Source: Opitutia bacterium
Lineage (GTDB): Bacteria; Verrucomicrobiota; Verrucomicrobiia; Opitutales; Opitutaceae
Assembly (NCBI GenBank): GCA_947478395.1
Contig: CANJVR010000001.1
Span: 608,001-672,000, forward strand
Reading direction: 5' to 3'
DNA length: 64,000 nt
Shown: positions 1 to 64,000 of the stretch, piece after piece
Layout of the letters: every line of letters begins with the position of its first letter
Numbering within the stretch: the stretch's first letter is position 1
The notes under the pieces: generated by a model
Told to the model about the DNA's origin: nothing
Databases searched by the model: none
Seen by the model: only the letters and a program-made list of their open reading frames with translations
Translations under genes and position numbers: made by a program

Positions 1-292
1 CAAGCTCACTACGCTCTGCCAAGCGAAGCGGCACACCGCGATTGAGTCTATTAGAGACAAGGGGGCCAGCTGGGCCGGGCGGCATCAGCCGTTCACGCTA
101 CCGACGTCACGCTCGCCCTAATGCGAAGCGCAGCGGAGTTAATAGCTGGCGTGCAACCGCGGCCTGCGATTGCGGTCGCACGCCGCGCCGGAATATCTTT
201 CCCCAGAATATGACTTGAAACGCCGGGGTGTTCGCTGAGTCTTCGCAGGCTTTGGCGCCCACTTGCGGCGCCTTCCTTTACTGAATCGCCAC

Positions 293-1591
293 ATGCGCCC
301 GTCCAAATTCCTTTCCCGTCTCTTGCGTTGGGAGCTCGCCCTCGGCGCGCTCGCGCTGCTGTCCGGCTGCGACATCAATTTCTGGCGGATGGACGGCCAT
401 CAGTCGACGATCGACGTCAACGGCCCCGTCGCACGTTCCCAACTGAACGTGTTTTATGTGACATGCTGGGTAACCGCCGCGATTTTCGTCATCGTGGGCG
501 GCGTCCTCGCGTATGCGACGATCAAATTTCGGGCCCGCACGCTAGAAGATGAACGGGCCGTTCCGCCTGAACAAGGCCATGGCAACCCGCTCATCGAGGT
601 CGGCCTGATCGGCGCCTCGGTCCTAGCGCTCGTGATCATCGCTGTTCCCACTCTCCGCGCCATTTTCTACACCTACGACGTACCGGAAGCCCAGAAGGGC
701 AACAGCTACGAAATCACGGCGACCGGCCTGCAGTGGTGGTTCAAATTCGACTACCCTTCCGAACAAATCAACGGCGTCGGGACACTCACAACGAGCAATG
801 AGCTCGTGATTCCCGCCGGCCGGCCGGTCCGCATCAATGTGCGCAGCTCCGATGTTATCCACAGTTTCTGGGTGCCGAAGCTCGCGGGCAAAGTAGACAT
901 GATCCCCAACCGGGCGAACTTCCTCTGGTTGCAGGCCGATGAACCGGGTTATTTCTGGGGTCAGTGCGCCGAGTACTGCGGCGATTCGCACGCCGTCATG
1001 CGCTTCCGCGTTGTGGCCCTCGCGCAGAAAGAATTCGACGAGTGGGTCGCGCAGCAAGCCGCCCCCGCCCGTAATGTAGCGGCGTCGGCCGTCGCCGCCA
1101 CCGCTGCGGCGCCCCGCGCGCAGTTAGCCGCGCTGCGCACCTATGCCCAGAACGAAAGCGGGATTTCCAATCTGTATGAGTCGAAGCCACTCGATTCCTG
1201 GCGCACCAAGCAGTCACCGGAAAAAGCCGAAGACGCTGCGCTGATCGCGACGGGCAAGGCCCTGTTCCTCTCCAAATCCTGTTCGAGCTGCCACACCGTG
1301 CGCGGCCACGAGATCAACGGCGTTCCTTTCGGAGGACTCACCGCTCCCAATCTCACCCACGTCGGCTCGCGCTCCACGATCGCCGCCGGCCTCCTCGAAA
1401 ATAATCCCGAGCAACTGCGCCGCTGGATTCACAATCCCGGAGCCGTAAAGCCAGGCAACAAGATGTACGTCGGCATCGGCGGCATGGCCGGCTACATGAA
1501 GAAAAACGAGCAGGGCGAATGGGTGCCTAACATCACCCTTACCGCCGATGACGAAGTCGCTCTCGTCGCCTATCTCCAAAGCCTCAAGTAA
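293..1591 (+). CDS. coxB: Cytochrome c oxidase subunit II, caa3 type, lipoprotein with fused C-terminal cytochrome c
   Basis: Lipobox LLSGC, two TM helices, DVIHSFW and CuA motif CAEYCGDSHAVM, heme c motif CSSCH with a distal Met (PGNKM). ATG at 293 preferred over TTG at 263. Confidence 0.95.
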   Translation: MRPSKFLSRLLRWELALGALALLSGCDINFWRMDGHQSTIDVNGPVARSQLNVFYVTCWVTAAIFVIVGGVLAYATIKFRARTLEDERAVPPEQGHGNPLIEVGLIGASVLALVIIAVPTLRAIFYTYDVPEAQKGNSYEITATGLQWWFKFDYPSEQINGVGTLTTSNELVIPAGRPVRINVRSSDVIHSFWVPKLAGKVDMIPNRANFLWLQADEPGYFWGQCAEYCGDSHAVMRFRVVALAQKEFDEWVAQQAAPARNVAASAVAATAAAPRAQLAALRTYAQNESGISNLYESKPLDSWRTKQSPEKAEDAALIATGKALFLSKSCSSCHTVRGHEINGVPFGGLTAPNLTHVGSRSTIAAGLLENNPEQLRRWIHNPGAVKPGNKMYVGIGGMAGYMKKNEQGEWVPNITLTADDEVALVAYLQSLK

Positions 1592-1600
1592 TTTCCTCTC

Positions 1601-3574
1601 ATGGACGACGCTCTAAAATCTCACCTCCACGGCGGCGAAGCACCGGCCGCCCCCAAGTCTTTCGTCATCTGGCGGCCCACCGCGCAAACCGGGCTCATGA
1701 GCTGGCTGACGACTGTCGATCACAAGAAGATCGGCTTTCTCTACGGGATTTTCGCGCTGTTCTTCTTCCTCGTCGGTGGCGTCGAGGCGCTCCTGATCCG
1801 GATGCAGCTGATGTTTCCGAACGGCACCGTGCTGACCGCGCAGCAGTACAACACGATGTTCACCATGCACGGGACGACGATGATCTTCCTCGCCGTCATG
1901 CCGCTGTCGGCCGCGTTTTTCAATTACATCATGCCGCTGCAAATCGGCGCGCGCGACGTCGCATTTCCCCGGCTCAATGCCTTCTCGCTCTGGACCTTCG
2001 TGGCCGGCGCAATTATCGTAAATCTCGGCTGGTTCATGAAGGATGGCGCACCCGACGCCGGCTGGTTCGGCTACGCTCCGCTGACCGAGAAAGCGTACAA
2101 CCCCGATCACTCGATCGATATGTGGGTGATGGGCCTTCAGCTCCTCGGTGTCGCCTCGATCGCCGCGTCGCTCAATTTCATTGTCACGATTATCAATCTC
2201 CGCGCCCCGGGCATGACGATGATGCGTCTCCCCGTGTTCACCTGGATGACCCTGGTCACGGCGTTCCTAATCGTGCTTTCGTTTCCTTTCATCACGATCG
2301 CGCTCGTCGAGCTGATGATGGACCGCCTCTTCGGCACGAACTTCTTTGAAGTGTCCGGCGGCGGTATGCCGATTCTCTGGCAGCATCTTTTCTGGGTCTT
2401 CGGCCATCCCGAAGTGTACATTTTGATTCTGCCCGCGATGGGCATCATTTCGGAAATCCTGCCGACATTCTCGCGCAAACCGCTGTTCGGTTACCCGATC
2501 GTAGTGTTCTCGGGCGCAGCCATCGGTTTCCTCGGCTTCTCGGTGTGGAGCCATCACATGTTCACGACCGGCATGGGCACGATGGCGACCGCGGCGTTTT
2601 CGTTAGCAACCATGGTGATCGCGGTCCCCACGGGGGTGAAGGTGTTCAATTGGATCGGCACGCTATGGGGCGGCCATATCTCGCTGCGGACGCCCATGAT
2701 GTTTGCCCTCGGCTTCATCTGGATGTTTATGATGGGCGGCTTGTCCGGCATCATGCACTCAGCCGCGCCGGCCGATGCGCAACAGCAGGATAGCTACTTC
2801 GTCATCGCGCACTTTCACTACGTGCTGATCGGCGGCTCGATCTTCGCGCTCCTCGCCGGTATCCACTATTGGTTCCCACTGATGTTCGGCCGCAAGGTCA
2901 GCGAGTTCTGGGGCAAACTTTCGTTTTGGATCATCTTCATCGGCTTTAATACGACGTTCTTCCCGATGCACTTCCTTGGGTTGAACGGCATGCCGCGCCG
3001 CACGTTCACCTACGATGCGAACTTCGGCTGGAACACCGCCAACTTCATCGCGACGATCGGCGCCCTTATCCTCGGCGTCGGCGTCTGCGTCTACTTCGCC
3101 GTGATGGTTTACACGTATTTCAAGGGCGAACGCGTCGGTCGCGATGTGTGGGATGCCCGGACGCTGGAGTGGAGCCTGCCAAATCCGCCACCCGAGTATA
3201 ACTACCGCGTCATCCCGAACGTTCATGCGCGCGATGCCTACTGGTACGTCAAGCAGCACAAAGACGAGGTCGCCAAAGAAGAAGCAGCGCACGCCAAAGA
3301 CGAAGAGGCTCATGGCGGCATCCACATGCCGCACCAATCGATTTATCCGTTCATCGCCAGCCTCGGACTGCTCATCGCGTCCGTCGGCATCGCGGTGATC
3401 GACCACGACCCGAGCCCCGGCTTCTGGGGCAAGAAGATCGGCATCTGTATGATCGGCGGCTTGGTCATGTTGACCGGTATCTATCTTTGGTCATTGGAAG
3501 GCACCGAAGGCTACCACCTTCATCCCGAAGATGAGGAACATGCTGGCCGCGACAAATCAGCGGCGAAGCATTGA
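1601..3574 (+). CDS. coxA: Cytochrome c oxidase subunit I (A1 type) with extra C-terminal TM helices
   Basis: TVDHKKIG, MHGTTMIF, DVAFPRLN, GHPEVY, WSHHMF and AHFHY motifs. Confidence 0.97.
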   Translation: MDDALKSHLHGGEAPAAPKSFVIWRPTAQTGLMSWLTTVDHKKIGFLYGIFALFFFLVGGVEALLIRMQLMFPNGTVLTAQQYNTMFTMHGTTMIFLAVMPLSAAFFNYIMPLQIGARDVAFPRLNAFSLWTFVAGAIIVNLGWFMKDGAPDAGWFGYAPLTEKAYNPDHSIDMWVMGLQLLGVASIAASLNFIVTIINLRAPGMTMMRLPVFTWMTLVTAFLIVLSFPFITIALVELMMDRLFGTNFFEVSGGGMPILWQHLFWVFGHPEVYILILPAMGIISEILPTFSRKPLFGYPIVVFSGAAIGFLGFSVWSHHMFTTGMGTMATAAFSLATMVIAVPTGVKVFNWIGTLWGGHISLRTPMMFALGFIWMFMMGGLSGIMHSAAPADAQQQDSYFVIAHFHYVLIGGSIFALLAGIHYWFPLMFGRKVSEFWGKLSFWIIFIGFNTTFFPMHFLGLNGMPRRTFTYDANFGWNTANFIATIGALILGVGVCVYFAVMVYTYFKGERVGRDVWDARTLEWSLPNPPPEYNYRVIPNVHARDAYWYVKQHKDEVAKEEAAHAKDEEAHGGIHMPHQSIYPFIASLGLLIASVGIAVIDHDPSPGFWGKKIGICMIGGLVMLTGIYLWSLEGTEGYHLHPEDEEHAGRDKSAAKH

Positions 3575-3638
3575 GTTCTAGTTCCTATTCTCACCGAATC
3601 GTTTAACTGACCTTCCGTCCTAGCCTTTCCGACCAACC

Positions 3639-4478
3639 ATGAGCAGTCACGCTGGCCCCATCGACCACCATAACGATCCGAGCACTTCGACCGGGATCCC
3701 GAACAAGAAACTGCTCATGTGGACGTTTCTCGCGTCGGACTGCATGTTCTTCGGCGCGCTGATTTCGACCCATCTGATCTATCGGTTGCACCCAATCCCG
3801 GGAGGTCCGGTACCGAAGCAAGTCTTCAGCATCGAGCTCACTTCGTTCTCCACGTTCATCCTCCTGATGTCATCGCTGATGATGGCGTTGGCGGTGACTG
3901 CGATCCAAAAAAATAATCTCAAGAGCTGCCGTTGGTCACTGCTTACCACGATCTTCTTTGGGTCGATTTTTCTGGGGTGTCAGGTCTACGAGTTCACCGA
4001 ATTCGTGCATGAGAAGCACCTGACGATCACGAACAGCACGCTGGGCACTACGTTCTTCACGCTCACCGGCACGCACGGTACCCACGTCGCCATCGGCGTG
4101 TTCTGGCTAATCCTCATGTACGTGCGCTCATTTCAGCCGGTGGACGTTAGCCGCCAGCCGATGTGGTTTGCCCGCAACCTGCTCCATGTTGCCGCCTTGA
4201 TTGGCGTTATCCTGCTCGCGATGTTTTCCACCCTCGGTTTGGTCAGCACCCTCAAGACCGGCGGAACCGTGGGCACCTTCTTCAGCGGGCATTTCGCGAT
4301 GATCGCCGGGTTCGTCGCTTGTAGCGCCGTCTGTGCATTTTTGGGTCGAGCTCGCCACGCGGTCAACTTCAGCGAAATCAACGCGATCGATGTCGAATCA
4401 ATGGGTCTCTACTGGCACTTCGTCGACATCGTTTGGATCGTGATTTTCACCGCGGTTTACCTGCTTGAATACCTCTGA
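3639..4478 (+). CDS. coxC: Cytochrome c oxidase subunit III
   Basis: WTFLASDCMFF, FFTLTGTHGTHV and YWHFVDIVW motifs; operon position. Confidence 0.93.
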   Translation: MSSHAGPIDHHNDPSTSTGIPNKKLLMWTFLASDCMFFGALISTHLIYRLHPIPGGPVPKQVFSIELTSFSTFILLMSSLMMALAVTAIQKNNLKSCRWSLLTTIFFGSIFLGCQVYEFTEFVHEKHLTITNSTLGTTFFTLTGTHGTHVAIGVFWLILMYVRSFQPVDVSRQPMWFARNLLHVAALIGVILLAMFSTLGLVSTLKTGGTVGTFFSGHFAMIAGFVACSAVCAFLGRARHAVNFSEINAIDVESMGLYWHFVDIVWIVIFTAVYLLEYL

Positions 4479-4521
4479 GGCGATCCGCAGGTAAATTTAC
4501 CACCTCCTTTTTAAATTAACT

Positions 4522-4866
4522 ATGAGTTCCGCCACCGCTCACGCTCCGGCTGCCGATCACGGCCACCACGAGGAAAGCAAATTCCAGATCTACGTGCAGA
4601 TCGCGATGCTGCTCGCTGTCATCACCGGCGTCGAAATCATCGGCGTCTACTTGCCGTTCGCCAAATGGCTCATCGTCACCGCGCTGGTGGTGCTCTCCGT
4701 GGTGAAATTCATGTACGTGATTTTCTTTTTCATGCACCTGCGCTGGGACAAACCCTTTTGCACGGTCATGTTTTTTATAGGGCTCGTCCTCGCCACAGGG
4801 ACAGTCTGGGCGCTACTGCTGCTATTTAGCGTGAAGGATGGCATCCCGCTGTCGGCGCTACCCTAA
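4522..4866 (+). CDS. Cytochrome c oxidase subunit IV (caa3)
   Basis: Three TM helices with KFMYVIFFFMHL; follows subunit III. Confidence 0.88.
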   Translation: MSSATAHAPAADHGHHEESKFQIYVQIAMLLAVITGVEIIGVYLPFAKWLIVTALVVLSVVKFMYVIFFFMHLRWDKPFCTVMFFIGLVLATGTVWALLLLFSVKDGIPLSALP

Positions 4867-4895
4867 CCAGGCTACCCGCGCCTCGTCACGGATTC

Positions 4896-4925
4896 GCCCG
4901 GGCCACGCGCCCGGGCTTTTTATTT
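4896..4925 (+). terminator. Intrinsic terminator after the cox operon
   Basis: GCCCGGGC-CACGC-GCCCGGGC hairpin followed by TTTTTATTT. Confidence 0.75.
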
Positions 4926-5237
4926 GGCCGAGAACGCCGGGAGTGATGCGAGCCCTCGCCCCGTGTTCCGAAAAGCGGCCGGGAATTACACAACCCACCT
5001 TGCGGAGCGTATAAAATAGCCCTCGCCCAGTCGTGGTCTTATCAAAAGTGCACCATAACAATCCGCTGAATGATTGTTTACGCTGGAAACCGATGCAACG
5101 AAGGGAACGACTAGATTTGCCCCGACTTCCGCGGTAACCTATTCGCTGATGAGGCTGGCGTTCGCGAAAACTGGATAAGCTCCTTTCTTTCTCCGGTCCC
5201 TCCGTTTCCTCCTTTAAATGCATTTCTCCGCTTCTCC

Positions 5238-6071
5238 ATGATCGACTGGCGCCACTGGCACAACGAACCGTACCTCGTCGGCGGGCTCGTGTTCTTCGGC
5301 TGGCTCTACGCGTTGCTCGCGGGACCGCTCCGCGCGCGTCTATTGCAACGCTCTGGGCTGACCCCGGAACTCGCTGCGGCCGCGCCGTTCCCGCGCGCGA
5401 AGGCGGTGAAGTTCTACCTCTCGCTGACGATCTTCTATTTGGCCGTCGGTTCGCCGTTGGATCAAATCGGCGAGCGTTTCCTTTTCAGTGCCCACATGCT
5501 TCAGCATCAGCTGCTGATTTACCCGTCGGCCATTTTATTTCTGCTCGGGATCCCGGCGTGGATGATCGACCCGGTCCTGGGCGCTCCTTCCGTGCACCGG
5601 CTGCTTCGACTGATCAGTGCCCCACTGTCGTGCGGCCTCATCTACACGCTCGTGATCAGCCTGTGGCACGCCCCGCTCGCGTATGACTGGGCCCTGCAGA
5701 ACAAGGTCGTGCACGTCGCAGAGCATCTGATGTTTTTCGGCGCGGCGCTTTTCTATTGGTGGCCGCTCTTGAGTCCATCGCGGGCACTCCCACCGATCCC
5801 CCATGGTGCGCGGATGATCTATTTGCTCGGCGTACTCATAGCGATGACGCCCATCTTCGCCTACATCACGTTTTCGGAAACCATCCTCTATCCCACCTAC
5901 GAATTCGCCCCGCGCCTGCTGGCTAATTTTTCCGCGACCGACGATCAGCTCATCGCCGGCGTCGGCATGAAGATCGTCGGCATGGGCGTCGCTCTGACCA
6001 CGTTTGCCATTAATTTTTACCGCTGGCATCAGGCCTCGGAGCAAAAGAATTCCGACCGGCGCGGCCGCTGA
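5238..6071 (+). CDS. ctaG: caa3-type oxidase assembly factor CtaG
   Basis: SPLD..GE.FLFSAHMLQH, WHAP, EHLMF, YWWPLL and DQ..AG..MK motifs; next to the cox genes. Confidence 0.9.
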   Translation: MIDWRHWHNEPYLVGGLVFFGWLYALLAGPLRARLLQRSGLTPELAAAAPFPRAKAVKFYLSLTIFYLAVGSPLDQIGERFLFSAHMLQHQLLIYPSAILFLLGIPAWMIDPVLGAPSVHRLLRLISAPLSCGLIYTLVISLWHAPLAYDWALQNKVVHVAEHLMFFGAALFYWWPLLSPSRALPPIPHGARMIYLLGVLIAMTPIFAYITFSETILYPTYEFAPRLLANFSATDDQLIAGVGMKIVGMGVALTTFAINFYRWHQASEQKNSDRRGR

Positions 6072-6227
6072 CTTGGGCCAAGCCGTCTCCACGCGTAACT
6101 CTACCGACGCCCAACACAAGAGCGCGGCCGCTGACTTCTCTGCCGCGGCCTCGGCTGCACGCAGGAGAATGAGGACGTTGCCGCTCCAAATTTTTGCGGC
6201 GCTGGCCTCCGTGTAGCCGGCCGAGAT

Positions 6228-6259
6228 CAAGGCCCGCCATCGGCAAGACGGCGGGCTTG
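6228..6259. terminator. Hairpin between convergent ctaG and cysK, possible terminator
   Basis: GCCCGCC/GGCGGGC stem with no clear U-tract. Confidence 0.35.
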
Positions 6260-6281
6260 GATCTACGAACTAGTTAAAACC

Positions 6282-7274
6282 TTACGTAGCCGCCGCGGGC
6301 GCCGGCGCGAACAAATCGTCGACGTTGTCGCTTTCGACATTCACGTCGGCGAACAACCACGAGGAGAGATAACGCTCCGACGCGGACGGAATGATCGCGA
6401 CGATCTGCTTGCCTTTGTTTTCCGGACGCTTGGCGAGTTGGAGCGCGGTCCAGACCGCGGCGCCAGAGGAAATGCCAATCGGAATGCCGTCGAGCTGGTT
6501 GACCTGTTTCGACACCGGACCGGAGTCAGCTTCCTTCACGCGGATCACCTCATCGTAAATCTTGGTGTTAAGCACCGCGGGGACGAAGCCAGCGCCGATA
6601 CCCTGAAGTTTATGCGGGCCAGGAGCGCCGCCGGAGAGCACAGGTGAGGCGTCGGGCTCGATCGCGATGATCTTGATCGAAGGCTTGCGGGCTTTGAGGA
6701 CCTCACCCACGCCGGTGATCGTGCCGCCGGTACCGATGCCGGAAACGACGAAGTCGACCTTGCCGTCGGTGTCGCGCCAAATTTCCTCCGCAGTCGTGCG
6801 GCGGTGAACCTCGGGGTTGGCGGGATTGGCGAACTGTTGAAGAATGAGTGCGCCGGGAATCTTCGCGGCGAGTTCCTCGGCCTTGGCGATCGCGCCCTTC
6901 ATGCCCTTCGCGCCCTCGGTGAGGACGAGTTTGGCGCCGAGAATCTTGAGGAGCTTGCGCCGCTCCATCGTCATCGTCTCGGGCATCGTGAGGATCAGCT
7001 TCAGCCCTTTCGCGGCGGCGACGAACGCGAGCGCGATACCCGTGTTGCCGCTGGTCGGCTCGATCAGAATCGAATCCTTGGTGATCTTTCCGCTCTTCAA
7101 GGCGTCGTCGATCATCGCGAAGCCGATACGGTCTTTAATGCTTGAGAGGGGGTTGAAGAATTCGAGCTTCAGGAGGATTTCAGCCTGCGCGCCGTGGGCG
7201 GCAGCGGTGCGGTTGAGGCGAACCAACGGGGTGTTGCCGATGGTTTCGGTGATGTCGTTGTATATTTTGGCCAT
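6282..7274 (-). CDS. cysK: Cysteine synthase A (O-acetylserine sulfhydrylase)
   Basis: [16 protein letters not shown] (PLP Lys), [15 protein letters not shown] and QGIGAGF. Start set at MAKIYND. Confidence 0.96.
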
Positions 7275-7324
7275 GTGGGTCGTGGGTTGAGGATGAAAAC
7301 GAGAATGGGTTGAAGCGGCGCCGG

Positions 7325-8089
7325 CTATTTGTTCGTGCCCCACCGGCGATGGAGAAAGCGCTCCCAGGGTGAAAACAAAATCTTGTCGGCGACGAGACCG
7401 ATGATCAACAGCACAAACATGATTCCGATGACTTGGTCCATGGCGCTGAGTTCGCGCCCATAGTGCAGGAGGTGACCGAGTCCGAAGCCGCTCAAAATCG
7501 TGACATAGATTTCGGCCGCCATCAGCGAGCGCCACGCGAACGCCCAGCCCTGCTTCATGCCGCCGACGATAAATGGCAGTGCCGCTGGTAACATGACCCG
7601 CAACCACGTGTGCATCCCCCGCGAACCCATCGTGCGGGCTGCCCGCGCGTAGATCGGCGGGACGTTCCTCACGCCGTTGTCGGTTGCGATGATCACCGAC
7701 CAAAGCGTACCCATCACGACAACGAAAAACATCGCCGCCTCGGTCTGCCCAAACCACAGGAGCGCGAGCGGCACCCAGCACACGCTGGGCAGCGTCTGCA
7801 GTCCCAACGAAAGCACACCGATCGTATCTTTAAGGACCTGGAAACGCGCGGTCAGCAATCCCACGGGAAGACCGATGACGATCCCAAAAAAATAACCCAG
7901 CAGCAGCCGCTTCATCGTCACAATGCTCGAATCCCACAAGGTGCCGTCGCCGATCGCCGTCACCAGATAACGACCGACACTCCACGGGGTCGGCACCAGC
8001 ACGGGCGACCAGATGCGCGCCCGGCACACCGCTTCCCACGCCAGGAGGAGCAGCGAAAAAAATACGAGGGCTTTGATGAACCGCTTCAC
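7325..8089 (-). CDS. ABC transporter permease, SsuC/TauC/NitT family
   Basis: [17 protein letters not shown] (EAA-like loop) and AWRSLMAAE. The GTG start overlaps the ATPase stop (GTGA). Confidence 0.9.
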
Positions 8090-8907
8090 TCGGCGACCTC
8101 CTTCAGGATCCCGGTCTCGGACCGCGCGTAATTCTTCAACGCCGCGGTGATCTTCGTCGAATAGCGGGCCAGATCGACGCTGTTGATGTCGCGTGGCCGG
8201 GGAAGATCGATCTTGAACTGCTCCTGAATGCGGCCGGGGTGCGGCGAGAACAGGACCACGCGGTCGCCGAGGCAACACGCCTCGCGGACGTTGTGAGTGA
8301 CAAACACGATCGTCTTCTTGCGCTCCTGCCAGATGCGCTGGAGATCGCCGTAGAGGTGCTCGCGCGTGAGCGCGTCGAGCGCGGCGAAAGGTTCATCCAT
8401 CAAGAGCACACGTGGATTGGGCGCGAGGGCGCGGGCGAGGGCCACACGCTGCTTCATGCCACCCGACAATTCGTGGATGTAAGCGTGGTGAAATTTTCCC
8501 AAGCCGACCAATTCGAGATAAAATTCCGCCACCCGACGGCGCTCCGCGGTGGTGAGGCTGGGTTTGAGCCGCAAACCGAAGAGCACGTTGTCGAGCACAT
8601 CGAGCCAGGGGAAAAGCGCGGATTCCTGAAACATCATCATCCGGTCGCGGCCGGGCGCATTCACCGGCGCGCCGTCGGTAAAAACGCGACCGTCGTCCGC
8701 AGAATCCAGCCCAGCGATTATATTCAGCAGGGTAGATTTCCCGCATCCGCTCGGCCCGACGAGACAGACAAACTCGCCCTCCCCGACATCCAGCGATACT
8801 TGGTCCAGTGCGTGGACCGTGCGCGCGCCGGCGCCGAAGCGCTTGCTGACGCGCTGCACAGAGAGCTTCGATGAAGCCTCGTTTTGGAGCTCAGTTTGAA
8901 AGGTCAT
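8086..8907 (-). CDS. ABC transporter ATP-binding protein, SsuB/TauB family
   Basis: GPSGCGKST, LSGGMKQR, LLMDEPF, FVTH and PRPR motifs. Confidence 0.93.
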   Translation of the reverse strand: MTFQTELQNEASSKLSVQRVSKRFGAGARTVHALDQVSLDVGEGEFVCLVGPSGCGKSTLLNIIAGLDSADDGRVFTDGAPVNAPGRDRMMMFQESALFPWLDVLDNVLFGLRLKPSLTTAERRRVAEFYLELVGLGKFHHAYIHELSGGMKQRVALARALAPNPRVLLMDEPFAALDALTREHLYGDLQRIWQERKKTIVFVTHNVREACCLGDRVVLFSPHPGRIQEQFKIDLPRPRDINSVDLARYSTKITAALKNYARSETGILKEVAE

Positions 8908-9863
8908 GGCTTAGCGCTGAACAGCCGGTCGAGGGGAATGGCGTCGCGCAGGAAGCCGGCACTCTGGGCGTCGACCACCAGGGCGGAAAACTGAGACTGC
9001 GTCACCTGATCGGAAAATTTCAGCCGGCGCCACGAACGGTCGATGATAGCCGCCGGCATCTCGCGCTTGGTCTCTGCGGTCAGGCCGGCCCGAACGATGG
9101 CCTGCGCCTCAGTGGTATGCGTGCCGAGCCACGCGGTGAGTTCAGCATGCGCGGCACGGAATTTTGCGACAAGCGCAGGCTGCGCCTTGAGAAATTTCAC
9201 GCCGCTCACGAGCACCGTGGTGACGGCATCGTTTTGCTCGAGGAAAACTTTCCCTCCTGCCTCGGTTTCGAGGCGAGAGACCCACGGCTCGACCGTCCAG
9301 ACGCCGTCGAGCTTGCCCTGTTGAAATAGCTGGAGCTGGTCGGCGTTGGCGGTGGGCACCACGAGCACATCGCCACCGGTGAGCGTAATTTTGAAGCCCT
9401 GTTTTTTCAGCCAGGCTCGGGCGGCCACATCCTGAGTGTTCCCAAGTTGTGGCGTGGCGATGCGTCCGCCCTTGAAGTCAGCGGGTTTGGTCACATGGCC
9501 ATCACCCGGCACAACCAAGGCCGCGCCGCCTTCGGCAGCGCCAGCCAGCACGCGGATCTCGTCGCCCTGGGAGCGAATATAGGCATTGAGCGCCGGGTTC
9601 GGCCCGACATAGGTCAGGTCGATCGAGCCGGCGAAAATCGCCTCCATCGCGCTCGGGCCGGCATTAAACGGAAACCACTGGATGGTGACATCAGGCCCAA
9701 GTCGTTGCTCGAACCATCCGTGCTTTTCCCGCGTGGTGTGGCTACCCACGAGACCCTGTGCGTGAGTGATGTTGGGAAAATAGCCGACCCGCAGCGTGAT
9801 TTTATCGGCACGTACCCACGAGGTGAGGAGAGCTAGGAGAAAAAGAAGCCGAAAGATTTTCAT
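8904..9863 (-). CDS. ABC substrate-binding protein, SsuA/NitT family (sulfonate/oxyanion)
   Basis: Signal peptide; GYFPNITHAQ, FNAGP, TPQLGNTQD and EPW motifs. Confidence 0.88.
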   Translation of the reverse strand: MKIFRLLFLLALLTSWVRADKITLRVGYFPNITHAQGLVGSHTTREKHGWFEQRLGPDVTIQWFPFNAGPSAMEAIFAGSIDLTYVGPNPALNAYIRSQGDEIRVLAGAAEGGAALVVPGDGHVTKPADFKGGRIATPQLGNTQDVAARAWLKKQGFKITLTGGDVLVVPTANADQLQLFQQGKLDGVWTVEPWVSRLETEAGGKVFLEQNDAVTTVLVSGVKFLKAQPALVAKFRAAHAELTAWLGTHTTEAQAIVRAGLTAETKREMPAAIIDRSWRRLKFSDQVTQSQFSALVVDAQSAGFLRDAIPLDRLFSAKP

Positions 9864-9881
9864 GGCGAAAGCGCGACGGGC

Positions 9882-11264
9882 TTAGAACGCGAGTTGGAAA
9901 CGGGTGATGAAGGATTTTTCGTCCTGACGGAGGATTTGCGTCGTGGGGATCGCCGGTGCGCCGGGCGCGAAACCGAATCTTGCCTGGTAGTAGTCGATCT
10001 TGAAATGGACGGCTTTGCTCAGGTACCAGTTGAGCCCGAGGCCGAAGGCCTTGGCTTCGTCCGCGCTGGTCGCGGCGGACGCAAAAACGGGGAACGCCGC
10101 GTCATCAACTTTGAGGTTCGAATAGCGGCCAACGACCTCGAACGCGCCCCATGTGCCGGCGGCGAGATCGAAGTTAGTACGTGGCACGACGCCCGCGTAA
10201 CTCGAATCTTCGCCCGTGAGCACGTAACCGGCGGCGAGCTGCCAGGCTTTGTTCTGGAGCTCGGTCTTGGGACCGGTGGCGGTGGTGCGAACATTGATCG
10301 TGGAGACGACGTATTCGCCGAGCACGCCGATGGAGCCGAGGCGATAATCGAGCTGCGGCGAGATGCGCCAGTTCTGGCCATCGGCCACGGTCGCCGCCAA
10401 GTAGCTGAAGAACGTCTGCTGGCCATCGGTACGGTAGCCACCGGTGCGGCCGGCGGCGGTTTTTTCCCGGCCGATGCTGCCGGAGACGCCGAAGGAAAGG
10501 CCCTGCAACGGCGAACCGGCGCGGGCCTTGAACGGCGAGGCGATCAGGCGCGCGACCGCGTCTTTATCGTTGTCGAAATCGGCGTTGTTCGAGGTACCGC
10601 CGTCGCCCAAACCTCCGAAGACACCGATCGTGTAGTTGAGCGTGCCATCAAGAATATCGCCGGACGCTTGCACGCCGAGGTCACGATTCGGCACGAGATT
10701 GGTGACGATGGAACGCTCATTGAAGAACGTCCACGTGTCCGACTGGAGGAGTTCCAGCCCGACCGGCGATTTGAATTTTCCGAACTTGAGCGAGAGCCAC
10801 TTGTTGACCGCGATGCCGAAGTTGGCGTCGAGGATGCTAACAGCGCTGCCACCGAATTCGGGCACGAGCTGGAACGAAAAGTTTTTCGCGAAGACGCCCT
10901 CCGTGATGAGGCGCGCGCGACGCAGAATGAAGGCGTTGTTCACGATACCGCCGCCGTCCCGGAAGAAGAGCCGGTTGTCGAGCTGAATGAGTCCGCGCAG
11001 TTTGATGGAGTTGGCCGAGTCGGCCGACGCGAGGGTGAAGCCCTTATCGTTGATCGTGATCTTCGGCGTAGTCGGCGCCGCGGCGGCCGCGGCCTCCTCC
11101 TTGATCTCGATTTTACGGGCGAGCACCTTGAGCTGTTGCTCGAGGGCCTGGACTTGGGCGCGCAGCGCCTGCAGGTCGGTGTTGTCGGCCGATGCGGCGG
11201 GCAGCGTCGCGGTGAAAAACGCCGCGGATAAAACCGCCGCGCTGAATTTGAAGGGATTCCTCAT
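9882..11264 (-). CDS. OprO/OprP-family anion-selective porin
   Basis: Signal peptide, coiled-coil N-terminus, LRRARL, GKFKSPVGLE, PNRDLG, GLNWY, terminal RFQLAF. Start set at MRNPFKF. Confidence 0.85.
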   Translation of the reverse strand: MRNPFKFSAAVLSAAFFTATLPAASADNTDLQALRAQVQALEQQLKVLARKIEIKEEAAAAAAPTTPKITINDKGFTLASADSANSIKLRGLIQLDNRLFFRDGGGIVNNAFILRRARLITEGVFAKNFSFQLVPEFGGSAVSILDANFGIAVNKWLSLKFGKFKSPVGLELLQSDTWTFFNERSIVTNLVPNRDLGVQASGDILDGTLNYTIGVFGGLGDGGTSNNADFDNDKDAVARLIASPFKARAGSPLQGLSFGVSGSIGREKTAAGRTGGYRTDGQQTFFSYLAATVADGQNWRISPQLDYRLGSIGVLGEYVVSTINVRTTATGPKTELQNKAWQLAAGYVLTGEDSSYAGVVPRTNFDLAAGTWGAFEVVGRYSNLKVDDAAFPVFASAATSADEAKAFGLGLNWYLSKAVHFKIDYYQARFGFAPGAPAIPTTQILRQDEKSFITRFQLAF

Positions 11265-11375
11265 GGGACTGGTGGGGTGGTTGTTTCGCGCGGGTCGCCC
11301 GTGGACGGGTCGGCCGGCGCAAGGTCGGGGCTGGTTGATCATGAGGCCACCGGCTGGTGCCGGTAGGCAGAAATT

Positions 11376-11576
11376 TTATCCGGGCGCCTGAGCGTCGCGG
11401 CTATTCGTGAGGCGGGTTTTCTCGGTGCGCTCGATCTGCGTGACGCGTCCGTCGTGCACGACGAGCTGGACCACGCCGTAACGGAGGCCCTCGACTTTTT
11501 CGCGCACCAGGGCGACCCATTCGGGCAGAGGCGAGTGAGCGGAAACGGAATTGGAGTCGATCGTCGTGGTGGGCAT
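11376..11576 (-). CDS. YezD/DUF2292 family small protein
   Basis: LRYGVVQLVVHDGRVTQIERTEKTR signature; sulfur-operon context. Confidence 0.85.
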   Translation of the reverse strand: MPTTTIDSNSVSAHSPLPEWVALVREKVEGLRYGVVQLVVHDGRVTQIERTEKTRLTNSRDAQAPG

Positions 11577-11600
11577 GACGGGGAAACAAAATGAGCGGTT

Positions 11601-12203
11601 TTAAATGATGTAATCGCCCAACAATTGATGAATCACGCCGTCGGTTTCATCGAGCCGGCGGCGACCGCCGCTGGAGCGGGCCAATTTGCGGGCATGGCCA
11701 GCCGGGACCCGAACACTTGCGGGAGCGGCCTCGGCTTCGGGAGAAAACGGCAGGGGAAGATTGTCGCGCCGGAGCTTCCGCAGCGTGACCTCGACGACGT
11801 CGGCCAGCGTGTAGCGGTCGAGGATGCCGGCGATGGCGTTACGGACATCGAGCATGAGCATGCGCAAGCCGCAGTGCACCTCATCCGGGCAGGTGCACTT
11901 CTCGTAAGCGCTCTGGCTAACGCAGCCGATGGGCGCGAGCGGACCATCGATCAACCGCACGACCTCGCCGATGGTGATCTTTCGGGCGGGCTTGGCTAAA
12001 CGGTAGCCGCCAAATTTGCCACGAACGCTCATCACCAGACCCGCCTCCTTCAGCGCCTGCATGATTTGCTCGAGGAACTTGATCGGCAATTGCTCGCTTT
12101 CCGCGAGTTCGGTCACCTGTACCAACCGTCGCCCCACCTCTGCGGCAATGCCGAGGTTGATCAAGGAGCGGAGAGCGTATTCGCCTTTCTTGGAGAGCTT
12201 CAT
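11601..12203 (-). CDS. Rrf2 family transcriptional regulator
   Basis: MKLSKKGEYALR, FLEQI, SVRGKFGGYRLA, IDGPLAPIGC plus a Cys cluster. Confidence 0.93.
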   Translation of the reverse strand: MKLSKKGEYALRSLINLGIAAEVGRRLVQVTELAESEQLPIKFLEQIMQALKEAGLVMSVRGKFGGYRLAKPARKITIGEVVRLIDGPLAPIGCVSQSAYEKCTCPDEVHCGLRMLMLDVRNAIAGILDRYTLADVVEVTLRKLRRDNLPLPFSPEAEAAPASVRVPAGHARKLARSSGGRRRLDETDGVIHQLLGDYII

Positions 12204-12206
12204 TTG

Positions 12207-12242
12207 CCGACTGTTTTAAAATACATTGGTTCAGTAGGGATT
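12207..12242 (-). promoter_or_regulatory. Candidate Rrf2 operator/promoter
   Basis: AT-rich segment bounded by the imperfect inverted repeat CCGACTG...CAGTAGG, directly upstream of the rrf2 start. Confidence 0.35.
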
Positions 12243-12286
12243 AAAGCAAGCGCGGATTTTGATTTTTTTAGAACCCACAGATCAAG

Positions 12287-12351
12287 TAGGAGCACGCCCG
12301 CCCTCGTCCGCACCCGAATCGATCATGCGGCCGAGGGCGGCCGCACTCCCA
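12287..12351. repeat. REP-like doublet, family B (GGGAGCGCGGCCGCCCTCGGCCGC type)
   Basis: Imperfect inverted pair; a related copy lies at 28462-28522. Confidence 0.7.
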
Positions 12352-12359
12352 GCGGAAAC

Positions 12360-13139
12360 CTACAATTTCACCCGCAGTCCGTCATACGCCGGCTCGATGC
12401 CGGCCGGCATCGCGGCCGCGAGTTCAGCGTGATCGTTAAGGTGCGTGAGATGCGTGAGCAACGTCCGCGGAGCAGCGATCTCCCCGGCGACCGCAATCGC
12501 CTCGGGAATGCTCATGTGCGAGGGGTGCGGAAGCGGTCGCAGTCCGTCGAGCACGACCAGATCGGCGCCGCGGGCCAGCTCGACGCCTTCGCGTGGGACG
12601 CGTTTGCAGTCGGTATAGTAAACCAGTTTTTTGCCGCTGCTGCGTTCGGTGAAAATCAGACCCAGCGTGTTTACTCCGCCGTGAGGCAGCAGCGTGGATT
12701 GAATCGTCCCCTGTGGCAGTTCGAGGGCCGACGGCATGATCAACAATTTGAACGCCGGGTAACCTTTCACGACCGGCCGCTCCATGATGGCGTAAGGATA
12801 AATCGCGAGCACCCGCCCGATGCCTTCGTCGGTCGAATAGACCGTCAACCCGTCTCCCCCGCGCAGATCGCAGAAGCGCCGCAGGTCGTCCATGCCGGTG
12901 ACGTGATCCGTGTGCCCGTGAGTTAGGATGAAAAAATCCAGTTCGCGGATATTCTCCCGCAGGCACTGGAGGCGAAATTCCTGCGCGGCGTCGACCTGGA
13001 TATGCAGCCCGTCCATCACCACATGGACCGACGCCCGCGTGCGCCGATTGCGCGGGTCGGCCGACGTGCAGACGGCGCAGTCACAGGCAATCATGGGAAC
13101 GCCCTGGGAAGTACCGGTGCCGAGGAAAATGATTTCCAT
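12360..13139 (-). CDS. MBL-fold metallo-hydrolase, PhnP/YycJ-like
   Basis: FLGTGTSQGVP, CDCAVC, THGHTDH, YYTDC, SHM and THLTH motifs. Confidence 0.9.
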   Translation of the reverse strand: MEIIFLGTGTSQGVPMIACDCAVCTSADPRNRRTRASVHVVMDGLHIQVDAAQEFRLQCLRENIRELDFFILTHGHTDHVTGMDDLRRFCDLRGGDGLTVYSTDEGIGRVLAIYPYAIMERPVVKGYPAFKLLIMPSALELPQGTIQSTLLPHGGVNTLGLIFTERSSGKKLVYYTDCKRVPREGVELARGADLVVLDGLRPLPHPSHMSIPEAIAVAGEIAAPRTLLTHLTHLNDHAELAAAMPAGIEPAYDGLRVKL

Positions 13140-13197
13140 GTGAACCGCTCACAAAGAAACGAAAAAATCACCCGCATCCAGCCTGCATCCCATCAAA

Positions 13198-15414
13198 CTA
13201 CTCCTTGCTCTGTAGCCGCCCCAGAAATTCCGCCTCGTTCATGACCGACACGCCGAGCGCTGCGGCTGTTTCGCGCTTTTTCCCGCTGCCCTCTCCCGCC
13301 AGCAAGACGTAGGTTTTCCGCGTAAGCTTTCCGACCACCCGGCCACCAGCCGCGGTAATTTCTCCCGTCGCCTGAGCGCGACTCAGATGCGGCAGCACCC
13401 CGGTGATAACAAACGCTTTTCCGGCAAAGATGGACGACCTGGGCGTTACCGCTCCCCCTCCCAACGTTGAGGAATGACCCAAGCCGGCGGCTAGCAAATC
13501 CGCTATCACGGTAGCGTTTGAATGATCGGCAAAATAGGCGACGACCGCCGCGGCCGTGGCCGCGGTAAAGTTGGCGGCGATCAAATCGTCGATATCCGCC
13601 TCCATCAAAACGTCCAAGCGGCCAAACTGTCTCGCCAATTCACGGCTGGTGACAAGGCCGACCCGGGAAATTCCCACGCCGTAAATCACCCGCCAAAGTT
13701 CCGCGTGCCGGCTCCGATCGATAGCGGCGAGCGTACGTTGCGCCGTCCGCAACTTTCCGGAATCACTCGCCGCGAAATCCTCCGGTTTGAGGTGATACAA
13801 GTCGGCGAACGACTTGACCCGACCGCGTTCGACCAAACTTGCAATGGCGGCTGGCCCAAGCCCCTCGATGTCCATGGCTTCATTGGACGCGAAGTGCTGC
13901 AACCGGCGTTGAAGTTGCGCCGGGCAGTCTGGGTTCGCACACCGTATGGCGGCTTCATCCTGCTCCGCCGTGAGCACGCTTTCGCAGGCCGGGCAATTCA
14001 CCGGAAAAACAAAAGGCTGACTGCCGGGCATCCGGCGTGCGGTGTTCACGCCCACAACCGCGGGAACGATCTCACCCGCTTTTTCCACGAAAATAAAATC
14101 CCCGATGCGGATATCGTTGCGCGCGATTTCCGCACGATTGTGCAATGTCGCACGCATCACGATCGATCCCCCCAGCGAGATCGGCGCGAATTCCGCCACA
14201 GGCGTGAGCACGCCCGTCCGGCCGACTTGAAGCGTGATCGCCAGCAATCGGGTCTCCACGCGTTCGGCGGCATACTTGTAGGCCATCGCCCAGCGCGGAG
14301 CGTGATCACTCGCACCGAGCTTGGACCAGTCGGAGACCGAATCCAGTTTCACCACCGCTCCATCGACAGGAAACGACCAGCTCGATCGATCGCGATCGAA
14401 TGCCTGCACCGCTGCCCACATTTCGTCCGCCGTTCGCGTGACTGCGATCCGCTCCACGCCCGGCAAGCCCCACGCGCGAATCTGGTCGTGCAATGCCCGC
14501 TGGGAAATCGGCTGCGTGGCGCGCGGTTCCCATGCGCCCCACCCATAAAAAACAACCGCGATTTTTCGCTCGGCCACTTCGCGCGGATCGAGCAGTTTCA
14601 GCGTGCCCGCGGCGAGATTGCGCGGATGGGAAAAAGGCGTCTCGCCGGCGGCCTCACGCTCGTGATTGAGGCGTTCAAATTCGGCCAACGGCAGATAAAT
14701 TTCGCCGCGCAGCTCCACAATTTCGGGAATAGGATTCCGCCCGTCAGCGGTCACCGTTTTTAATTCGAGCGGGAGCTCGGGGATCGTACGGACATTGGCC
14801 GTGACATCATCGCCTTCGATGCCGTTGCCGCGGGTAACCGCGCGGACCAGTCTTCCCTTTTCATAGGTCACGCTGATGGCGAGGCCGTCGAATTTGGGTT
14901 CGATCACGAAAAGCAAATCATCCCGGTGAAGTTGATGGGCGAGCCGGGCCTGAAACGCCCGTAGCTCCACCTCGGAATAACTTTTCTCGAGACTGAGCAT
15001 TCGCTCGCGATGGCGATAGAGCGGAAATTTCCCGGTGCGATCGTCGCCCAGCGAATCGGTGGGCGACCCATTGCCGGCGTAGGCCGGATGGATTTCTTCC
15101 AGAGCCACCAGGGTCCGTTTGAGCTCATCGTAAGCAGCGTCGGTGATCTCGGGCGCGGCCTTCCGATAATAAAGTTCATCGTGATGGGCGATCTCAGCGC
15201 GAAGCCGGGCCATCCGGGTTTCGGTTTCGTCGCCGCCTTTTATCCGGCCTGCGACCGACGGTGACGGCGCGGCCGACGGAGCCTCAGTTGCATTCGCGTC
15301 GACCACGGCGCCGGCTCCCTCGCTCGAAACCAGAAAAAATGTCGCGGCAAGTGCGGCGACGCCCCGAAGATATTTAGCCTCCCGGCTAAATTGAGTACGT
15401 TGAAAAAAGTTCAT
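13198..15414 (-). CDS. ligA: NAD-dependent DNA ligase with a possible N-terminal signal peptide (alternative start at 15213)
   Basis: HDELYY..PEITDAAYD (domain Ia), EPKFDG, TRGNG, RGE, PRNLAAG, GRTG, Cys4 zinc finger, HhH and BRCT domains. Confidence 0.95.
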   Translation of the reverse strand: MNFFQRTQFSREAKYLRGVAALAATFFLVSSEGAGAVVDANATEAPSAAPSPSVAGRIKGGDETETRMARLRAEIAHHDELYYRKAAPEITDAAYDELKRTLVALEEIHPAYAGNGSPTDSLGDDRTGKFPLYRHRERMLSLEKSYSEVELRAFQARLAHQLHRDDLLFVIEPKFDGLAISVTYEKGRLVRAVTRGNGIEGDDVTANVRTIPELPLELKTVTADGRNPIPEIVELRGEIYLPLAEFERLNHEREAAGETPFSHPRNLAAGTLKLLDPREVAERKIAVVFYGWGAWEPRATQPISQRALHDQIRAWGLPGVERIAVTRTADEMWAAVQAFDRDRSSWSFPVDGAVVKLDSVSDWSKLGASDHAPRWAMAYKYAAERVETRLLAITLQVGRTGVLTPVAEFAPISLGGSIVMRATLHNRAEIARNDIRIGDFIFVEKAGEIVPAVVGVNTARRMPGSQPFVFPVNCPACESVLTAEQDEAAIRCANPDCPAQLQRRLQHFASNEAMDIEGLGPAAIASLVERGRVKSFADLYHLKPEDFAASDSGKLRTAQRTLAAIDRSRHAELWRVIYGVGISRVGLVTSRELARQFGRLDVLMEADIDDLIAANFTAATAAAVVAYFADHSNATVIADLLAAGLGHSSTLGGGAVTPRSSIFAGKAFVITGVLPHLSRAQATGEITAAGGRVVGKLTRKTYVLLAGEGSGKKRETAAALGVSVMNEAEFLGRLQSKE

Positions 15415-15722
15415 AAACTCGGAACGCGTTCACATCGCATGAGCGCAGCGGTGTGGTAGGTGCGGCGCCCGCCACCTCACGTCAAGAAACCGGGGCCCAT
15501 ATGACAGGCTCGTATGACACGCGCGATCCGGCCGGAAAATTTCCGCGATTAAAATCACTGCCGTCTGCTCGCTCAAACCGCCCAAGCAGCGACCCCGAAA
15601 AAACGCGGCCGCTCTGGGGCTCGCTAGCGAGCCGGACCTATCGAGATCTTAACTGCATCGTTCCGGCTGGATAAGGGTGCCCGCAGCGCGGGGGCGGTTG
15701 CGTCCGAGCCCCAGCGTTTTCC

Positions 15723-17339
15723 TCAACAAAGTCCCGTGATTGTCCCAGCCTCCGACACGTCGATGCGCTCAGCCGCCGGCATGCGCGGCAGCGCCGGCAT
15801 GCGCAGCATCTGGCCGGTAAGCGCGACCAGAAACCCGGCGCCATTCGCGATCTCGAAATCGCGCACCGTGATCGTGAACCCGCGCGGCCGGCCTTGTTTC
15901 TTCGGATCATCACTCAACGAGTCCTGCGTCTTGGCCATGCAGATCGGCAGACGGCCGAAACCGGCGGCGGTGAACAACGCAAGTTTCTGCTCCGCCGCCG
16001 AAGTGAACTCCACCCCGTCCGCCCCGTACATGCGCGTGGCGATCGCGTGGATTTTTTCCCGCACAGGTTGGTCGTCCGTATATAGAAAAGGCAGCGGCGG
16101 CACCAAAGCCGGCATCGCCTGCGCCACGGTTTCCGCGAGTTCGACGGCGCCCGCGCCACCCTCACCAAAGACATCCGCCGTCGCGCACCGCACGCCTTGC
16201 GCCGCGCAAAACCGATGCACGGCGGCAAGCTCGTCCGCGGTGTCGCTTTTAAATTGATTGATCGCCACCACGACCGGACGGCCGAATTGCCCGGCACTCG
16301 CGAGGTGCGCCCCAAGATTATCCAAGCCGCGCTCGACCGCGGCGACACTCGGCAACGTCAGCTCGGTCAACGGCACACCGCCGTGCATTTTCAAGGCGCG
16401 GATCGTCGCCACCAGCACAATCAAAGCCGGCGCCAATCCGCTCTGCCGACACTTCAAGTCGATGAATTTTTCGCCGCCGAGATCGAAGGCAAAACCGGCC
16501 TCGGTCACGACGAAGTCGGCGTGCGCCAGCGCGAGCCGCGTCGCGAGCACTGAATTGCAGCCGTGTGCAATATTGGCGAACGGCCCGCCGTGCACAAAAG
16601 CCGGGACCCCTTCGAGCGACTGCACGAGATTCGGCTCGATCGCATCACGGAGCACGGCGAGCAGCGCGCCCGTGACGTTAAACTCCTGCGCGAAAACCGG
16701 CTCACCGGTCCCGGTGAAACCCACCACGATCCGGTCGAGCCGCGCGCGCAGATCGGCCCGCGACGTAGCGAGACAGAGAATCGCCATCACCTCCGACGCT
16801 GCGGTGATGTCGAAGCCCGACGCTCGCTCGCTCGCCGCACCGCGTGAAATCACGATCGACCGCAGCGCCCGATCGTTGGAGTCCAGCGCGCGTTTCCAAA
16901 GGACACCCTCTGGCGCTAGCCGCGTGGATTTGAAGTGGAGGCGATTGTCGATCGCCGCCGCGAGAAGATTATGCGCCGCCGTGATCGCGTGAAAATCGCC
17001 GGTGAAATGCAGGTTGATCGACTCCGCCGGAGTGAGGCTGCTGCGCCCGCCCCCGGTGGCACTGCCCTTGCGCCCGAAGACCGGCCCCATCGACGGCTGG
17101 CGCAACGCAAGCGCGACGGAACGGCCGATTCTTTTAAGTCCCTGCGCCAGGCCGATCGACACCGTGGTTTTCCCTTCGCCCGCCGGCGTCGGCGTGATCG
17201 CCGAGACGAGCACGAGCCGCCCGCGCGGCAGCGCATCATTGAGCGCCGCGAGTGAAACCTTCGCTTTGTCGCGGCCGTAAAGGCTGAGGTGCTCCGGCTT
17301 GAGGCCGATGGTTTGGGCGACGAGGGAAATGTCGTTCAT
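15723..17339 (-). CDS. fhs: Formate--tetrahydrofolate ligase
   Basis: TPAGEGKTT, NLHFTGDFHAI, HGGPFANIAHG, TEAGF and CMAKT. Start set at MNDISL. Confidence 0.96.
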   Translation of the reverse strand: MNDISLVAQTIGLKPEHLSLYGRDKAKVSLAALNDALPRGRLVLVSAITPTPAGEGKTTVSIGLAQGLKRIGRSVALALRQPSMGPVFGRKGSATGGGRSSLTPAESINLHFTGDFHAITAAHNLLAAAIDNRLHFKSTRLAPEGVLWKRALDSNDRALRSIVISRGAASERASGFDITAASEVMAILCLATSRADLRARLDRIVVGFTGTGEPVFAQEFNVTGALLAVLRDAIEPNLVQSLEGVPAFVHGGPFANIAHGCNSVLATRLALAHADFVVTEAGFAFDLGGEKFIDLKCRQSGLAPALIVLVATIRALKMHGGVPLTELTLPSVAAVERGLDNLGAHLASAGQFGRPVVVAINQFKSDTADELAAVHRFCAAQGVRCATADVFGEGGAGAVELAETVAQAMPALVPPLPFLYTDDQPVREKIHAIATRMYGADGVEFTSAAEQKLALFTAAGFGRLPICMAKTQDSLSDDPKKQGRPRGFTITVRDFEIANGAGFLVALTGQMLRMPALPRMPAAERIDVSEAGTITGLC

Positions 17340-17397
17340 CGAAAGCGCGAAGCAGAACCCAGCTGCGCGTTCAAATCGAGGGTTATGTCCGGGGCGA

Positions 17398-17476
17398 TGT
17401 GGTGGGTGGCTCTCACCGGCCCGTCGGACCTCGCAGCTCAGCGCGTGCGAATGCGGGGGAGCCGCACGCCACCCGG
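17398..17476. repeat. Degenerate family A REP doublet, reverse orientation
   Basis: Aligns by eye with the reverse complement of 38942-39020, including parts of the spacer. Confidence 0.5.
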
Positions 17477-17541
17477 GCGTCAGAGCGCCTTCAGCGGCGG
17501 CGCTTGCAACGGCTGTTCGCTGCGTCGTTTCCGCTGGGCAC

Positions 17542-17575
17542 AAAAAAACGCCGCGAGCAAACTCGCGGCGTTTTT
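17542..17575. terminator. Intrinsic terminator of the SWIB gene, bidirectional form
   Basis: A7-CGCCGCGAG-CAAA-CTCGCGGCG-T5. Confidence 0.85.
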
Positions 17576-17601
17576 AAAAACAGTAAAAGTCTTTCCTGAA
17601 A

Positions 17602-17871
17602 TCAGGAGACGTGGCCGGAGACCAGCTTGGTCATCTCGAACATGCTGACCTTGCTCTTGCCGTTGAACACAGCCTTCATGGCGGCGTCGGCAACGATCAT
17701 CTTTTTGTCCTTCTTGTCCTGGAGACCATTCTTCTTGATGTAGTCCCAGAGCTTCTTGGTGAGTTCGGTGCGTGGGAGGGGCTTCGAGCCAACAACCGCG
17801 GCGAGGGCGGCGTCAGGCGTAACAGGTTTCATGAACGCGGCGTTCGGTTTACGAGCAGCTTTTTTAGCCAT
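17602..17871 (-). CDS. Standalone SWIB/MDM2 domain protein
   Basis: AFMKP..P..ALAAVVG..PLPRTELTKKLWDYIKKNGLQD and SMFEMTK. Confidence 0.92.
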   Translation of the reverse strand: MAKKAARKPNAAFMKPVTPDAALAAVVGSKPLPRTELTKKLWDYIKKNGLQDKKDKKMIVADAAMKAVFNGKSKVSMFEMTKLVSGHVS

Positions 17872-18019
17872 AGTGGATTTTGGTTTAGGGCGCTTTCAAG
17901 TGAAAGCGAGTCATTTGTAGAGGGAGAAAGCCGCGCTTTCCGAGGAAAATTTTTCAAAATCTTCAAATTCTCCGAGGAGAATCGCTTCCTGCCCGTCGCG
18001 GCGCGCGAACGACCGGCCG

Positions 18020-19936
18020 TCAGTTTCGATCGTCCACCTGCACAAATTGCTGGTAAAGGGCCGCGTATCGCCCACCCGCCGCAAGCAACTGCGTGTGCGT
18101 CCCACGCTCGACGATGCGGCCCTGGTCCAGCACGAGCACGAGGTCCGCGTGACGAATCGTGCTGAGTCGGTGTGCGACAATGAAACTCGTACGCCCGCGC
18201 AGGAGCGTCCGCAAAGCCGTCTGCAATCGAGCCTCCGTCAACGCGTCGATGGAACTCGTGGCCTCGTCGAGAATCACGAGGCGCGGGTCGGCCAGCAACG
18301 CGCGCGTGAAACACACGAGCTGACGCTGGCCGACGGAAAGCGCCGAGCCGCGTTCCCCCACCTCGGTCTCAAATCCGCGCGGCAAGCCTTCGAGAATATC
18401 CAGGCAGTCGAGCTGCGCCGCAGCGGCGCGAACCTCGGCGTCGGTGGCCTCCGGTTTCGCGAGGCGGATGTTCGCCATGACCGTCCCGCTGAAAAGAAAG
18501 TTCTGCTGCTGGACCATGCCCATCTGTCGATGCAGCGACTGGCTCGTGATCGTACGAATTTCGCGGCCGTCGATCAAAAGCTGACCCTCCGTCGGAAGAT
18601 AAAATTTCGAGACGAGATTGATGATCGAGCTCTTGCCGCTGCCGGTGTGTCCGACCAGTGCGACGGTCTGCCCCGGCTCCGCCGCGAAAGAGATGTCACG
18701 CAACACGAGGCGCGCCGGATCGTAGCCGAAGGAAAGATCGCGGAACTCGACGGCGGCGCCGGCGGCGAGGCTTGGCGTTCCCGGTTGCGGGTTCTGAGTT
18801 GGGGAAAACGGAACCCGCAACTCCGAACCCATAACTGCGCCGGGGTTACGCGGATCGGCCAGCGGCGTCGCATCGGACGCGTCTTCCCAATCCGGTACGG
18901 TGTCGATCAGGCGAAACACACGCTCCGCCCCGGCCATCGCGACCAACGCCTGATTGTATTGATTGCCGATGATCGCGATCGGCGAAAAAAAGAAATTCGA
19001 AAGAAGGAAAAACGCGACCAGCGCATCGATGGTCATCGCGCCTTCGAACACGCGCCAACCGCCAAAAAGCAGCAGAATGGCCACGAAGAACTGGCTATTC
19101 AGTTCCAACAATGGGGTGAGAATCGCCGACGTCCGCGCGTACGCGATGTTGTAACGTGCGTGGTCCGCGAGCAGCCCGCGAAAGAGCCCGGCGTTGGTCT
19201 CTTGCCGCACGAAGCCTTGCGTCACCCGGATGCCGTTGACCGATTCAGCGAGCGTCGCGGTCACGCGGCTGAAGCTCTCCGAGGCCGCGCGCGTGAGCCC
19301 GCTGAGCTTCAGGCGAAAATGGTTATTCAGCAGCCAGAGCACGGGCGCCATGCCGATGATCACGAGGAAGAGCACCCAATCGTAGCTGACCATGACCACC
19401 GCAGTGAAAATCATTTGCCCCAGCTGAATGATGCTCACGAACAGCACATCCTGAATGCCGACGCGCACCGATTCCACGTCACTCGTCACGCGGCCGATGA
19501 TACGGCCGATTTTGAAGCGGTGGAAAAAGCTCATCGGCTGCCGCTGGGTCTTCGCGAAGATTTCTGCGCGCAGGCCGTTGACCACCGTCTCGCCGATCTC
19601 GAGCGCATAACGCTGGCGCCAGTGGAATAACAGGTCGGTCGTAAACGCCAGCACCGCGTAACCGAGCACGGCCCACGGTAACGCGCCGACTTCGTGCCGC
19701 GCAATCGGACCCGAGATGATTTTCGCCGACGCCCAGATCACCGCCGGCAATTGCGCGGAGCGAATCAGGCTGAGCACCGTGAGTGCGTTGAGTTTCCATT
19801 GCATCGGGCGGGCGTACGACAACAGCCGGCGCATCAGCCCCCATTCCAGTGGACGCACGATCTCCTCGTCCTCGTCGGCGTCGCGCAGGCGGTGGACGAG
19901 ACCGATGTCGCGCACTTTGGGCGGCAAGGCACTCAT
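18020..19936 (-). CDS. ABC exporter half-transporter (TMD+NBD), second subunit of a heterodimer
   Basis: GHTGSGKSS, LSVGQRQ, ILDEATS and AHRL. The start overlaps the partner's stop. Confidence 0.92.
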   Translation of the reverse strand: MSALPPKVRDIGLVHRLRDADEDEEIVRPLEWGLMRRLLSYARPMQWKLNALTVLSLIRSAQLPAVIWASAKIISGPIARHEVGALPWAVLGYAVLAFTTDLLFHWRQRYALEIGETVVNGLRAEIFAKTQRQPMSFFHRFKIGRIIGRVTSDVESVRVGIQDVLFVSIIQLGQMIFTAVVMVSYDWVLFLVIIGMAPVLWLLNNHFRLKLSGLTRAASESFSRVTATLAESVNGIRVTQGFVRQETNAGLFRGLLADHARYNIAYARTSAILTPLLELNSQFFVAILLLFGGWRVFEGAMTIDALVAFFLLSNFFFSPIAIIGNQYNQALVAMAGAERVFRLIDTVPDWEDASDATPLADPRNPGAVMGSELRVPFSPTQNPQPGTPSLAAGAAVEFRDLSFGYDPARLVLRDISFAAEPGQTVALVGHTGSGKSSIINLVSKFYLPTEGQLLIDGREIRTITSQSLHRQMGMVQQQNFLFSGTVMANIRLAKPEATDAEVRAAAAQLDCLDILEGLPRGFETEVGERGSALSVGQRQLVCFTRALLADPRLVILDEATSSIDALTEARLQTALRTLLRGRTSFIVAHRLSTIRHADLVLVLDQGRIVERGTHTQLLAAGGRYAALYQQFVQVDDRN

Positions 19937-21816
19937 GCGGAGTTCTCCTCGAGTTTGGCCGATTGCAATTCGCGGTTGTCGACGAGCTGGAGATTCGCGA
20001 CGTGCAGATACGGGCCGGGCTGGCGCATCAGTTGGTCGTGGGTGCCGCGCTGCACGATGCGCCCATTTTCCAGCACGATGATAAAGTCTGCGCGGCGGAG
20101 TGTGCTCAGCCGATGCGCGACGATGAATGTGGTCCGGCCGGCCATCGCGCGATCGAGGGCCTCGAAAATCTCGTGCTCGGTTTCGCTGTCGATCGCCGCC
20201 GTCGGATCGTCGAGCAACAGGATCGCAGGTTCGAGCAGGACGGCGCGCGCGATCGCGAGGCGCTGGCGTTGTCCGCCGGAGAGCGTGCTCCCGCTTTCCC
20301 CGAGGATGGTGCTGTAGCCCTGTGGCAGAGCCATGATGAAGTCGTGCGCGGCGGCGATGCGCGCGGCTTTCTCAATCTGAGCCGGGGTCGCCTCGGGATG
20401 GCCGAAAGCGATGTTGGCCGAGATCGTGTTGGAAAAAAGAAAGCTCTCCTGAAAAACCAGCCCGATGTTGCGGCGCAAATCGTCGAGGTGGATCTGCCGC
20501 GCATCGAGCCCATCGATCAGCACCCGGCCCGCCGTCGGATCGAAGAAGCGCGGCACGAGACTCATCAACACGCTCTTCCCCGAGCCGGTCGCACCGAGGA
20601 TCGCGATGCACTGGCCCGGCTGAACTTCCAGGTCGATGTCGCGCACGACGGCATCGGCGCCGTCGTAGGCGAACGAGACGTTTTCGAATTTAACCGTGCC
20701 CGCGAGTTTCGGACGGCGCACAGCGTCGGGCGCGTTTTTTACCTCAACCGGAGCGTCAAGAATCTCGAACACGCGGCGCGCGCCAATGAGGGATTGCTGC
20801 ACGCTGTTCACGATCGTGGCGACGTTGTTGATCTGACCGGAAAATTGTTCGAGCAAACCGGCGAACACCACCAAGCCGGTGCCGAACGGCAGCTGACCCT
20901 GCGCCACCAGCCAGCCGCCGTAGCCGAGGAGGACCATCATGTTCACGCGGGTCAGAAAGCCCACCACCGGCGTGAACAAACTGAGCCGCCAGAAAATTCC
21001 GCGCTGCTGATCGTAGCAGGCTTGGTTGGCGGTATCGAACTGCGCCCGGCTTTCCGCTTCGCGCCCGAACCCCTTGGTCACCGCCACGCCTTGAATACTC
21101 TCGGCCAAGATCTGAACCATTTTTTCCACCAAGTTGCGATTGAGCGCATATTCCGGTTGCGTGCGGCGAGTGTGCCAGGCGGAGAGCGCCCAGAGCACGG
21201 GCGTCGTCGCAAGACAGGCGACGGTCAGGCCCGGATGCAGGCTCGCCATGTAAACCACGTAGACGGTCAGCGAGATTATCATGATCACACTTTGGATCAG
21301 GACTTGATCGACGAACATCCGCACACTTTGTGCATCGCTTGTTACCCGGGTGATGATCGAACCCGTCGAGTGGGCGTCGAAAAACCGGAAACTCAGCCGC
21401 TGGAGTTTGTCGTGCACCTCCGCGCGCAAGTCGACGACGAGCCGCTGCTGCACGAGCCGGTTGACCGAAACGGCATACACGTAGTTGAGCACCGCGCGCG
21501 CGATCGCAAACGTGAGAATGCAGCCCGCGAGCAGACCGAGCACCTGCAGCGGCGCCCAGGTTTCGGGCAGCACCAGGTGCAGTTTATTCGCCCCGAGCGG
21601 CACATGCTCGATACGGTGCTTGATGTAATCGATGCCGAGTCCGGTAAAACTCAGACCGAAAATGCCGAGGGTCAGCAGCACAAGCTGAATACCGAGCACC
21701 CGCAGGCAATGCAGCCGATACCGCCAAGTAAGCCCGAATAATCGCCGCACGAGCGCCGCGTTGCTGAGCGCGGGCGCGACGGCGGAATCGGTTAACGTGG
21801 CGGACATTTGGCCCAT
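19933..21816 (-). CDS. ABC exporter half-transporter (TMD+NBD), first subunit of a heterodimer
   Basis: GATGSGKS, LSGGQRQ, and Walker B LLLDDP lacking the catalytic Glu, as expected for a heterodimer with one degenerate site. Confidence 0.92.
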   Translation of the reverse strand: MGQMSATLTDSAVAPALSNAALVRRLFGLTWRYRLHCLRVLGIQLVLLTLGIFGLSFTGLGIDYIKHRIEHVPLGANKLHLVLPETWAPLQVLGLLAGCILTFAIARAVLNYVYAVSVNRLVQQRLVVDLRAEVHDKLQRLSFRFFDAHSTGSIITRVTSDAQSVRMFVDQVLIQSVIMIISLTVYVVYMASLHPGLTVACLATTPVLWALSAWHTRRTQPEYALNRNLVEKMVQILAESIQGVAVTKGFGREAESRAQFDTANQACYDQQRGIFWRLSLFTPVVGFLTRVNMMVLLGYGGWLVAQGQLPFGTGLVVFAGLLEQFSGQINNVATIVNSVQQSLIGARRVFEILDAPVEVKNAPDAVRRPKLAGTVKFENVSFAYDGADAVVRDIDLEVQPGQCIAILGATGSGKSVLMSLVPRFFDPTAGRVLIDGLDARQIHLDDLRRNIGLVFQESFLFSNTISANIAFGHPEATPAQIEKAARIAAAHDFIMALPQGYSTILGESGSTLSGGQRQRLAIARAVLLEPAILLLDDPTAAIDSETEHEIFEALDRAMAGRTTFIVAHRLSTLRRADFIIVLENGRIVQRGTHDQLMRQPGPYLHVANLQLVDNRELQSAKLEENSA

Positions 21817-22081
21817 AACTTAAGCCGGGCCGCAGCCACTGCACGAAATAATTTTGCCCGGGGGTGTGGCAGCCTCTCGAACGACCAAGAGCCAAGAAGC
21901 ATTCAAACGAAAACGCGCCGGCCTCTCTCAATTCAAAGGAGGCAGGGAGTGATATCTTTAACGCACCGGATTGGCGTCGCTCGTTCTGGGAGCCGATTCG
22001 CGGCAGCGGGTTAGGCCGTTCCGCTTCACGCTGGCCCCGAACCGGTCGATCGAAGAGGCCTGCCTTACCGTCGAACCCAGG

Positions 22082-22684
22082 CTACTGCCCACGCCGCAAA
22101 TTCGAATTCTGCGCCGCGCCGCTCTGCATCGGCGCGTTGGGCGCCGGGGCCGGAGCTTGCGCCGACGGCTGGGCCGGGCCCTGCGCATCCCGCAGCGCCC
22201 GCCGACGGCGAACCTCGGCGGCCACGTCGTCGAGGCGCTTCTGTTCGTCCGCGGGCGTAGGACTCAGCACGACACTTTGCGTCACGAGATTCGGACCGCC
22301 CGGCGCAGCGGGCACGGGCAAAGGCATCACGGCCTGGCCCGACGACGCGACTTTCGCTTCCCGCATCGACAAATTGAAAGTGCGGCCGCCCTGCTCGACC
22401 GTCACGGATTCCTTCGTCGAGTTCTGGCCTTTGATGACGAAACCATTGCCCTGTTCCTCCGGCTTAACCCACGTCCCCTTCCCCTTCGCCGTGTCGTAGA
22501 TGTAATACTGCACGACATTGCCCAACGCCATCACGCCTCGCAGCTCGATCAGCGAAGCCTCGGTCGAAGCGGCCGCGGCCGAACCTGGCACCGGCAGAAA
22601 TGGGGAATGGGTGGCGAGTTGCGCCCACGCCCCGCTGACGGACAACGCAACACCGGCCGCGAGCAGGAGACGTGGAACGTTCAT
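22082..22684 (-). CDS. Exported hypothetical protein with a small beta-rich domain (GspC/PilP-like?)
   Basis: Signal peptide ending AWA; SPFLP, ELRGVM, TWVK and VTVEQGGRTFNL; Pro/Gln-rich tail. Start set at MNVPRLL. Confidence 0.6.
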   Translation of the reverse strand: MNVPRLLLAAGVALSVSGAWAQLATHSPFLPVPGSAAAASTEASLIELRGVMALGNVVQYYIYDTAKGKGTWVKPEEQGNGFVIKGQNSTKESVTVEQGGRTFNLSMREAKVASSGQAVMPLPVPAAPGGPNLVTQSVVLSPTPADEQKRLDDVAAEVRRRRALRDAQGPAQPSAQAPAPAPNAPMQSGAAQNSNLRRGQ

Positions 22685-22912
22685 CGGGACAACCGAACAA
22701 GAACAAGACCATGCGCGGGTCAAGCGGAGTGAAGGCCATCCGGACGTCAACGATACCCTAGGTCGCGCGCCGCTTTTACCCGCGGGCCGGGAGGCCAAAT
22801 GTGGGCCACCGCTCCGCCGGACCCGAGCGCAGAACGTTCCATGATCATACGAAGTCGAAAAAATCGGCGGCCGCAGGCGACGGCCGGCCGATAAAAATTA
22901 AAACTCGCTTTG

Positions 22913-22938
22913 GAAACTCAAAATACTTTTTAAGTTTC
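22913..22938. promoter_or_regulatory. Candidate TetR operator
   Basis: Imperfect palindrome GAAACTCAAAATACTTTTTAAGTTTC ending 8 bp before the tetR start. Confidence 0.6.
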
Positions 22939-22946
22939 TCCACGCC

Positions 22947-23603
22947 ATGCGTGCCGTGCCAACCCTGCTTTCCCGGTCGCAGCCTCGGTTTGTGCCGGCG
23001 GCGGTGCCGGCGCGGATACTGGCGCAGGCCCGGGCGAATTTTTTCGCGCAGGGCTACAGCGGGTTCAAGATGGACGAGCTCGCGGCGGAGCTCGGGCTGA
23101 GTAAAAAAACGCTCTACGTTCATTTCGCCAGCAAAGACGAGATCCTCCGGGCAACGATCGAGCAGCTCGGTCATGAGATCCGCGCCGACGCCGACGCGCT
23201 CCTGAGCGATGACATGCTCACCTTCGCCGAAAAGCTGCGCCGTTTTGCGGAGGGCATGACCCAGCGGCTGACGCTGTTAAATCCGCGGACCGTGCGCGAT
23301 CTTCAGCGTTTTGCCCCGGACCTGCATCGGCTGGTCGAGGAGATGCGGCAGAAAAATATTCCTTACATTTTCGGCCGTTTCATCGCGGAGGGACAGACCG
23401 CCGGCATGGTTCGAGCCGACCTCAACCGCGCCCTCGCCATCGAGTTTTTTCTCCAGGCCATGCAAGGCCTGTTTCAAACCGCCACACTTGAGCGCCTCGA
23501 ACTCGCCCCGCGCGAGGTCTGCGCGCACGCCATCGATCTCTTTTTTGGCGGCCTCCTCACCGCGGCCGGCCGCAAAGAACATGAAAAACTTTTCTCCCGC
23601 TAA
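22947..23603 (+). CDS. TetR/AcrR family regulator
   Basis: HTH MDELAAELGLSKKTLYVHFASKDE. Confidence 0.93.
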   Translation: MRAVPTLLSRSQPRFVPAAVPARILAQARANFFAQGYSGFKMDELAAELGLSKKTLYVHFASKDEILRATIEQLGHEIRADADALLSDDMLTFAEKLRRFAEGMTQRLTLLNPRTVRDLQRFAPDLHRLVEEMRQKNIPYIFGRFIAEGQTAGMVRADLNRALAIEFFLQAMQGLFQTATLERLELAPREVCAHAIDLFFGGLLTAAGRKEHEKLFSR

Positions 23604-24567
23604 ACTCGTTCTTGTATTTATCGCTACGCTGCTGGTCGCGGGCTGCGCGAGAAACGTCCCCTCCGGCTATCAAGGCTACCTCGAGGGCGAATTTCTCTAC
23701 ATCGCCGCACCCCTCGGTGGACAACTCGAGCAGCTCGCTGTCACCAAGGGCTCGCGCGTGACCGCCGGCGCGGCGCTCTTCGTCCTCGAGCGCGCGAGCG
23801 AACTCGCCGCCCGACGCCAAGCCGCGGACCAGCTCCGCACCGCCGAAGCCCGGCTGGCTGATTTACGGAAAGGTTCAAGGCCATCAGAGCTCGCCGCGCT
23901 CGAGGCGCGCGTCGAGCAGGCTCGAGCCGCCGCCGAACTTTCCCAACTCGACCTCGCGCGACAGGAAAACCTGTTCAAGACCGGCGTCGTCGCCGTCAGC
24001 GATTTTGATCGCGCCCGCCTGACCCACGAACGCAACCGCCGCGCCACCGAAGAACTCGTCGCGCAGCTCGCCACCGCCCGCCTCGGCGGCCGCACCGATG
24101 CGATCGCCGCCGCTGAATCTGAAGTCAACGCCGCTACGGCCGCCCGCGAAAAAGCCGACTGGTCTGTGGCACAGAAAAGCCAAACGGCTCCGCGCGACGC
24201 GCTGGTGTACGACACACTTTATCGCGCGGGCGAGTTTGTCGCGGCGGGCAATCCCGTCGTCGCGCTGCTGCCCGCCGAAAACATCAAGGCGCGTTTCTTC
24301 GTCCCCGAGGCGAACTTTGCCGCGTTGAAGGCGGGCGACGTGGTGCGAGTTACGCTTTCCGGCCGTGCTCCGCTCGACGCGCGGGTGAGCTATCTTTCGC
24401 CGCAGCCCGAATACACGCCGCCGATTCTCTACAACCGCGAGAACCGCTCGAAATTGGTGTTCATGATCGAGGCGACCTTCACCGACACCGCCGCGGCCCG
24501 GGACCTTCATCCCGGACAACCCGTGGACGTCGCTCTGGTCGGAGCGGCCGCGGCCGGTGCGCCTTGA
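23581..24567 (+). CDS. HlyD/YbhG-like membrane fusion lipoprotein
   Basis: Lipobox LVAGC, GYLEGE, alpha-helical hairpin, PEYTPP and LHPGQPV. Start set at MKNFS. Confidence 0.9.
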   Translation: MKNFSPAKLVLVFIATLLVAGCARNVPSGYQGYLEGEFLYIAAPLGGQLEQLAVTKGSRVTAGAALFVLERASELAARRQAADQLRTAEARLADLRKGSRPSELAALEARVEQARAAAELSQLDLARQENLFKTGVVAVSDFDRARLTHERNRRATEELVAQLATARLGGRTDAIAAAESEVNAATAAREKADWSVAQKSQTAPRDALVYDTLYRAGEFVAAGNPVVALLPAENIKARFFVPEANFAALKAGDVVRVTLSGRAPLDARVSYLSPQPEYTPPILYNRENRSKLVFMIEATFTDTAAARDLHPGQPVDVALVGAAAAGAP

Positions 24568-25514
24568 TCGAAGCGGACCAAATGCTCCCGCCACCCGCAG
24601 ATTTCGCCATCGATGTCACCGGCGTGACAAAACGTTTCGGCGACAAGACGGTCGTCAACGCGATCGATCTCCAAGTCCGACGCGGCGAAATCTACGGTTT
24701 TCTAGGGCCGAATGGCTCGGGCAAAACTACGTTCATCCGCATGCTTTGCGGCCTGCTTACGCCCGACGCTGGTTCCGGCACGTGCCTCGGCTACGATGTC
24801 CGCACCCAGCAAGCCGAGATCAAGCGTCACGTCGGCTACATGACGCAGAAATTCAGTTACTACGAAGATCTCAGCATCCGCGAAAATCTGGATTTCATCG
24901 CGCGCATCTACGACGTGCCGGATCGCGCGGCCGCCGTGCAACACAGTCTCGATCGTCTCGGTCTGGCCAATCGCAGTCACCAGCTCGCGGGCCAGCTTTC
25001 CGGCGGATGGAAGCAACGCGTCGCCCTCGCCGCGTGCCTCATCCATTCACCCCAACTGCTGCTGCTCGACGAGCCGACCGCCGGCGTAGACCCGAAAGCC
25101 CGGCGGGAATTTTGGGATGAAATTCACCAGCTCGCCGCCGACGGCCTTACGGTGCTCATCACCACGCACTACATGGACGAGGCCGAGCGCTGCCATCGCC
25201 TCGCCTACCTCGCGTACGGCCATTTGCTGGCGCGGGGAACGCTCGCCGATGTGCTGAAGGCCGCGGAGCTCACAACGTGGATGGTCGCCGGCCCCGATCT
25301 GCGTCCCTTGGCGGCCGCACTACGGGGTCGCCCTGGGGTTGAGCAAGTCGTCGCCTTCGGCAATATTCTCCACGTGAGCGGCCGCGACTGCGCGCAGCTC
25401 GACGCCACCATCGCAGCGCTGAAGGATCCGCGTCACGAGTGGAGAAAAATCCCTTCCGGCCTTGAGGATGTTTTCATCAGCCTGATGGACCAGGCAAAGG
25501 ATAATTTCTCGTGA
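24564..25514 (+). CDS. ABC-2 type ATP-binding protein, YbhF-like
   Basis: GPNGSGKTT, LSGGWKQR, LLDEPT and TTHYMDEA. Confidence 0.92.
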   Translation: MIEADQMLPPPADFAIDVTGVTKRFGDKTVVNAIDLQVRRGEIYGFLGPNGSGKTTFIRMLCGLLTPDAGSGTCLGYDVRTQQAEIKRHVGYMTQKFSYYEDLSIRENLDFIARIYDVPDRAAAVQHSLDRLGLANRSHQLAGQLSGGWKQRVALAACLIHSPQLLLLDEPTAGVDPKARREFWDEIHQLAADGLTVLITTHYMDEAERCHRLAYLAYGHLLARGTLADVLKAAELTTWMVAGPDLRPLAAALRGRPGVEQVVAFGNILHVSGRDCAQLDATIAALKDPRHEWRKIPSGLEDVFISLMDQAKDNFS

Positions 25515-25521
25515 GAAACCG

Positions 25522-26655
25522 ATGAGACGCTTCACCCTCCACCGTCTCTGGGCGATCGTGCTCAAGGAATTCATCCAGATGAAACGCGACCGCGTGACGT
25601 TTGGGATGATGGTCGGAATTCCGTTGATGCAGCTGATGATGTTCGGCTTCGCGATCAATTCCGATCCGCGCCATTTGCCGACAGCCATTCGGGCCGCGGA
25701 CCAAGGTCCGTTTGCGCGCACCCTCGTGCAAGCTCTGCGCACCAGCGACTACTTTGCGCTCGTCCGTGAAACCGCTTCCGAGGCGGAAGCGCAGCATCTC
25801 CTTCAGCTCGGCGAGGTGCAGTTCGTCATCAACATTCCCGAGGACTTTTCGCGCCAACTACTCCGGGGCGAGCGTCCCACCGTGCTCATCGAGGCCGATG
25901 CCACCGATCCCGCCGCCACCGGGCCCGCGCTCGCCGCGGTGAACGCGCTCGCCAGCACCGTATTCAATCGCGACCTGCCCGGTCCGCTGGCTCGCCTGCA
26001 CGCCAAAAGCGGTCCCGTGGATTTCCGCGTCCACGCCCACTACAATCCGGAAAACATCACCCAGTACAACGTCGTCCCCGGCCTCATGGGCGTCGTGCTC
26101 ACGATGACGATGGTCGTAATTACCGCGCTCGCCATCACGCGCGAACGCGAACGCGGCACGATGGAAAATCTGCTCGCGACGCCGGTTCGGCCTTTCGAGG
26201 TCATGGTGGGGAAAATAATTCCGTATATCGTCGTCGGCTACATCCAGGTTTCCCTCATCCTGCTCGCGGCACATTTTCTTTTCCACGTGCCGATGGTAGG
26301 AAGCCTGCCGCTACTCTACGGCGTGTCGCTGGTTTTCATCGCGGCGAATTTGGCGGTTGGAATTACCTTCTCCACGCTCGCGCAAAATCAGCTGCAGGCC
26401 GTGCAGATGGCGTTCTTCTTTTTTCTGCCTTCGATTCTGCTTTCCGGTTTCATGTTTCCATTTCGCGGCATGCCGCCTTGGGCGCAGGTCGTTGGCTCCG
26501 TGCTCCCCAACACGCATTTCCTCCGCATCGTCCGCGGCATTCTGCTGAAAGGAAACGGCCTCGCGGAAATTGCGCCCGAGATCTGGCCGCTCCTGGTGTT
26601 TCTCGCCGTGGCGATGACGATCGGCGTACGGCGCTACCGGCAGACGCTCGACTAG
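25522..26655 (+). CDS. ABC-2 type permease, YbhS/R-like
   Basis: KEFIQMKRD, RERERGTMENL, GKIIPY and LSGFMFP. Confidence 0.92.
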   Translation: MRRFTLHRLWAIVLKEFIQMKRDRVTFGMMVGIPLMQLMMFGFAINSDPRHLPTAIRAADQGPFARTLVQALRTSDYFALVRETASEAEAQHLLQLGEVQFVINIPEDFSRQLLRGERPTVLIEADATDPAATGPALAAVNALASTVFNRDLPGPLARLHAKSGPVDFRVHAHYNPENITQYNVVPGLMGVVLTMTMVVITALAITRERERGTMENLLATPVRPFEVMVGKIIPYIVVGYIQVSLILLAAHFLFHVPMVGSLPLLYGVSLVFIAANLAVGITFSTLAQNQLQAVQMAFFFFLPSILLSGFMFPFRGMPPWAQVVGSVLPNTHFLRIVRGILLKGNGLAEIAPEIWPLLVFLAVAMTIGVRRYRQTLD

Positions 26656-26929
26656 CGCGCACGGCGCGCTACCTGCGGTTTCAAGTGGTGAATTTTGCGG
26701 TTCGAAAATCCCAACGCAAAACTCGAAAAGACACCCCTGCGCCTCCACCACGTCGAGCGACGCGAGGTTCGCGCCCGTATCAGTCGCGGATGCCGCCGTG
26801 GGATCGCAAGAAACGGAACACGGCGGAGTAATCGCGCCGGTGACACCTTCGCCGGGCTTTCGCGCAGAGAGAATTCACGATCGAGGGTAATGCCCGCACG
26901 GATCATCGCTTGGGTTAGGCGGATCGGCT

Positions 26930-28315
26930 TTACAGCAAGGTCCCGCGCATGATGACCAAAGCGACGGTGAAGTAGATGATCAGGCCGGTGACATCGACGA
27001 GGGTCGCAATGAAGGGCGCGCTCGACGTTGCCGGATCAAACCCGCAGCGCTTGATGACCAACGGCAACATCGAGCCCATCAGCGAACCCCACATCACGAT
27101 GCCCACGAGCGACACGCCGACCGTCGCGGCAACGAGGCCCCAGTGGTCGCCATAGGTATTAGGAAAAACATACGACCAAACCGAAATGCGCACGACGCCG
27201 ATCACACCGAGGATCAGGCCAAGCGCCAAGCCCGCCGCGAGTTCGCGCCGCATGATTCGCCACCAGTCCTTCAATTTGAATTCGCCCAGCGCCAGCGCGC
27301 GAATCACCAGCGTGGCCGCTTGCGAACCGGCATTGCCGCCCGAGCTCACGACCAGCGGCAGGAAAAGCGACAGGACAATGGCCTTGGCCAACTCGCCTTC
27401 GTAATATTTCAACGCGGTCGCCGTCAGCATTTCGCCGAGAAACAGGATCACGAGCCAGCTCGCGCGTTTCTTCACCATCTTGGAGAGCGCAATGGTCGTG
27501 TACGGTTCATCGAGCGCCTCGCTACCGCCTAGCTTCTGGATGTCCTCCGTCGCCTCTTCCTCCGCCACATCAAGCATGTCGTCGACCGTCACGATCCCGA
27601 TGATCTTTTTATTTTCGTCGACGACCGGCAGCGCCACCCGGTCGAATTTTCGAAACAGGCCGAGCGCCTTCTCGCGATCGTCCGTCGGCGCGAGCCAGGT
27701 GTAATTTCCATCGAGCAACGCTTTTACCGGCCGGTCCAACGGCGACAGCAAAAACCGCCGCACGCGGATGTCGTCCACGAGATGGCCGGCTTCATCGACG
27801 ACGTAGACCATGTTCAGCGTCTCGCGGTCGTAGCCGTGCTCGCGGATGTAATCGAGCGCTTCGCGCACCGACCACTCGGGGTGCACCGCCACGTAATCCA
27901 ACGTCATCATGCGGCCCACGCTGTGATCGGGATACGCCAGCAACGACTGCGCCACCTGCCGCTCGTTCGGCGAAAGCATGCCCAGCATCTGCATGGCGAC
28001 ATCGAGCGGAAGCTCGTTAAGAAACGTCGTGCGGTCGTCCGGCGGCAACGCATTCAACAGCGCAGCTGCCTGCTCCTGCGTCAGCACTTTGAGCAATTTC
28101 CGCTGCGCGTCCAACGCCATGTACGTAAACGTGGCGGCATCGAGTTCGCGCGAGCCCACCCGAAAAAGCGCGGCCAGTTCCTCGACGGGTAGCTCAGCGA
28201 TCAAAGGCGCCAGATCCGCGGGCAGCCACGGCTCCAGATATTTTTTCAATGCAGCCAGATCCTTGCGCGCGATCAGCACAGAGATATCGGCTTTGACGTT
28301 CGCTTGCGCGGGCAT
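26930..28315 (-). CDS. mgtE: Magnesium transporter MgtE
   Basis: N-domain, CBS pair, GIVTVDD, GGNAGSQ and DPATSSAPFIATLVDV. Start set at MPAQANV. Confidence 0.95.
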   Translation of the reverse strand: MPAQANVKADISVLIARKDLAALKKYLEPWLPADLAPLIAELPVEELAALFRVGSRELDAATFTYMALDAQRKLLKVLTQEQAAALLNALPPDDRTTFLNELPLDVAMQMLGMLSPNERQVAQSLLAYPDHSVGRMMTLDYVAVHPEWSVREALDYIREHGYDRETLNMVYVVDEAGHLVDDIRVRRFLLSPLDRPVKALLDGNYTWLAPTDDREKALGLFRKFDRVALPVVDENKKIIGIVTVDDMLDVAEEEATEDIQKLGGSEALDEPYTTIALSKMVKKRASWLVILFLGEMLTATALKYYEGELAKAIVLSLFLPLVVSSGGNAGSQAATLVIRALALGEFKLKDWWRIMRRELAAGLALGLILGVIGVVRISVWSYVFPNTYGDHWGLVAATVGVSLVGIVMWGSLMGSMLPLVIKRCGFDPATSSAPFIATLVDVTGLIIYFTVALVIMRGTLL

Positions 28316-28427
28316 GCGCCGAAGCAGACAGGCCCGCGCGCCGGTTTCAATCCCGCACCGCGGCGATCCGGAAACTGTCACGCGCTCGGGTATTATTTTT
28401 CCCGGCGGATTTTACGGAGGGTCTTTG

Positions 28428-28546
28428 GTGGGCGGGGTGCCCTCACCCCGCCAATGCTCTTTGGGAGCGCGGCCGCCCCCGGCCGCTTTCCGACCATGCG
28501 ACCGAGGGCGGCCGCGCTCCCAGCGGGGTGAGGGCACCCCGCCCGC
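28428..28546. repeat. Composite REP element: family A arms enclosing a family B doublet
   Basis: Outer GGCGGGGTGCCCTCACCCCGC/GCGGGGTGAGGGCACCCCGCC; inner TGGGAGCGCGGCCGCCC/GGGCGGCCGCGCTCCCA at 28462-28522. Confidence 0.85.
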
Positions 28547-28599
28547 ATCGGGATCCAACGCAAAACCCAAAACTCGAAACTGCGCCGCCTGCCGCGGCG

Positions 28600-30426
28600 C
28601 TACATCCGGCAGATCAACAGTTCGCGCTCGTAAACCATTTCCTTCGGCAGGTGGGCGTGCAGATCGATGAACAGCTCCTCGTGGCCGAGCACCTCGGCGC
28701 GCCACGCGGATTTGTCGAAAGCCTGCAACTCGTCGAATTTTTCCTGCGGGAAATTAAGCCCCTCCCAGTCGATGTCCTGATAACGGGGCACCCAGCCGAT
28801 CGGGGTCTCTTTCGCCCGGCCGCCGGCCCGCACGCGATCGAAAATCCATTTGAGCACGCGCATATTTTCCGAAAAGCCCGGCCAGAGAAACTTGCCGTCC
28901 TTGTCCTTCCGAAACCAGTTCACGTGGAAAATCCGCGGCGTCTCCGTGAGCTTGCGCTGCATATTAATCCAGTGCCGGAAATAATCGCCCATGTTGTACC
29001 CGCAAAACGGGAGCATCGCCATCGGATCGCGGCGGACTTTGCCGATCGTTCCGGCCGCGGCCGCAGTCATCTCGGAGCCCATCGTCGCGCCGACGTATAC
29101 GCCGCTTGACCAGTTAAAGGCCTGGTAAACCAACGGCATTGTCGTGGCGCGGCGGCCGCCGAAAATAAACGCACTGATCGGTACGCCGTCCGGGCTTTCC
29201 CAGGCGGGATCGATCGTCGGACACTGGCTCGCCGGCGCGGTGAAGCGTGAGTTCGCATGCGCCGCCTTCACGCCTTTTTCCTGTGCGAGCTGGGGCGTCC
29301 AGTCCTGACCCTGCCAGTCGATCAAATGCGCGGGCGGCTCGTCGGTCATGCCCTCCCACCACACGCCGCCGTCATCGGTGAGCGCGACGTTTGTGAAAAT
29401 GGTATTCTTCGCGAGCGCCTTCATGGCGTTCGGGTTGGTGGTGTTGCTCGTGCCGGGCGCGACGCCGAAGAAACCCGCCTCGGGATTGATCGCGCGCAGC
29501 CGGCCGCTCGCGTCGGGTTTGATCCAGGCGATGTCGTCGCCGACCGTCCACACCTTCCAGCCCTGCTTCCGAAAATGCGCGGGCGGGATGATCATCGCAA
29601 AGTTCGTCTTGCCGCACGCGCTCGGAAATGCGGCCGCCACGTAGGTTTTCTTTCCCTGCGGATTCTCGACGCCGAGGATGAGCATGTGCTCAGCCATCCA
29701 GCCTTCGTCGCGCGCCATGGCGGAGGCGATGCGGAGGGCGAAACATTTTTTGCCGAGCAGCGCATTGCCACCGTAGCCCGAACCGTAACTCCAGATCTCG
29801 CGCGACTCGGGGAAGTGGACGATGTACTTCTCCTTGTTGCAGGGCCACGCCACATCGGCCTCGCCTTTTTTCAGCGGCGCGCCGACGGAGTGCAGACACG
29901 GGACGACGCGCTTGAAATCTTTGTCGATGAGTTGGAAGATTTTTTTCCCGATGCGCGCCATGATGCGCATGTTGACGACGACGTACGGCGAATCGGTGAG
30001 CTGCACGCCGATCTGCGACATCGGCGAACCGACCGGGCCCATGCTAAAGGGCAGCACATACATCGTCCGGCCTTTCATGCAGCCACTGAAAACGCCCTTC
30101 AGCGTTTTCCGCATTTCAAACGGATTGACCCAGTTATTGGTCGGACCCGCGGCTTCCTTAGAAAGCGAGCAGATGTAAGTGCGATCCTCGACGCGCGCGA
30201 CATCGCCGGCGTCGCTGCGCGCCAGATAACAGTTAGGCCACTTTTTCTGGTTCAGCTTGATGAACGTACCCGCGGCGACCAACTCCGCACAGAGGGCGTT
30301 GTTTTCCGCCGCAGAACCGTCGACCCAGTGCAGGGCATCGGGTTTGCAGAGGTCGACCATCTTGTCGACCCAACGCAGCAAATGCTTGTTGGTGCTGAGC
30401 GGCGTAGCAGGGTTACGCGATTTCAT
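28600..30426 (-). CDS. pckG: Phosphoenolpyruvate carboxykinase (GTP)
   Basis: [59 protein letters not shown] and NWFRK. Confidence 0.97.
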
Positions 30427-30658
30427 TGGGGTTAAGCTGAAAAGTCCTGCCGCCGAGTAAATAGTAAAGCCGGTGGCCGCGCGGGCGGGCCTTGAGGAAG
30501 TCAGAGGCTTCGAACGCGTCGCGAAGGTCGAGCGCCGATGAGTCGAGGATGGTGACCAGCAGGACTTTTCCCTGATCGAGGCGTTTGATATTCGAGCCGG
30601 TGACGGTGAAGGCTTCGAGCGCGACGGCTGCGGCGGTGATCAGGCGGAATGTTTTCGT
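30413..30658 (-). pseudogene. Truncated N-terminal remnant of a TonB-dependent receptor
   Basis: Frame not in the ORF track: (ACG)[58 protein letters not shown], resembling a TonB box and plug start. There is no ATG and no barrel. Confidence 0.65.
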
Positions 30659-30683
30659 GGTGGGTGGAGGTAAGGGAAAGAGA

Positions 30684-31670
30684 TCAGTTTTTCGAACGGG
30701 CTGAGTTCGCCGCTGCGGCGCGCGTGTATTTTTCCAGGAAGGCCAATAGCGTCGGCCGAATATCGAACGGCAGCGGTTTTTTGTCCCAGCTCTCGAGATC
30801 GAACATGTGGCCGACGCCCTCCAGCAGGACGAGTTCGTGCGCGACGCCTTTCGCGCGCAGCGCGTTCGCGAGTTCGACCGCCTGGCCGTAGTTGACCGTC
30901 GGGTCGGAGAGCCCGTGCATAATCAGCGTCGGCGGTGAACCGGGCGCGACGTACGTCACGGGTGACGCCAATTTCCAGACCGCGGCGCCCTCGGCACGAG
31001 AAACGCCAATGACCTCGGGCGCGTGGCTGTCGTACAATTTTCCCGTCGGCGTTCCGTCCTCCGCGGCCTGCTGGCGCGTGAGAAGATTCGTCATGCCGTA
31101 GAAATCGACGACGGCGCACACCCGGCTCGACACGCCAGGATAGGGCGCGGCGGGCTCGAACTCCGGGCGATCAGAGTAAGCCGCCATCAGCGCCAGATGT
31201 CCGCCAGCCGACGTGCCCATCGCCACGATGCGCTCGGGATCGACACCGTACTTTGCCGCATTCTGCCGGATGAAACGCACCGCATTTTTGCAGTCCTGCA
31301 AGTTCTGGGGCCAAGCGTGGGCGCCGAGCACGTAGTTCACGGTCACAAAAACGTAGCCGGCCGCGGCGAGATTCGCACCGATGTTTTGTTCCCGCGGATC
31401 GGCCTTGTCGCCACGCACCCAACCGCCGCCGTGAAAATAAACCACGGCCGGCCGCAGGGGCGCCGTGCCGCGCGCCGCGGGTTGATAGATGTCCAGTTTT
31501 TCCGCGCGACCTTCGCCGAGATAGGCGACGTCGGCCACGAGTTCAACACCCGGGGCGCTCGCGGCCGACAACGCCGTGATGGCGTCGGTGAAAAACAGCG
31601 GGATGAGTGCGAGGCCGGTGCTCATTCGCCAGCGCCTACGGTTGCGGGAGGAACTTGTTGGAGTGATCAT
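30684..31670 (-). CDS. Exported alpha/beta hydrolase (HSL/BD-FAE-like esterase)
   Basis: Signal-like N-terminus, HGGGW, GTSAGG nucleophile elbow, HGLSDPTV and GH. Start set at MITPTS. Confidence 0.88.
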   Translation of the reverse strand: MITPTSSSRNRRRWRMSTGLALIPLFFTDAITALSAASAPGVELVADVAYLGEGRAEKLDIYQPAARGTAPLRPAVVYFHGGGWVRGDKADPREQNIGANLAAAGYVFVTVNYVLGAHAWPQNLQDCKNAVRFIRQNAAKYGVDPERIVAMGTSAGGHLALMAAYSDRPEFEPAAPYPGVSSRVCAVVDFYGMTNLLTRQQAAEDGTPTGKLYDSHAPEVIGVSRAEGAAVWKLASPVTYVAPGSPPTLIMHGLSDPTVNYGQAVELANALRAKGVAHELVLLEGVGHMFDLESWDKKPLPFDIRPTLLAFLEKYTRAAAANSARSKN

Positions 31671-31739
31671 GAAAAACGAGATCGAAGTTGGACCAAGGGC
31701 GGGCCGGACGCGAGAGAATCGCGGCCGCTTGGAGGGCGT

Positions 31740-32248
31740 CGAACCGACCTTTCCATTTCGCGACCAATTGAAACAAAGCATCGGCGTTAGTCCCACACGG
31801 CCGACTTTTCTATCTCGCCGATTTCCGCGAGGCCGACGACCACCGCAGCAGAAATAATCGGGCCGATCCGTATCCCGAGCAATGTAACGAAGCCATCGCC
31901 GAACTCCGCAGTTTTGCGACCCTCCCATTCGATCCCAGTGCCAAACAAGGCTTCGTAGACGACTGCCGCGGCAACGCCCGGTTTCACCTCTGTATCGTCC
32001 GCACGGCGCGAAACCCGATGTTGGAAAACATCGCGATGTCCGCCCTCGATATTTCCCCAAGGCCGACCTACCCGCGCATCGTACACCCGCACGATTTCGA
32101 ACCGACGCCGATAAACATTATCGCCGCATCCAGCGCATCGCATCACCTGCCGGCATTTCTCCCCGGTGAACAGGCTCTGTATTTTCTTCGGCACGCGGCT
32201 TGGTCGTCACGCGCCCGCTCAACCGCCGCCGCATTTTGCGGCTCGTAA
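31740..32248 (+). pseudogene. Degenerate GntR-family regulator remnant
   Basis: One frame reads DQLKQSIGVSPT (HTH-like); a shifted frame reads VPHGRLF...NARFHLCIVRTARNPMLENI (FCD-like). No intact start. Confidence 0.4.
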
Positions 32249-32274
32249 CTGAATGCCTTACCAGTGAACGAGGA

Positions 32275-33183
32275 TCATTTCGCCGGCTCAATGTGCACGC
32301 TGACGTCGCTGATGGCGTGGCGGCCAGACGCGAGGAGCGCATCTTTCACCGCATGGGCGATATCATGGCCGGCACGCACCGTAAGTTCGCCGTCCACGCG
32401 CACCTGGATGTCAACGAGGTGACTTAGCCCGCTCTTGCGCACCCGAACCTTGTCCAGCGCGGCGACTCCCGGCACGGCCAGCGCGAGCGCGCGGACCTCG
32501 TTTTCAAAATCCTGTGCGACCGCCGTGTCCATCACGTCGCGGAGCGCCTTGCCGAACATGCCGACGCCGTTGAACGAAATCACGACGCACGCAAAAAGCG
32601 CCGCCCAGTCGTCGGCCGTCTCCCAGCCCTTGCCGCCCCACAGCGCAATAACGATACCCACGAAGGCTGCGGCCGAAGTCATCGCATCGGACCAATGGTG
32701 CAGCGCCTCGACGCCGAGCGCCGTGCTGCCGACCTCCTCGCCGGCCGCCTCCATCCGGCGCGAGAAAATCATCTTCACCACAATCACGCCCGCTAGCACC
32801 AGCAGTGTCCACCACGCCGGACCCTGATGCGGCGTGATGATCTCGTGCACCGCGTAGACTGCGATCCAGCCGGCCATCACGAAAACAAAGAGCGCCACCG
32901 CCAGCGCCGCGAGCGGCTCCGCCTTGCCGTGACCGTACGGATGATCCGCATCCGGCGGCCGCGCCGCCACGCGGAAGCCGGCCCACACCAGCGTCGACGA
33001 CAGGATGTCGAGCAACGACTCCGCCCCGTCCGCGATCAAAGCATACGTGTGGCCGAAAACCCCGCCCGCGATCTTGACCGCCGCGAGCGTCGCATTGAGC
33101 GCGATGCCGCGCAGCACGAGCCGCGCGCTGTCGTGGGCGCGCCTCTGCGTGGCGGCGTGTTGGCGGGCGATTGCAGTGGGCAC
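32275..33183 (-). CDS. Cation diffusion facilitator, FieF-like
   Basis: ALIADGAESLLD, HPYGHGKAE, HHWSD, GHDIA and VHIEP. Confidence 0.93.
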   Translation of the reverse strand: MPTAIARQHAATQRRAHDSARLVLRGIALNATLAAVKIAGGVFGHTYALIADGAESLLDILSSTLVWAGFRVAARPPDADHPYGHGKAEPLAALAVALFVFVMAGWIAVYAVHEIITPHQGPAWWTLLVLAGVIVVKMIFSRRMEAAGEEVGSTALGVEALHHWSDAMTSAAAFVGIVIALWGGKGWETADDWAALFACVVISFNGVGMFGKALRDVMDTAVAQDFENEVRALALAVPGVAALDKVRVRKSGLSHLVDIQVRVDGELTVRAGHDIAHAVKDALLASGRHAISDVSVHIEPAK

Positions 33184-33317
33184 CCCTCCAACTTACGAAT
33201 CCGCGCCAACGCCGCGCGAGACCGGAATCGGCGAACCCACGCAACCGGTAACCGCGGCGCCACCAGCCTCGCGACCTCCGCGTTGACCCGCGTGCCGCGA
33301 CCGTCATCGTGGCGGCC

Positions 33318-33773
33318 ATGGCGGATAATAGCATACTCATCGCGACCGATCCGGTGCGCCAGTTCTCCGTCTTCGTCGAAAATCGGGTTGGCCGGCTGCA
33401 CGAACTGACCGCGCTCCTAAAATCGAACAATGTTCACATTATGGCGATCACGGTGCTGGATTCGACAGACAGCACGATTGTGCGTCTCGTCGTCGACGAT
33501 CCGGACAAAGCCCGCGAGCTCATGGTGAATAATGATTTTCCCTACACCGAATGCCCCGTCCTCGCCGTCGAAATTGCCGATGAATCCGATCTGAAGTCCG
33601 TGCTGGCCGCGCTACTCGAGGCGGAGATCAATATTCATTATATCTACAGCTTTATCAAACGACCCGAAGGTCGCGCCGCTCTCGCCATCAGCGCCGAGGA
33701 TGCCGACACCGCCACGCAGTCACTCGGTCTCCACGGCTTTCGCACGCTGACGCAGAGCGATATTTCGCGATAG
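33318..33773 (+). CDS. Tandem ACT domain protein
   Basis: QFSVFVENRVGRL, RLVVDDPDKA and EINIHYIYSF. Confidence 0.88.
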   Translation: MADNSILIATDPVRQFSVFVENRVGRLHELTALLKSNNVHIMAITVLDSTDSTIVRLVVDDPDKARELMVNNDFPYTECPVLAVEIADESDLKSVLAALLEAEINIHYIYSFIKRPEGRAALAISAEDADTATQSLGLHGFRTLTQSDISR

Positions 33774-33853
33774 ATGCCGGCTGAAGTCACGCCGGGCTTT
33801 AGCCCGCCGGCTTGACTCGCTCAGAACGCGGCTGAAACGCCGCGCCTTACGCC

Positions 33854-34531
33854 CTAGCCCTTGATCTCGGCCATCTTCTCTCCAGCGAGCTCGTAGATGC
33901 CGGTCAGATAACCGTTCTCGAAGGCCGCGCCAACTTTCAAGGTTCCAAAAAACGAAACCGGCACATCCATGACCACCGGCACCCCCTGCGGAATCCGGAC
34001 AATCACCCAATCATTGATATTGGGAATGGCGCCGAAACAGCACGCCATCTGGTTCGCCATAAGAATAAATTCCGTGCATTTGCCCTTCTCCAATTTCGTC
34101 GGCTGCATGAAACCCGTCACGAGCGCCTTTTTTCCGCTCCAGCTTTTGACTTGGGCCGGAATTTGTTCTTCACCGGTCGGCGGATGCGCCTTCGGATCGG
34201 CAACCGGATCAAACTGCGGCGGCACAAATTTAAAACCGGAAAGACGATCGAAGCCGAGCTTCAGGTAGCCGTTCTCCTTCTCGGGCTCACCCACCGGCTT
34301 AGCCTGAACAGCTTCGGGCGCCGTCACCGCTGATTCAGGAGCGACCGGCAAAGCCAAAACCACTTGTCCTGCTCCAGCGGGACCGGCATCGCCGGACCGC
34401 GCCGCTGCGGCCATCGGGCCGGTGCCGCAACACAATGAATGATCCACCAGCCCCTGCGGAAACAAACCCGCCTGCAACGAAGCTGCCAATACCATCGAAC
34501 CGATGACCAAGGGGAAGGCGCGGGTTTTCAT
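33854..34531 (-). CDS. DUF3299-like exported protein
   Basis: Signal peptide, GKKALVTGFM.P, EFIL..NQMACCFG..P..N and GIYEL. Start set at MKTRAFP. Confidence 0.75.
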   Translation of the reverse strand: MKTRAFPLVIGSMVLAASLQAGLFPQGLVDHSLCCGTGPMAAAARSGDAGPAGAGQVVLALPVAPESAVTAPEAVQAKPVGEPEKENGYLKLGFDRLSGFKFVPPQFDPVADPKAHPPTGEEQIPAQVKSWSGKKALVTGFMQPTKLEKGKCTEFILMANQMACCFGAIPNINDWVIVRIPQGVPVVMDVPVSFFGTLKVGAAFENGYLTGIYELAGEKMAEIKG

Positions 34532-34672
34532 AACGATCCAGACCGTACAGGCGGAACTGCGCTCGTCAAAATATTTACTCATCCTTCGCGGCGCGAAAAA
34601 TCACGGGGATCGAGGAGTCCGGCCAATAAAGTTTCTGGCCGAAGTCCTGCTTCCCGTTAGGGTTCCTCGTTC

Positions 34673-36409
34673 ATGCCCACCGAGCCACTCAACGCCGCCC
34701 GCCTCCCAGGCTACATTGCCCGGGCCCGCCGCGCCCTGTGGCCGGGGCTGACGCTAGCGGTGCTCCGCGCGCTGGCCATTGCACCATGTCCGTTGATCCT
34801 GAAGCACATCATCGATCACGAAGTGCCGACCAGCGATGCTCGGGGAGTTCTACTTTGGAGTAGTCTTTTCGCCGGCCTGATGGGGGTGCACTACCTTGGC
34901 TCAATTCTCGGAGCCCGGCAGCTCGCCCAAGCCCTAGCCCGCTTGATGGTCGAACTCCGCAGCCGGATTTTTTTCCGCCTTCAATTTCTCAGTTTCAGCT
35001 ACCTCGACCGGCAAAAAACCGACCGGCTTGTGTCCAAATATACCAGCGATACACAGGCCATCGAGGCCCTGCTTTCCGCGATCCTGAATCAACTCCTACC
35101 CGCGGTTCTCTACAGTCTCACGATTCTCACCGTCCTCGCCGTGATAAACTGGCGGCTCGCGACGGCATTCCTAGTGACATTGCCGGTGTGGGCCTTCGCG
35201 AAATGGCTTTTTTTCGCGCGACTACAACGCAGCGATCAGGCAGCGCAAATCGCCGAGGCGAAGCTCACGGGAACCGCCAATGAATTTATTTCCGCTCTCC
35301 GACTCGTGCGCAGTCTCGGGGAGGAAAAGCATCTCGAACGCGTGCTCTTCGATCGTAGCGGCGATTTCGCACGCAGTCGGGCGGACCATTCGTGGATGAG
35401 CGCGGGCTTCGCCTCGTTCAGTTACGTTGGCGCCCAGACCATCGCAGCCCTCATCGTCGGCGGCGGCGCTTTGCTCGCCATCCGCGGCCACATGACTCCG
35501 GGGACACTCGTCGCTTTTCTCGCCGCCCTGCCCATGATCCTAGCGCCCGTACGAAGCGCGATCGGCCTGCGCGCCCCTTGGTTCGCCGCGCAGGAAAGCT
35601 ACAAGAAGGTCAAGGAGTTGATCGATTCGCCCTACGTCGAGGACTGGCACGGCGCGCGGCGCGAACAACGGCTCAGCGGCGATCTTGTTTTCGACCGCGT
35701 GGGCTTCACGTATCCCGGAACGGACCATCCGGCCATCCGTAATTTTTCCTTCACCATCCGCCCGGGCGAAACGGTGGCCCTCGTCGGACCGCCAGGCGCC
35801 GGCAAGACCACGCTGACGAATTTGCTCCTCGGGCTCTACGCTCCGACCACTGGTCAGATCGTCATCGACGGAGTGCCGCAGCGCGAATGGGACATGCGGT
35901 GGATCCGTCGCCAGCTCGCCGTCGTAACGCCAGAAAGTATCATGCTCTCCGGCACGATCGAGGAAAACATCCGCTTCGCCCGCTCAGAGGCGACCGACGC
36001 GGAAGTTCGCACCGCGGCCCGGCTCGCGCAGGCCGACGATTTCATCCAGCGCCTGCCGCACGGTTATCTCACCCTCGTGGGCGAACACGGGGTCGCGCTC
36101 ACGGCTGAACAACGCCAGTACCTCGCCATCGCCCGAGCCGCGCTGCGCGATGCACCGATCCTCATCCTCGACGAAGCCACGTCCGCATTGGATTCGGAAA
36201 GCGCCGGGCCCGTTCAACTCGCGCTCGAGCGTCTCGCCGCTGGTCGCACCGTGATCACCCTCGCGCATCGGCTCAGCGCGGTGAAAAAGGCCAGCCGCAT
36301 CGTGCTGCTCGACGGCGGCAACATCATCGACGAGGGCGACTACGCCGCGCTCACCGCGCGGCACGAGAAACGTCGCGAATCCGCGAACCCAGATGTCTCG
36401 TTGGGCTGA
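34673..36409 (+). CDS. ABC exporter half-transporter with degenerate NBD motifs
   Basis: TMD, GPPGAGKTT, ILDEATS and AHRL. The Q-loop reads VTPE and the signature reads LTAEQ. Confidence 0.88.
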   Translation: MPTEPLNAARLPGYIARARRALWPGLTLAVLRALAIAPCPLILKHIIDHEVPTSDARGVLLWSSLFAGLMGVHYLGSILGARQLAQALARLMVELRSRIFFRLQFLSFSYLDRQKTDRLVSKYTSDTQAIEALLSAILNQLLPAVLYSLTILTVLAVINWRLATAFLVTLPVWAFAKWLFFARLQRSDQAAQIAEAKLTGTANEFISALRLVRSLGEEKHLERVLFDRSGDFARSRADHSWMSAGFASFSYVGAQTIAALIVGGGALLAIRGHMTPGTLVAFLAALPMILAPVRSAIGLRAPWFAAQESYKKVKELIDSPYVEDWHGARREQRLSGDLVFDRVGFTYPGTDHPAIRNFSFTIRPGETVALVGPPGAGKTTLTNLLLGLYAPTTGQIVIDGVPQREWDMRWIRRQLAVVTPESIMLSGTIEENIRFARSEATDAEVRTAARLAQADDFIQRLPHGYLTLVGEHGVALTAEQRQYLAIARAALRDAPILILDEATSALDSESAGPVQLALERLAAGRTVITLAHRLSAVKKASRIVLLDGGNIIDEGDYAALTARHEKRRESANPDVSLG

Positions 36410-36446
36410 AAAGAACGGGCGCGGGCTTTAAAATTTGGTTTTCATC

Positions 36447-36487
36447 TCGACCCCGTCGACGGGGCTATCCCCTCGCGACGGGGTCGG
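36447..36487. repeat. Isolated GC-rich inverted repeat
   Basis: CGACCCCGTCG...CGACGGGGTCG downstream of the ABC gene. Confidence 0.5.
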
Positions 36488-36492
36488 GACCG

Positions 36493-36705
36493 GTGCGAAG
36501 TCAAACGGCCAACCCGCCACCGAGACTCCACTTAATCAGAGAGCGACGCCGAATCGGCGCGTTAAGAATGGCCGACCGCGTGAATTTGAACATCCGGACG
36601 CTTCATGAAATCGAGGCCCGCCAGCCGAATATTCTGGTGACAACGGCCCAGCGGTTGAAGCGAGCCCTGCGCTGCGAATGGACCCGTACTCGGCTGAGGA
36701 ATTAA
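36493..36705 (+). pseudogene. XRE/Cro HTH regulator remnant
   Basis: MADRVNLNIRTLHEIEARQPNILVTTAQRLKRAL matches HTH_3 helices 2-5; the N-terminus is eroded. Confidence 0.55.
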
Positions 36706-36814
36706 CGCCGCGACACACCCCGGGCCGGCTATTGTCGCGCGAAATTTGCTGATTTGCCTAGTCCCAGACTGCGATTGAAATGCGTTTTATTCCTGCTGAG
36801 GTCTGACTCCTCGC

Positions 36815-38011
36815 ATGAATCACCCCGCTTTGCGCGACCTGCTCATCACGTGGGCCAACATTAATTCCGGCAGCGATCACCCCGCGGGACTCGATCACAT
36901 GTGCGCCGCGCTCCGAGCCGAGTTCGCCGCCTTGCCTGGCGCCACCACCGAGGAGATCGCCCTGCCCAACACCCACGCGCGTGCACTCCGCGTTCGCATG
37001 CGACCCGACGCGGCCCGCCAAATTTTACTGAGCGGCCACTACGACACCGTTTACGGCGCGGATCATCCTTTTCAGAGCTGCACGCTGCTCGACGAGGTCA
37101 CGCTGCGAGGCCCGGGCGTTGCGGACATGAAAGGTGGCCTCGTGGTCATGCTCGCCGCGCTGCGCGAATTCGAGCGATCGCCGCACGCCGCTCGCATCGG
37201 CTGGGAAGTGCTGCTGACGCCGGACGAGGAAACGGGGTCGACTTCGTCGGCCGCGCTGCTCGCGGCCACTGCGCCGCGGTTCGCGTTCGCGCTGCTCTTC
37301 GAGCCGGCCCGCGCCAACGGCAACTTGGTGAAGTCGCGCAAAGGCACCGGTATTTTCACCCTCACAGTCCACGGTCGCGCCGCCCACGCGGGGCGCGATC
37401 CCGGCGCCGGCCGCAACGCCATTCTCGCCCTCGCCGAAATTCTGCCGCGGATCGACGCGCTCAATCGCGAACTCGACGGCGTCATGCTGAACGTTGGACG
37501 CATTCATGGCGGCGGCGCGGTCAACATCGTTCCAGATCTCGCCCACGCCGATCTCAATCTCCGCATCACCCGCGCCTCCGACGAAACCGCCGTACGCGCA
37601 CGAATCGGCGACTTAATCGACGCCATCAACCATCGCGAAGGCTATCACGCGGTTCTCACCGGCCAACTCAACCGGCCACCCAAGGAAGCCACCGCCGCCG
37701 AAGAAAACCTTTTCGCCGCGTGGCAAACCTGCGCGGCGGAACTCGGCGTCACACTGGACTGGCAACACGTCGCCGGAGGCAGCGACGGCAATCTGTTCTC
37801 CGCCGCCGGCCTGCCCAACCTCGATGGTCTTGGCCCCGTCGGCGACCACCTGCACAGCGCCGACGAATTTATCCACCTCCCCAGTCTGGCGGAACGCGCC
37901 AAGATCGCCGCCTGCTTCCTCGCTCGCATCGCGGCCGGGGAAATCACCCCGTCCGACCATCCGTCCACAATATCCGCGCCAATCGCCATCAAAACAGTGC
38001 CGCCATGTTAG
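36815..38011 (+). CDS. M20 family metallo-amidohydrolase (carboxypeptidase G2-like)
   Basis: GHYDTV, GPGVADMKGG, DEETGS, FEP, AHAG, GGSDGN and H.ADE. Confidence 0.92.
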   Translation: MNHPALRDLLITWANINSGSDHPAGLDHMCAALRAEFAALPGATTEEIALPNTHARALRVRMRPDAARQILLSGHYDTVYGADHPFQSCTLLDEVTLRGPGVADMKGGLVVMLAALREFERSPHAARIGWEVLLTPDEETGSTSSAALLAATAPRFAFALLFEPARANGNLVKSRKGTGIFTLTVHGRAAHAGRDPGAGRNAILALAEILPRIDALNRELDGVMLNVGRIHGGGAVNIVPDLAHADLNLRITRASDETAVRARIGDLIDAINHREGYHAVLTGQLNRPPKEATAAEENLFAAWQTCAAELGVTLDWQHVAGGSDGNLFSAAGLPNLDGLGPVGDHLHSADEFIHLPSLAERAKIAACFLARIAAGEITPSDHPSTISAPIAIKTVPPC

Positions 38012-38125
38012 CCGCGGAATGCGCGGAGCGCGCAGTTGATTTGAACAAAGCCGTCGCGCACAACGCTTCATCGCCCAAAAGGCCGCGAAACAAGACCACA
38101 CCCGCTCTCCCTCCCCTCAATCCCC

Positions 38126-38899
38126 ATGAACAAACTCCTCGGTAAACGTGCGCTCGTCACCGCCGGCGCTCAAGGCATCGGTCTCGCCATCAGCCGCCAA
38201 TTGCTGGCCGCCGGCTGCGATGTCTTCGTTCACTACCATCGGAGCGCGGAAGGTGCCGCTACGCTGGCTGCCGAAGCCGCCACGCTTGGCCGGCGCTTCT
38301 CCAGCGCGAGCGCCGATCTCACATCCACCGAAGGCTGCAATCCGCTCGTGGCCGAGGCGGTGAAATTTCTCGGCGGTCTCGACGTGCTCGTGAACAACGC
38401 TGGTTCGCTCGTGGGACGTCGCTCGCTCCTCGACGCCGAGGACAATTTTTGGGCCGAAGTCATGTCGCTCAACATCGGCAGCGTTCGCCGCGTTTCGCGC
38501 GCTGCGACGCCGGCGCTAATCGAGGCGGCGAAGTCCCGCGGTGGCGCGAGCATCGTCAACCTCTCCTCGCTCGCGGGCCGCAAGGGCGGCCACACCGGCT
38601 CACTGGCGTACGCCACGGCAAAAGGCGCCGTGCTCACGTTCACGCGGGCGCTGTCGAACGAACTGGCCCCGCAAGGCGTGCGCGTGAATGCACTCGCGCC
38701 CGGTTTTATCGCCGGCACTTATTTTCATAACACGCACACCACGGCAGAGGCGGCGAAGGCGAGCATCGCCGGCATTCCAGTAGGCCGCGCCGGGACGGCG
38801 GACGACGTGGCGCGCGCGGCGGTTTTTCTCGCGAGCGAATACGACGGCTTCATCACCGCGGCCACCCTCGATATCAACGGCGGCGTGTACGCGGCGTAG
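38126..38899 (+). CDS. Short-chain dehydrogenase/reductase
   Basis: TAGAQGIG, NNAG, YATAK and RVNALAPG. Confidence 0.93.
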   Translation: MNKLLGKRALVTAGAQGIGLAISRQLLAAGCDVFVHYHRSAEGAATLAAEAATLGRRFSSASADLTSTEGCNPLVAEAVKFLGGLDVLVNNAGSLVGRRSLLDAEDNFWAEVMSLNIGSVRRVSRAATPALIEAAKSRGGASIVNLSSLAGRKGGHTGSLAYATAKGAVLTFTRALSNELAPQGVRVNALAPGFIAGTYFHNTHTTAEAAKASIAGIPVGRAGTADDVARAAVFLASEYDGFITAATLDINGGVYAA

Positions 38900-38941
38900 C
38901 CGCGCGGTTTCGCGGTTCCGCCCGAGGAGCAAAAACCAAGA

Positions 38942-39020
38942 TGCGGGCGGGGTGCCCTCACCCCGCATCAACGCGGGATAATCTGCGACGGCGCCGCGGG
39001 GTGAGAGCACCCCGCCTACA
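38942..39020. repeat. Family A REP doublet
   Basis: GGCGGGGTGCCCTCACCCCGC, then a spacer containing GATAATCTGCGAC, then GCGGGGTGAGAGCACCCCGCCTAC; lies between convergent genes. Confidence 0.85.
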
Positions 39021-39049
39021 GCGGAACGTTCAGAAACCCCAAATTAAAA

Positions 39050-41176
39050 TTATTCCGGCAGCGCGAACGCCACGTAGGTGTCACCGGATTTCGTGCCGAG
39101 TTTGCCACCGCCACAGGCGATGACGACATATTGGCGACCGTTCACGGAATAGGTCGCCGGCGTCGCGTAGCCGCCGGCCGGCAGCGTCGTTTCCCAAATT
39201 TTTTCTCCGGTCTTCGCGTCGAACGCGCGGAATTTTTCGTCCTTCGTCGCGCCGATGAACAGCACGCCTCCAGCCGTCACGACCGGCCCACCGTAATTTT
39301 CCGCACCCGTCGGCGGAATACCGCGTGCCGTGAGTTCGGAAAATTCTCCCAGCGGTTTGCGCCAGAGATATTCGCCGGTGTTCAAATCGAGCGCATTGAT
39401 CGTGCCCCACGGCGGACGCAGGCCCGGATAGCCGCTGGGATCGAGCAAGCGGTTATAGCCCGTGGTCGCATACGGACTCACCCCCGCGCCCGTGCCCGCG
39501 GGCTCCACTTTGGCCACCGCGCTTTCGCCGGGCGCGGCGGCAACGCCGAGGAGAAAATCCGCGAGCACTCGTTTTTGTTCGTCCGGCAAAAAACCAAACG
39601 ACGGCATCACTCCGCGGCCCGTGCCGAGCAACGCCACGATCGCAGCAGCGTTCGATTTCTGCGCGAGGCCGGTGAGGCTCGCGATATTTTGCGCGGCATT
39701 GCCTTCGCGATTCACGCCGTGACACGACATGCAAAGCTGCGCGTAGAGCGCGGGCGCGGAGCCGGGCTTGGCGTCCGTTTTCGCCGGGACCATGGTCAGC
39801 ACCCAGGCCATCTCGTTGGCATTCACGTAAAGAATCCCGTGCGGATCGACCGCTGCGCCGCCCCACTCCCCGCCCCCGTCGAACCCCGGCAAAATAATTG
39901 TGCCGCGTTCACTGGGCGGATCGAACGGCACGTGGGGGCTTGCCGCGCGGACTTTGGCCAGCACCGCGTCGTGCGCGGCGGGCGTGAGGTCCGTCACTTC
40001 GGCCTCGGTAAAACGCTGGCGCGCAAACGGTGCTGGCTTCAACGGGAACGGCTGCGTGGGCGATGATTTTTCGCCCGCGAGAACCGACTTCGGCACAGGC
40101 TCTTCCCGCCATGGAAACAACGACTCGCCCGTCTCGCGGTTAAAGACCCACACGTGGCCCGACTTGGTCGTCTGGGCGACCGCCGCGATTTTTTTGCCAT
40201 CACGCATCACCTCGCACAATACCGGCGGCGCGGGCAGATCGCGGTCCCAAATGTCGTGGTGCACAAATTGAAAATGCCAGCGGCGTTTCCCGGTCGCAGC
40301 GTCGAGCGCGATGAGACAATTAGCGTAAAGATTGTCGCCGCGCCGGTCACCACCCCAGAAGTCGAAGGCCGTCGAACCCGTCGGCACAAACGCGAGTCCA
40401 CGCTCCTGATCGATCACGAGACCGGCCCACGAATTCGCCCCGCCCGCGGTTTTCCAGGCGTCGGTTGGCCAGGTTTCGGCGCCCGGCTCGCCGGGAAACG
40501 GAATGGTATGGAAAATCCACCGCCGCTGCCCGGTGCGCACATCGTAAGCGCGGATGTGACCGGGCGCCGCGGGCGCCGGACCTTCGCCGACGCGCATCGG
40601 CATGATGATGAGATCGCGAAAAATCGCGCCCGGCGTGTTGGCGGCGAGATAGAGCCCCGTGGTATCACGATCAAGTCCCGCCAGCAGATCAACGCGACCG
40701 CCGTCACCGAAAGAATCGATCACGCGACCGGTCGCCGGATCGACGGCGTAAAGGTAACGCCCCGCGGAAAACATCAGCCGACGCTCGCGCCCCTCGGCCC
40801 ACCACGAAAGACCGCGGCAGAGCCCGCGGTTGGCTTCAGCGAGCGTCGCGGCAAAAGGATTGAAACGCCAGAGCTCACGCCCCGTCGCCGCATCGAGCGC
40901 AAAGAGGAGGAGTTGCGGCGACGTCCCGTAAAGCACGCTGTCGACGACGAGCGGGTTACACTGAATCTGGGAACGGTTGCGCGGATCGGCGTCGCCGGTG
41001 CGAAACGTCCACGCGGGCTGGAGGCGGGCGACGTTGGCCGGCGTGATCTGAGTCAGGGACGAGAAATGCGTGCCGCCCGAGTCGCCGAGATACGCGCCCC
41101 AGTTGGCATCGGCGGCGGCGAAACCATGGGACGTGAAAACAACAACGGCGGATAGGAATGCGAGGTGTGAGCGCAT
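39050..41176 (-). CDS. PQQ-dependent dehydrogenase (glucose/quinate-like) with an internal cytochrome c domain
   Basis: Signal peptide, repeated ALDAATG...W propeller motifs, HHDIWDRD, GGGEWGG, CMSCH and ATPATY. Start set at MRSHLA. Confidence 0.9.
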   Translation of the reverse strand: MRSHLAFLSAVVVFTSHGFAAADANWGAYLGDSGGTHFSSLTQITPANVARLQPAWTFRTGDADPRNRSQIQCNPLVVDSVLYGTSPQLLLFALDAATGRELWRFNPFAATLAEANRGLCRGLSWWAEGRERRLMFSAGRYLYAVDPATGRVIDSFGDGGRVDLLAGLDRDTTGLYLAANTPGAIFRDLIIMPMRVGEGPAPAAPGHIRAYDVRTGQRRWIFHTIPFPGEPGAETWPTDAWKTAGGANSWAGLVIDQERGLAFVPTGSTAFDFWGGDRRGDNLYANCLIALDAATGKRRWHFQFVHHDIWDRDLPAPPVLCEVMRDGKKIAAVAQTTKSGHVWVFNRETGESLFPWREEPVPKSVLAGEKSSPTQPFPLKPAPFARQRFTEAEVTDLTPAAHDAVLAKVRAASPHVPFDPPSERGTIILPGFDGGGEWGGAAVDPHGILYVNANEMAWVLTMVPAKTDAKPGSAPALYAQLCMSCHGVNREGNAAQNIASLTGLAQKSNAAAIVALLGTGRGVMPSFGFLPDEQKRVLADFLLGVAAAPGESAVAKVEPAGTGAGVSPYATTGYNRLLDPSGYPGLRPPWGTINALDLNTGEYLWRKPLGEFSELTARGIPPTGAENYGGPVVTAGGVLFIGATKDEKFRAFDAKTGEKIWETTLPAGGYATPATYSVNGRQYVVIACGGGKLGTKSGDTYVAFALPE

Positions 41177-41256
41177 GGGATGGCTGACGAAGACGAAGTT
41201 CGTCACGCGCGGCGAGACGCGAAGCGGGGATCGCCGACGGTAGGGCGGGTTATCGT

Positions 41257-41396
41257 TAGAGAGGTTTAACTAAAAGCGTAGCGACTAACGACGTAGCGGC
41301 AGGCGTCCCTGCCTGCCGAAACGAGGACGCCGAATCCGGCAGGCAGGGACGCCTGCCGCTACCCCTAACGGGCACGGAAAAACTTAATCCGCTCTA
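41257..41396. mobile_element. 140-bp MITE/REPIN-like element, family C
   Basis: Imperfect terminal repeats TAGAGAGGTTTAA/TTAATCCGCTCTA around the perfect arms GTAGCGGCAGGCGTCCCTGCCTGCCG/CGGCAGGCAGGGACGCCTGCCGCTAC (41293-41362). Two related copies lie in the window. Confidence 0.7.
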
Positions 41397-41451
41397 GCGG
41401 TGGCTGTAGAAACGGCGCGTTAGGGACAACGCGCCCCACCTTAAGACGCCC

Positions 41452-42651
41452 TCAGGCGTAACCGCCGCCTTGCTTGATGCCGAGCGCTTGACGGCGCGCG
41501 CGACGATCGGCGGCGGCGGCTTTTTGATAGCCGCTGCGGCGATGCTCGGCGAGCGGATCGGCGGCGAGTTTGTTTGCCTTGCGCCACGCGGCGAGCGCGG
41601 GCGACACATCGGTGAAGAACGCTTTTTTCAATTCGAGCTCAGCGTCGACAACGTTATTTTTCGCCTGCGCCCGGCGAAGTGCGTCGTGGTCAACGAGTGC
41701 GGCTTTCGCGAAAAGCTCCTGGGCCATGATCACAGTCTGGATGGTCGCCTCGATCTTCGGCTTTTCGTTGTGCGACTGGTCGATCATGTAGGCGATTTTC
41801 GGCGCGCGACCGCGATCGGCGGCAAAGAAATGGATCTCGTGAAAAATCCGGAAGACTTGGTACGGATCGATCGAGCCGAGCGTGAGATCGTCATCGGCGT
41901 AGCGACGGTCGTTGAAATGGAAACCGCCGAGCATGTCCTCATCGAGGAGCCACGCAACGATCTGCTCGATGTTCTGCGCGGCGTAGTGATGGCCGGTATC
42001 GACGAGCACCTTGGCGCGCGGACCGGCTTTTTTAGAAAGCAAATACGACATACCCCAGTCGGCCACGTCGGTCGCGTAAAACGCGGGCTCGAACGGTTTG
42101 TATTCCACGAGCATCGTCTGCTTCGGGCCAATCTCTTTGTGCAATGCCTTGAGACATTCCTCGAAGTAGCCTTTGCGCGCGCGGATGCTCGCCTGTCCGG
42201 GATAATTCGTGCCGTCGGCAAACCAGAGGGAAAGATATTCGCTGCCGGTCGCCTGCATGATCGCGACTGAATCGAGACAATGGTCGAGCGCACGCTGGCG
42301 GACGGCCGGATCGTTGTGGCCGAAGGAACCCCACTTGTATTCCTGGTCTTGAAAAAGGTTGGGGTTGATCGATCCGATCTTCACGCCGTGCTTGCGCGCG
42401 AGACGGGCCACCGCTTTCGGATCCTCGCCGGTCTTAAAATCCCACAACACATGAACTGCCACGGTCGGGCAGCAACCGGTCAGCGCATGCACGTGGCCGG
42501 CGTCGGAAAGTTTGTCCCCGAGATCGATGGCAGAGGCATCCTGGAAAAATTTCCCGAAGCGGGTGCCGGTGTCGGCAAAACCCCAGGAGGGCGTCTCGAT
42601 GGCAAAATCACTGAGCGCCTCAATGGCGCGGCGGCGGAGTTTGGGTGTCAT
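41452..42651 (-). CDS. L-rhamnose isomerase, RhaI-like xylose-isomerase fold
   Basis: IETPSWGF..TGTRF, INPNLF, W.ADG.NYPG, EYKPFEP, DWG, DTGHH, HFND..YADDDL and DQSH. Start set at MTPKLRR. Confidence 0.85.
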   Translation of the reverse strand: MTPKLRRRAIEALSDFAIETPSWGFADTGTRFGKFFQDASAIDLGDKLSDAGHVHALTGCCPTVAVHVLWDFKTGEDPKAVARLARKHGVKIGSINPNLFQDQEYKWGSFGHNDPAVRQRALDHCLDSVAIMQATGSEYLSLWFADGTNYPGQASIRARKGYFEECLKALHKEIGPKQTMLVEYKPFEPAFYATDVADWGMSYLLSKKAGPRAKVLVDTGHHYAAQNIEQIVAWLLDEDMLGGFHFNDRRYADDDLTLGSIDPYQVFRIFHEIHFFAADRGRAPKIAYMIDQSHNEKPKIEATIQTVIMAQELFAKAALVDHDALRRAQAKNNVVDAELELKKAFFTDVSPALAAWRKANKLAADPLAEHRRSGYQKAAAADRRARRQALGIKQGGGYA

Positions 42652-42851
42652 GATGGAAAGTAGGTTGTGCAACGCACGCCCGACGATGTCAGGCGCGAAA
42701 GTTCCTTGGACAGTCACGATGCCAACGCCACGGCCGCTAAGGACCGATCCGAAAATCCTCGGCCCGTCAGTCAGCCCACCGAGCTGACCGACGACCCGAT
42801 CAATCGAGACCTTGGCTTGCGTCTCAATCACGGCGGGTTGAGATCGGAACG

Positions 42852-43583
42852 GTGGCTCCCCAGAAGCTTTCCGTCATCATCCCGACCTGCAACGAGGCCA
42901 CCACGCTCGCCGAGATCATTGCGCGGGTCCGCGCAACCGGGCTGGTCGACGAAATCATCGTCGTGGATGATGGTTCAACGGATGATTCGCCCGCGATTTT
43001 GACGCGCCTAGAAAACGCATCGTCGCCGCGCCTGCGGCTCCTGCGCCATGCGCGCCGGAGCGGAAAAGGCGCCGCGGTGCGCAGCGGTCTTGCCATTGTG
43101 ACCGGTGAACTCGTCCTGATTCAGGACGCCGATCTGGAATACGATCCCGCGGATTACGCTGCCCTGCTGGCGCCGTTTTCCGCAGCGGAAGTCCAGGCGG
43201 TTTATGGCTCAAGAAATCTGCGGGTGAATCCACGTTCGAGCGGCGCGTTTTATTGGGGCGGGCGATTGCTGAGTTGGGTGACCAACCGTTTGTACGGCTC
43301 GCGTCTCACCGATGAAGCCACCGGGTACAAGGTCGTGCGCGCCGCGCTGCTGCGCGACCTCGGCCTGGTCGAAAGCGGTTTTGAGTTTTGTCCTGAGGTC
43401 ACGGCCAAACTCATCCGTCGCGGCGTGCCCATTCACGAAGTACCGATCACGTACCGGCCCCGTACGCGGGCCGCGGGGAAAAAAATCCGCTGGCACGACG
43501 GCATTACGGCCATCTGGACGCTGATAAAATATCGCGGCGCGAATGGCCGGCCAAAAATCGCAGACCGACCGGAGTCATCCTGA
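42852..43583 (+). CDS. GT2 glycosyltransferase, DPM1/polyprenol-phosphate sugar synthase-like
   Basis: IIPTCNE, VDDGSTD, GKGAA, IQDADLEYDP, YGSR, EVPITY.PR and KKIRW.DG. Confidence 0.9.
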   Translation: MAPQKLSVIIPTCNEATTLAEIIARVRATGLVDEIIVVDDGSTDDSPAILTRLENASSPRLRLLRHARRSGKGAAVRSGLAIVTGELVLIQDADLEYDPADYAALLAPFSAAEVQAVYGSRNLRVNPRSSGAFYWGGRLLSWVTNRLYGSRLTDEATGYKVVRAALLRDLGLVESGFEFCPEVTAKLIRRGVPIHEVPITYRPRTRAAGKKIRWHDGITAIWTLIKYRGANGRPKIADRPESS

Positions 43584-43742
43584 AATGATCAACCACGGGT
43601 TGCACGAATCATACCGATCGCGAGTCTCCGGAATACCCCGGGCTTTCACCTCACGGAGTAACAGGTTGCCGCGGAACCTTTCCATTCTCCCCTCTCTCGC
43701 CGTGCCATTTGGGTTCACATTGAGCTGCGCTGCTTCCGGGTT

Positions 43743-46244
43743 ATGGCGATAACGAGTCATCGCCGAGCGCGCTCCCGCCGGTTTCATTTTCTCGTTTGGC
43801 TTTCGGCTTTTGCCGTGGTGATCAGCTACGTCGTTTGGGATTCGGTCGCGCAGAGCCAGCATCTTTTGGAAACGAGCGGCCAATATGGTGTCGCCGTCGA
43901 CGCGCCCGCGATCGATCCGCATTCGGCCACGGGCTACGAACTCGGACGCCGCTCGTTGCTGCTGCCCGCCGGCGAGGCGGACACCGCACATTGGATCATG
44001 CAAACGCAGTCGATGATCGATCGCGGCGAGTGGCGGATCCGACATGTCGACTACGACAACGCTCCGCGCGGTCGTGAGGTACACTGGGCGATGCCCTTCC
44101 ACGCATGGCTGGCTGGGCTGGCCTGGATCGATCGCATCGTTTCGGACCGCCCGGCCGGTATTGCCGTCGAACGCGCCACGCTCCTGTCCGGCCCGGTCAT
44201 GCTCGCATTACTGCTGCTCGGACTCATGCCGTTTTTGAGCCGGAAATTCTCAACGATCGCGGCGGTGCTGGTCGCCATCGGTACCGTAACCACGTTTACG
44301 TTCTACCTCGATTTCATGCCGGCGCGGGCGGATCACCACGGACTCGCGATTATCTGCGGTTTATTCGTCGTGCTCTGCCTGGCGGCCGGTTCTTCGTTCG
44401 CGCCCCGTGTCGGAGCAAATCAAACGTCGGGCGCTGAAGATGAAATTCGCTCCGCGCGCTGGTGGTTTGCCGCATCGGGGCTGGCGGGTGGGCTGGGCTT
44501 GTGGGTGAGCGCCGCCACGACGGTACCGCTACTCGTCGGAGTAGGGCTCGGCCTGCTCAGCGGCGGTTGGATCGCGCGTCGTGCACCGGGATCACTGACC
44601 TGGATGAGGGTGCCGGGGTTGTGGCGGACCTGGGGCTGGGTCGGCGGCGGCACGAGCCTCGTCGCCTACACCATCGAATATTTCCCCAATTCCGCGGGTA
44701 TGCGGTTGGAGGTAAATCATCCGCTGTACGCCGCCGCCTGGGTCGGCGCCGGCGAACTGCTGCGCGCGGCGGTGATCGCGATGAACGCCGGGACCAAGAC
44801 ACTTTCTCGGCGTGATCTGAGCACCGCGACGGTGGCGGCCGGTTTGGTCACGCTTCTGCCGCTGGCTATATTCTTCACGGGAGAAAAAACATTCACGGTG
44901 TCAGATCCCTTCATCTGGCAATTACACTCGCGCTACATTTCAGAGTTTCAAAGCTTGGGCCGAAACTTCGCGGAGAAAGGCATTCATTGGGCAACCCTGG
45001 ACCTTTGCGGGCCCATGCTGTTCTTGATTCCGCCCATCGTTCTCCTGTTTCGGTCGGGCCCGTCGCGCGCGGTAAAAGCAGAACTTCTCCTCGTGGCCGT
45101 GCCGGCCTGGTTGGCGTGGGCGATGGGATGGAATCAGGTGCGCTGGCTCAGTTTGGCCTACGCGATGTCAGTGCCAGGGCTCGCGCTTTTCTTCCGCGCG
45201 CTCGAGGCCGAAAGCGGTGACGCGCGAAGGCGCCAGGTCGTCGCGTGGGCGGCGGCCTGCGGATTACTGATGCTTCCCGGCGCCATGAGCGCCGTGCAAC
45301 GAACCCTCACCAGTGCCGAATCCACCGCGACTGAGATTCGCCGCCTCGCAGAGCGCGATGTGGCGCACTGGTTGCGACTGCGCGGCGGTCCGGACCGCAC
45401 TGTCGTGGCGGCGGCGCCCATGCCGACGACGCGGCTGATTTCCGAAGGCGGGATGGCCGGATTGGGCACGCTCTATTGGGAAAATGCCGAAGGGCTCAAA
45501 AATACCGCGGCCCTTTTTGCCGCGAGCTCACCCGAGACGGCACGGGCTATGGTGCAACGACTCGGCGTGACTCACATCGTACTCTTTTCGTGGGACGCCT
45601 TCGAGATCACGTTGGCGAAACTCTATCGCGGCCTGCCGGAAAGCGCGCCGATCCCGCCGGATCTGTTCATCGCGAACCTGCTCGCCTCACCGCTGCCCCC
45701 GGCGTGGTTGCGGCCGGTCCCGTTTAAATTGCCAAATCACCCGTCGCTCACTGGGGCGCAGGTCCGTATCTGGGAAATTACGCCCGACCAATCGCCGGCG
45801 GAAGTCGCCGCTCACGCCGCGAACTATTATCTCGAGCTGGGCACGCCGGGTGTGAGCGCGACGTTCGCACCGCTGCTGGAAGGATTCGGCAACGACCTCG
45901 CCGCCACAGTCATGCGCGCAGCTCTCGCGGCGCGCGAACGGGACGGAGCCCGCTTCTCAGCCGCGCTCCAACCCGTGATGGCGCTCCTGCCCCGCGCCGG
46001 GACGCTCGCGCCCGAGGATCACGTTCATCTCGTGACGGTGCTCGCGATCGCGCAGCAAGCGGATCGGGCGCGCGAGCAATTGCAGGCGTGCATGAGAAAA
46101 ATCGACGAACGCAACCTGCGCCATTTCAGTACGGGTGCATTGACCGACTTGCTCGAGTTGTCGGCAGCATTGCAGGTGCCGCTGCCGAGCCCCGCGCTGC
46201 AACGACTGGCGGAAAAACTCGTGCCGCCGGCGAAGCGAAAATAG
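43743..46244 (+). CDS. Polytopic GT-C membrane protein, STT3/AglB oligosaccharyltransferase-like
   Basis: About 12-13 hydrophobic segments; DTAHW, DNAPRGREVHW, ADHHG, YISEFQ and QVRW motifs; soluble C-terminal domain containing LGVTHIV. Confidence 0.65.
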   Translation: MAITSHRRARSRRFHFLVWLSAFAVVISYVVWDSVAQSQHLLETSGQYGVAVDAPAIDPHSATGYELGRRSLLLPAGEADTAHWIMQTQSMIDRGEWRIRHVDYDNAPRGREVHWAMPFHAWLAGLAWIDRIVSDRPAGIAVERATLLSGPVMLALLLLGLMPFLSRKFSTIAAVLVAIGTVTTFTFYLDFMPARADHHGLAIICGLFVVLCLAAGSSFAPRVGANQTSGAEDEIRSARWWFAASGLAGGLGLWVSAATTVPLLVGVGLGLLSGGWIARRAPGSLTWMRVPGLWRTWGWVGGGTSLVAYTIEYFPNSAGMRLEVNHPLYAAAWVGAGELLRAAVIAMNAGTKTLSRRDLSTATVAAGLVTLLPLAIFFTGEKTFTVSDPFIWQLHSRYISEFQSLGRNFAEKGIHWATLDLCGPMLFLIPPIVLLFRSGPSRAVKAELLLVAVPAWLAWAMGWNQVRWLSLAYAMSVPGLALFFRALEAESGDARRRQVVAWAAACGLLMLPGAMSAVQRTLTSAESTATEIRRLAERDVAHWLRLRGGPDRTVVAAAPMPTTRLISEGGMAGLGTLYWENAEGLKNTAALFAASSPETARAMVQRLGVTHIVLFSWDAFEITLAKLYRGLPESAPIPPDLFIANLLASPLPPAWLRPVPFKLPNHPSLTGAQVRIWEITPDQSPAEVAAHAANYYLELGTPGVSATFAPLLEGFGNDLAATVMRAALAARERDGARFSAALQPVMALLPRAGTLAPEDHVHLVTVLAIAQQADRAREQLQACMRKIDERNLRHFSTGALTDLLELSAALQVPLPSPALQRLAEKLVPPAKRK

Positions 46245-46347
46245 CGCGGCTTAAGTTTCTCCGTCGCCTTTGAGTGTAGCGGCCGGCGTCTCTGCCTGCC
46301 CGGTTAGGCGAAGTCGATAGCGGGCACGTTTTGGTTAAACCGCTTTA
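46242..46347. mobile_element. Family C element, reversed and internally deleted
   Basis: TAGCGCGGCTTAAGTTTCTCCG...GTAGCGGCCGGCGTCTCTGCCTGCC...TTTTGGTTAAACCGCTTTA aligns with the reverse complement of 41257-41396. Confidence 0.65.
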
Positions 46348-48558
46348 ACGCGGCGTCGCGGGTAATTTTTCCAACATCGCGCGCGCAGCAGTGAATCCCG
46401 GATCAATTTTCAGCGCATCCTCAAAGCGCGCGCGTGCCTCGGGCCAACGTCCGGCCACCAGCAGCGCGTAACCAACATTGTAGTGGACCCGCGGATCGGC
46501 GGGACGCAGACGCAGCGCCGTCTCATAATGCGCGAGCGCTTCGGCACTGCGTTTCGCGTCGAGCAACGCGAGCGCGAGATTCGTGTGCGTTTCGGGCGCA
46601 TCGGGGCGGAGACGAACCGCTTGCTCCAGCTGGGCAATACCGTCGGTCAGCTTCCCCGTCTGGGCGAGCGCGATGCCGAGATTGAGGTGCGCATCGGCGT
46701 GGGCGGGATCGAGCCGGATGACCTCGGCGTACTGCGCCAGCGCCTCGTCCGTCCGACCGCTGCGCGCGAGAGCCTGCGCGAGATTGAAATGCGCCGCCGG
46801 CCAACCGGGCCGAAGGTGCAGCGCGGCGGTAAAATGCTCGATCGCCGCGGGCATGGAATTCGTCTGGAGCAGCGCCACGCCCCAATTGCTCTGGGCCTCG
46901 GCGTGCTGGGGATCGCCCTGCACGGCCAGCGCGTAATGTTCGATCGCCTCCGTCCAACGCCCGAGTGCCGCCAACGCCACCCCGAGTTGAAACTGTGCCT
47001 CGGCGGGAGCAGGATCGTAACGGATCGCCGCGGCAAAATGCGGGACCGCCTCCTGCGCCCGATCCAGTTTCATCAGCACGATTCCGAGATTAAGCTGCGC
47101 GTTGAAATAATACGGTAGGATGCGGACTGCCTCCGACAGAGGGGCGACGGCCTCGGCGAGTCGGCCGGTTTTCATCCAGGCGAGCCCGAGGTTGTAGTGC
47201 ACATGCGCATCGGAGGCGTCGAGGCGGAGCGATTCACGATAATGCGCGATGGCCTCGTCGAGTCGTTCGCTGCGATAAAGAATCAGGCCGAGGTTGCTAT
47301 GGGCGCGGGCATTGTCGGGACGCTTGGCCAGCGTGTCCTCCCACAAGCGCCGTTCGTCGCCATAGACCGCGTTTCGTCGCACCGTCATGACTCCCGCCGC
47401 GAGCGCGAGAACGGCGCTCGCCACGAGAAACGTGCGCGGTGGCCACCACCTCGCCGCCGCACCCAGTGCGAGCGCCACTGCGCCGGCCAGAGAAAGGTAA
47501 AGCCGGTGCTCTACGATCATCTGCAGCGCACCGGGCACGACACTGGTCGGCGCCAGCAGAGCGAAAAACCACGCTCCGCAAAATCCTACGATGGGCGCGC
47601 GCCACAACGCCACGACGGTGGCGCCCACCAACACCAGCACCGGAACGGACCACCCCGCGGCGGCAGCCAGAGCGGGAGGCGAAATTTTCCCGTAATCGAA
47701 AACCGACGGATGCGGCCAGACGACCAAACCCACATAGCGGGTGATCGCCTCGAATTGTGTGAGCCAGTAACCGGTCCACGAAACGCCGATGTCGAAGCCA
47801 ACGGTGCCGCCGCGATTCCCCCCTGTTTCGGCCAAAAGAATGGCCAGCGGCACCCACGTCGCCGCGAGCAGGAGCAGCGGCCAGCGATGACGTTGCCATG
47901 CCGCCGCGAAACCGCCGCTGACAAACGTTCGATCATAAAGCAGGATGAGCAACGGAGCGAGCGCCGTGACTTCCTTCGTGCCCACGCCCAACAGGCACGC
48001 GAGAAATGAAACCGTCCACCATCGCCACGGCTGCGACGAATCCACGCCGCGAATGAACGCATAGAGCGTAAGCAAAAAAAACAGCCCCATCAGCGATTCG
48101 GCGCGCTGCACGAGATACGTCACGGATTCGGTTTGCAGCGGGTGCAAGGTCCAGAGCGCCGCGATCGCCCACGCGACCGGCAAAGCACTGGACCGGAATC
48201 GCGCGGCGAGCGCCGGACGCAACAGTGTGCGCCGCACAATGCCGAACAAGGCGAGCCCGGCGAGCGTGTGGATTAAAAGATTAAACGCGTGATAGCTCCA
48301 GACGTTCGGTCCGCTGATCGCGTAGTTGATCGCGAGCGTGAGATTAAGGATGGGCCGGCCGCTCACCGTGAAGCCCCAACCCGCCGGCGGTGAGAGCGGG
48401 CCACTCAAAGGCCACAGCTGGCGGATCGTGGGGTTGTCCGCGATGGAAGCCACGTCGTCGAAGTGAAACGGAACGCGGAAGGTGTTCGCATAAGCTGCGA
48501 CCGCCGCGACGACGATCGTCAACGCCGCCAGCCGTAGTGCTCGATGACCGGGATTCAA
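46345..48558 (-). CDS. TMTC-like GT-C membrane protein with C-terminal TPR array (putative protein O-glycosyltransferase)
   Basis: FDD after TM1, RP..NLTLA.NY, HPLQTESVTY..QRAE, TKE, DY and EHRLY, then about 9 TPR units. Confidence 0.85.
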   Translation of the reverse strand: MNPGHRALRLAALTIVVAAVAAYANTFRVPFHFDDVASIADNPTIRQLWPLSGPLSPPAGWGFTVSGRPILNLTLAINYAISGPNVWSYHAFNLLIHTLAGLALFGIVRRTLLRPALAARFRSSALPVAWAIAALWTLHPLQTESVTYLVQRAESLMGLFFLLTLYAFIRGVDSSQPWRWWTVSFLACLLGVGTKEVTALAPLLILLYDRTFVSGGFAAAWQRHRWPLLLLAATWVPLAILLAETGGNRGGTVGFDIGVSWTGYWLTQFEAITRYVGLVVWPHPSVFDYGKISPPALAAAAGWSVPVLVLVGATVVALWRAPIVGFCGAWFFALLAPTSVVPGALQMIVEHRLYLSLAGAVALALGAAARWWPPRTFLVASAVLALAAGVMTVRRNAVYGDERRLWEDTLAKRPDNARAHSNLGLILYRSERLDEAIAHYRESLRLDASDAHVHYNLGLAWMKTGRLAEAVAPLSEAVRILPYYFNAQLNLGIVLMKLDRAQEAVPHFAAAIRYDPAPAEAQFQLGVALAALGRWTEAIEHYALAVQGDPQHAEAQSNWGVALLQTNSMPAAIEHFTAALHLRPGWPAAHFNLAQALARSGRTDEALAQYAEVIRLDPAHADAHLNLGIALAQTGKLTDGIAQLEQAVRLRPDAPETHTNLALALLDAKRSAEALAHYETALRLRPADPRVHYNVGYALLVAGRWPEARARFEDALKIDPGFTAARAMLEKLPATPR

Positions 48559-48979
48559 CCGGCAGATTTTGCGAAGCGCGTGGCGTGTGAGTCAACGCAG
48601 CGGGATGCCGCTCGTCGCAGGAAAAACCACGACCTATGGCGGGTCGGCGAAAGACCCAAAGGCGATTGAACCGCTAAAGGGATTAGCCAACGGGCGAATC
48701 TACGACGACCGGTTCAGCCAATCGCCTCCAGTGCCCGTGACTGAGGCGGGTGATCCCTGCCGGGGTTTATCCTGGAGAAATCTTCCGCGCGGGTCGGACG
48801 CCCAGCCCTGACTGCGCAGGCGATCAGCCGAAGCCGCTGATCAGAAGGTTTTCTCATCGGGAAAATTCGATCAGCGATTCCCAACCGGACTTTGAACGGT
48901 TTAATCAGAAACGTAGCCGCTACACCAAACGGCCATGGAAGAACTTAAAATGCGGCAGGAGCTGTTTCGACGAGCCAAC

Positions 48980-51031
48980 CTACCGCGGCCGGGTCGGTCC
49001 CTGTAATTCAAGCGCGCGGGCAAGGTTTTCCTGAACCGCCCGGTCCTCGGGCCGCTCCTTTAGAATTCGGCGATATTGGAGGATGGCGGCCTCGGTGCGG
49101 CCGCTCACGAGGAGCGCATTGGCGAGGTTATTTCGCGCGGCCAGATAACCCGGGGCGAGATCCGTTGCCCGTTCGTAGTGACCGATCGCCGTCGGAAAAT
49201 CTCCGCCGGCCGCCGCCAGATTTCCGAGGAAGTAGAGCAACTCGGGGTAATCGGCCTTAAGTTTCAGCGCCCGCTCAGCCGCGCGGCGCGCCGCCGCTGG
49301 ATCACCTTGTTGCTGCAAGGCGTGCGCGAGCGCATACCACGTTTCAACGCGATTCGGGTCGAGTTCGGCGGCGTTCTTCAACTGCTCGATCGCTGGCGCC
49401 AGCCGCTTCATTTTCAGCCAGGTCGCACCGAGCGCCGCATGAATATCGGCGGCGTCCGGGTCGAGACGAAGCGCAGCTTCATAGTGCACCGCGGCATCTG
49501 CCGATCGGCCAAGACGGTCGAGCAGATAACCCAGATTGACCTCGGCATCGGCGCGCTTGGGATTGAACCGAATGGCTGCTTCGTAAGCCACTACAGCCTC
49601 GTCGGCCGCAGCGGTTTTTTCGAGCAACTGCCCCAGGTTGTAGTAAGCGGACGCGTAACGCGGATCGAGACGCAGCGCGGTCGCGAAATGGGTGCGCGCT
49701 TCCTCATTGCGCCCTGCGGTGAAAAGATAGGCGCCGAGATTGTTATGCGCCCGGGCGCTTGCCGGATTTTTGCGGATCACGTCCTCCCACAACCCCTGCG
49801 GCGAACGATAGTCGAAATTGCGCACCGCCGTGGTGATGCCCAACGCGAGCGCGACGCCCAGCGCCCCAACGCGGACCGTTGCAGCGGACATCGAGAATAA
49901 CCCCAGTGCGCCGAGCGCGATTACCGCGGCGAGCGGAAGGTACATGCGATGCTCGACCATCGCATCAGCGACGGGCACCACGCTGGACGTCGGAGCCAGT
50001 ATCACAAAAAACCACGCGCCCAGAAATCCCAGCATCGGCCGACGAACAAGCAGATAGATGGTCGCAGCCAAAAGCCCGAGCAGGACAAAGGCTTGGGGCC
50101 AGACTTCATTCAGACCCGTGGCGAGCCGGAGATTGTGATCGAAGATCAACGGGTGCGGCCACACCGCGAGTTTCAGGTAAGCGAGGATGACCTGACACTG
50201 GGTCAGCGCGTAATTCCAGGCACTCATACCGGTTTCAAATCCCGCCGTGCCTCCGCGTCCGCCCGAAGCTTTCATCAAACCGAGCAGCAAAAGCCACGTG
50301 CTCATCAACGCTCCATAAAACCAACGCCGGCGCTGCCACACCTCGCGCCAGGTCGCAGCGACAAACGTCCGATCGTAGAGCATCACCACGAGAGGCGCGG
50401 TCACCATCACCTCCTTGCAACCCATTCCAGTCAGACAGGCAACGAAGGCCGTGCCCTGCCATCGCCCCGGGTGGGCCGCGTCGATCGACCGGACAAAAAA
50501 ATACAGCGTAAGCAGGTAGCAAAGCCCCATCAGTGACTCGACCCGCTGCACGAGATAGGTCACGGACTCCGTTTGGAGTGGATGAAGGCTCCACCAGCCC
50601 GCAATCACGAGGGCCAGCACCACCGCCCGATCGCCCCAGCGCGCGAGCAACACGGGCCGCAGCAGCGTGCGGCGCACGAGGCCGAACAACGTTAAACCTG
50701 CGAGCAGGTGGATCAGGAGATTGACCGCGTGATAACTCCAAAGCGCGGAGCCACTGATCGCATAATTCAGAGCGAGGGTCAGGTTGGGAACGGGCCGGCC
50801 CGAGAGCGTTCCGCCTTGGGGACCGATGGCGACGAGGAATAAATCCCAACGCGTGAGATCGCGGATTGTGGGGTTGTTCGCGATGCCGGGAATGTCATCG
50901 AAAACGAGCGCGCCATTAAAACTGGTGGCGTACGCCAAAACGGTGACGGCGATCAGCAGCCGTGCGGACCACTTTACAGAACCCTGCGCGCCTAACGAAT
51001 AATTCCAAAACGGTAGGGGTCGTGGCACCAT
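48980..51031 (-). CDS. Second TMTC-like GT-C/TPR protein, paralog
   Basis: FDD, RP.PNLTLALNY, HPLQTESVTY..QRVE, CKE and EHRMY, then about 7 TPR units. Confidence 0.85.
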   Translation of the reverse strand: MVPRPLPFWNYSLGAQGSVKWSARLLIAVTVLAYATSFNGALVFDDIPGIANNPTIRDLTRWDLFLVAIGPQGGTLSGRPVPNLTLALNYAISGSALWSYHAVNLLIHLLAGLTLFGLVRRTLLRPVLLARWGDRAVVLALVIAGWWSLHPLQTESVTYLVQRVESLMGLCYLLTLYFFVRSIDAAHPGRWQGTAFVACLTGMGCKEVMVTAPLVVMLYDRTFVAATWREVWQRRRWFYGALMSTWLLLLGLMKASGGRGGTAGFETGMSAWNYALTQCQVILAYLKLAVWPHPLIFDHNLRLATGLNEVWPQAFVLLGLLAATIYLLVRRPMLGFLGAWFFVILAPTSSVVPVADAMVEHRMYLPLAAVIALGALGLFSMSAATVRVGALGVALALGITTAVRNFDYRSPQGLWEDVIRKNPASARAHNNLGAYLFTAGRNEEARTHFATALRLDPRYASAYYNLGQLLEKTAAADEAVVAYEAAIRFNPKRADAEVNLGYLLDRLGRSADAAVHYEAALRLDPDAADIHAALGATWLKMKRLAPAIEQLKNAAELDPNRVETWYALAHALQQQGDPAAARRAAERALKLKADYPELLYFLGNLAAAGGDFPTAIGHYERATDLAPGYLAARNNLANALLVSGRTEAAILQYRRILKERPEDRAVQENLARALELQGPTRPR

Positions 51032-51093
51032 CGCGTTTGAGCGATAAATTAATTCTAACGGGTCTCAAACTCGAATTCCGCCGCAGGAGGGCC

Positions 51094-51129
51094 AAAAAAA
51101 TGCACTCCCGCCAAAGGCAGGAGTGCATT
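51094..51129 (-). terminator. Intrinsic terminator of the first TonB-dependent receptor gene
   Basis: AATGCACTCC/GGAGTGCATT stem with a U-tract on the minus strand. Confidence 0.8.
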
Positions 51130-51173
51130 GAAAGGAAACAGCGGTTTAAGCGCTGCGCAGAGCTCGACGTAAC

Positions 51174-54100
51174 TTACAGGTCGAAGGTCGTCGTGACGAA
51201 CCAGACCCGCGGATCTTTGATGCGATATTGAGCGGGCGAGCCATCGGCATTGAAGAGAATCGCCTGGAGGCCACCCTTTTCCATGACGTCGCGCACATTG
51301 AACTGAACTTTCATCCGAGTCTTATCGTTGAAGATCTTCCTCTGATACGAGAGGGTGAGATCGATGTGCGTCTCGGCCGGGAGGTAGATCGGACGGCCCA
51401 GATCAGGATAAACGATCGAAGCGTCTACCGCGGTCGGATGGGCATAGCGGGCGGGATTCGTTTCGCCGAAATAACCGGCGACGGCTTTATCCTGCCAGCG
51501 CACGCTGCCACCGACGCCGAAGCCCTTGAGGGGACCATTCGTGAAGTTGTAGTTCGTCAGGAAATTTGCGCTCCATTCGCGCAGATTCGCCTGCTTGGCG
51601 CCTTCTTGAGAGGTCAGCTGATAGAGACCTGGTTCGACGATGCTGTTGTAGGTCGCGTGAGCGGAACCCGTCTGGCCGGTCGTGTTAGAACCCGCATCAC
51701 CACTAAAACCATAGCCTTCCCAGTAGTTGCCGAGGTACATCTTGTTGCCGTTGCTCAGCGTGTAGATCGTTTGGAGATCTGGCGCGGCCATCTTTTCCCA
51801 CATCGGCTTGCGATAAGCGATCCAGCTGGTGAGTTCGCGCAGTGCTTTTTGGTACGTCGCGAACTGCTGACCCACCGTCACCTTCATCGTCCAACTGCGG
51901 GTCGGATTATAGGTGAGCTGCAATTCTTTACCCTTCGAGATGTTCGTCGCCGTGCCCTGCGGCCCGCCGAAGACCGGCCAGCGCTCGTCCAAGTTGAAGG
52001 GCAATCCCCACAACGTTTGGATTTGATTGGCCATCGCCTGCGTGAGCGGATGGGTCGTGTTATTATCGAAATCGGTCGCGGCCGGATCTTCACCGTTGCG
52101 AATGCGGACAACCTTACGCGCCCAGTCCAAACCGGAACTGTTATCGATACGCACCGTGCGGCCTGTGACCGTGCTCGCGATCGCCTGGGGCGAATTCTCA
52201 TCCGTGCTTTCGAACCAGTTCAGACGAGCAACAAGCTTGTTGTTAAACAAACTGATGCCGACGCCGTAGTCCTTGCCGTGACCTTGCGGTTTGCCGAGGG
52301 GCGTACCGAAGAAGTCGTATTGGATCGAAGGGGGCGCATTGAAGTTGTTGGACGTGTTATAGTGGAAATCGAGGCCGCGGATGATACTCGCGACCGTGCT
52401 GCCCTTATCCACTGCGCGATCGATTGGCGCCCAGTTGACGAAAGGACGTACCACAGCGCCTTGGGTCTTGGTGCTACCCTCAACATAGAAGGGGGTACCC
52501 AGGATTTCGGCATAAGCGTCGGTACCGAAACCTTGCGGGTAGAGAACGCCCGTTGCTGGCTGCGGACCCTTCTGGCGAATTTTGATCTTATCGTTGCGCC
52601 AACCGAACGTCGGGAGCAAACGATCCTGCCAGAGATAGCCCTGCCACGAGAAGCTGCGGGAATCGAGTTGCTTCCAAGTAATGCCGTTCGCGTTGCCCGC
52701 GTAGAAGGCATTGTTGTGGAAACTCATCTCCGAGTTGCTGTAGGACGAGGTATTCCAGTTATAGAAGCGCATCGGAGCGTGATCCACTCCGCCGAATCCA
52801 GGCGCACCGGGAGCAGCAATACCCTGCGTAACGGTGCCGTTCGAGCCCTTGCCGAGATAGTAGTAACGAGCGAGCGTCGCACTGCCAGACCAGTTGAATG
52901 CTGCTCCAGTTGTGGCTGCCGCCGGCAGGAAGCGCGGGTCGCCGCCGTCCAAGGACAGGCGATAGCGCAGGTTATCCAATTTATCAGTCTGGCGGCTACC
53001 CAAACCAGAGAACCGATGGCGGCCCAAGAAGCGGGTCCAGCCTTCGTTTTTCTTGAAGTTGAGTTCATACGCCACGACCGCGCGCAGATTATTATTGATT
53101 TCAGGACGGGAGAAATCGTCGGCCTGCCAATCCTGGACGTACGGCGAACCGAAATACGGATTCGGCGAGCCGTCCAAGAGCTTGGAGTTGGTATCGACGA
53201 ACAGACGAAGATTATCGTTAACCTGTCCTAGGCCGTAATGATTGCGCTCCTGCATTTCCTGGCGGAACCAGCCGAAATCGACGTTCAGGTTGGGCAAGAT
53301 TTCCTGTTGGAATTGGATATTGAACGTCTTGGCGTCCTGCGAACCGTAGTTCGCGCCTTGGATATTATATTTGGTCCAGTCGTAGATGGACTTGTCGGTC
53401 ACGCCGACTTCGTACCAGGTGCCGTATTGCGTCGCGCCCGTGCTAGCTGGGGGCCGCGGCGTCTGCAGCAATGCTGAGGTCGTGTAACGCGCCGAAGCAG
53501 CCAGCCACTGAGCGGCGGTGCGGTTAGCGGCGAGGGGAGCTGCATAGGTATTTAATGGGGCGGTGGTTGCGCCAGCGCCGGACAATGCGCTATCAACCCA
53601 GAAATCGACGAGTGCGCCTTGGTCGTAGCGGATGCGCTGGCGGCCAGGGATCGTGATACCGGGAATATAGAAGGCCGACGTCGTGCCACTGATTGCACCA
53701 TCACCAACCGGGGAAACTGCGGTCGACACAAACCGTGGATCGCGGCTGTCAACCAAGTAGGGCCCACGCGTCTGGCCAGCCTGCGCGCCGGATGTAAACG
53801 TGACCGTTTGGGTCGTGGGATCCCAGGCCGGACGCCCGGCGTTGACCCAAGGTGTAACGATGTCGGTCGGCTCACCGAAATTGGGACGATTGTTATCGTT
53901 GTGGTAGCGTTCGAAGGAGGCCGTGATCTTCGTCTTGCCGTTGGCGAATGGCTTGTAGGTCAGAGCCGCCGTCGCGCGTTTGTAGATATCGGACGACGGT
54001 TTCCGTTGGAAACCGCGGTGATCGTCGAGGACTGCGGCGTACAAAGCGACCCTGGTGCCGAGCGGAACATTCACCCCGAGGCTGGCGCGCCAAGCGCCAA

Positions 54101-54863
54101 AACTGCCGAAGCGGGCCGAGACCGTCGTGTGATTTTGGTTCAACACTGCCTCGCTGGTCGATTGATTGACGATACCCGAGGCGCCACCGGCGCCGAAGAG
54201 CATCGAGTTCGGACCGCGGCTGATTTCAACCGAGTTCGTGTTGTAGGTATCGAAAGCCAGACGCGAAATCGTGGGATAATTATTCTGCGCTGTATCGGCC
54301 GCGCCCAAGCCGCGTACGCGATTCGCCGTCGCGATGCCAAAAGGAATGCCATCGTCGTTGCTGTAGCCGCCGATACCATCGCGCGCCGCGCCACGATTCA
54401 CGAGACTCGGCGTATAAGTGGCGGCGCCTTCCGTGTTCGATTCGAACAGGAAGATGTCGTTGATATCGAGCGCGCCCGTATCTTCGATCTGCTGTTTCGT
54501 AACGACCGTGATCGAGGCGGCGAGATCGCCGACGTTCGTGTTCAGGCGGCTGCCGAAAAGGGTATTCTGGGCGTAGTAACCAGAATCCTTCTCCGAAGAG
54601 ACGGTGAACGGAGAAAGTTCAACGACGCCAGAATTGGCATCTGCCCCAGTTGCCGTCGCACTCGCAGCTTTCGCTTGGTCCGCCTGCATGGCGGCAACTT
54701 CGTCAGCGTCGAGCTTGCCGTTTTTGTTTTTGTCGTACTGCGCGAGATTCTTCGCGGTGTCAGCGGCGGGCGCGCTCTGCGCCCACAGCGTGGCCGATGC
54801 CGTCAGAAGGCACAGCGGCAGTAATGCACGCCGTGTTTTCCGTGATAGGGGAGTCGATTTCAT
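51174..54863 (-). CDS. Large TonB-dependent receptor with an N-terminal EF-hand-like motif
   Basis: Signal peptide, VELSPFTVS, plug motifs (ASITVVT, RVRGL, VEISRGPNSMLFG), terminal beta-strand TTTFDL. Confidence 0.92.
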   Translation of the reverse strand: MKSTPLSRKTRRALLPLCLLTASATLWAQSAPAADTAKNLAQYDKNKNGKLDADEVAAMQADQAKAASATATGADANSGVVELSPFTVSSEKDSGYYAQNTLFGSRLNTNVGDLAASITVVTKQQIEDTGALDINDIFLFESNTEGAATYTPSLVNRGAARDGIGGYSNDDGIPFGIATANRVRGLGAADTAQNNYPTISRLAFDTYNTNSVEISRGPNSMLFGAGGASGIVNQSTSEAVLNQNHTTVSARFGSFGAWRASLGVNVPLGTRVALYAAVLDDHRGFQRKPSSDIYKRATAALTYKPFANGKTKITASFERYHNDNNRPNFGEPTDIVTPWVNAGRPAWDPTTQTVTFTSGAQAGQTRGPYLVDSRDPRFVSTAVSPVGDGAISGTTSAFYIPGITIPGRQRIRYDQGALVDFWVDSALSGAGATTAPLNTYAAPLAANRTAAQWLAASARYTTSALLQTPRPPASTGATQYGTWYEVGVTDKSIYDWTKYNIQGANYGSQDAKTFNIQFQQEILPNLNVDFGWFRQEMQERNHYGLGQVNDNLRLFVDTNSKLLDGSPNPYFGSPYVQDWQADDFSRPEINNNLRAVVAYELNFKKNEGWTRFLGRHRFSGLGSRQTDKLDNLRYRLSLDGGDPRFLPAAATTGAAFNWSGSATLARYYYLGKGSNGTVTQGIAAPGAPGFGGVDHAPMRFYNWNTSSYSNSEMSFHNNAFYAGNANGITWKQLDSRSFSWQGYLWQDRLLPTFGWRNDKIKIRQKGPQPATGVLYPQGFGTDAYAEILGTPFYVEGSTKTQGAVVRPFVNWAPIDRAVDKGSTVASIIRGLDFHYNTSNNFNAPPSIQYDFFGTPLGKPQGHGKDYGVGISLFNNKLVARLNWFESTDENSPQAIASTVTGRTVRIDNSSGLDWARKVVRIRNGEDPAATDFDNNTTHPLTQAMANQIQTLWGLPFNLDERWPVFGGPQGTATNISKGKELQLTYNPTRSWTMKVTVGQQFATYQKALRELTSWIAYRKPMWEKMAAPDLQTIYTLSNGNKMYLGNYWEGYGFSGDAGSNTTGQTGSAHATYNSIVEPGLYQLTSQEGAKQANLREWSANFLTNYNFTNGPLKGFGVGGSVRWQDKAVAGYFGETNPARYAHPTAVDASIVYPDLGRPIYLPAETHIDLTLSYQRKIFNDKTRMKVQFNVRDVMEKGGLQAILFNADGSPAQYRIKDPRVWFVTTTFDL

Positions 54864-55120
54864 AGTTCAGATCGGGGGTGTGGTGTTAGGGAAGATGAGA
54901 GGCCATCGCTGCCAAAGCAGCAGCAACGACTGTTTCCAAATGGCGGGGAAATTTACAAGAATGGGATAACTAACCTCCCAAAACCAAACGGAATAAAAGG
55001 CTGGGCAACCGTTGCAGGATCGGACGGTCCGAAAGGTGGTCGCAGCAGTATTCGGGAGCGGTCTTTAGCCACGTCGACGTCATGATCGGAAAGTGGCCCT
55101 CCGGTTTAGAACCTCAGCCT

Positions 55121-55213
55121 TCAGCGTTGAACCAAAACGTTGTCGGCTAATGACGTAGCGGCAGGCGTCCCTTCCTGCCGAAATGATGCGCCGAACCCGG
55201 CCGGCACCGACGC
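55121..55213. mobile_element. Degenerate partial family C element
   Basis: GTTGAACCAAAACG...CTAATGACGTAGCGGCAGGCGTCCCTTCCTGCCGAAA...CGCCGAA matches the left part of 41257-41396. Confidence 0.6.
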
Positions 55214-55274
55214 ATCCCTCGGTCCAAGATGGGGATCGAACAATCTCAACTGCCCTTGCGGGTCGAAATAGGCC

Positions 55275-55308
55275 AAAAAAAGGCCCTCCGCTTTTGACGG
55301 AGGGCCTT
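55275..55308 (-). terminator. Intrinsic terminator of the second TonB-dependent receptor gene
   Basis: AAGGCCCTCCG/CGGAGGGCCTT stem with a U-tract on the minus strand. Confidence 0.85.
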
Positions 55309-55327
55309 GGAAGACGATCGGGGACGA

Positions 55328-58300
55328 TTACAAATCGAACGTCGCCGTGAAGATGAACTGGCGCGGATCGACGATACGGAAGCGCCAAGGCGTTCCGTCA
55401 GGATTAACCGCCGTGGGCTGAAGACGACCGCTCTCGTTTACGTTGTTCACGTTAACTTGGAAACGGGTTCCGATGCGATTGTTGAACAGCTTGGTGCGGT
55501 ACGTGGCCAAGATGTTGGCATTGCCCGTCGCTTTGTCGTAAATGGGCTTGGTTCTGTCCAGCGTGCGAACAACGCCGTCGGAATCAGCCGGACCCGCGAG
55601 ATAGCCGATCGCGCCTCGGCTGGCCCAGCGATAAGAACCACCGACGGAAACATTCTTAAGCCAATTGTTGTTTACCAAGCCACCCAGCCCGGCCAGCTGG
55701 AAGTTCGTAATGAAGTTCGCCGAGTATTCACGGGTCTGGGGCTTTTTCTTGCCCTGGGTCGTGATCGCCAGATTGAGCGGCGTCTGGATGTTGGCCGTGT
55801 AATAATCAACCGGGCGGCCGTTCGAGCCCTGGGTCGTGGTCCACCATAACGTTCCGTCGGGGGAACGGACCGTCGTCCAAAGCGGCAGGCGGAGATCAAT
55901 ATACTTCTGAATGAACAGCGAGATATTCGTATCGATCGCCTCCTGCTTGTTGCCCGTCACCTTGAGGGTCCAATACCGGGTGGGGTTAAGGTTGATTTCC
56001 AACTCATAACCCCGGGAAATCGCGTCGCTCGCGTCCCCGAACGTTTTGCCCCCGGCATTATTGATAAAGTCGAATGAATAGCCAATCTGCTTGGCGGCTG
56101 CGGTCTGCGCCTGTTCGAGCGTCAGGTTTGGATTGAGCTGCTGCTGCCAGCCAGTCGCTGCATCGTAGAGATTGAACGTCAGGTTCTGGCCGCCGGGATG
56201 GAAATCCATGCCGAGGACGCGCGTTGCGATCGTGCCGGTGCCGGCGCGGGTGTGGAATTGCGTCGTCTGATGATGGGTCAGCCGCATCGAAAACTTATTC
56301 GTGTAGTTGACCGTGATTCCGTACTCTTCGGCCACCGATGTCGGATTGGGCAATTGGTCGAGGAAGAGGTTATAGGCAACGTCCGCGGGCCGGAAGGTAT
56401 TGGAGCGGCTGAAGTTGAAGTTCGTGCCACGGATCAATTCCGCGATAAAACTGCCGGCGCCCGAACGCTCGTTGGCGATGCGATCGATGAAGGGGATAGC
56501 GCGGAACGGTTTTACGACGAGCCCCTTTGTCCGGGTTGTACCCTGAAGGTACTTCTTATTCTGGCCGAAACGGTCGAGCTCACTCGTGTCGTAGAAACCG
56601 TTGTACAGCGCGATAGGGAGATTGTCCTGGGTATTCGTGCGATCAACGCGGAGACCGAGCGTCGTAACAAAACGTCCATCCAACCAGAAATCCTGCGCGC
56701 TGGCGCCCAGCGTGCGAATCACGCGCTTTTGTTTATTTTGGGAGAAATAGATTTCCTGGATCGTCGCGTCCTCGCCCGTGACCCATTTGTTGGCCGTAGT
56801 GCTGAAATAAGATCCGGCACCTTTCACAAAACCGTTGGGATTGGTGGGACCAGGATTGCCGTATTCCACGCCGCCAGCCGGCGTTTTGCCGTAATAATAG
56901 AGCGGATAGAAGAGCGCGCTATTGACCGCGGTGAAATTCGAAGTCGGAAGCGGACTCGTGATGGCAGATCCGATGAAATTGGGGTTGTCCACGACCGAAT
57001 CATGGAAGCGGAGTCCGCTCGGCGCCGAGAATTTCGTGCTCGTTTCGCCATAGCCAGCCCAGCGGTGCGTGCCGAGCCATTTCTTCCATCCGGACTCCCG
57101 GACAAAATCAATTTGGAGCGCCGTTTGGGCCCGGTAGCTGTCCGAGAACAACGGATATTTGAAGACCTGCGGGGCTAGGCCGCCGATGAATGGGCGCAGG
57201 AAGAACGGATTGATCCGTTGGTCAACGAGGCGGAGATTCGTGTCCACCTCCAACACGGCCGGAACACCATCCTGCTGGGCGATGAATTGGCGGCGCGAAT
57301 CTTCCTGCTCTTCCCGGCGCCAAGCCGCGTTAAAGTCGAGGCGGGCATTTTTGACCTGGAAAATTTCCTGCTCGAGGCTGACGTTGAAGATCTTCGCCGA
57401 CATGATCTGACGATTGGGCGCACTGATGTTGACGCTGGTGTAATCGTAGATCGCTCGATCCGTGGTACCGGGGAGCGTGTAGAGAGGGCCAGCGGCGCTG
57501 ACGCCCGCACTTTGGGTGAATTGGTCCACCGCGGAAGGCGTATTGTTCGGCTGGCCACCCCGCATGAAAAAGTGGATTTGGCCGTCGTCGATGTACTGGA
57601 CATCACGGGCGTTGGAACTGCCCAGCAGGGAAATACCCGCGGGGACGTTGTTCGTCATCGTGGTGATGGCGGGCTGCAGCACGCCGTTGATGGTGAATCT
57701 CTGTGAGAGATTATCGTAGGTCGGGCTGCCGTTGGCCTTCCAGTTCGTAATCGTGTCGCGCGGCGTCACGGCGTTGGCGCGCTGCGCAAACTCGTGAAAC
57801 ATCTCGAAGGAACCGTTGATGCGGGTCGTCCGGAAAGGATTGAACGCGAGGGCGAACTGCTGACGGTTGGTGCGGTCGACCGAAGGCTTCCGTTGGTAGC
57901 CGACTTCGTTGTACACCGCGGAGAAGCGGAACCCGAGTTTGTTGCGAATGATCGGGCGATTCAGATCGATGCTGAAACGAAAGCCGCCGACGCTATCAAC
58001 CCGGGATGAAACGCTGGTGATCGCACGGCTGAGATTGCCGCGGCTTTGGTTGAGATTCACCGTGCCGCCAGCATCACTCAAGCCAGCGGTCGTTGAGTTG
58101 GGGCCACGGGCGATTTCAACGCTATCAAGATTGTACGGATCGATTGGGATGCTGCTGCTGGCCTCGAAGCCGCCAACGAGGATGCCAGCCTGCGCCAGAC
58201 CGCGGATACGATTAGCGCCGGTAGGATTGCCGGAAACGTTATCGTAGTTGCCACGGCCGTCATTGGTCGGATCCGTGAATTGCGCCGTACCCTCGGTGCC

Positions 58301-58744
58301 GACTTCGAATTGAAAAATGTCGTTGATATCGAGCGCCGCCGTATCGAGCAACTGCTCCTTGGTGACGACGGTCATCGAACTCGCGATATCCTCGAGCTTA
58401 GAGTTCAGACGAGTGCCGGACAGCGTGCTGGATGCCGCATAACCTTTGTCGTCTGCCCCGCTGACCTCGAAAGGGGAAAGCACCGTGACGTCTTTCGCCG
58501 TTTCCGCAGCGGAGGGCGCGGCGGTCTTCTCGATCGCCGCCGCTTCCTCTTTCGTAAGAGGCTTGGCCGGGTCCTTCTTCACAGCGGCGGGGGTGGCCGC
58601 AGCCGGGGACGTCTGGCCCGGTACTGCGGGCGTTGGCGTCGGGGCAACAGCATCAGCGCCACGCAGCGAAACAAAGGCCAAACATGCGGGCAACAGCGTC
58701 GCACGGGGCAAATAGCCAAGACGGGAGATCCAATTTGGTTTCAT
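55328..58744 (-). CDS. Large TonB-dependent receptor
   Basis: Signal peptide, Ala/Pro-rich linker, VLSPFEVS, RIRGL, VEIARGPNS, terminal TATFDL. Start set at MKPNWI. Confidence 0.92.
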   Translation of the reverse strand: MKPNWISRLGYLPRATLLPACLAFVSLRGADAVAPTPTPAVPGQTSPAAATPAAVKKDPAKPLTKEEAAAIEKTAAPSAAETAKDVTVLSPFEVSGADDKGYAASSTLSGTRLNSKLEDIASSMTVVTKEQLLDTAALDINDIFQFEVGTEGTAQFTDPTNDGRGNYDNVSGNPTGANRIRGLAQAGILVGGFEASSSIPIDPYNLDSVEIARGPNSTTAGLSDAGGTVNLNQSRGNLSRAITSVSSRVDSVGGFRFSIDLNRPIIRNKLGFRFSAVYNEVGYQRKPSVDRTNRQQFALAFNPFRTTRINGSFEMFHEFAQRANAVTPRDTITNWKANGSPTYDNLSQRFTINGVLQPAITTMTNNVPAGISLLGSSNARDVQYIDDGQIHFFMRGGQPNNTPSAVDQFTQSAGVSAAGPLYTLPGTTDRAIYDYTSVNISAPNRQIMSAKIFNVSLEQEIFQVKNARLDFNAAWRREEQEDSRRQFIAQQDGVPAVLEVDTNLRLVDQRINPFFLRPFIGGLAPQVFKYPLFSDSYRAQTALQIDFVRESGWKKWLGTHRWAGYGETSTKFSAPSGLRFHDSVVDNPNFIGSAITSPLPTSNFTAVNSALFYPLYYYGKTPAGGVEYGNPGPTNPNGFVKGAGSYFSTTANKWVTGEDATIQEIYFSQNKQKRVIRTLGASAQDFWLDGRFVTTLGLRVDRTNTQDNLPIALYNGFYDTSELDRFGQNKKYLQGTTRTKGLVVKPFRAIPFIDRIANERSGAGSFIAELIRGTNFNFSRSNTFRPADVAYNLFLDQLPNPTSVAEEYGITVNYTNKFSMRLTHHQTTQFHTRAGTGTIATRVLGMDFHPGGQNLTFNLYDAATGWQQQLNPNLTLEQAQTAAAKQIGYSFDFINNAGGKTFGDASDAISRGYELEINLNPTRYWTLKVTGNKQEAIDTNISLFIQKYIDLRLPLWTTVRSPDGTLWWTTTQGSNGRPVDYYTANIQTPLNLAITTQGKKKPQTREYSANFITNFQLAGLGGLVNNNWLKNVSVGGSYRWASRGAIGYLAGPADSDGVVRTLDRTKPIYDKATGNANILATYRTKLFNNRIGTRFQVNVNNVNESGRLQPTAVNPDGTPWRFRIVDPRQFIFTATFDL

Positions 58745-58925
58745 GAAAATAAAGGCAGCGAACAGCTTGGGTGGTGAATCAGACGGTTGGTGGTACGAAT
58801 GGATCCGCGCGTGGTCAGCGGCGAACCCGATGGGGCAAGGTAAATACGAACTCAAAGAACTACTTTTAATCGCAGGTCCGGAGAAACTCCGCGTCTACGG
58901 ACAGTCTTACTGGTCAATAGCCGTG

Positions 58926-60596
58926 TCAGAATTTAAGCAGCGTCACGTCCCCCGGCGGCGCGACGCGCGGCTGCACGTTCCGGAGAAGAACAAAGGCGGC
59001 CACGACCAAGACGCCACAGACCCCGATCAGCCAGTCGCCGTGTTCGACATAGAAACTCTGCCGGCCGATCCAACGGGCGTCACGAGTCACGTTTTCCGCC
59101 CCGGTGCCCCGGAAATAGACGCTCGCTCGCTCGTCGAGCGTCGTGAAGCGGACGTTGCCAAACTCGTCGATCCAACCACTCCAGCCGCCGTTGCCACAGC
59201 GGAGCACGGGGCGACGCATTTCAACCGCACGCAAAACCGAGTGCGCCATGTGCTGATAGGCGGCCGCGCCCTCCCCGTACCAGGCATCGTTGGTGAGCAC
59301 CGCAAGCACGTCGCTGCCAGCCCGGACACTCGCCCGCGCCAACGTTGGAAAAATATCTTCGTAGCAGATCAAAGTACCGACGGTGACCTGTGCGCCGCGC
59401 AACGTCATCACCAGCGGGGACGAATCCGGACCGGTTTGAAAATCATCGCCGACGGGCACGAATTTCTTGAGCCACCCAAAGACGGGGCGCATCGGCACAT
59501 ACTCGCCAAACGGCACGAGGTGACGTTTGGCGTAATAAACAGACGAAAGACCAAGGTCGGGCGTGACCAAAAACGCCCCATTAAACCATTGTTCGCCCGG
59601 CTGCCCGGCCTGCTCGATCGCGATCGAGCCGAGCAACAATGGCGTCCGGGCCCGCTTCGCCAGGCTCTCGACGAATCCACGCACATCATTGTTGCCGCGC
59701 ACCGCCCAAGGCGTCACCGCCTCCGGCCACAGGATGAGATCCGACCGCGAGCTGGCGGCAGCGAGCGTCGTCTTTTCCAAAACATCGAGAATCCCCGGCC
59801 CCTTCAACGGGTCCCATTTTACATCCTGCGGAATATACGGCTGCACAAAGGCAATCCGGGCAAGCGGCACCGTAAACCGGCCGCGATTGAAGGTCTCCTG
59901 GACGTGAATGCTCAGGCACACCAACAGCAAAAACAGAGCGAGGAAAAATTCCTGGCTACGTTTGTTGAGTCCGGTCGCTCCTTCGCGAAACAACCGGTGC
60001 GCATAAGCGGCAAATCCGAGATTCATCGCGACCAAAACAAATGACACGCCCCCCTGCCCCGTATACGCAGCGATTTGCAGGACGCTGATCCGCTCCCACT
60101 GGCTCGCCGCCAAGGGCAACCACGGAAACCCTGTTAACAGCCACGTCCGCGACCATTCGACCACAGTCCACGCCCCTGCCAGCGCGAGCAACACGAAGAG
60201 CCGTTCCATCGTCGGCCGTCCGATCATGCGCGGCATGGTCCACCACACCGCCAGAAACCAGACACCCACCCACGCCCCCACCACGGGCCCGAGGAGAAAC
60301 AAACCCACCCACGTCACATGGTGTAGCCAGCCCAGTAAGATGGTCCACGTCACCGCCTGCGCAGCGAACATCGTCCACGCGAAAAGTTTCAACCGCGGCC
60401 GCGTGTACGCCCAAAAAATCGCCGGCACGAAACACGCGTAGGCAAACTCCGGCGCCTTGAACGGCGGAAACGCCATCACCGTCAGCACAATGGTGAAAAC
60501 AAACACCGTCGCCGCCGCGACCATCTCGGCGTGACGCTGCCAAAACGTCGGCCGCGGGGCATAGGGATCGGAAACGCTCACGTCAGGGGACGGCAT
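58926..60596 (-). CDS. lnt: Apolipoprotein N-acyltransferase
   Basis: TGFPW, VQP, WPE, KRHLVPFGEY, ICYE and TNDAWY (E-K-C triad). Start set at MPSPDV. Confidence 0.95.
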   Translation of the reverse strand: MPSPDVSVSDPYAPRPTFWQRHAEMVAAATVFVFTIVLTVMAFPPFKAPEFAYACFVPAIFWAYTRPRLKLFAWTMFAAQAVTWTILLGWLHHVTWVGLFLLGPVVGAWVGVWFLAVWWTMPRMIGRPTMERLFVLLALAGAWTVVEWSRTWLLTGFPWLPLAASQWERISVLQIAAYTGQGGVSFVLVAMNLGFAAYAHRLFREGATGLNKRSQEFFLALFLLLVCLSIHVQETFNRGRFTVPLARIAFVQPYIPQDVKWDPLKGPGILDVLEKTTLAAASSRSDLILWPEAVTPWAVRGNNDVRGFVESLAKRARTPLLLGSIAIEQAGQPGEQWFNGAFLVTPDLGLSSVYYAKRHLVPFGEYVPMRPVFGWLKKFVPVGDDFQTGPDSSPLVMTLRGAQVTVGTLICYEDIFPTLARASVRAGSDVLAVLTNDAWYGEGAAAYQHMAHSVLRAVEMRRPVLRCGNGGWSGWIDEFGNVRFTTLDERASVYFRGTGAENVTRDARWIGRQSFYVEHGDWLIGVCGVLVVAAFVLLRNVQPRVAPPGDVTLLKF

Positions 60597-60735
60597 GAAA
60601 CGCTCAACGTCGACCAAGCCGGAGCTTCCCACAAGGCTGAAGGCGCAATGGCCCATCGCGCGAAGGCTGAGCGCGGCATGAGCAAGGTCGCGCTGGAACT
60701 TCCGCGCCCGGAGGTCACGCCTCTACCGCCGTCGC

Positions 60736-63735
60736 TCACGCCCCGTGGCAATTCTTGAATTTTTTGCCGCTGCCGCAGTGGCACGGATCGTTGCGGCCGA
60801 CCTTCGGCGCGTCGCGACGGATCGTGATTTTCGGCAGCTGAATTTCCGCCGGCGCTTCCATCGGCGCCGTGCTGGTCGAACCACCCGTCGTAACCGAGGT
60901 CGAGATCTGTGGCGCCGCGGTCGGCGGCGTATCGGAAGGGCCCACCGCGCGCACCGTGCGACTGAGCAACGCCAGCATGTTCTCAAAGCTCTCAATGTTC
61001 GACGCACTGCGGAACAGCCCGGTGCAGATTTGCAGCCGCACGTTGTTCATCAGCTCCTCGAAATATTTGTACGCCTCGCTCTTGTACTCCACCAGCGGAT
61101 CTTTCTGGCCGTAGCTGCGGAGGCCCACCGATTGCCGGAGATTTTCCATCTCGGTGAGATGTTCCTGCCAGTGGTGGTCGATGGCGTTAATGACGACGTA
61201 ACGCTCCAGCGCGCCCAGCGCCTCCGCCACCTCGACCGACTCCTTCACCGCGTAGGCGTTTTTGATTTTCTCAACGAGGGTCGCGGTCAACGCGTCGACA
61301 TCGTCGCCCGTCAGCTCCGTGGCGGCGATGCTGATGGGGAAATGGGTGTTGAGCCAGCCGACGAGGCTTTCGGTGCCCGACGCCGTCGCCCCGCCCTTTT
61401 CGCCGAAGCCGGCGACAGCGAGGCGCAGGGCGATTTCCTCGGCGACTTGCTCGAAGATGATGTCTTTCGGGCGGTCGGCGTGGATCGCCGCGTTGCGAAT
61501 CCCGTAGACCACTTCGCGCTGTTGGTTGAGCACGTCGTCGTACTGCAACAGGCGTTTGCGCACGGAGAAATTCTGCTGCTCGACTTTTTTCTGCGCGCTT
61601 TCAATCGAGCGATTGAGCCACGGATGCTCGAGTTCCTCGCCATCTTTCATCGAGCCTTCCATCAGGCGCGACGCGAGATTGCCCTGCAGGAAAAGCCGCA
61701 TGAGCTCGTCCTCGAGCGACAGGAAAAATTTAGTGAGACCCGGATCGCCCTGACGCGAACAACGGCCACGCAACTGACGGTCGATGCGACGCGACTGGTG
61801 GCGCTCGGTGCCCACGACCATCAGGCCGCCGAGATCGCGCACCCCTTCGCCGAGTTTGATGTCGGTGCCGCGGCCGGCCATGTTGGTGGCGATGGTCACC
61901 GCGCCGCGCTGACCGGCCCGCGTGACGATCTCGGCTTCCTGCTGGTGAAACTTGGCGTTGAGGACGGAGTGGATCACGCCGGCCCGTTTCAACATGCGTG
62001 AAAGCACCTCGGACGATTCGACGCTCACGGTACCGACGAGCACAGGCTGGCCGCGCGCATTGGCCTCGGAGATTTCCTTCACCACCGCGTTGAACTTGTC
62101 GCGGCGCGTTTTAAAAATGGAGTCGTTCCGGTCGACCCGGATGCAAGGCTGGTTGGTCGGAATTACCTGCACCGCGAGCCGGTAGATGTCCTGAAACTCG
62201 GTGGCCTCGGTCTCAGCCGTGCCGGTCATGCCCGCGAGCTTCTCGTACATGCGGAAGTAATTCTGAATCGTGATCGTGGCGTACGTGCGGGTCTCACGCT
62301 CGATCATGACGTTTTCCTTGGCCTCGACGGCTTGGTGCAGGCCGTCGGACCAACGCCGGCCGGGCATGACGCGCCCGGTGTTTTCATCGACGATCATGAC
62401 CTTGCCTTCCTGGACGACGTACTCGACGTCGCGCTCGTAGAGCGAATAGGCGCGGAGCAGCTGGGAAATCGCGTGGATCTCCTCGGAGACCTCGGCGTAG
62501 CGGTTTTGCGCCGCGAGCTTCAAGGCCTCGCGCTCCTCGGGCGTGTGCTTCGTATCCTTGTCGAGATCGGAAAATTCGGTGGCGAGATCGGGCAGTACGA
62601 ACGCGTCGGCGTTATCGGGTCGGAGCTGCTTGCGCCCGATCTCGGTGAGATCGGCCTGATGCTGACGTTCGTCGACGACGTAGAGGAGATCTTCCTTGAG
62701 CTTGTAGAGTTCGTCCTTGTTGAGGTCGGAGTTGAGGTCGGTCTCGACCTTGTCGAGCAGCTTGCGCAAGGCCGGGGTCTCGAAGAGGCGCAGGAGGAGC
62801 TTGTTGTTGGGCGCGCCCATTTTCACCTGCAGCATTTTCCGGGCGGCGAGATCGCGGTCGTCGGGCTTCACGTCTGGTTTTTCCAGAATCGCGGCCGCTT
62901 CGGACACGAGTCGGTTACAGAGGCGGGCCTGATCGTTGACCAGGCGCTCGATCGGCGGCTTGATGCGGGAGAAAGGCTGTTCGCGTTCGATCGGGGCGGG
63001 GCCGGAAATGATCAACGGCGTGCGCGCCTCGTCGACTAGGATGGAGTCGATTTCGTCCACGATGCAGAACCAATGATCGCGCTGGACCTGGTCTTCCTTG
63101 CGCGTGGCCATGCCATTGTCGCGGAGGTAATCGAAGCCGAACTCGCTCGCTGTGCCGTAAGTGATATCGCGGCCGTACATATCGCGGCGCAAGTCGGGCG
63201 ACATCTGCTGCTGGATACAGCCGACGGTGATGCCGAGAAAGTTGTAGAGATGCCCCATCCACTCGGAGTCGCGGCGGGCCAGGTAATCGTTGACGGTGAC
63301 GAGCTGCGTGTTCCGGCCGACCAACGCGTTCAGGTAAAGCGGGAGGGTGGAGACGAGCGTCTTGCCTTCGCCGGTGGCCATTTCGGCGATTTTGCCCTCA
63401 TGAATGGCGATGCCGCCGATGAGCTGCACGTCGAAGTGCACCATATCCCATCTCAACTCGTGCTCGCAGACCAACGCCGTCCGACCCACGAGCCGGCGCG
63501 CGGCGTTTTTTACCGTGGCGAACGCCTCGGGGAGAATCGCCTCAAGGGCCGCGTGTTTATCGGTGGCCGCGGCGAGGCGGGCACGAAATTCGTCGGTCTT
63601 GGCGCGCAGCTGATCATCGGTGAGCGTCTGGTAGGATTTCTCGAGCTCGTTGATGCGTGCGACGATGGGACGACACTTCTCGATAAATTTCCTATAGTGA
63701 CGGCCGGAAAAACGTTTGAAGAGAAGCGAGAGCAT
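60736..63735 (-). CDS. secA: Preprotein translocase SecA
   Basis: [60 protein letters not shown] and SEC-C motif [18 protein letters not shown]. Confidence 0.98.
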
Positions 63736-63838
63736 GAAAGGGCTGAGACGGTAGGCGCGGCCGATGCCTTGGCAAATGGCAAATGGGGGAAAGCGCCGCG
63801 GGAGCGTTGTCCGTCAGCCCGGCCCTCCATTCTCCAAC

Positions 63839-63912
63839 GTGGGGCGGCCCCCACCCCGCATTAACGTGCGATAATTTGCGACGTCGCTGCCGGGTGAGGG
63901 CACCCCGCCTAC
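63839..63912. repeat. Family A REP doublet, degenerate left arm
   Basis: CACCCCGCATTAACGTGCGATAATTTGCGAC...GGGTGAGGGCACCCCGCCTAC shares arms and spacer with 38942-39020. Confidence 0.8.
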
Positions 63913-63942
63913 GTCCGATCTAGCGCCGACAAAGCGATCCGA

Positions 63943-64000
63943 CTAAACCTGCGTCTTGAAGTACTCGATCGTGCGCCTGAGACCTTCTTCGAGGGGAACG
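63943..64000 (-). CDS. 3' end of an NAD-dependent nucleotide-sugar epimerase/dehydratase/decarboxylase (partial)
   Basis: VPLEEGLRRTIEYFKTQV* is a typical extended-SDR C-terminus; only 18 residues are visible. Confidence 0.6.
   Translation of the reverse strand, partial: VPLEEGLRRTIEYFKTQV

Follow-up and report, generated by a model that had tools for sequence, protein, structure and literature searches.

The gene P0001, which lies in the window (the whole 64,000-nucleotide stretch of Opitutia bacterium DNA that was analyzed), encodes a membrane protein assigned from its sequence and predicted structure to an unnamed branch of AglB/STT3 enzymes that is widespread in bacteria. On balance, P0001 is predicted to be a catalytically active inner-membrane enzyme that glycosylates exported proteins on the periplasmic side in a metal-dependent way, using a lipid-monophosphate sugar donor and ignoring the N-X-S/T rule. 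In the portions of the literature on characterized OSTs that were covered, a pocket formed by WWDYG and the DK/MI motif imposes this rule. The P0001 family holds its catalytic residues across several bacterial classes while the sequon pocket is discarded, and its acceptor would be non-canonical. The family is an unannotated subfamily, the case for whose function is strong but indirect; no published description of it was found in the literature searched, where subscription papers are poorly covered.

Fold and family of P0001

43743..46244, + strand: AglB-derived GT-C gene (P0001), ATG start, 833 amino acids
45318..45788, + strand: periplasmic dome domain, residues 526–682, with the AglB/STT3/DPY19 core fold (folded alone, fold search)
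45789..46229, + strand: TPR-like helical tail, residues about 683–829 (fold search, family profile)

P0001 consists of 13 predicted membrane helices, a periplasmic dome and a TPR-like tail, the helix count being a reading of the AlphaFold model helices combined with homology to AglB. The model (pLDDT 95.2) follows the OST plan of a 13-helix GT-C membrane domain and a C-terminal α/β dome, and a structure search with it identifies the fold as the AglB/STT3/DPY19 type (Z-scores of 21.8 for AglB, 20.4 for STT3A, 19.0 for CeDPY19 and 15.3 for PglB). The dome modeled by itself (pLDDT 95.5) matches AfAglB-S2, STT3B, CeDPY19 and PglB with Z-scores of 14.4, 12.8, 12.0 and 11.4, respectively, and AglB structures over a range of 13.3–14.4. 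The family profile aligns with the AglB profile over 501 columns (E 7.3e-18, probability 99%) and more weakly with bacterial DPY19-like proteins (E 1.8e-6). The top structural and profile matches are AglB and STT3, with no unrelated fold or other GT-C family among them, which upholds the STT3/AglB-like assignment of the earlier note. The motifs on which that assignment was built (D80-T-A-H-W, D197-H-H, Y398-I-S-E401, Q465-V-R467, LYWENAEG at residue 577 and MVQRLGVTHIV at residue 603) are located where it had placed them, and the set appears far beyond chance.

The identity between P0001 and AglB is only ∼12%. A Pfam scan of the P0001 sequence matched 0 families, a single-sequence search of PDB sequences gave 0 hits, and TIGR04154 scored 14.7 bits on P0001 against a cut-off of 450. 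Family profiles searched against PDB sequences returned weak AglB-S2/STT3A matches (E 0.0015–3) or TPRs, and 87 dome domains of the family had no meaningful match in Pfam. PF02516 was passed narrowly by 13 of the 32 family members scanned, all 13 of which had been chosen as already so tagged. In a tree of 61 rows (22 family, 21 AglB-like, 14 DPY19-like, 2 PglB-like and 2 others, with no eukaryotic rows), the P0001 family forms one clade (SH-aLRT 99); the deep order is unresolved, and thus no direction of descent is claimed.

The TPR-like tail of the model matches OGT and designed TPRs with Z-scores of about 10. The family profile likewise matches TPR proteins, and Pfam TPR matches occur in homologues. 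The tail is present in 66 of the 87 family members and absent from 19, including the deepest branches, with 2 more cut by the locus end. The C-terminal extension that the earlier note had proposed as a substrate selector is therefore real, but because it is missing in 19 of 87 members, TPR-based substrate choice could not be family-wide.

Donor site and acceptor pocket

43980..43982, + strand: D80, EL1 acid, equivalent to AfAglB D47 and DPY19 E71 (profile alignment)
44082..44084, + strand: H114, equivalent to AfAglB H81, near the phosphate site (ungapped reading against the AfAglB segment)
44331..44339, + strand: D197-H198-H199, EL2 metal motif, equivalent to AfAglB D161-H162-H163 (profile alignment)
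44502..44504, + strand: W254, TM5/TM6 turn, equivalent to AfAglB W215 (profile alignment)
44934..44948, + strand: Y398-I-S-E401-F402, EL5 motif at the TIXE position, with E401 equivalent to AfAglB E360 (profile alignment)
45135..45146, + strand: Q465-V-R467-W468, EL6, with R467 equivalent to AfAglB R426 and DPY19 R471 (profile alignment)

In the alignment, D80, H114, D197-H-H199, W254, E401 and R467 fall on the metal and lipid-phosphate residues of AglB. D80 is Asp in 76 of the 77 non-variant family members, with a gap in the remaining one, and its D80-T-A-H-W motif is followed in P0001 by DYDNAP at residue 103. The H114 position is His in 117 of 118 relatives. The part of PMC8342417 that was available places AfAglB H81 near the phosphate site and gives D-H-H as the motif of AfAglB, a user of monophosphate donors. 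W254 is Trp in 128 of 128 rows and would correspond to the Trp that binds phosphate in STT3 and DPY19. E401 and R467 are each invariant in the non-variant members (Glu and Arg, respectively, in 77 of 77). The I399-x-E401 segment pairs with TV-x-E of AglB, and the first motif residue is Y, F or H, not Thr; this EL5 I-x-E strand, described as pairing with the peptide backbone in the AglB literature covered, is kept in P0001.

One element of the donor site is lost. The EL2 Arg, seven residues before D197 (position 190), is kept by AglB, STT3, PglB and DPY19 but has no counterpart in the P0001 family: 0 of 87 members have Arg there, against 59 of 65 AglB controls that show the pattern. The donor site of P0001 is thus not fully intact, and the earlier note's claim that it is retained holds for the metal and phosphate residues but not for this Arg.

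D80, H198, E401, R467 and W579-E-N581 show no variation among 118 relatives at 40–64% identity. All eight of D80, D197, H199, E401, R467, W579, E580 and N581 are found together in 72 of 87 members (22–61% identity), and the catalytic set is retained in 77 of the 87, drawn from several bacterial classes, where it is near-invariant. A variant clade has a non-catalytic look (10 of 87 rows, and all 20 copies checked from five genomes). Within it, changes at the metal and phosphate positions, at E323/N325 and at W579 go hand in hand, whereas W254, H326 and N581 are mostly retained; the co-varying positions are thereby marked as ligand-facing. P0001 lies outside the variant clade with its whole catalytic set present and, judged from sequence, is not a decayed copy.

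44703..44723, + strand: R321-LEVNH-P327, EL4, family-specific invariant loop (family conservation; no AglB-profile counterpart)
45414..45431, + strand: A558-P-M-P-T562 and T563, at the position of WWDYG(Y/H) (profile alignment)
45465..45485, + strand: G575-TLYWE-N581, invariant loop at the DGGK/NP position (profile alignments)

The sequon-reading motif is missing from the whole family. Neither WWD nor W-x-D-x-G occurs anywhere in P0001, and the segment that takes its place has P559 as its only conserved residue, with no Trp and no Tyr after it. Columns 556–562 contain no Trp in any of the 87 rows of the family alignment, and the same is true of 127 of the 128 rows in a second alignment, against WWD in 59 of 65 proteins of the AglB control set. 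WWDYG is absent from close and remote homologues alike, and its loss therefore characterizes the family and does not reflect degeneration. The absence noticed earlier is confirmed by these counts, and the replacement by AAPMPT (residues 557–562) was assigned to the right site, with the register shifted one residue further, to A558-P559-M560-P561-T562. Partial WWD erosion was also observed in other AglB-like proteins (L138, L158, L159 and P0376–P0378).

Further contacts of the canonical pocket are affected. T563 occupies the position of the HexNAc-binding Tyr, which is Tyr in 0 of 87 family members and Y, H or W in 50, 8 and 1 of the AglB controls (n=59). The donor N-acetyl group is bound by PglB Y468 and yeast Y521, according to the parts of PMC7226087 and PMC9701220 that were available. 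The reducing-end sugar of the P0001 donor is probably not an N-acetylhexosamine. No conserved Lys is found at positions 617–625 in the DK/MI region, just before which the AglB alignment ends, and the DK Lys of AglB is probably absent from the family.

The 575–581 loop exceeds its AglB-profile counterpart by three residues and has the same length as the DPY19 H575-P-H-Y578-E loop. It aligns with this DPY19 acceptor loop without a gap, placing W579 on Y578 and E580 on E579; T-L-Y-W-E shares the aromatic-Glu pair of H-P-x-Y-E but has no His-Pro. The dome profile matches bacterial DPY19-like proteins weakly (E 3.1e-4). With the invariant TLYWEN and RLEVNHP loops gained, the acceptor pocket appears to be remodeled, not merely emptied.

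Genomic neighborhood and the proposed reaction

42852..43583, + strand: GT2 polyprenyl-phosphate sugar synthase-like gene, 243 amino acids, just upstream of P0001 (PF00535)
46345..48558, − strand: TMTC-like GT-C and TPR protein 1, 737 amino acids, first-loop DD motif, convergent (TPRs, Atlas)
48980..51031, − strand: TMTC-like GT-C and TPR protein 2, 683 amino acids
51174..54863, − strand: TonB-dependent receptor, 1229 amino acids, in the conserved block of this clade (Plug domain)

The 98.8%-complete genome contains no match to PF02516, PF22627 or PF10034 and appears to encode no canonical OST. The upstream GT2 protein, whose best NCBIfam match is AglJ (under the cut-off), is a candidate donor synthase; its linkage is poorly conserved: one of 75 related loci has a close homologue, and L168 has one of 31% identity. 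TMTC-like genes are the commonest neighbors of the family, adjoining its genes at 39 of 75 loci, a count to which one related clade contributes much, and, differently arranged, at 7 of 8 loci from distant lineages. They are common across the phylum in general (129 of 301); of 30 genomes that gave a strong family match, 4 lack them. In the window, they are convergent with P0001 and do not form one operon with it. TMTC-like protein 1 has PMT_2 and TMTC DUF1736 clusters as Atlas neighbors and passes the PF13231 cut-off with neighboring stretches; a TMTC-like profile matches six genes in the genome, P0001 not among them.

Genes for SecA and Lnt are located near P0001, and signal peptidase I, PPIases (20 regions examined) and giant secreted hemagglutinin-like proteins are also encoded nearby. 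A homologue of the TonB-dependent receptor, a candidate client of P0001, is present at 25 of 75 loci. Family genes rarely lie within polysaccharide clusters, and a sugar-nucleotide cluster adjoins the gene in 1 of 20 regions examined. Counts of N-x-S/T sequons (795 against 700 expected in crudely predicted exported proteins, 1448 against 1347 in other proteins) and of WxxW (48, against 58 WxW and 60 WxxxW, in the crudely predicted exported proteins) are uninformative. A promoter and terminator scan stayed at chance level, and plasmids searched by tblastn with an AglB-like query yielded no match.

In the proposed reaction, the GT2 enzyme would charge a polyprenyl monophosphate with a sugar. This donor would be held by R467, H114 and W254 beside a divalent metal on D80, D197 and H199, with E401 completing the metal site as in AfAglB. 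The acceptor polypeptide would run along the EL5 I-x-E strand and be chosen by the TLYWEN and RLEVNHP loops instead of a +2 hydroxyl, and in Opitutaceae-type members also by the TPR tail, before the sugar is transferred with inversion. P0001 would act beside the TMTC-like transferases, modifying proteins that are secreted or placed in the outer membrane, with the neighboring TonB-dependent receptors as first candidates. A protein acceptor is favored by the TPR tail as in TMTC/TMEM260, by the TMTC-like neighbors and by the nearby export and secretion genes. The sugar may tentatively be linked to an Asn outside the canonical sequon or, about as possibly, to Ser/Thr; there is only a slight chance of an aromatic residue. 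A bolder, speculative version is a sequon-free N-glycosyltransferase with a whole metal site, its Asn picked by the new pocket and the TPR arm; with the TMTC-like enzymes, it might constitute an unrecognized eukaryote-like system of Verrucomicrobiota and an intermediate stage from OST to DPY19 chemistry.

The acceptor could instead be a sugar or lipid, P0001 extending or capping a protein sugar placed by a TMTC-like enzyme or decorating LPS, a glycolipid or a wall polymer. AftA, AftD, ALG12 and ArnT, which work on glycans or lipids, have this dome fold as well (Z 4.8–7.1), sugar extension would account for the TMTC-like gene linkage, the invariant Y578-W579 pair could stack on a sugar, and tail-less members exist. 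P0001 nevertheless clearly resembles the protein-modifying enzymes AglB, STT3 and DPY19 more closely, and its backbone-pairing EL5 strand and the rarity of polysaccharide-cluster locations make such an acceptor unlikely. It is improbable that P0001 is still an N-X-S/T OST reading the +2 hydroxyl through a rebuilt pocket (e.g., T562/T563, D618 or the YWEN loop). Both amide-activating acids (D80 and E401) are kept, no other OST was found in the genome and WWD is partly eroded in the AglB-like proteins listed above, but the WWD Trp and Asp have no conserved substitute (position 560 in 77 members: T 30, N 17, S 7), no conserved Lys occurs near the DK position, and the donor Tyr is lost.

C-glycosylation of tryptophan as in DPY19 is very improbable. 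The shared fold, the absence of WWD from both, the matching 575–581 loop, the resemblance of E401-F402 to DPY19 E400-F401 and a Dpy19-bearing bacterial cluster in the Atlas (0.98 by features) point toward it. DPY19, however, is metal-independent and has no metal ligands (PMC10154233), whereas the P0001 family keeps D-H-H. In DPY19, Trp(+3) of WxxW is held by R211 and K473, neither of which has a counterpart in the P0001 family: R-x6-L-R-E is replaced by a D-H-H context without Arg190, and position 469 is variable, with Lys not among its commonest residues. PF10034 matched none of the 32 family members scanned. The identification of P0001 as a bacterial DPY19 was dropped, as the AglB match is far better, the metal motif is kept and the true bacterial DPY19 relatives are a separate family (E 2.2e-20 to CeDPY19), which the tree does not join with that of P0001. 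That P0001 is a non-catalytic AglB copy serving as a scaffold or binding subunit is scarcely credible: a clade of that appearance exists and the EL2 Arg is lost, but P0001 stands outside it with a set near-invariant across 77 members.

Comparison with known systems

As a predicted protein glycosyltransferase, P0001 represents a family that is a natural test of metal and twisted-amide chemistry without the +2 anchor, and that bears on how one fold came to form N-, C- and perhaps O-linkages. If P0001 does glycosylate proteins, it would point to an undescribed pathway in Verrucomicrobiota that abound in soil and freshwater, and glyco-engineering would gain a single-subunit transferase following new site rules.

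The membrane and dome fold of P0001 resembles that of Archaeoglobus fulgidus AglB-L and the euryarchaeal-type AglB (PDB 3WAJ, 5GMY and 7E9S; PF02516 and PF22627; TIGR04154; CAZy GT66). Equivalents of AfAglB D47, H81, D161-H162-H163, W215, E360 and R426 occur in the same order. Compared with AglB, P0001 lacks WWDYG, the next Tyr/His, an R154 equivalent and probably the conserved DK Lys, and has three extra residues (YWE) in the NP loop, the RLEVNHP loop and the TPR tail. Eukaryotic STT3 (Z 17–20) and Campylobacter PglB (Z 14.6–15.3) share the fold and the EL1 Asp, EL2 acid, EL5 Glu and EL6 Arg but carry D-x-E or D-x-D in EL2, use pyrophosphate donors and form the Ser/Thr pocket from WWD and DK/MI; P0001 has D-H-H, a predicted monophosphate donor, no WWD and probably no DK Lys.

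The DPY19 tryptophan C-mannosyltransferase (PDB 7ZLG–7ZLJ; PF10034; CAZy GT98; Z 18.6–19.0) provides a precedent for WWD loss in a sister family of the same fold. Like P0001, it has no WWD and contains an equal-length dome loop with an aromatic-Glu pair, an EL6 Arg and an EL1 acid. The O-mannosyltransferases TMTC1–4 and TMEM260 (GT105 and GT117) combine a GT-C membrane part with a luminal TPR region, which the available part of PMC10214176 proposes to choose folded clients. Their 11-helix PMT-type module carries a DD motif and leads straight into the TPRs, and they belong to another GT-C branch, whereas P0001 follows the 13-helix AglB plan with the dome between its membrane part and TPR tail; the likeness is one of design, not membership.

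Fold of P0001 and residue equivalence with AglB

P0001 is a polytopic protein encoded by the following gene.

43743-46244 (+), P0001, 833 aa

Each P0001 motif quoted in the earlier note was found again at its quoted position, and its claim that WWDYG is missing holds, as neither WWD nor W-x-D-x-G occurs in the whole protein. P0001 matched nothing in Pfam or in a PDB sequence search, and the archaeal OST model TIGR04154 gave only 14.7 bits (cut-off 450). Among named relatives, the closest are from Opitutaceae, and the host therefore probably belongs to this family. Some homologues pass Pfam STT3 by a narrow margin and may carry an OST annotation elsewhere.

An AlphaFold model of P0001 was built from 118 relatives (pLDDT 95.2). 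The best structural matches are AglB and STT3, as the earlier note anticipated, both by Z-score search and by Foldseek. The top matches, AfAglB (Z 21.8), STT3A (20.4), CeDPY19 (19.0) and PglB (15.3), are all protein glycosyltransferases of one clan, and fewer residues are covered by ALG12 (16.6), ArnT (16.1) and Pmt4 (15.7). The periplasmic dome folded alone matches AfAglB-S2 (Z 14.4), AfAglB-L (13.3), STT3B (12.8), DPY19 (12.0) and PglB (11.4), versus Z 5.6-7.1 for AftA, AftD and ALG12. P0001 residues ~683-829 match TPR proteins. The proposed TPR-like C-terminal extension is thus present in P0001 but is not family-wide: of 87 members, 66 carry at least 100 aa of it, while it is short in 19 others and cut off in the last 2; the deepest branches lack it.

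The P0001 family core profile (87 rows) aligns with an AglB control profile (65 proteins, WWD in 59; the profile hits AfAglB-L at E 8.5e-143) over 501 columns with a probability of 99.0 and an E value of 7.3e-18. By profile alignment and the AfAglB sequence, D80 corresponds to D47 and D197-H198-H199 to D161-H162-H163. Furthermore, H114, W254, E401 and R467 correspond to H81, W215, the TIXE glutamate E360 and R426, respectively. According to PMC8342417, AfAglB uses a monophosphate donor and coordinates metal through D47, D161 and H163, with E360 joining via water; H81 and R426 are close to the phosphate, and the Ser/Thr pocket is made up of WWDYG and DK/MI.

The WWDYG position and the variant clade

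The WWDYG register is occupied in P0001 by A558-P559-M560-P561-T562. Tryptophan is found in columns 556-562 in 0/87 core rows and in 1/128 rows of a second, more distant set, and the loss of WWD is therefore family-wide. The EL2 Arg of AglB is likewise absent from all 87 rows (pattern present in 59/65 controls). The residue that follows WWDYG, and that binds the N-acetyl moiety on the donor in PglB (Y468) and yeast (Y521) (PMC7226087, PMC9701220), is Tyr in none of the 87 rows; the 59 controls have Y in 50, H in 8 and W in 1. At the WWDYG position of OSTs, CeDPY19 carries a Pro along with small or hydrophobic residues, and the loss thus has a known precedent.

Two segments, R321-LEVNH-P327 and G575-TLYWE-N581, match the catalytic residues in their degree of conservation. 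The latter occupies the DGGK/NP loop position, is three residues longer than its counterpart in the AglB profile and aligns without gaps to the DPY19 loop. In the CeDPY19 loop (H575-R584), Y578 stacks on the acceptor Trp, and the loop holds the activated donor (PMC10154233).

A clade of 10 rows (support 100) no longer has the catalytic set. Five genomes with this variant clade contain as many as 7-9 family matches each; of the 26 matches listed for them, 20 copies were checked, and none has the set. D80, H198/H199, E323/N325, E401, R467 and W579 vary, and W254, H326 and N581 are mostly kept. Because they vary together with the catalytic positions, E323/N325 and W579 are predicted to face ligands. 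In this expanded clade (L183-L202 in G012, G108, G189, G213 and G258; clade L005-L013, L064:14746-16587), catalytic positions are hypervariable and structural residues are retained; these proteins are possibly diversified binding proteins or pseudoenzymes.

Gene neighbourhood and distribution

The P0001 gene lies downstream of a GT2 gene and converges with two TMTC-like GT-C/TPR genes; beyond these are genes for two TonB-dependent receptors and, in addition, for Lnt and SecA. The genome has six TMTC-like genes at five sites in 3.3 Mb.

Window 46345-51031 (-), two TMTC-like genes
G000 C1:22502, C3:113257, C5:153944 and C7:31498, other TMTC-like genes of this genome

TMTC-like genes occur in 39/75 related loci (38 when genes are filtered more strictly, 30 directly adjacent), much of this count coming from one clade that shares the window's convergent block; other clades have co-directional arrays. 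The chance expectation for an 18-kb locus is ~3%, a rough value from the window's genome, and relatives may carry more copies. In distant families of the phylum, 7/8 loci have TMTC-like genes (in one, L165, the family gene was lost to the ORF filter and placed from the genome search). Of the other 12 regions examined, 2 have TMTC-like genes, both from one genome. The distant arrays adjoin signal peptidase I and PPIases. TMTC-like genes are present in 26/30 strong-match genomes versus 129/301 overall, with related genomes not independent. The first-loop DD motif of TMTC-like proteins is conserved, and one literature search listed no functional study of these genes in Verrucomicrobiota. GT2 linkage is weak (1/75 loci, plus L168).

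In Chthoniobacterales, the family gene often lies downstream of a gene for a giant haemagglutinin-like secreted protein. Such proteins (DUF3739, filamentous-haemagglutinin-like, 2300-2600 aa), encoded directly 5' of family genes at L082:2-7729 (+), L087:3-7016 (+) and L101, are candidate clients. An L-rhamnose isomerase-like gene (41452-42831, -) is divergent from the GT2 gene, and the upstream flanks of L034-L073 contain pectin-use genes (rhamnose mutarotase, GDSL esterases, GH42/GH43, sodium:solute symporters). Long ORFs at 32504-33430 (-) and 22082-22798 (-) have no Pfam match and may be shadow frames.

At E <= 1e-30, the family comprises 646 representatives at the 50% identity level. Of 301 genomes in the phylum, 37 have a match at 1e-3, and 30 have one better than 1e-50; with only three candidates scored per genome, copy numbers are minimum values. 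The family further extends to records from Pirellulaceae and Eisenbacteria; in the phylum of the planctomycete record (151 genomes), a strong match was found only in that record's own genome. One family copy is present in the window's genome (98.8% complete), which has no match to PF02516, PF22627 or PF10034.

Proposed activity and relation to OST and DPY19

The fold, the equivalent residues, their conservation and the gene linkage are observed; beyond these, we favour a reading in which P0001 transfers sugar to exported proteins in the periplasm. The donor would be a polyprenyl-monophosphate sugar, probably not HexNAc, and transfer would depend on metal. Sites would be selected by the rebuilt pocket, plus the TPR arm where present; a TPR arm has been proposed as site selector in TMEM260 and TMTC (PMC10214176, PMC7801869). 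That both amide-flanking acids are kept speaks slightly for an Asn acceptor, and the TMTC context for Ser/Thr.

A glycan or lipid acceptor is unlikely but is the strongest rival to protein transfer; the closest folds are those of protein glycosyltransferases. It is quite improbable that the rebuilt pocket still reads N-X-S/T; the family has no conserved Lys near the DK position, where the register is uncertain. Trp C-glycosylation in the DPY19 manner is more doubtful still, the gapless loop alignment notwithstanding. An inactive copy is hardly credible; in the 77 rows outside the variant clade, D80 is kept in 76 (one gap), D197 in 73 (4 Glu), H199 in 74, and H198, E401 and R467 in all.

A PF10034 search identified a separate bacterial family in 60/301 genomes of the phylum (37 above the Pfam cut-off; 0/26 in the host's family), whose profile (alignment A3) matches CeDPY19 with an E value of 2.2e-20. 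It keeps the EL1 Glu, the R-x6-(S/R)-E-N-F motif, the EL6 Arg and the H-P-K-F-E loop, and its members are candidate C-glycosyltransferases. Several other bacterial AglB-like proteins have a partly eroded WWD (D-W-A-S-G, N-P-T-Y-G, W-W-M-G, W-P-L-G), which suggests that the Ser/Thr pocket was relaxed repeatedly in bacteria. Two genomes, both from one distant family of the phylum, encode PglB-like proteins with W-W-D-N-G.

L106-L135, e.g. L106:1138-3279 (-) and L112:1303-3390 (-), DPY19-like bacterial family (alignment A3)
L138:1-2352 (-) (P0312), L158:1-1701 (+), L159:931-3318 (+) and P0376-P0378, WWD-eroded AglB-like proteins
L136:123-2279 (+) and L137:1189-3303 (+), PglB-like proteins

Literature searches found no paper describing the P0001 family; the accessible text of an AglB phylogeny (PMC4973528) mentions Verrucomicrobia once and does not mention WWD. 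In a 61-row tree, the family forms its own clade (support 99), with the deep order unsettled. P0001 is AglB-like in its predicted donor and metal handling. Unlike OSTs, it lacks WWDYG, one of their defining features, and the EL2 Arg. Identity with DPY19 was rejected: the P0001 family retains a metal motif that is absent from DPY19, has no counterpart of DPY19 K473 or of R211, which is essential in DPY19 (PMC6801728), and matches the A3 family with an E value of only 1.8e-6. We therefore place the P0001 family as a separate subfamily within the STT3/AglB/DPY19 clan, in neither OST nor DPY19.
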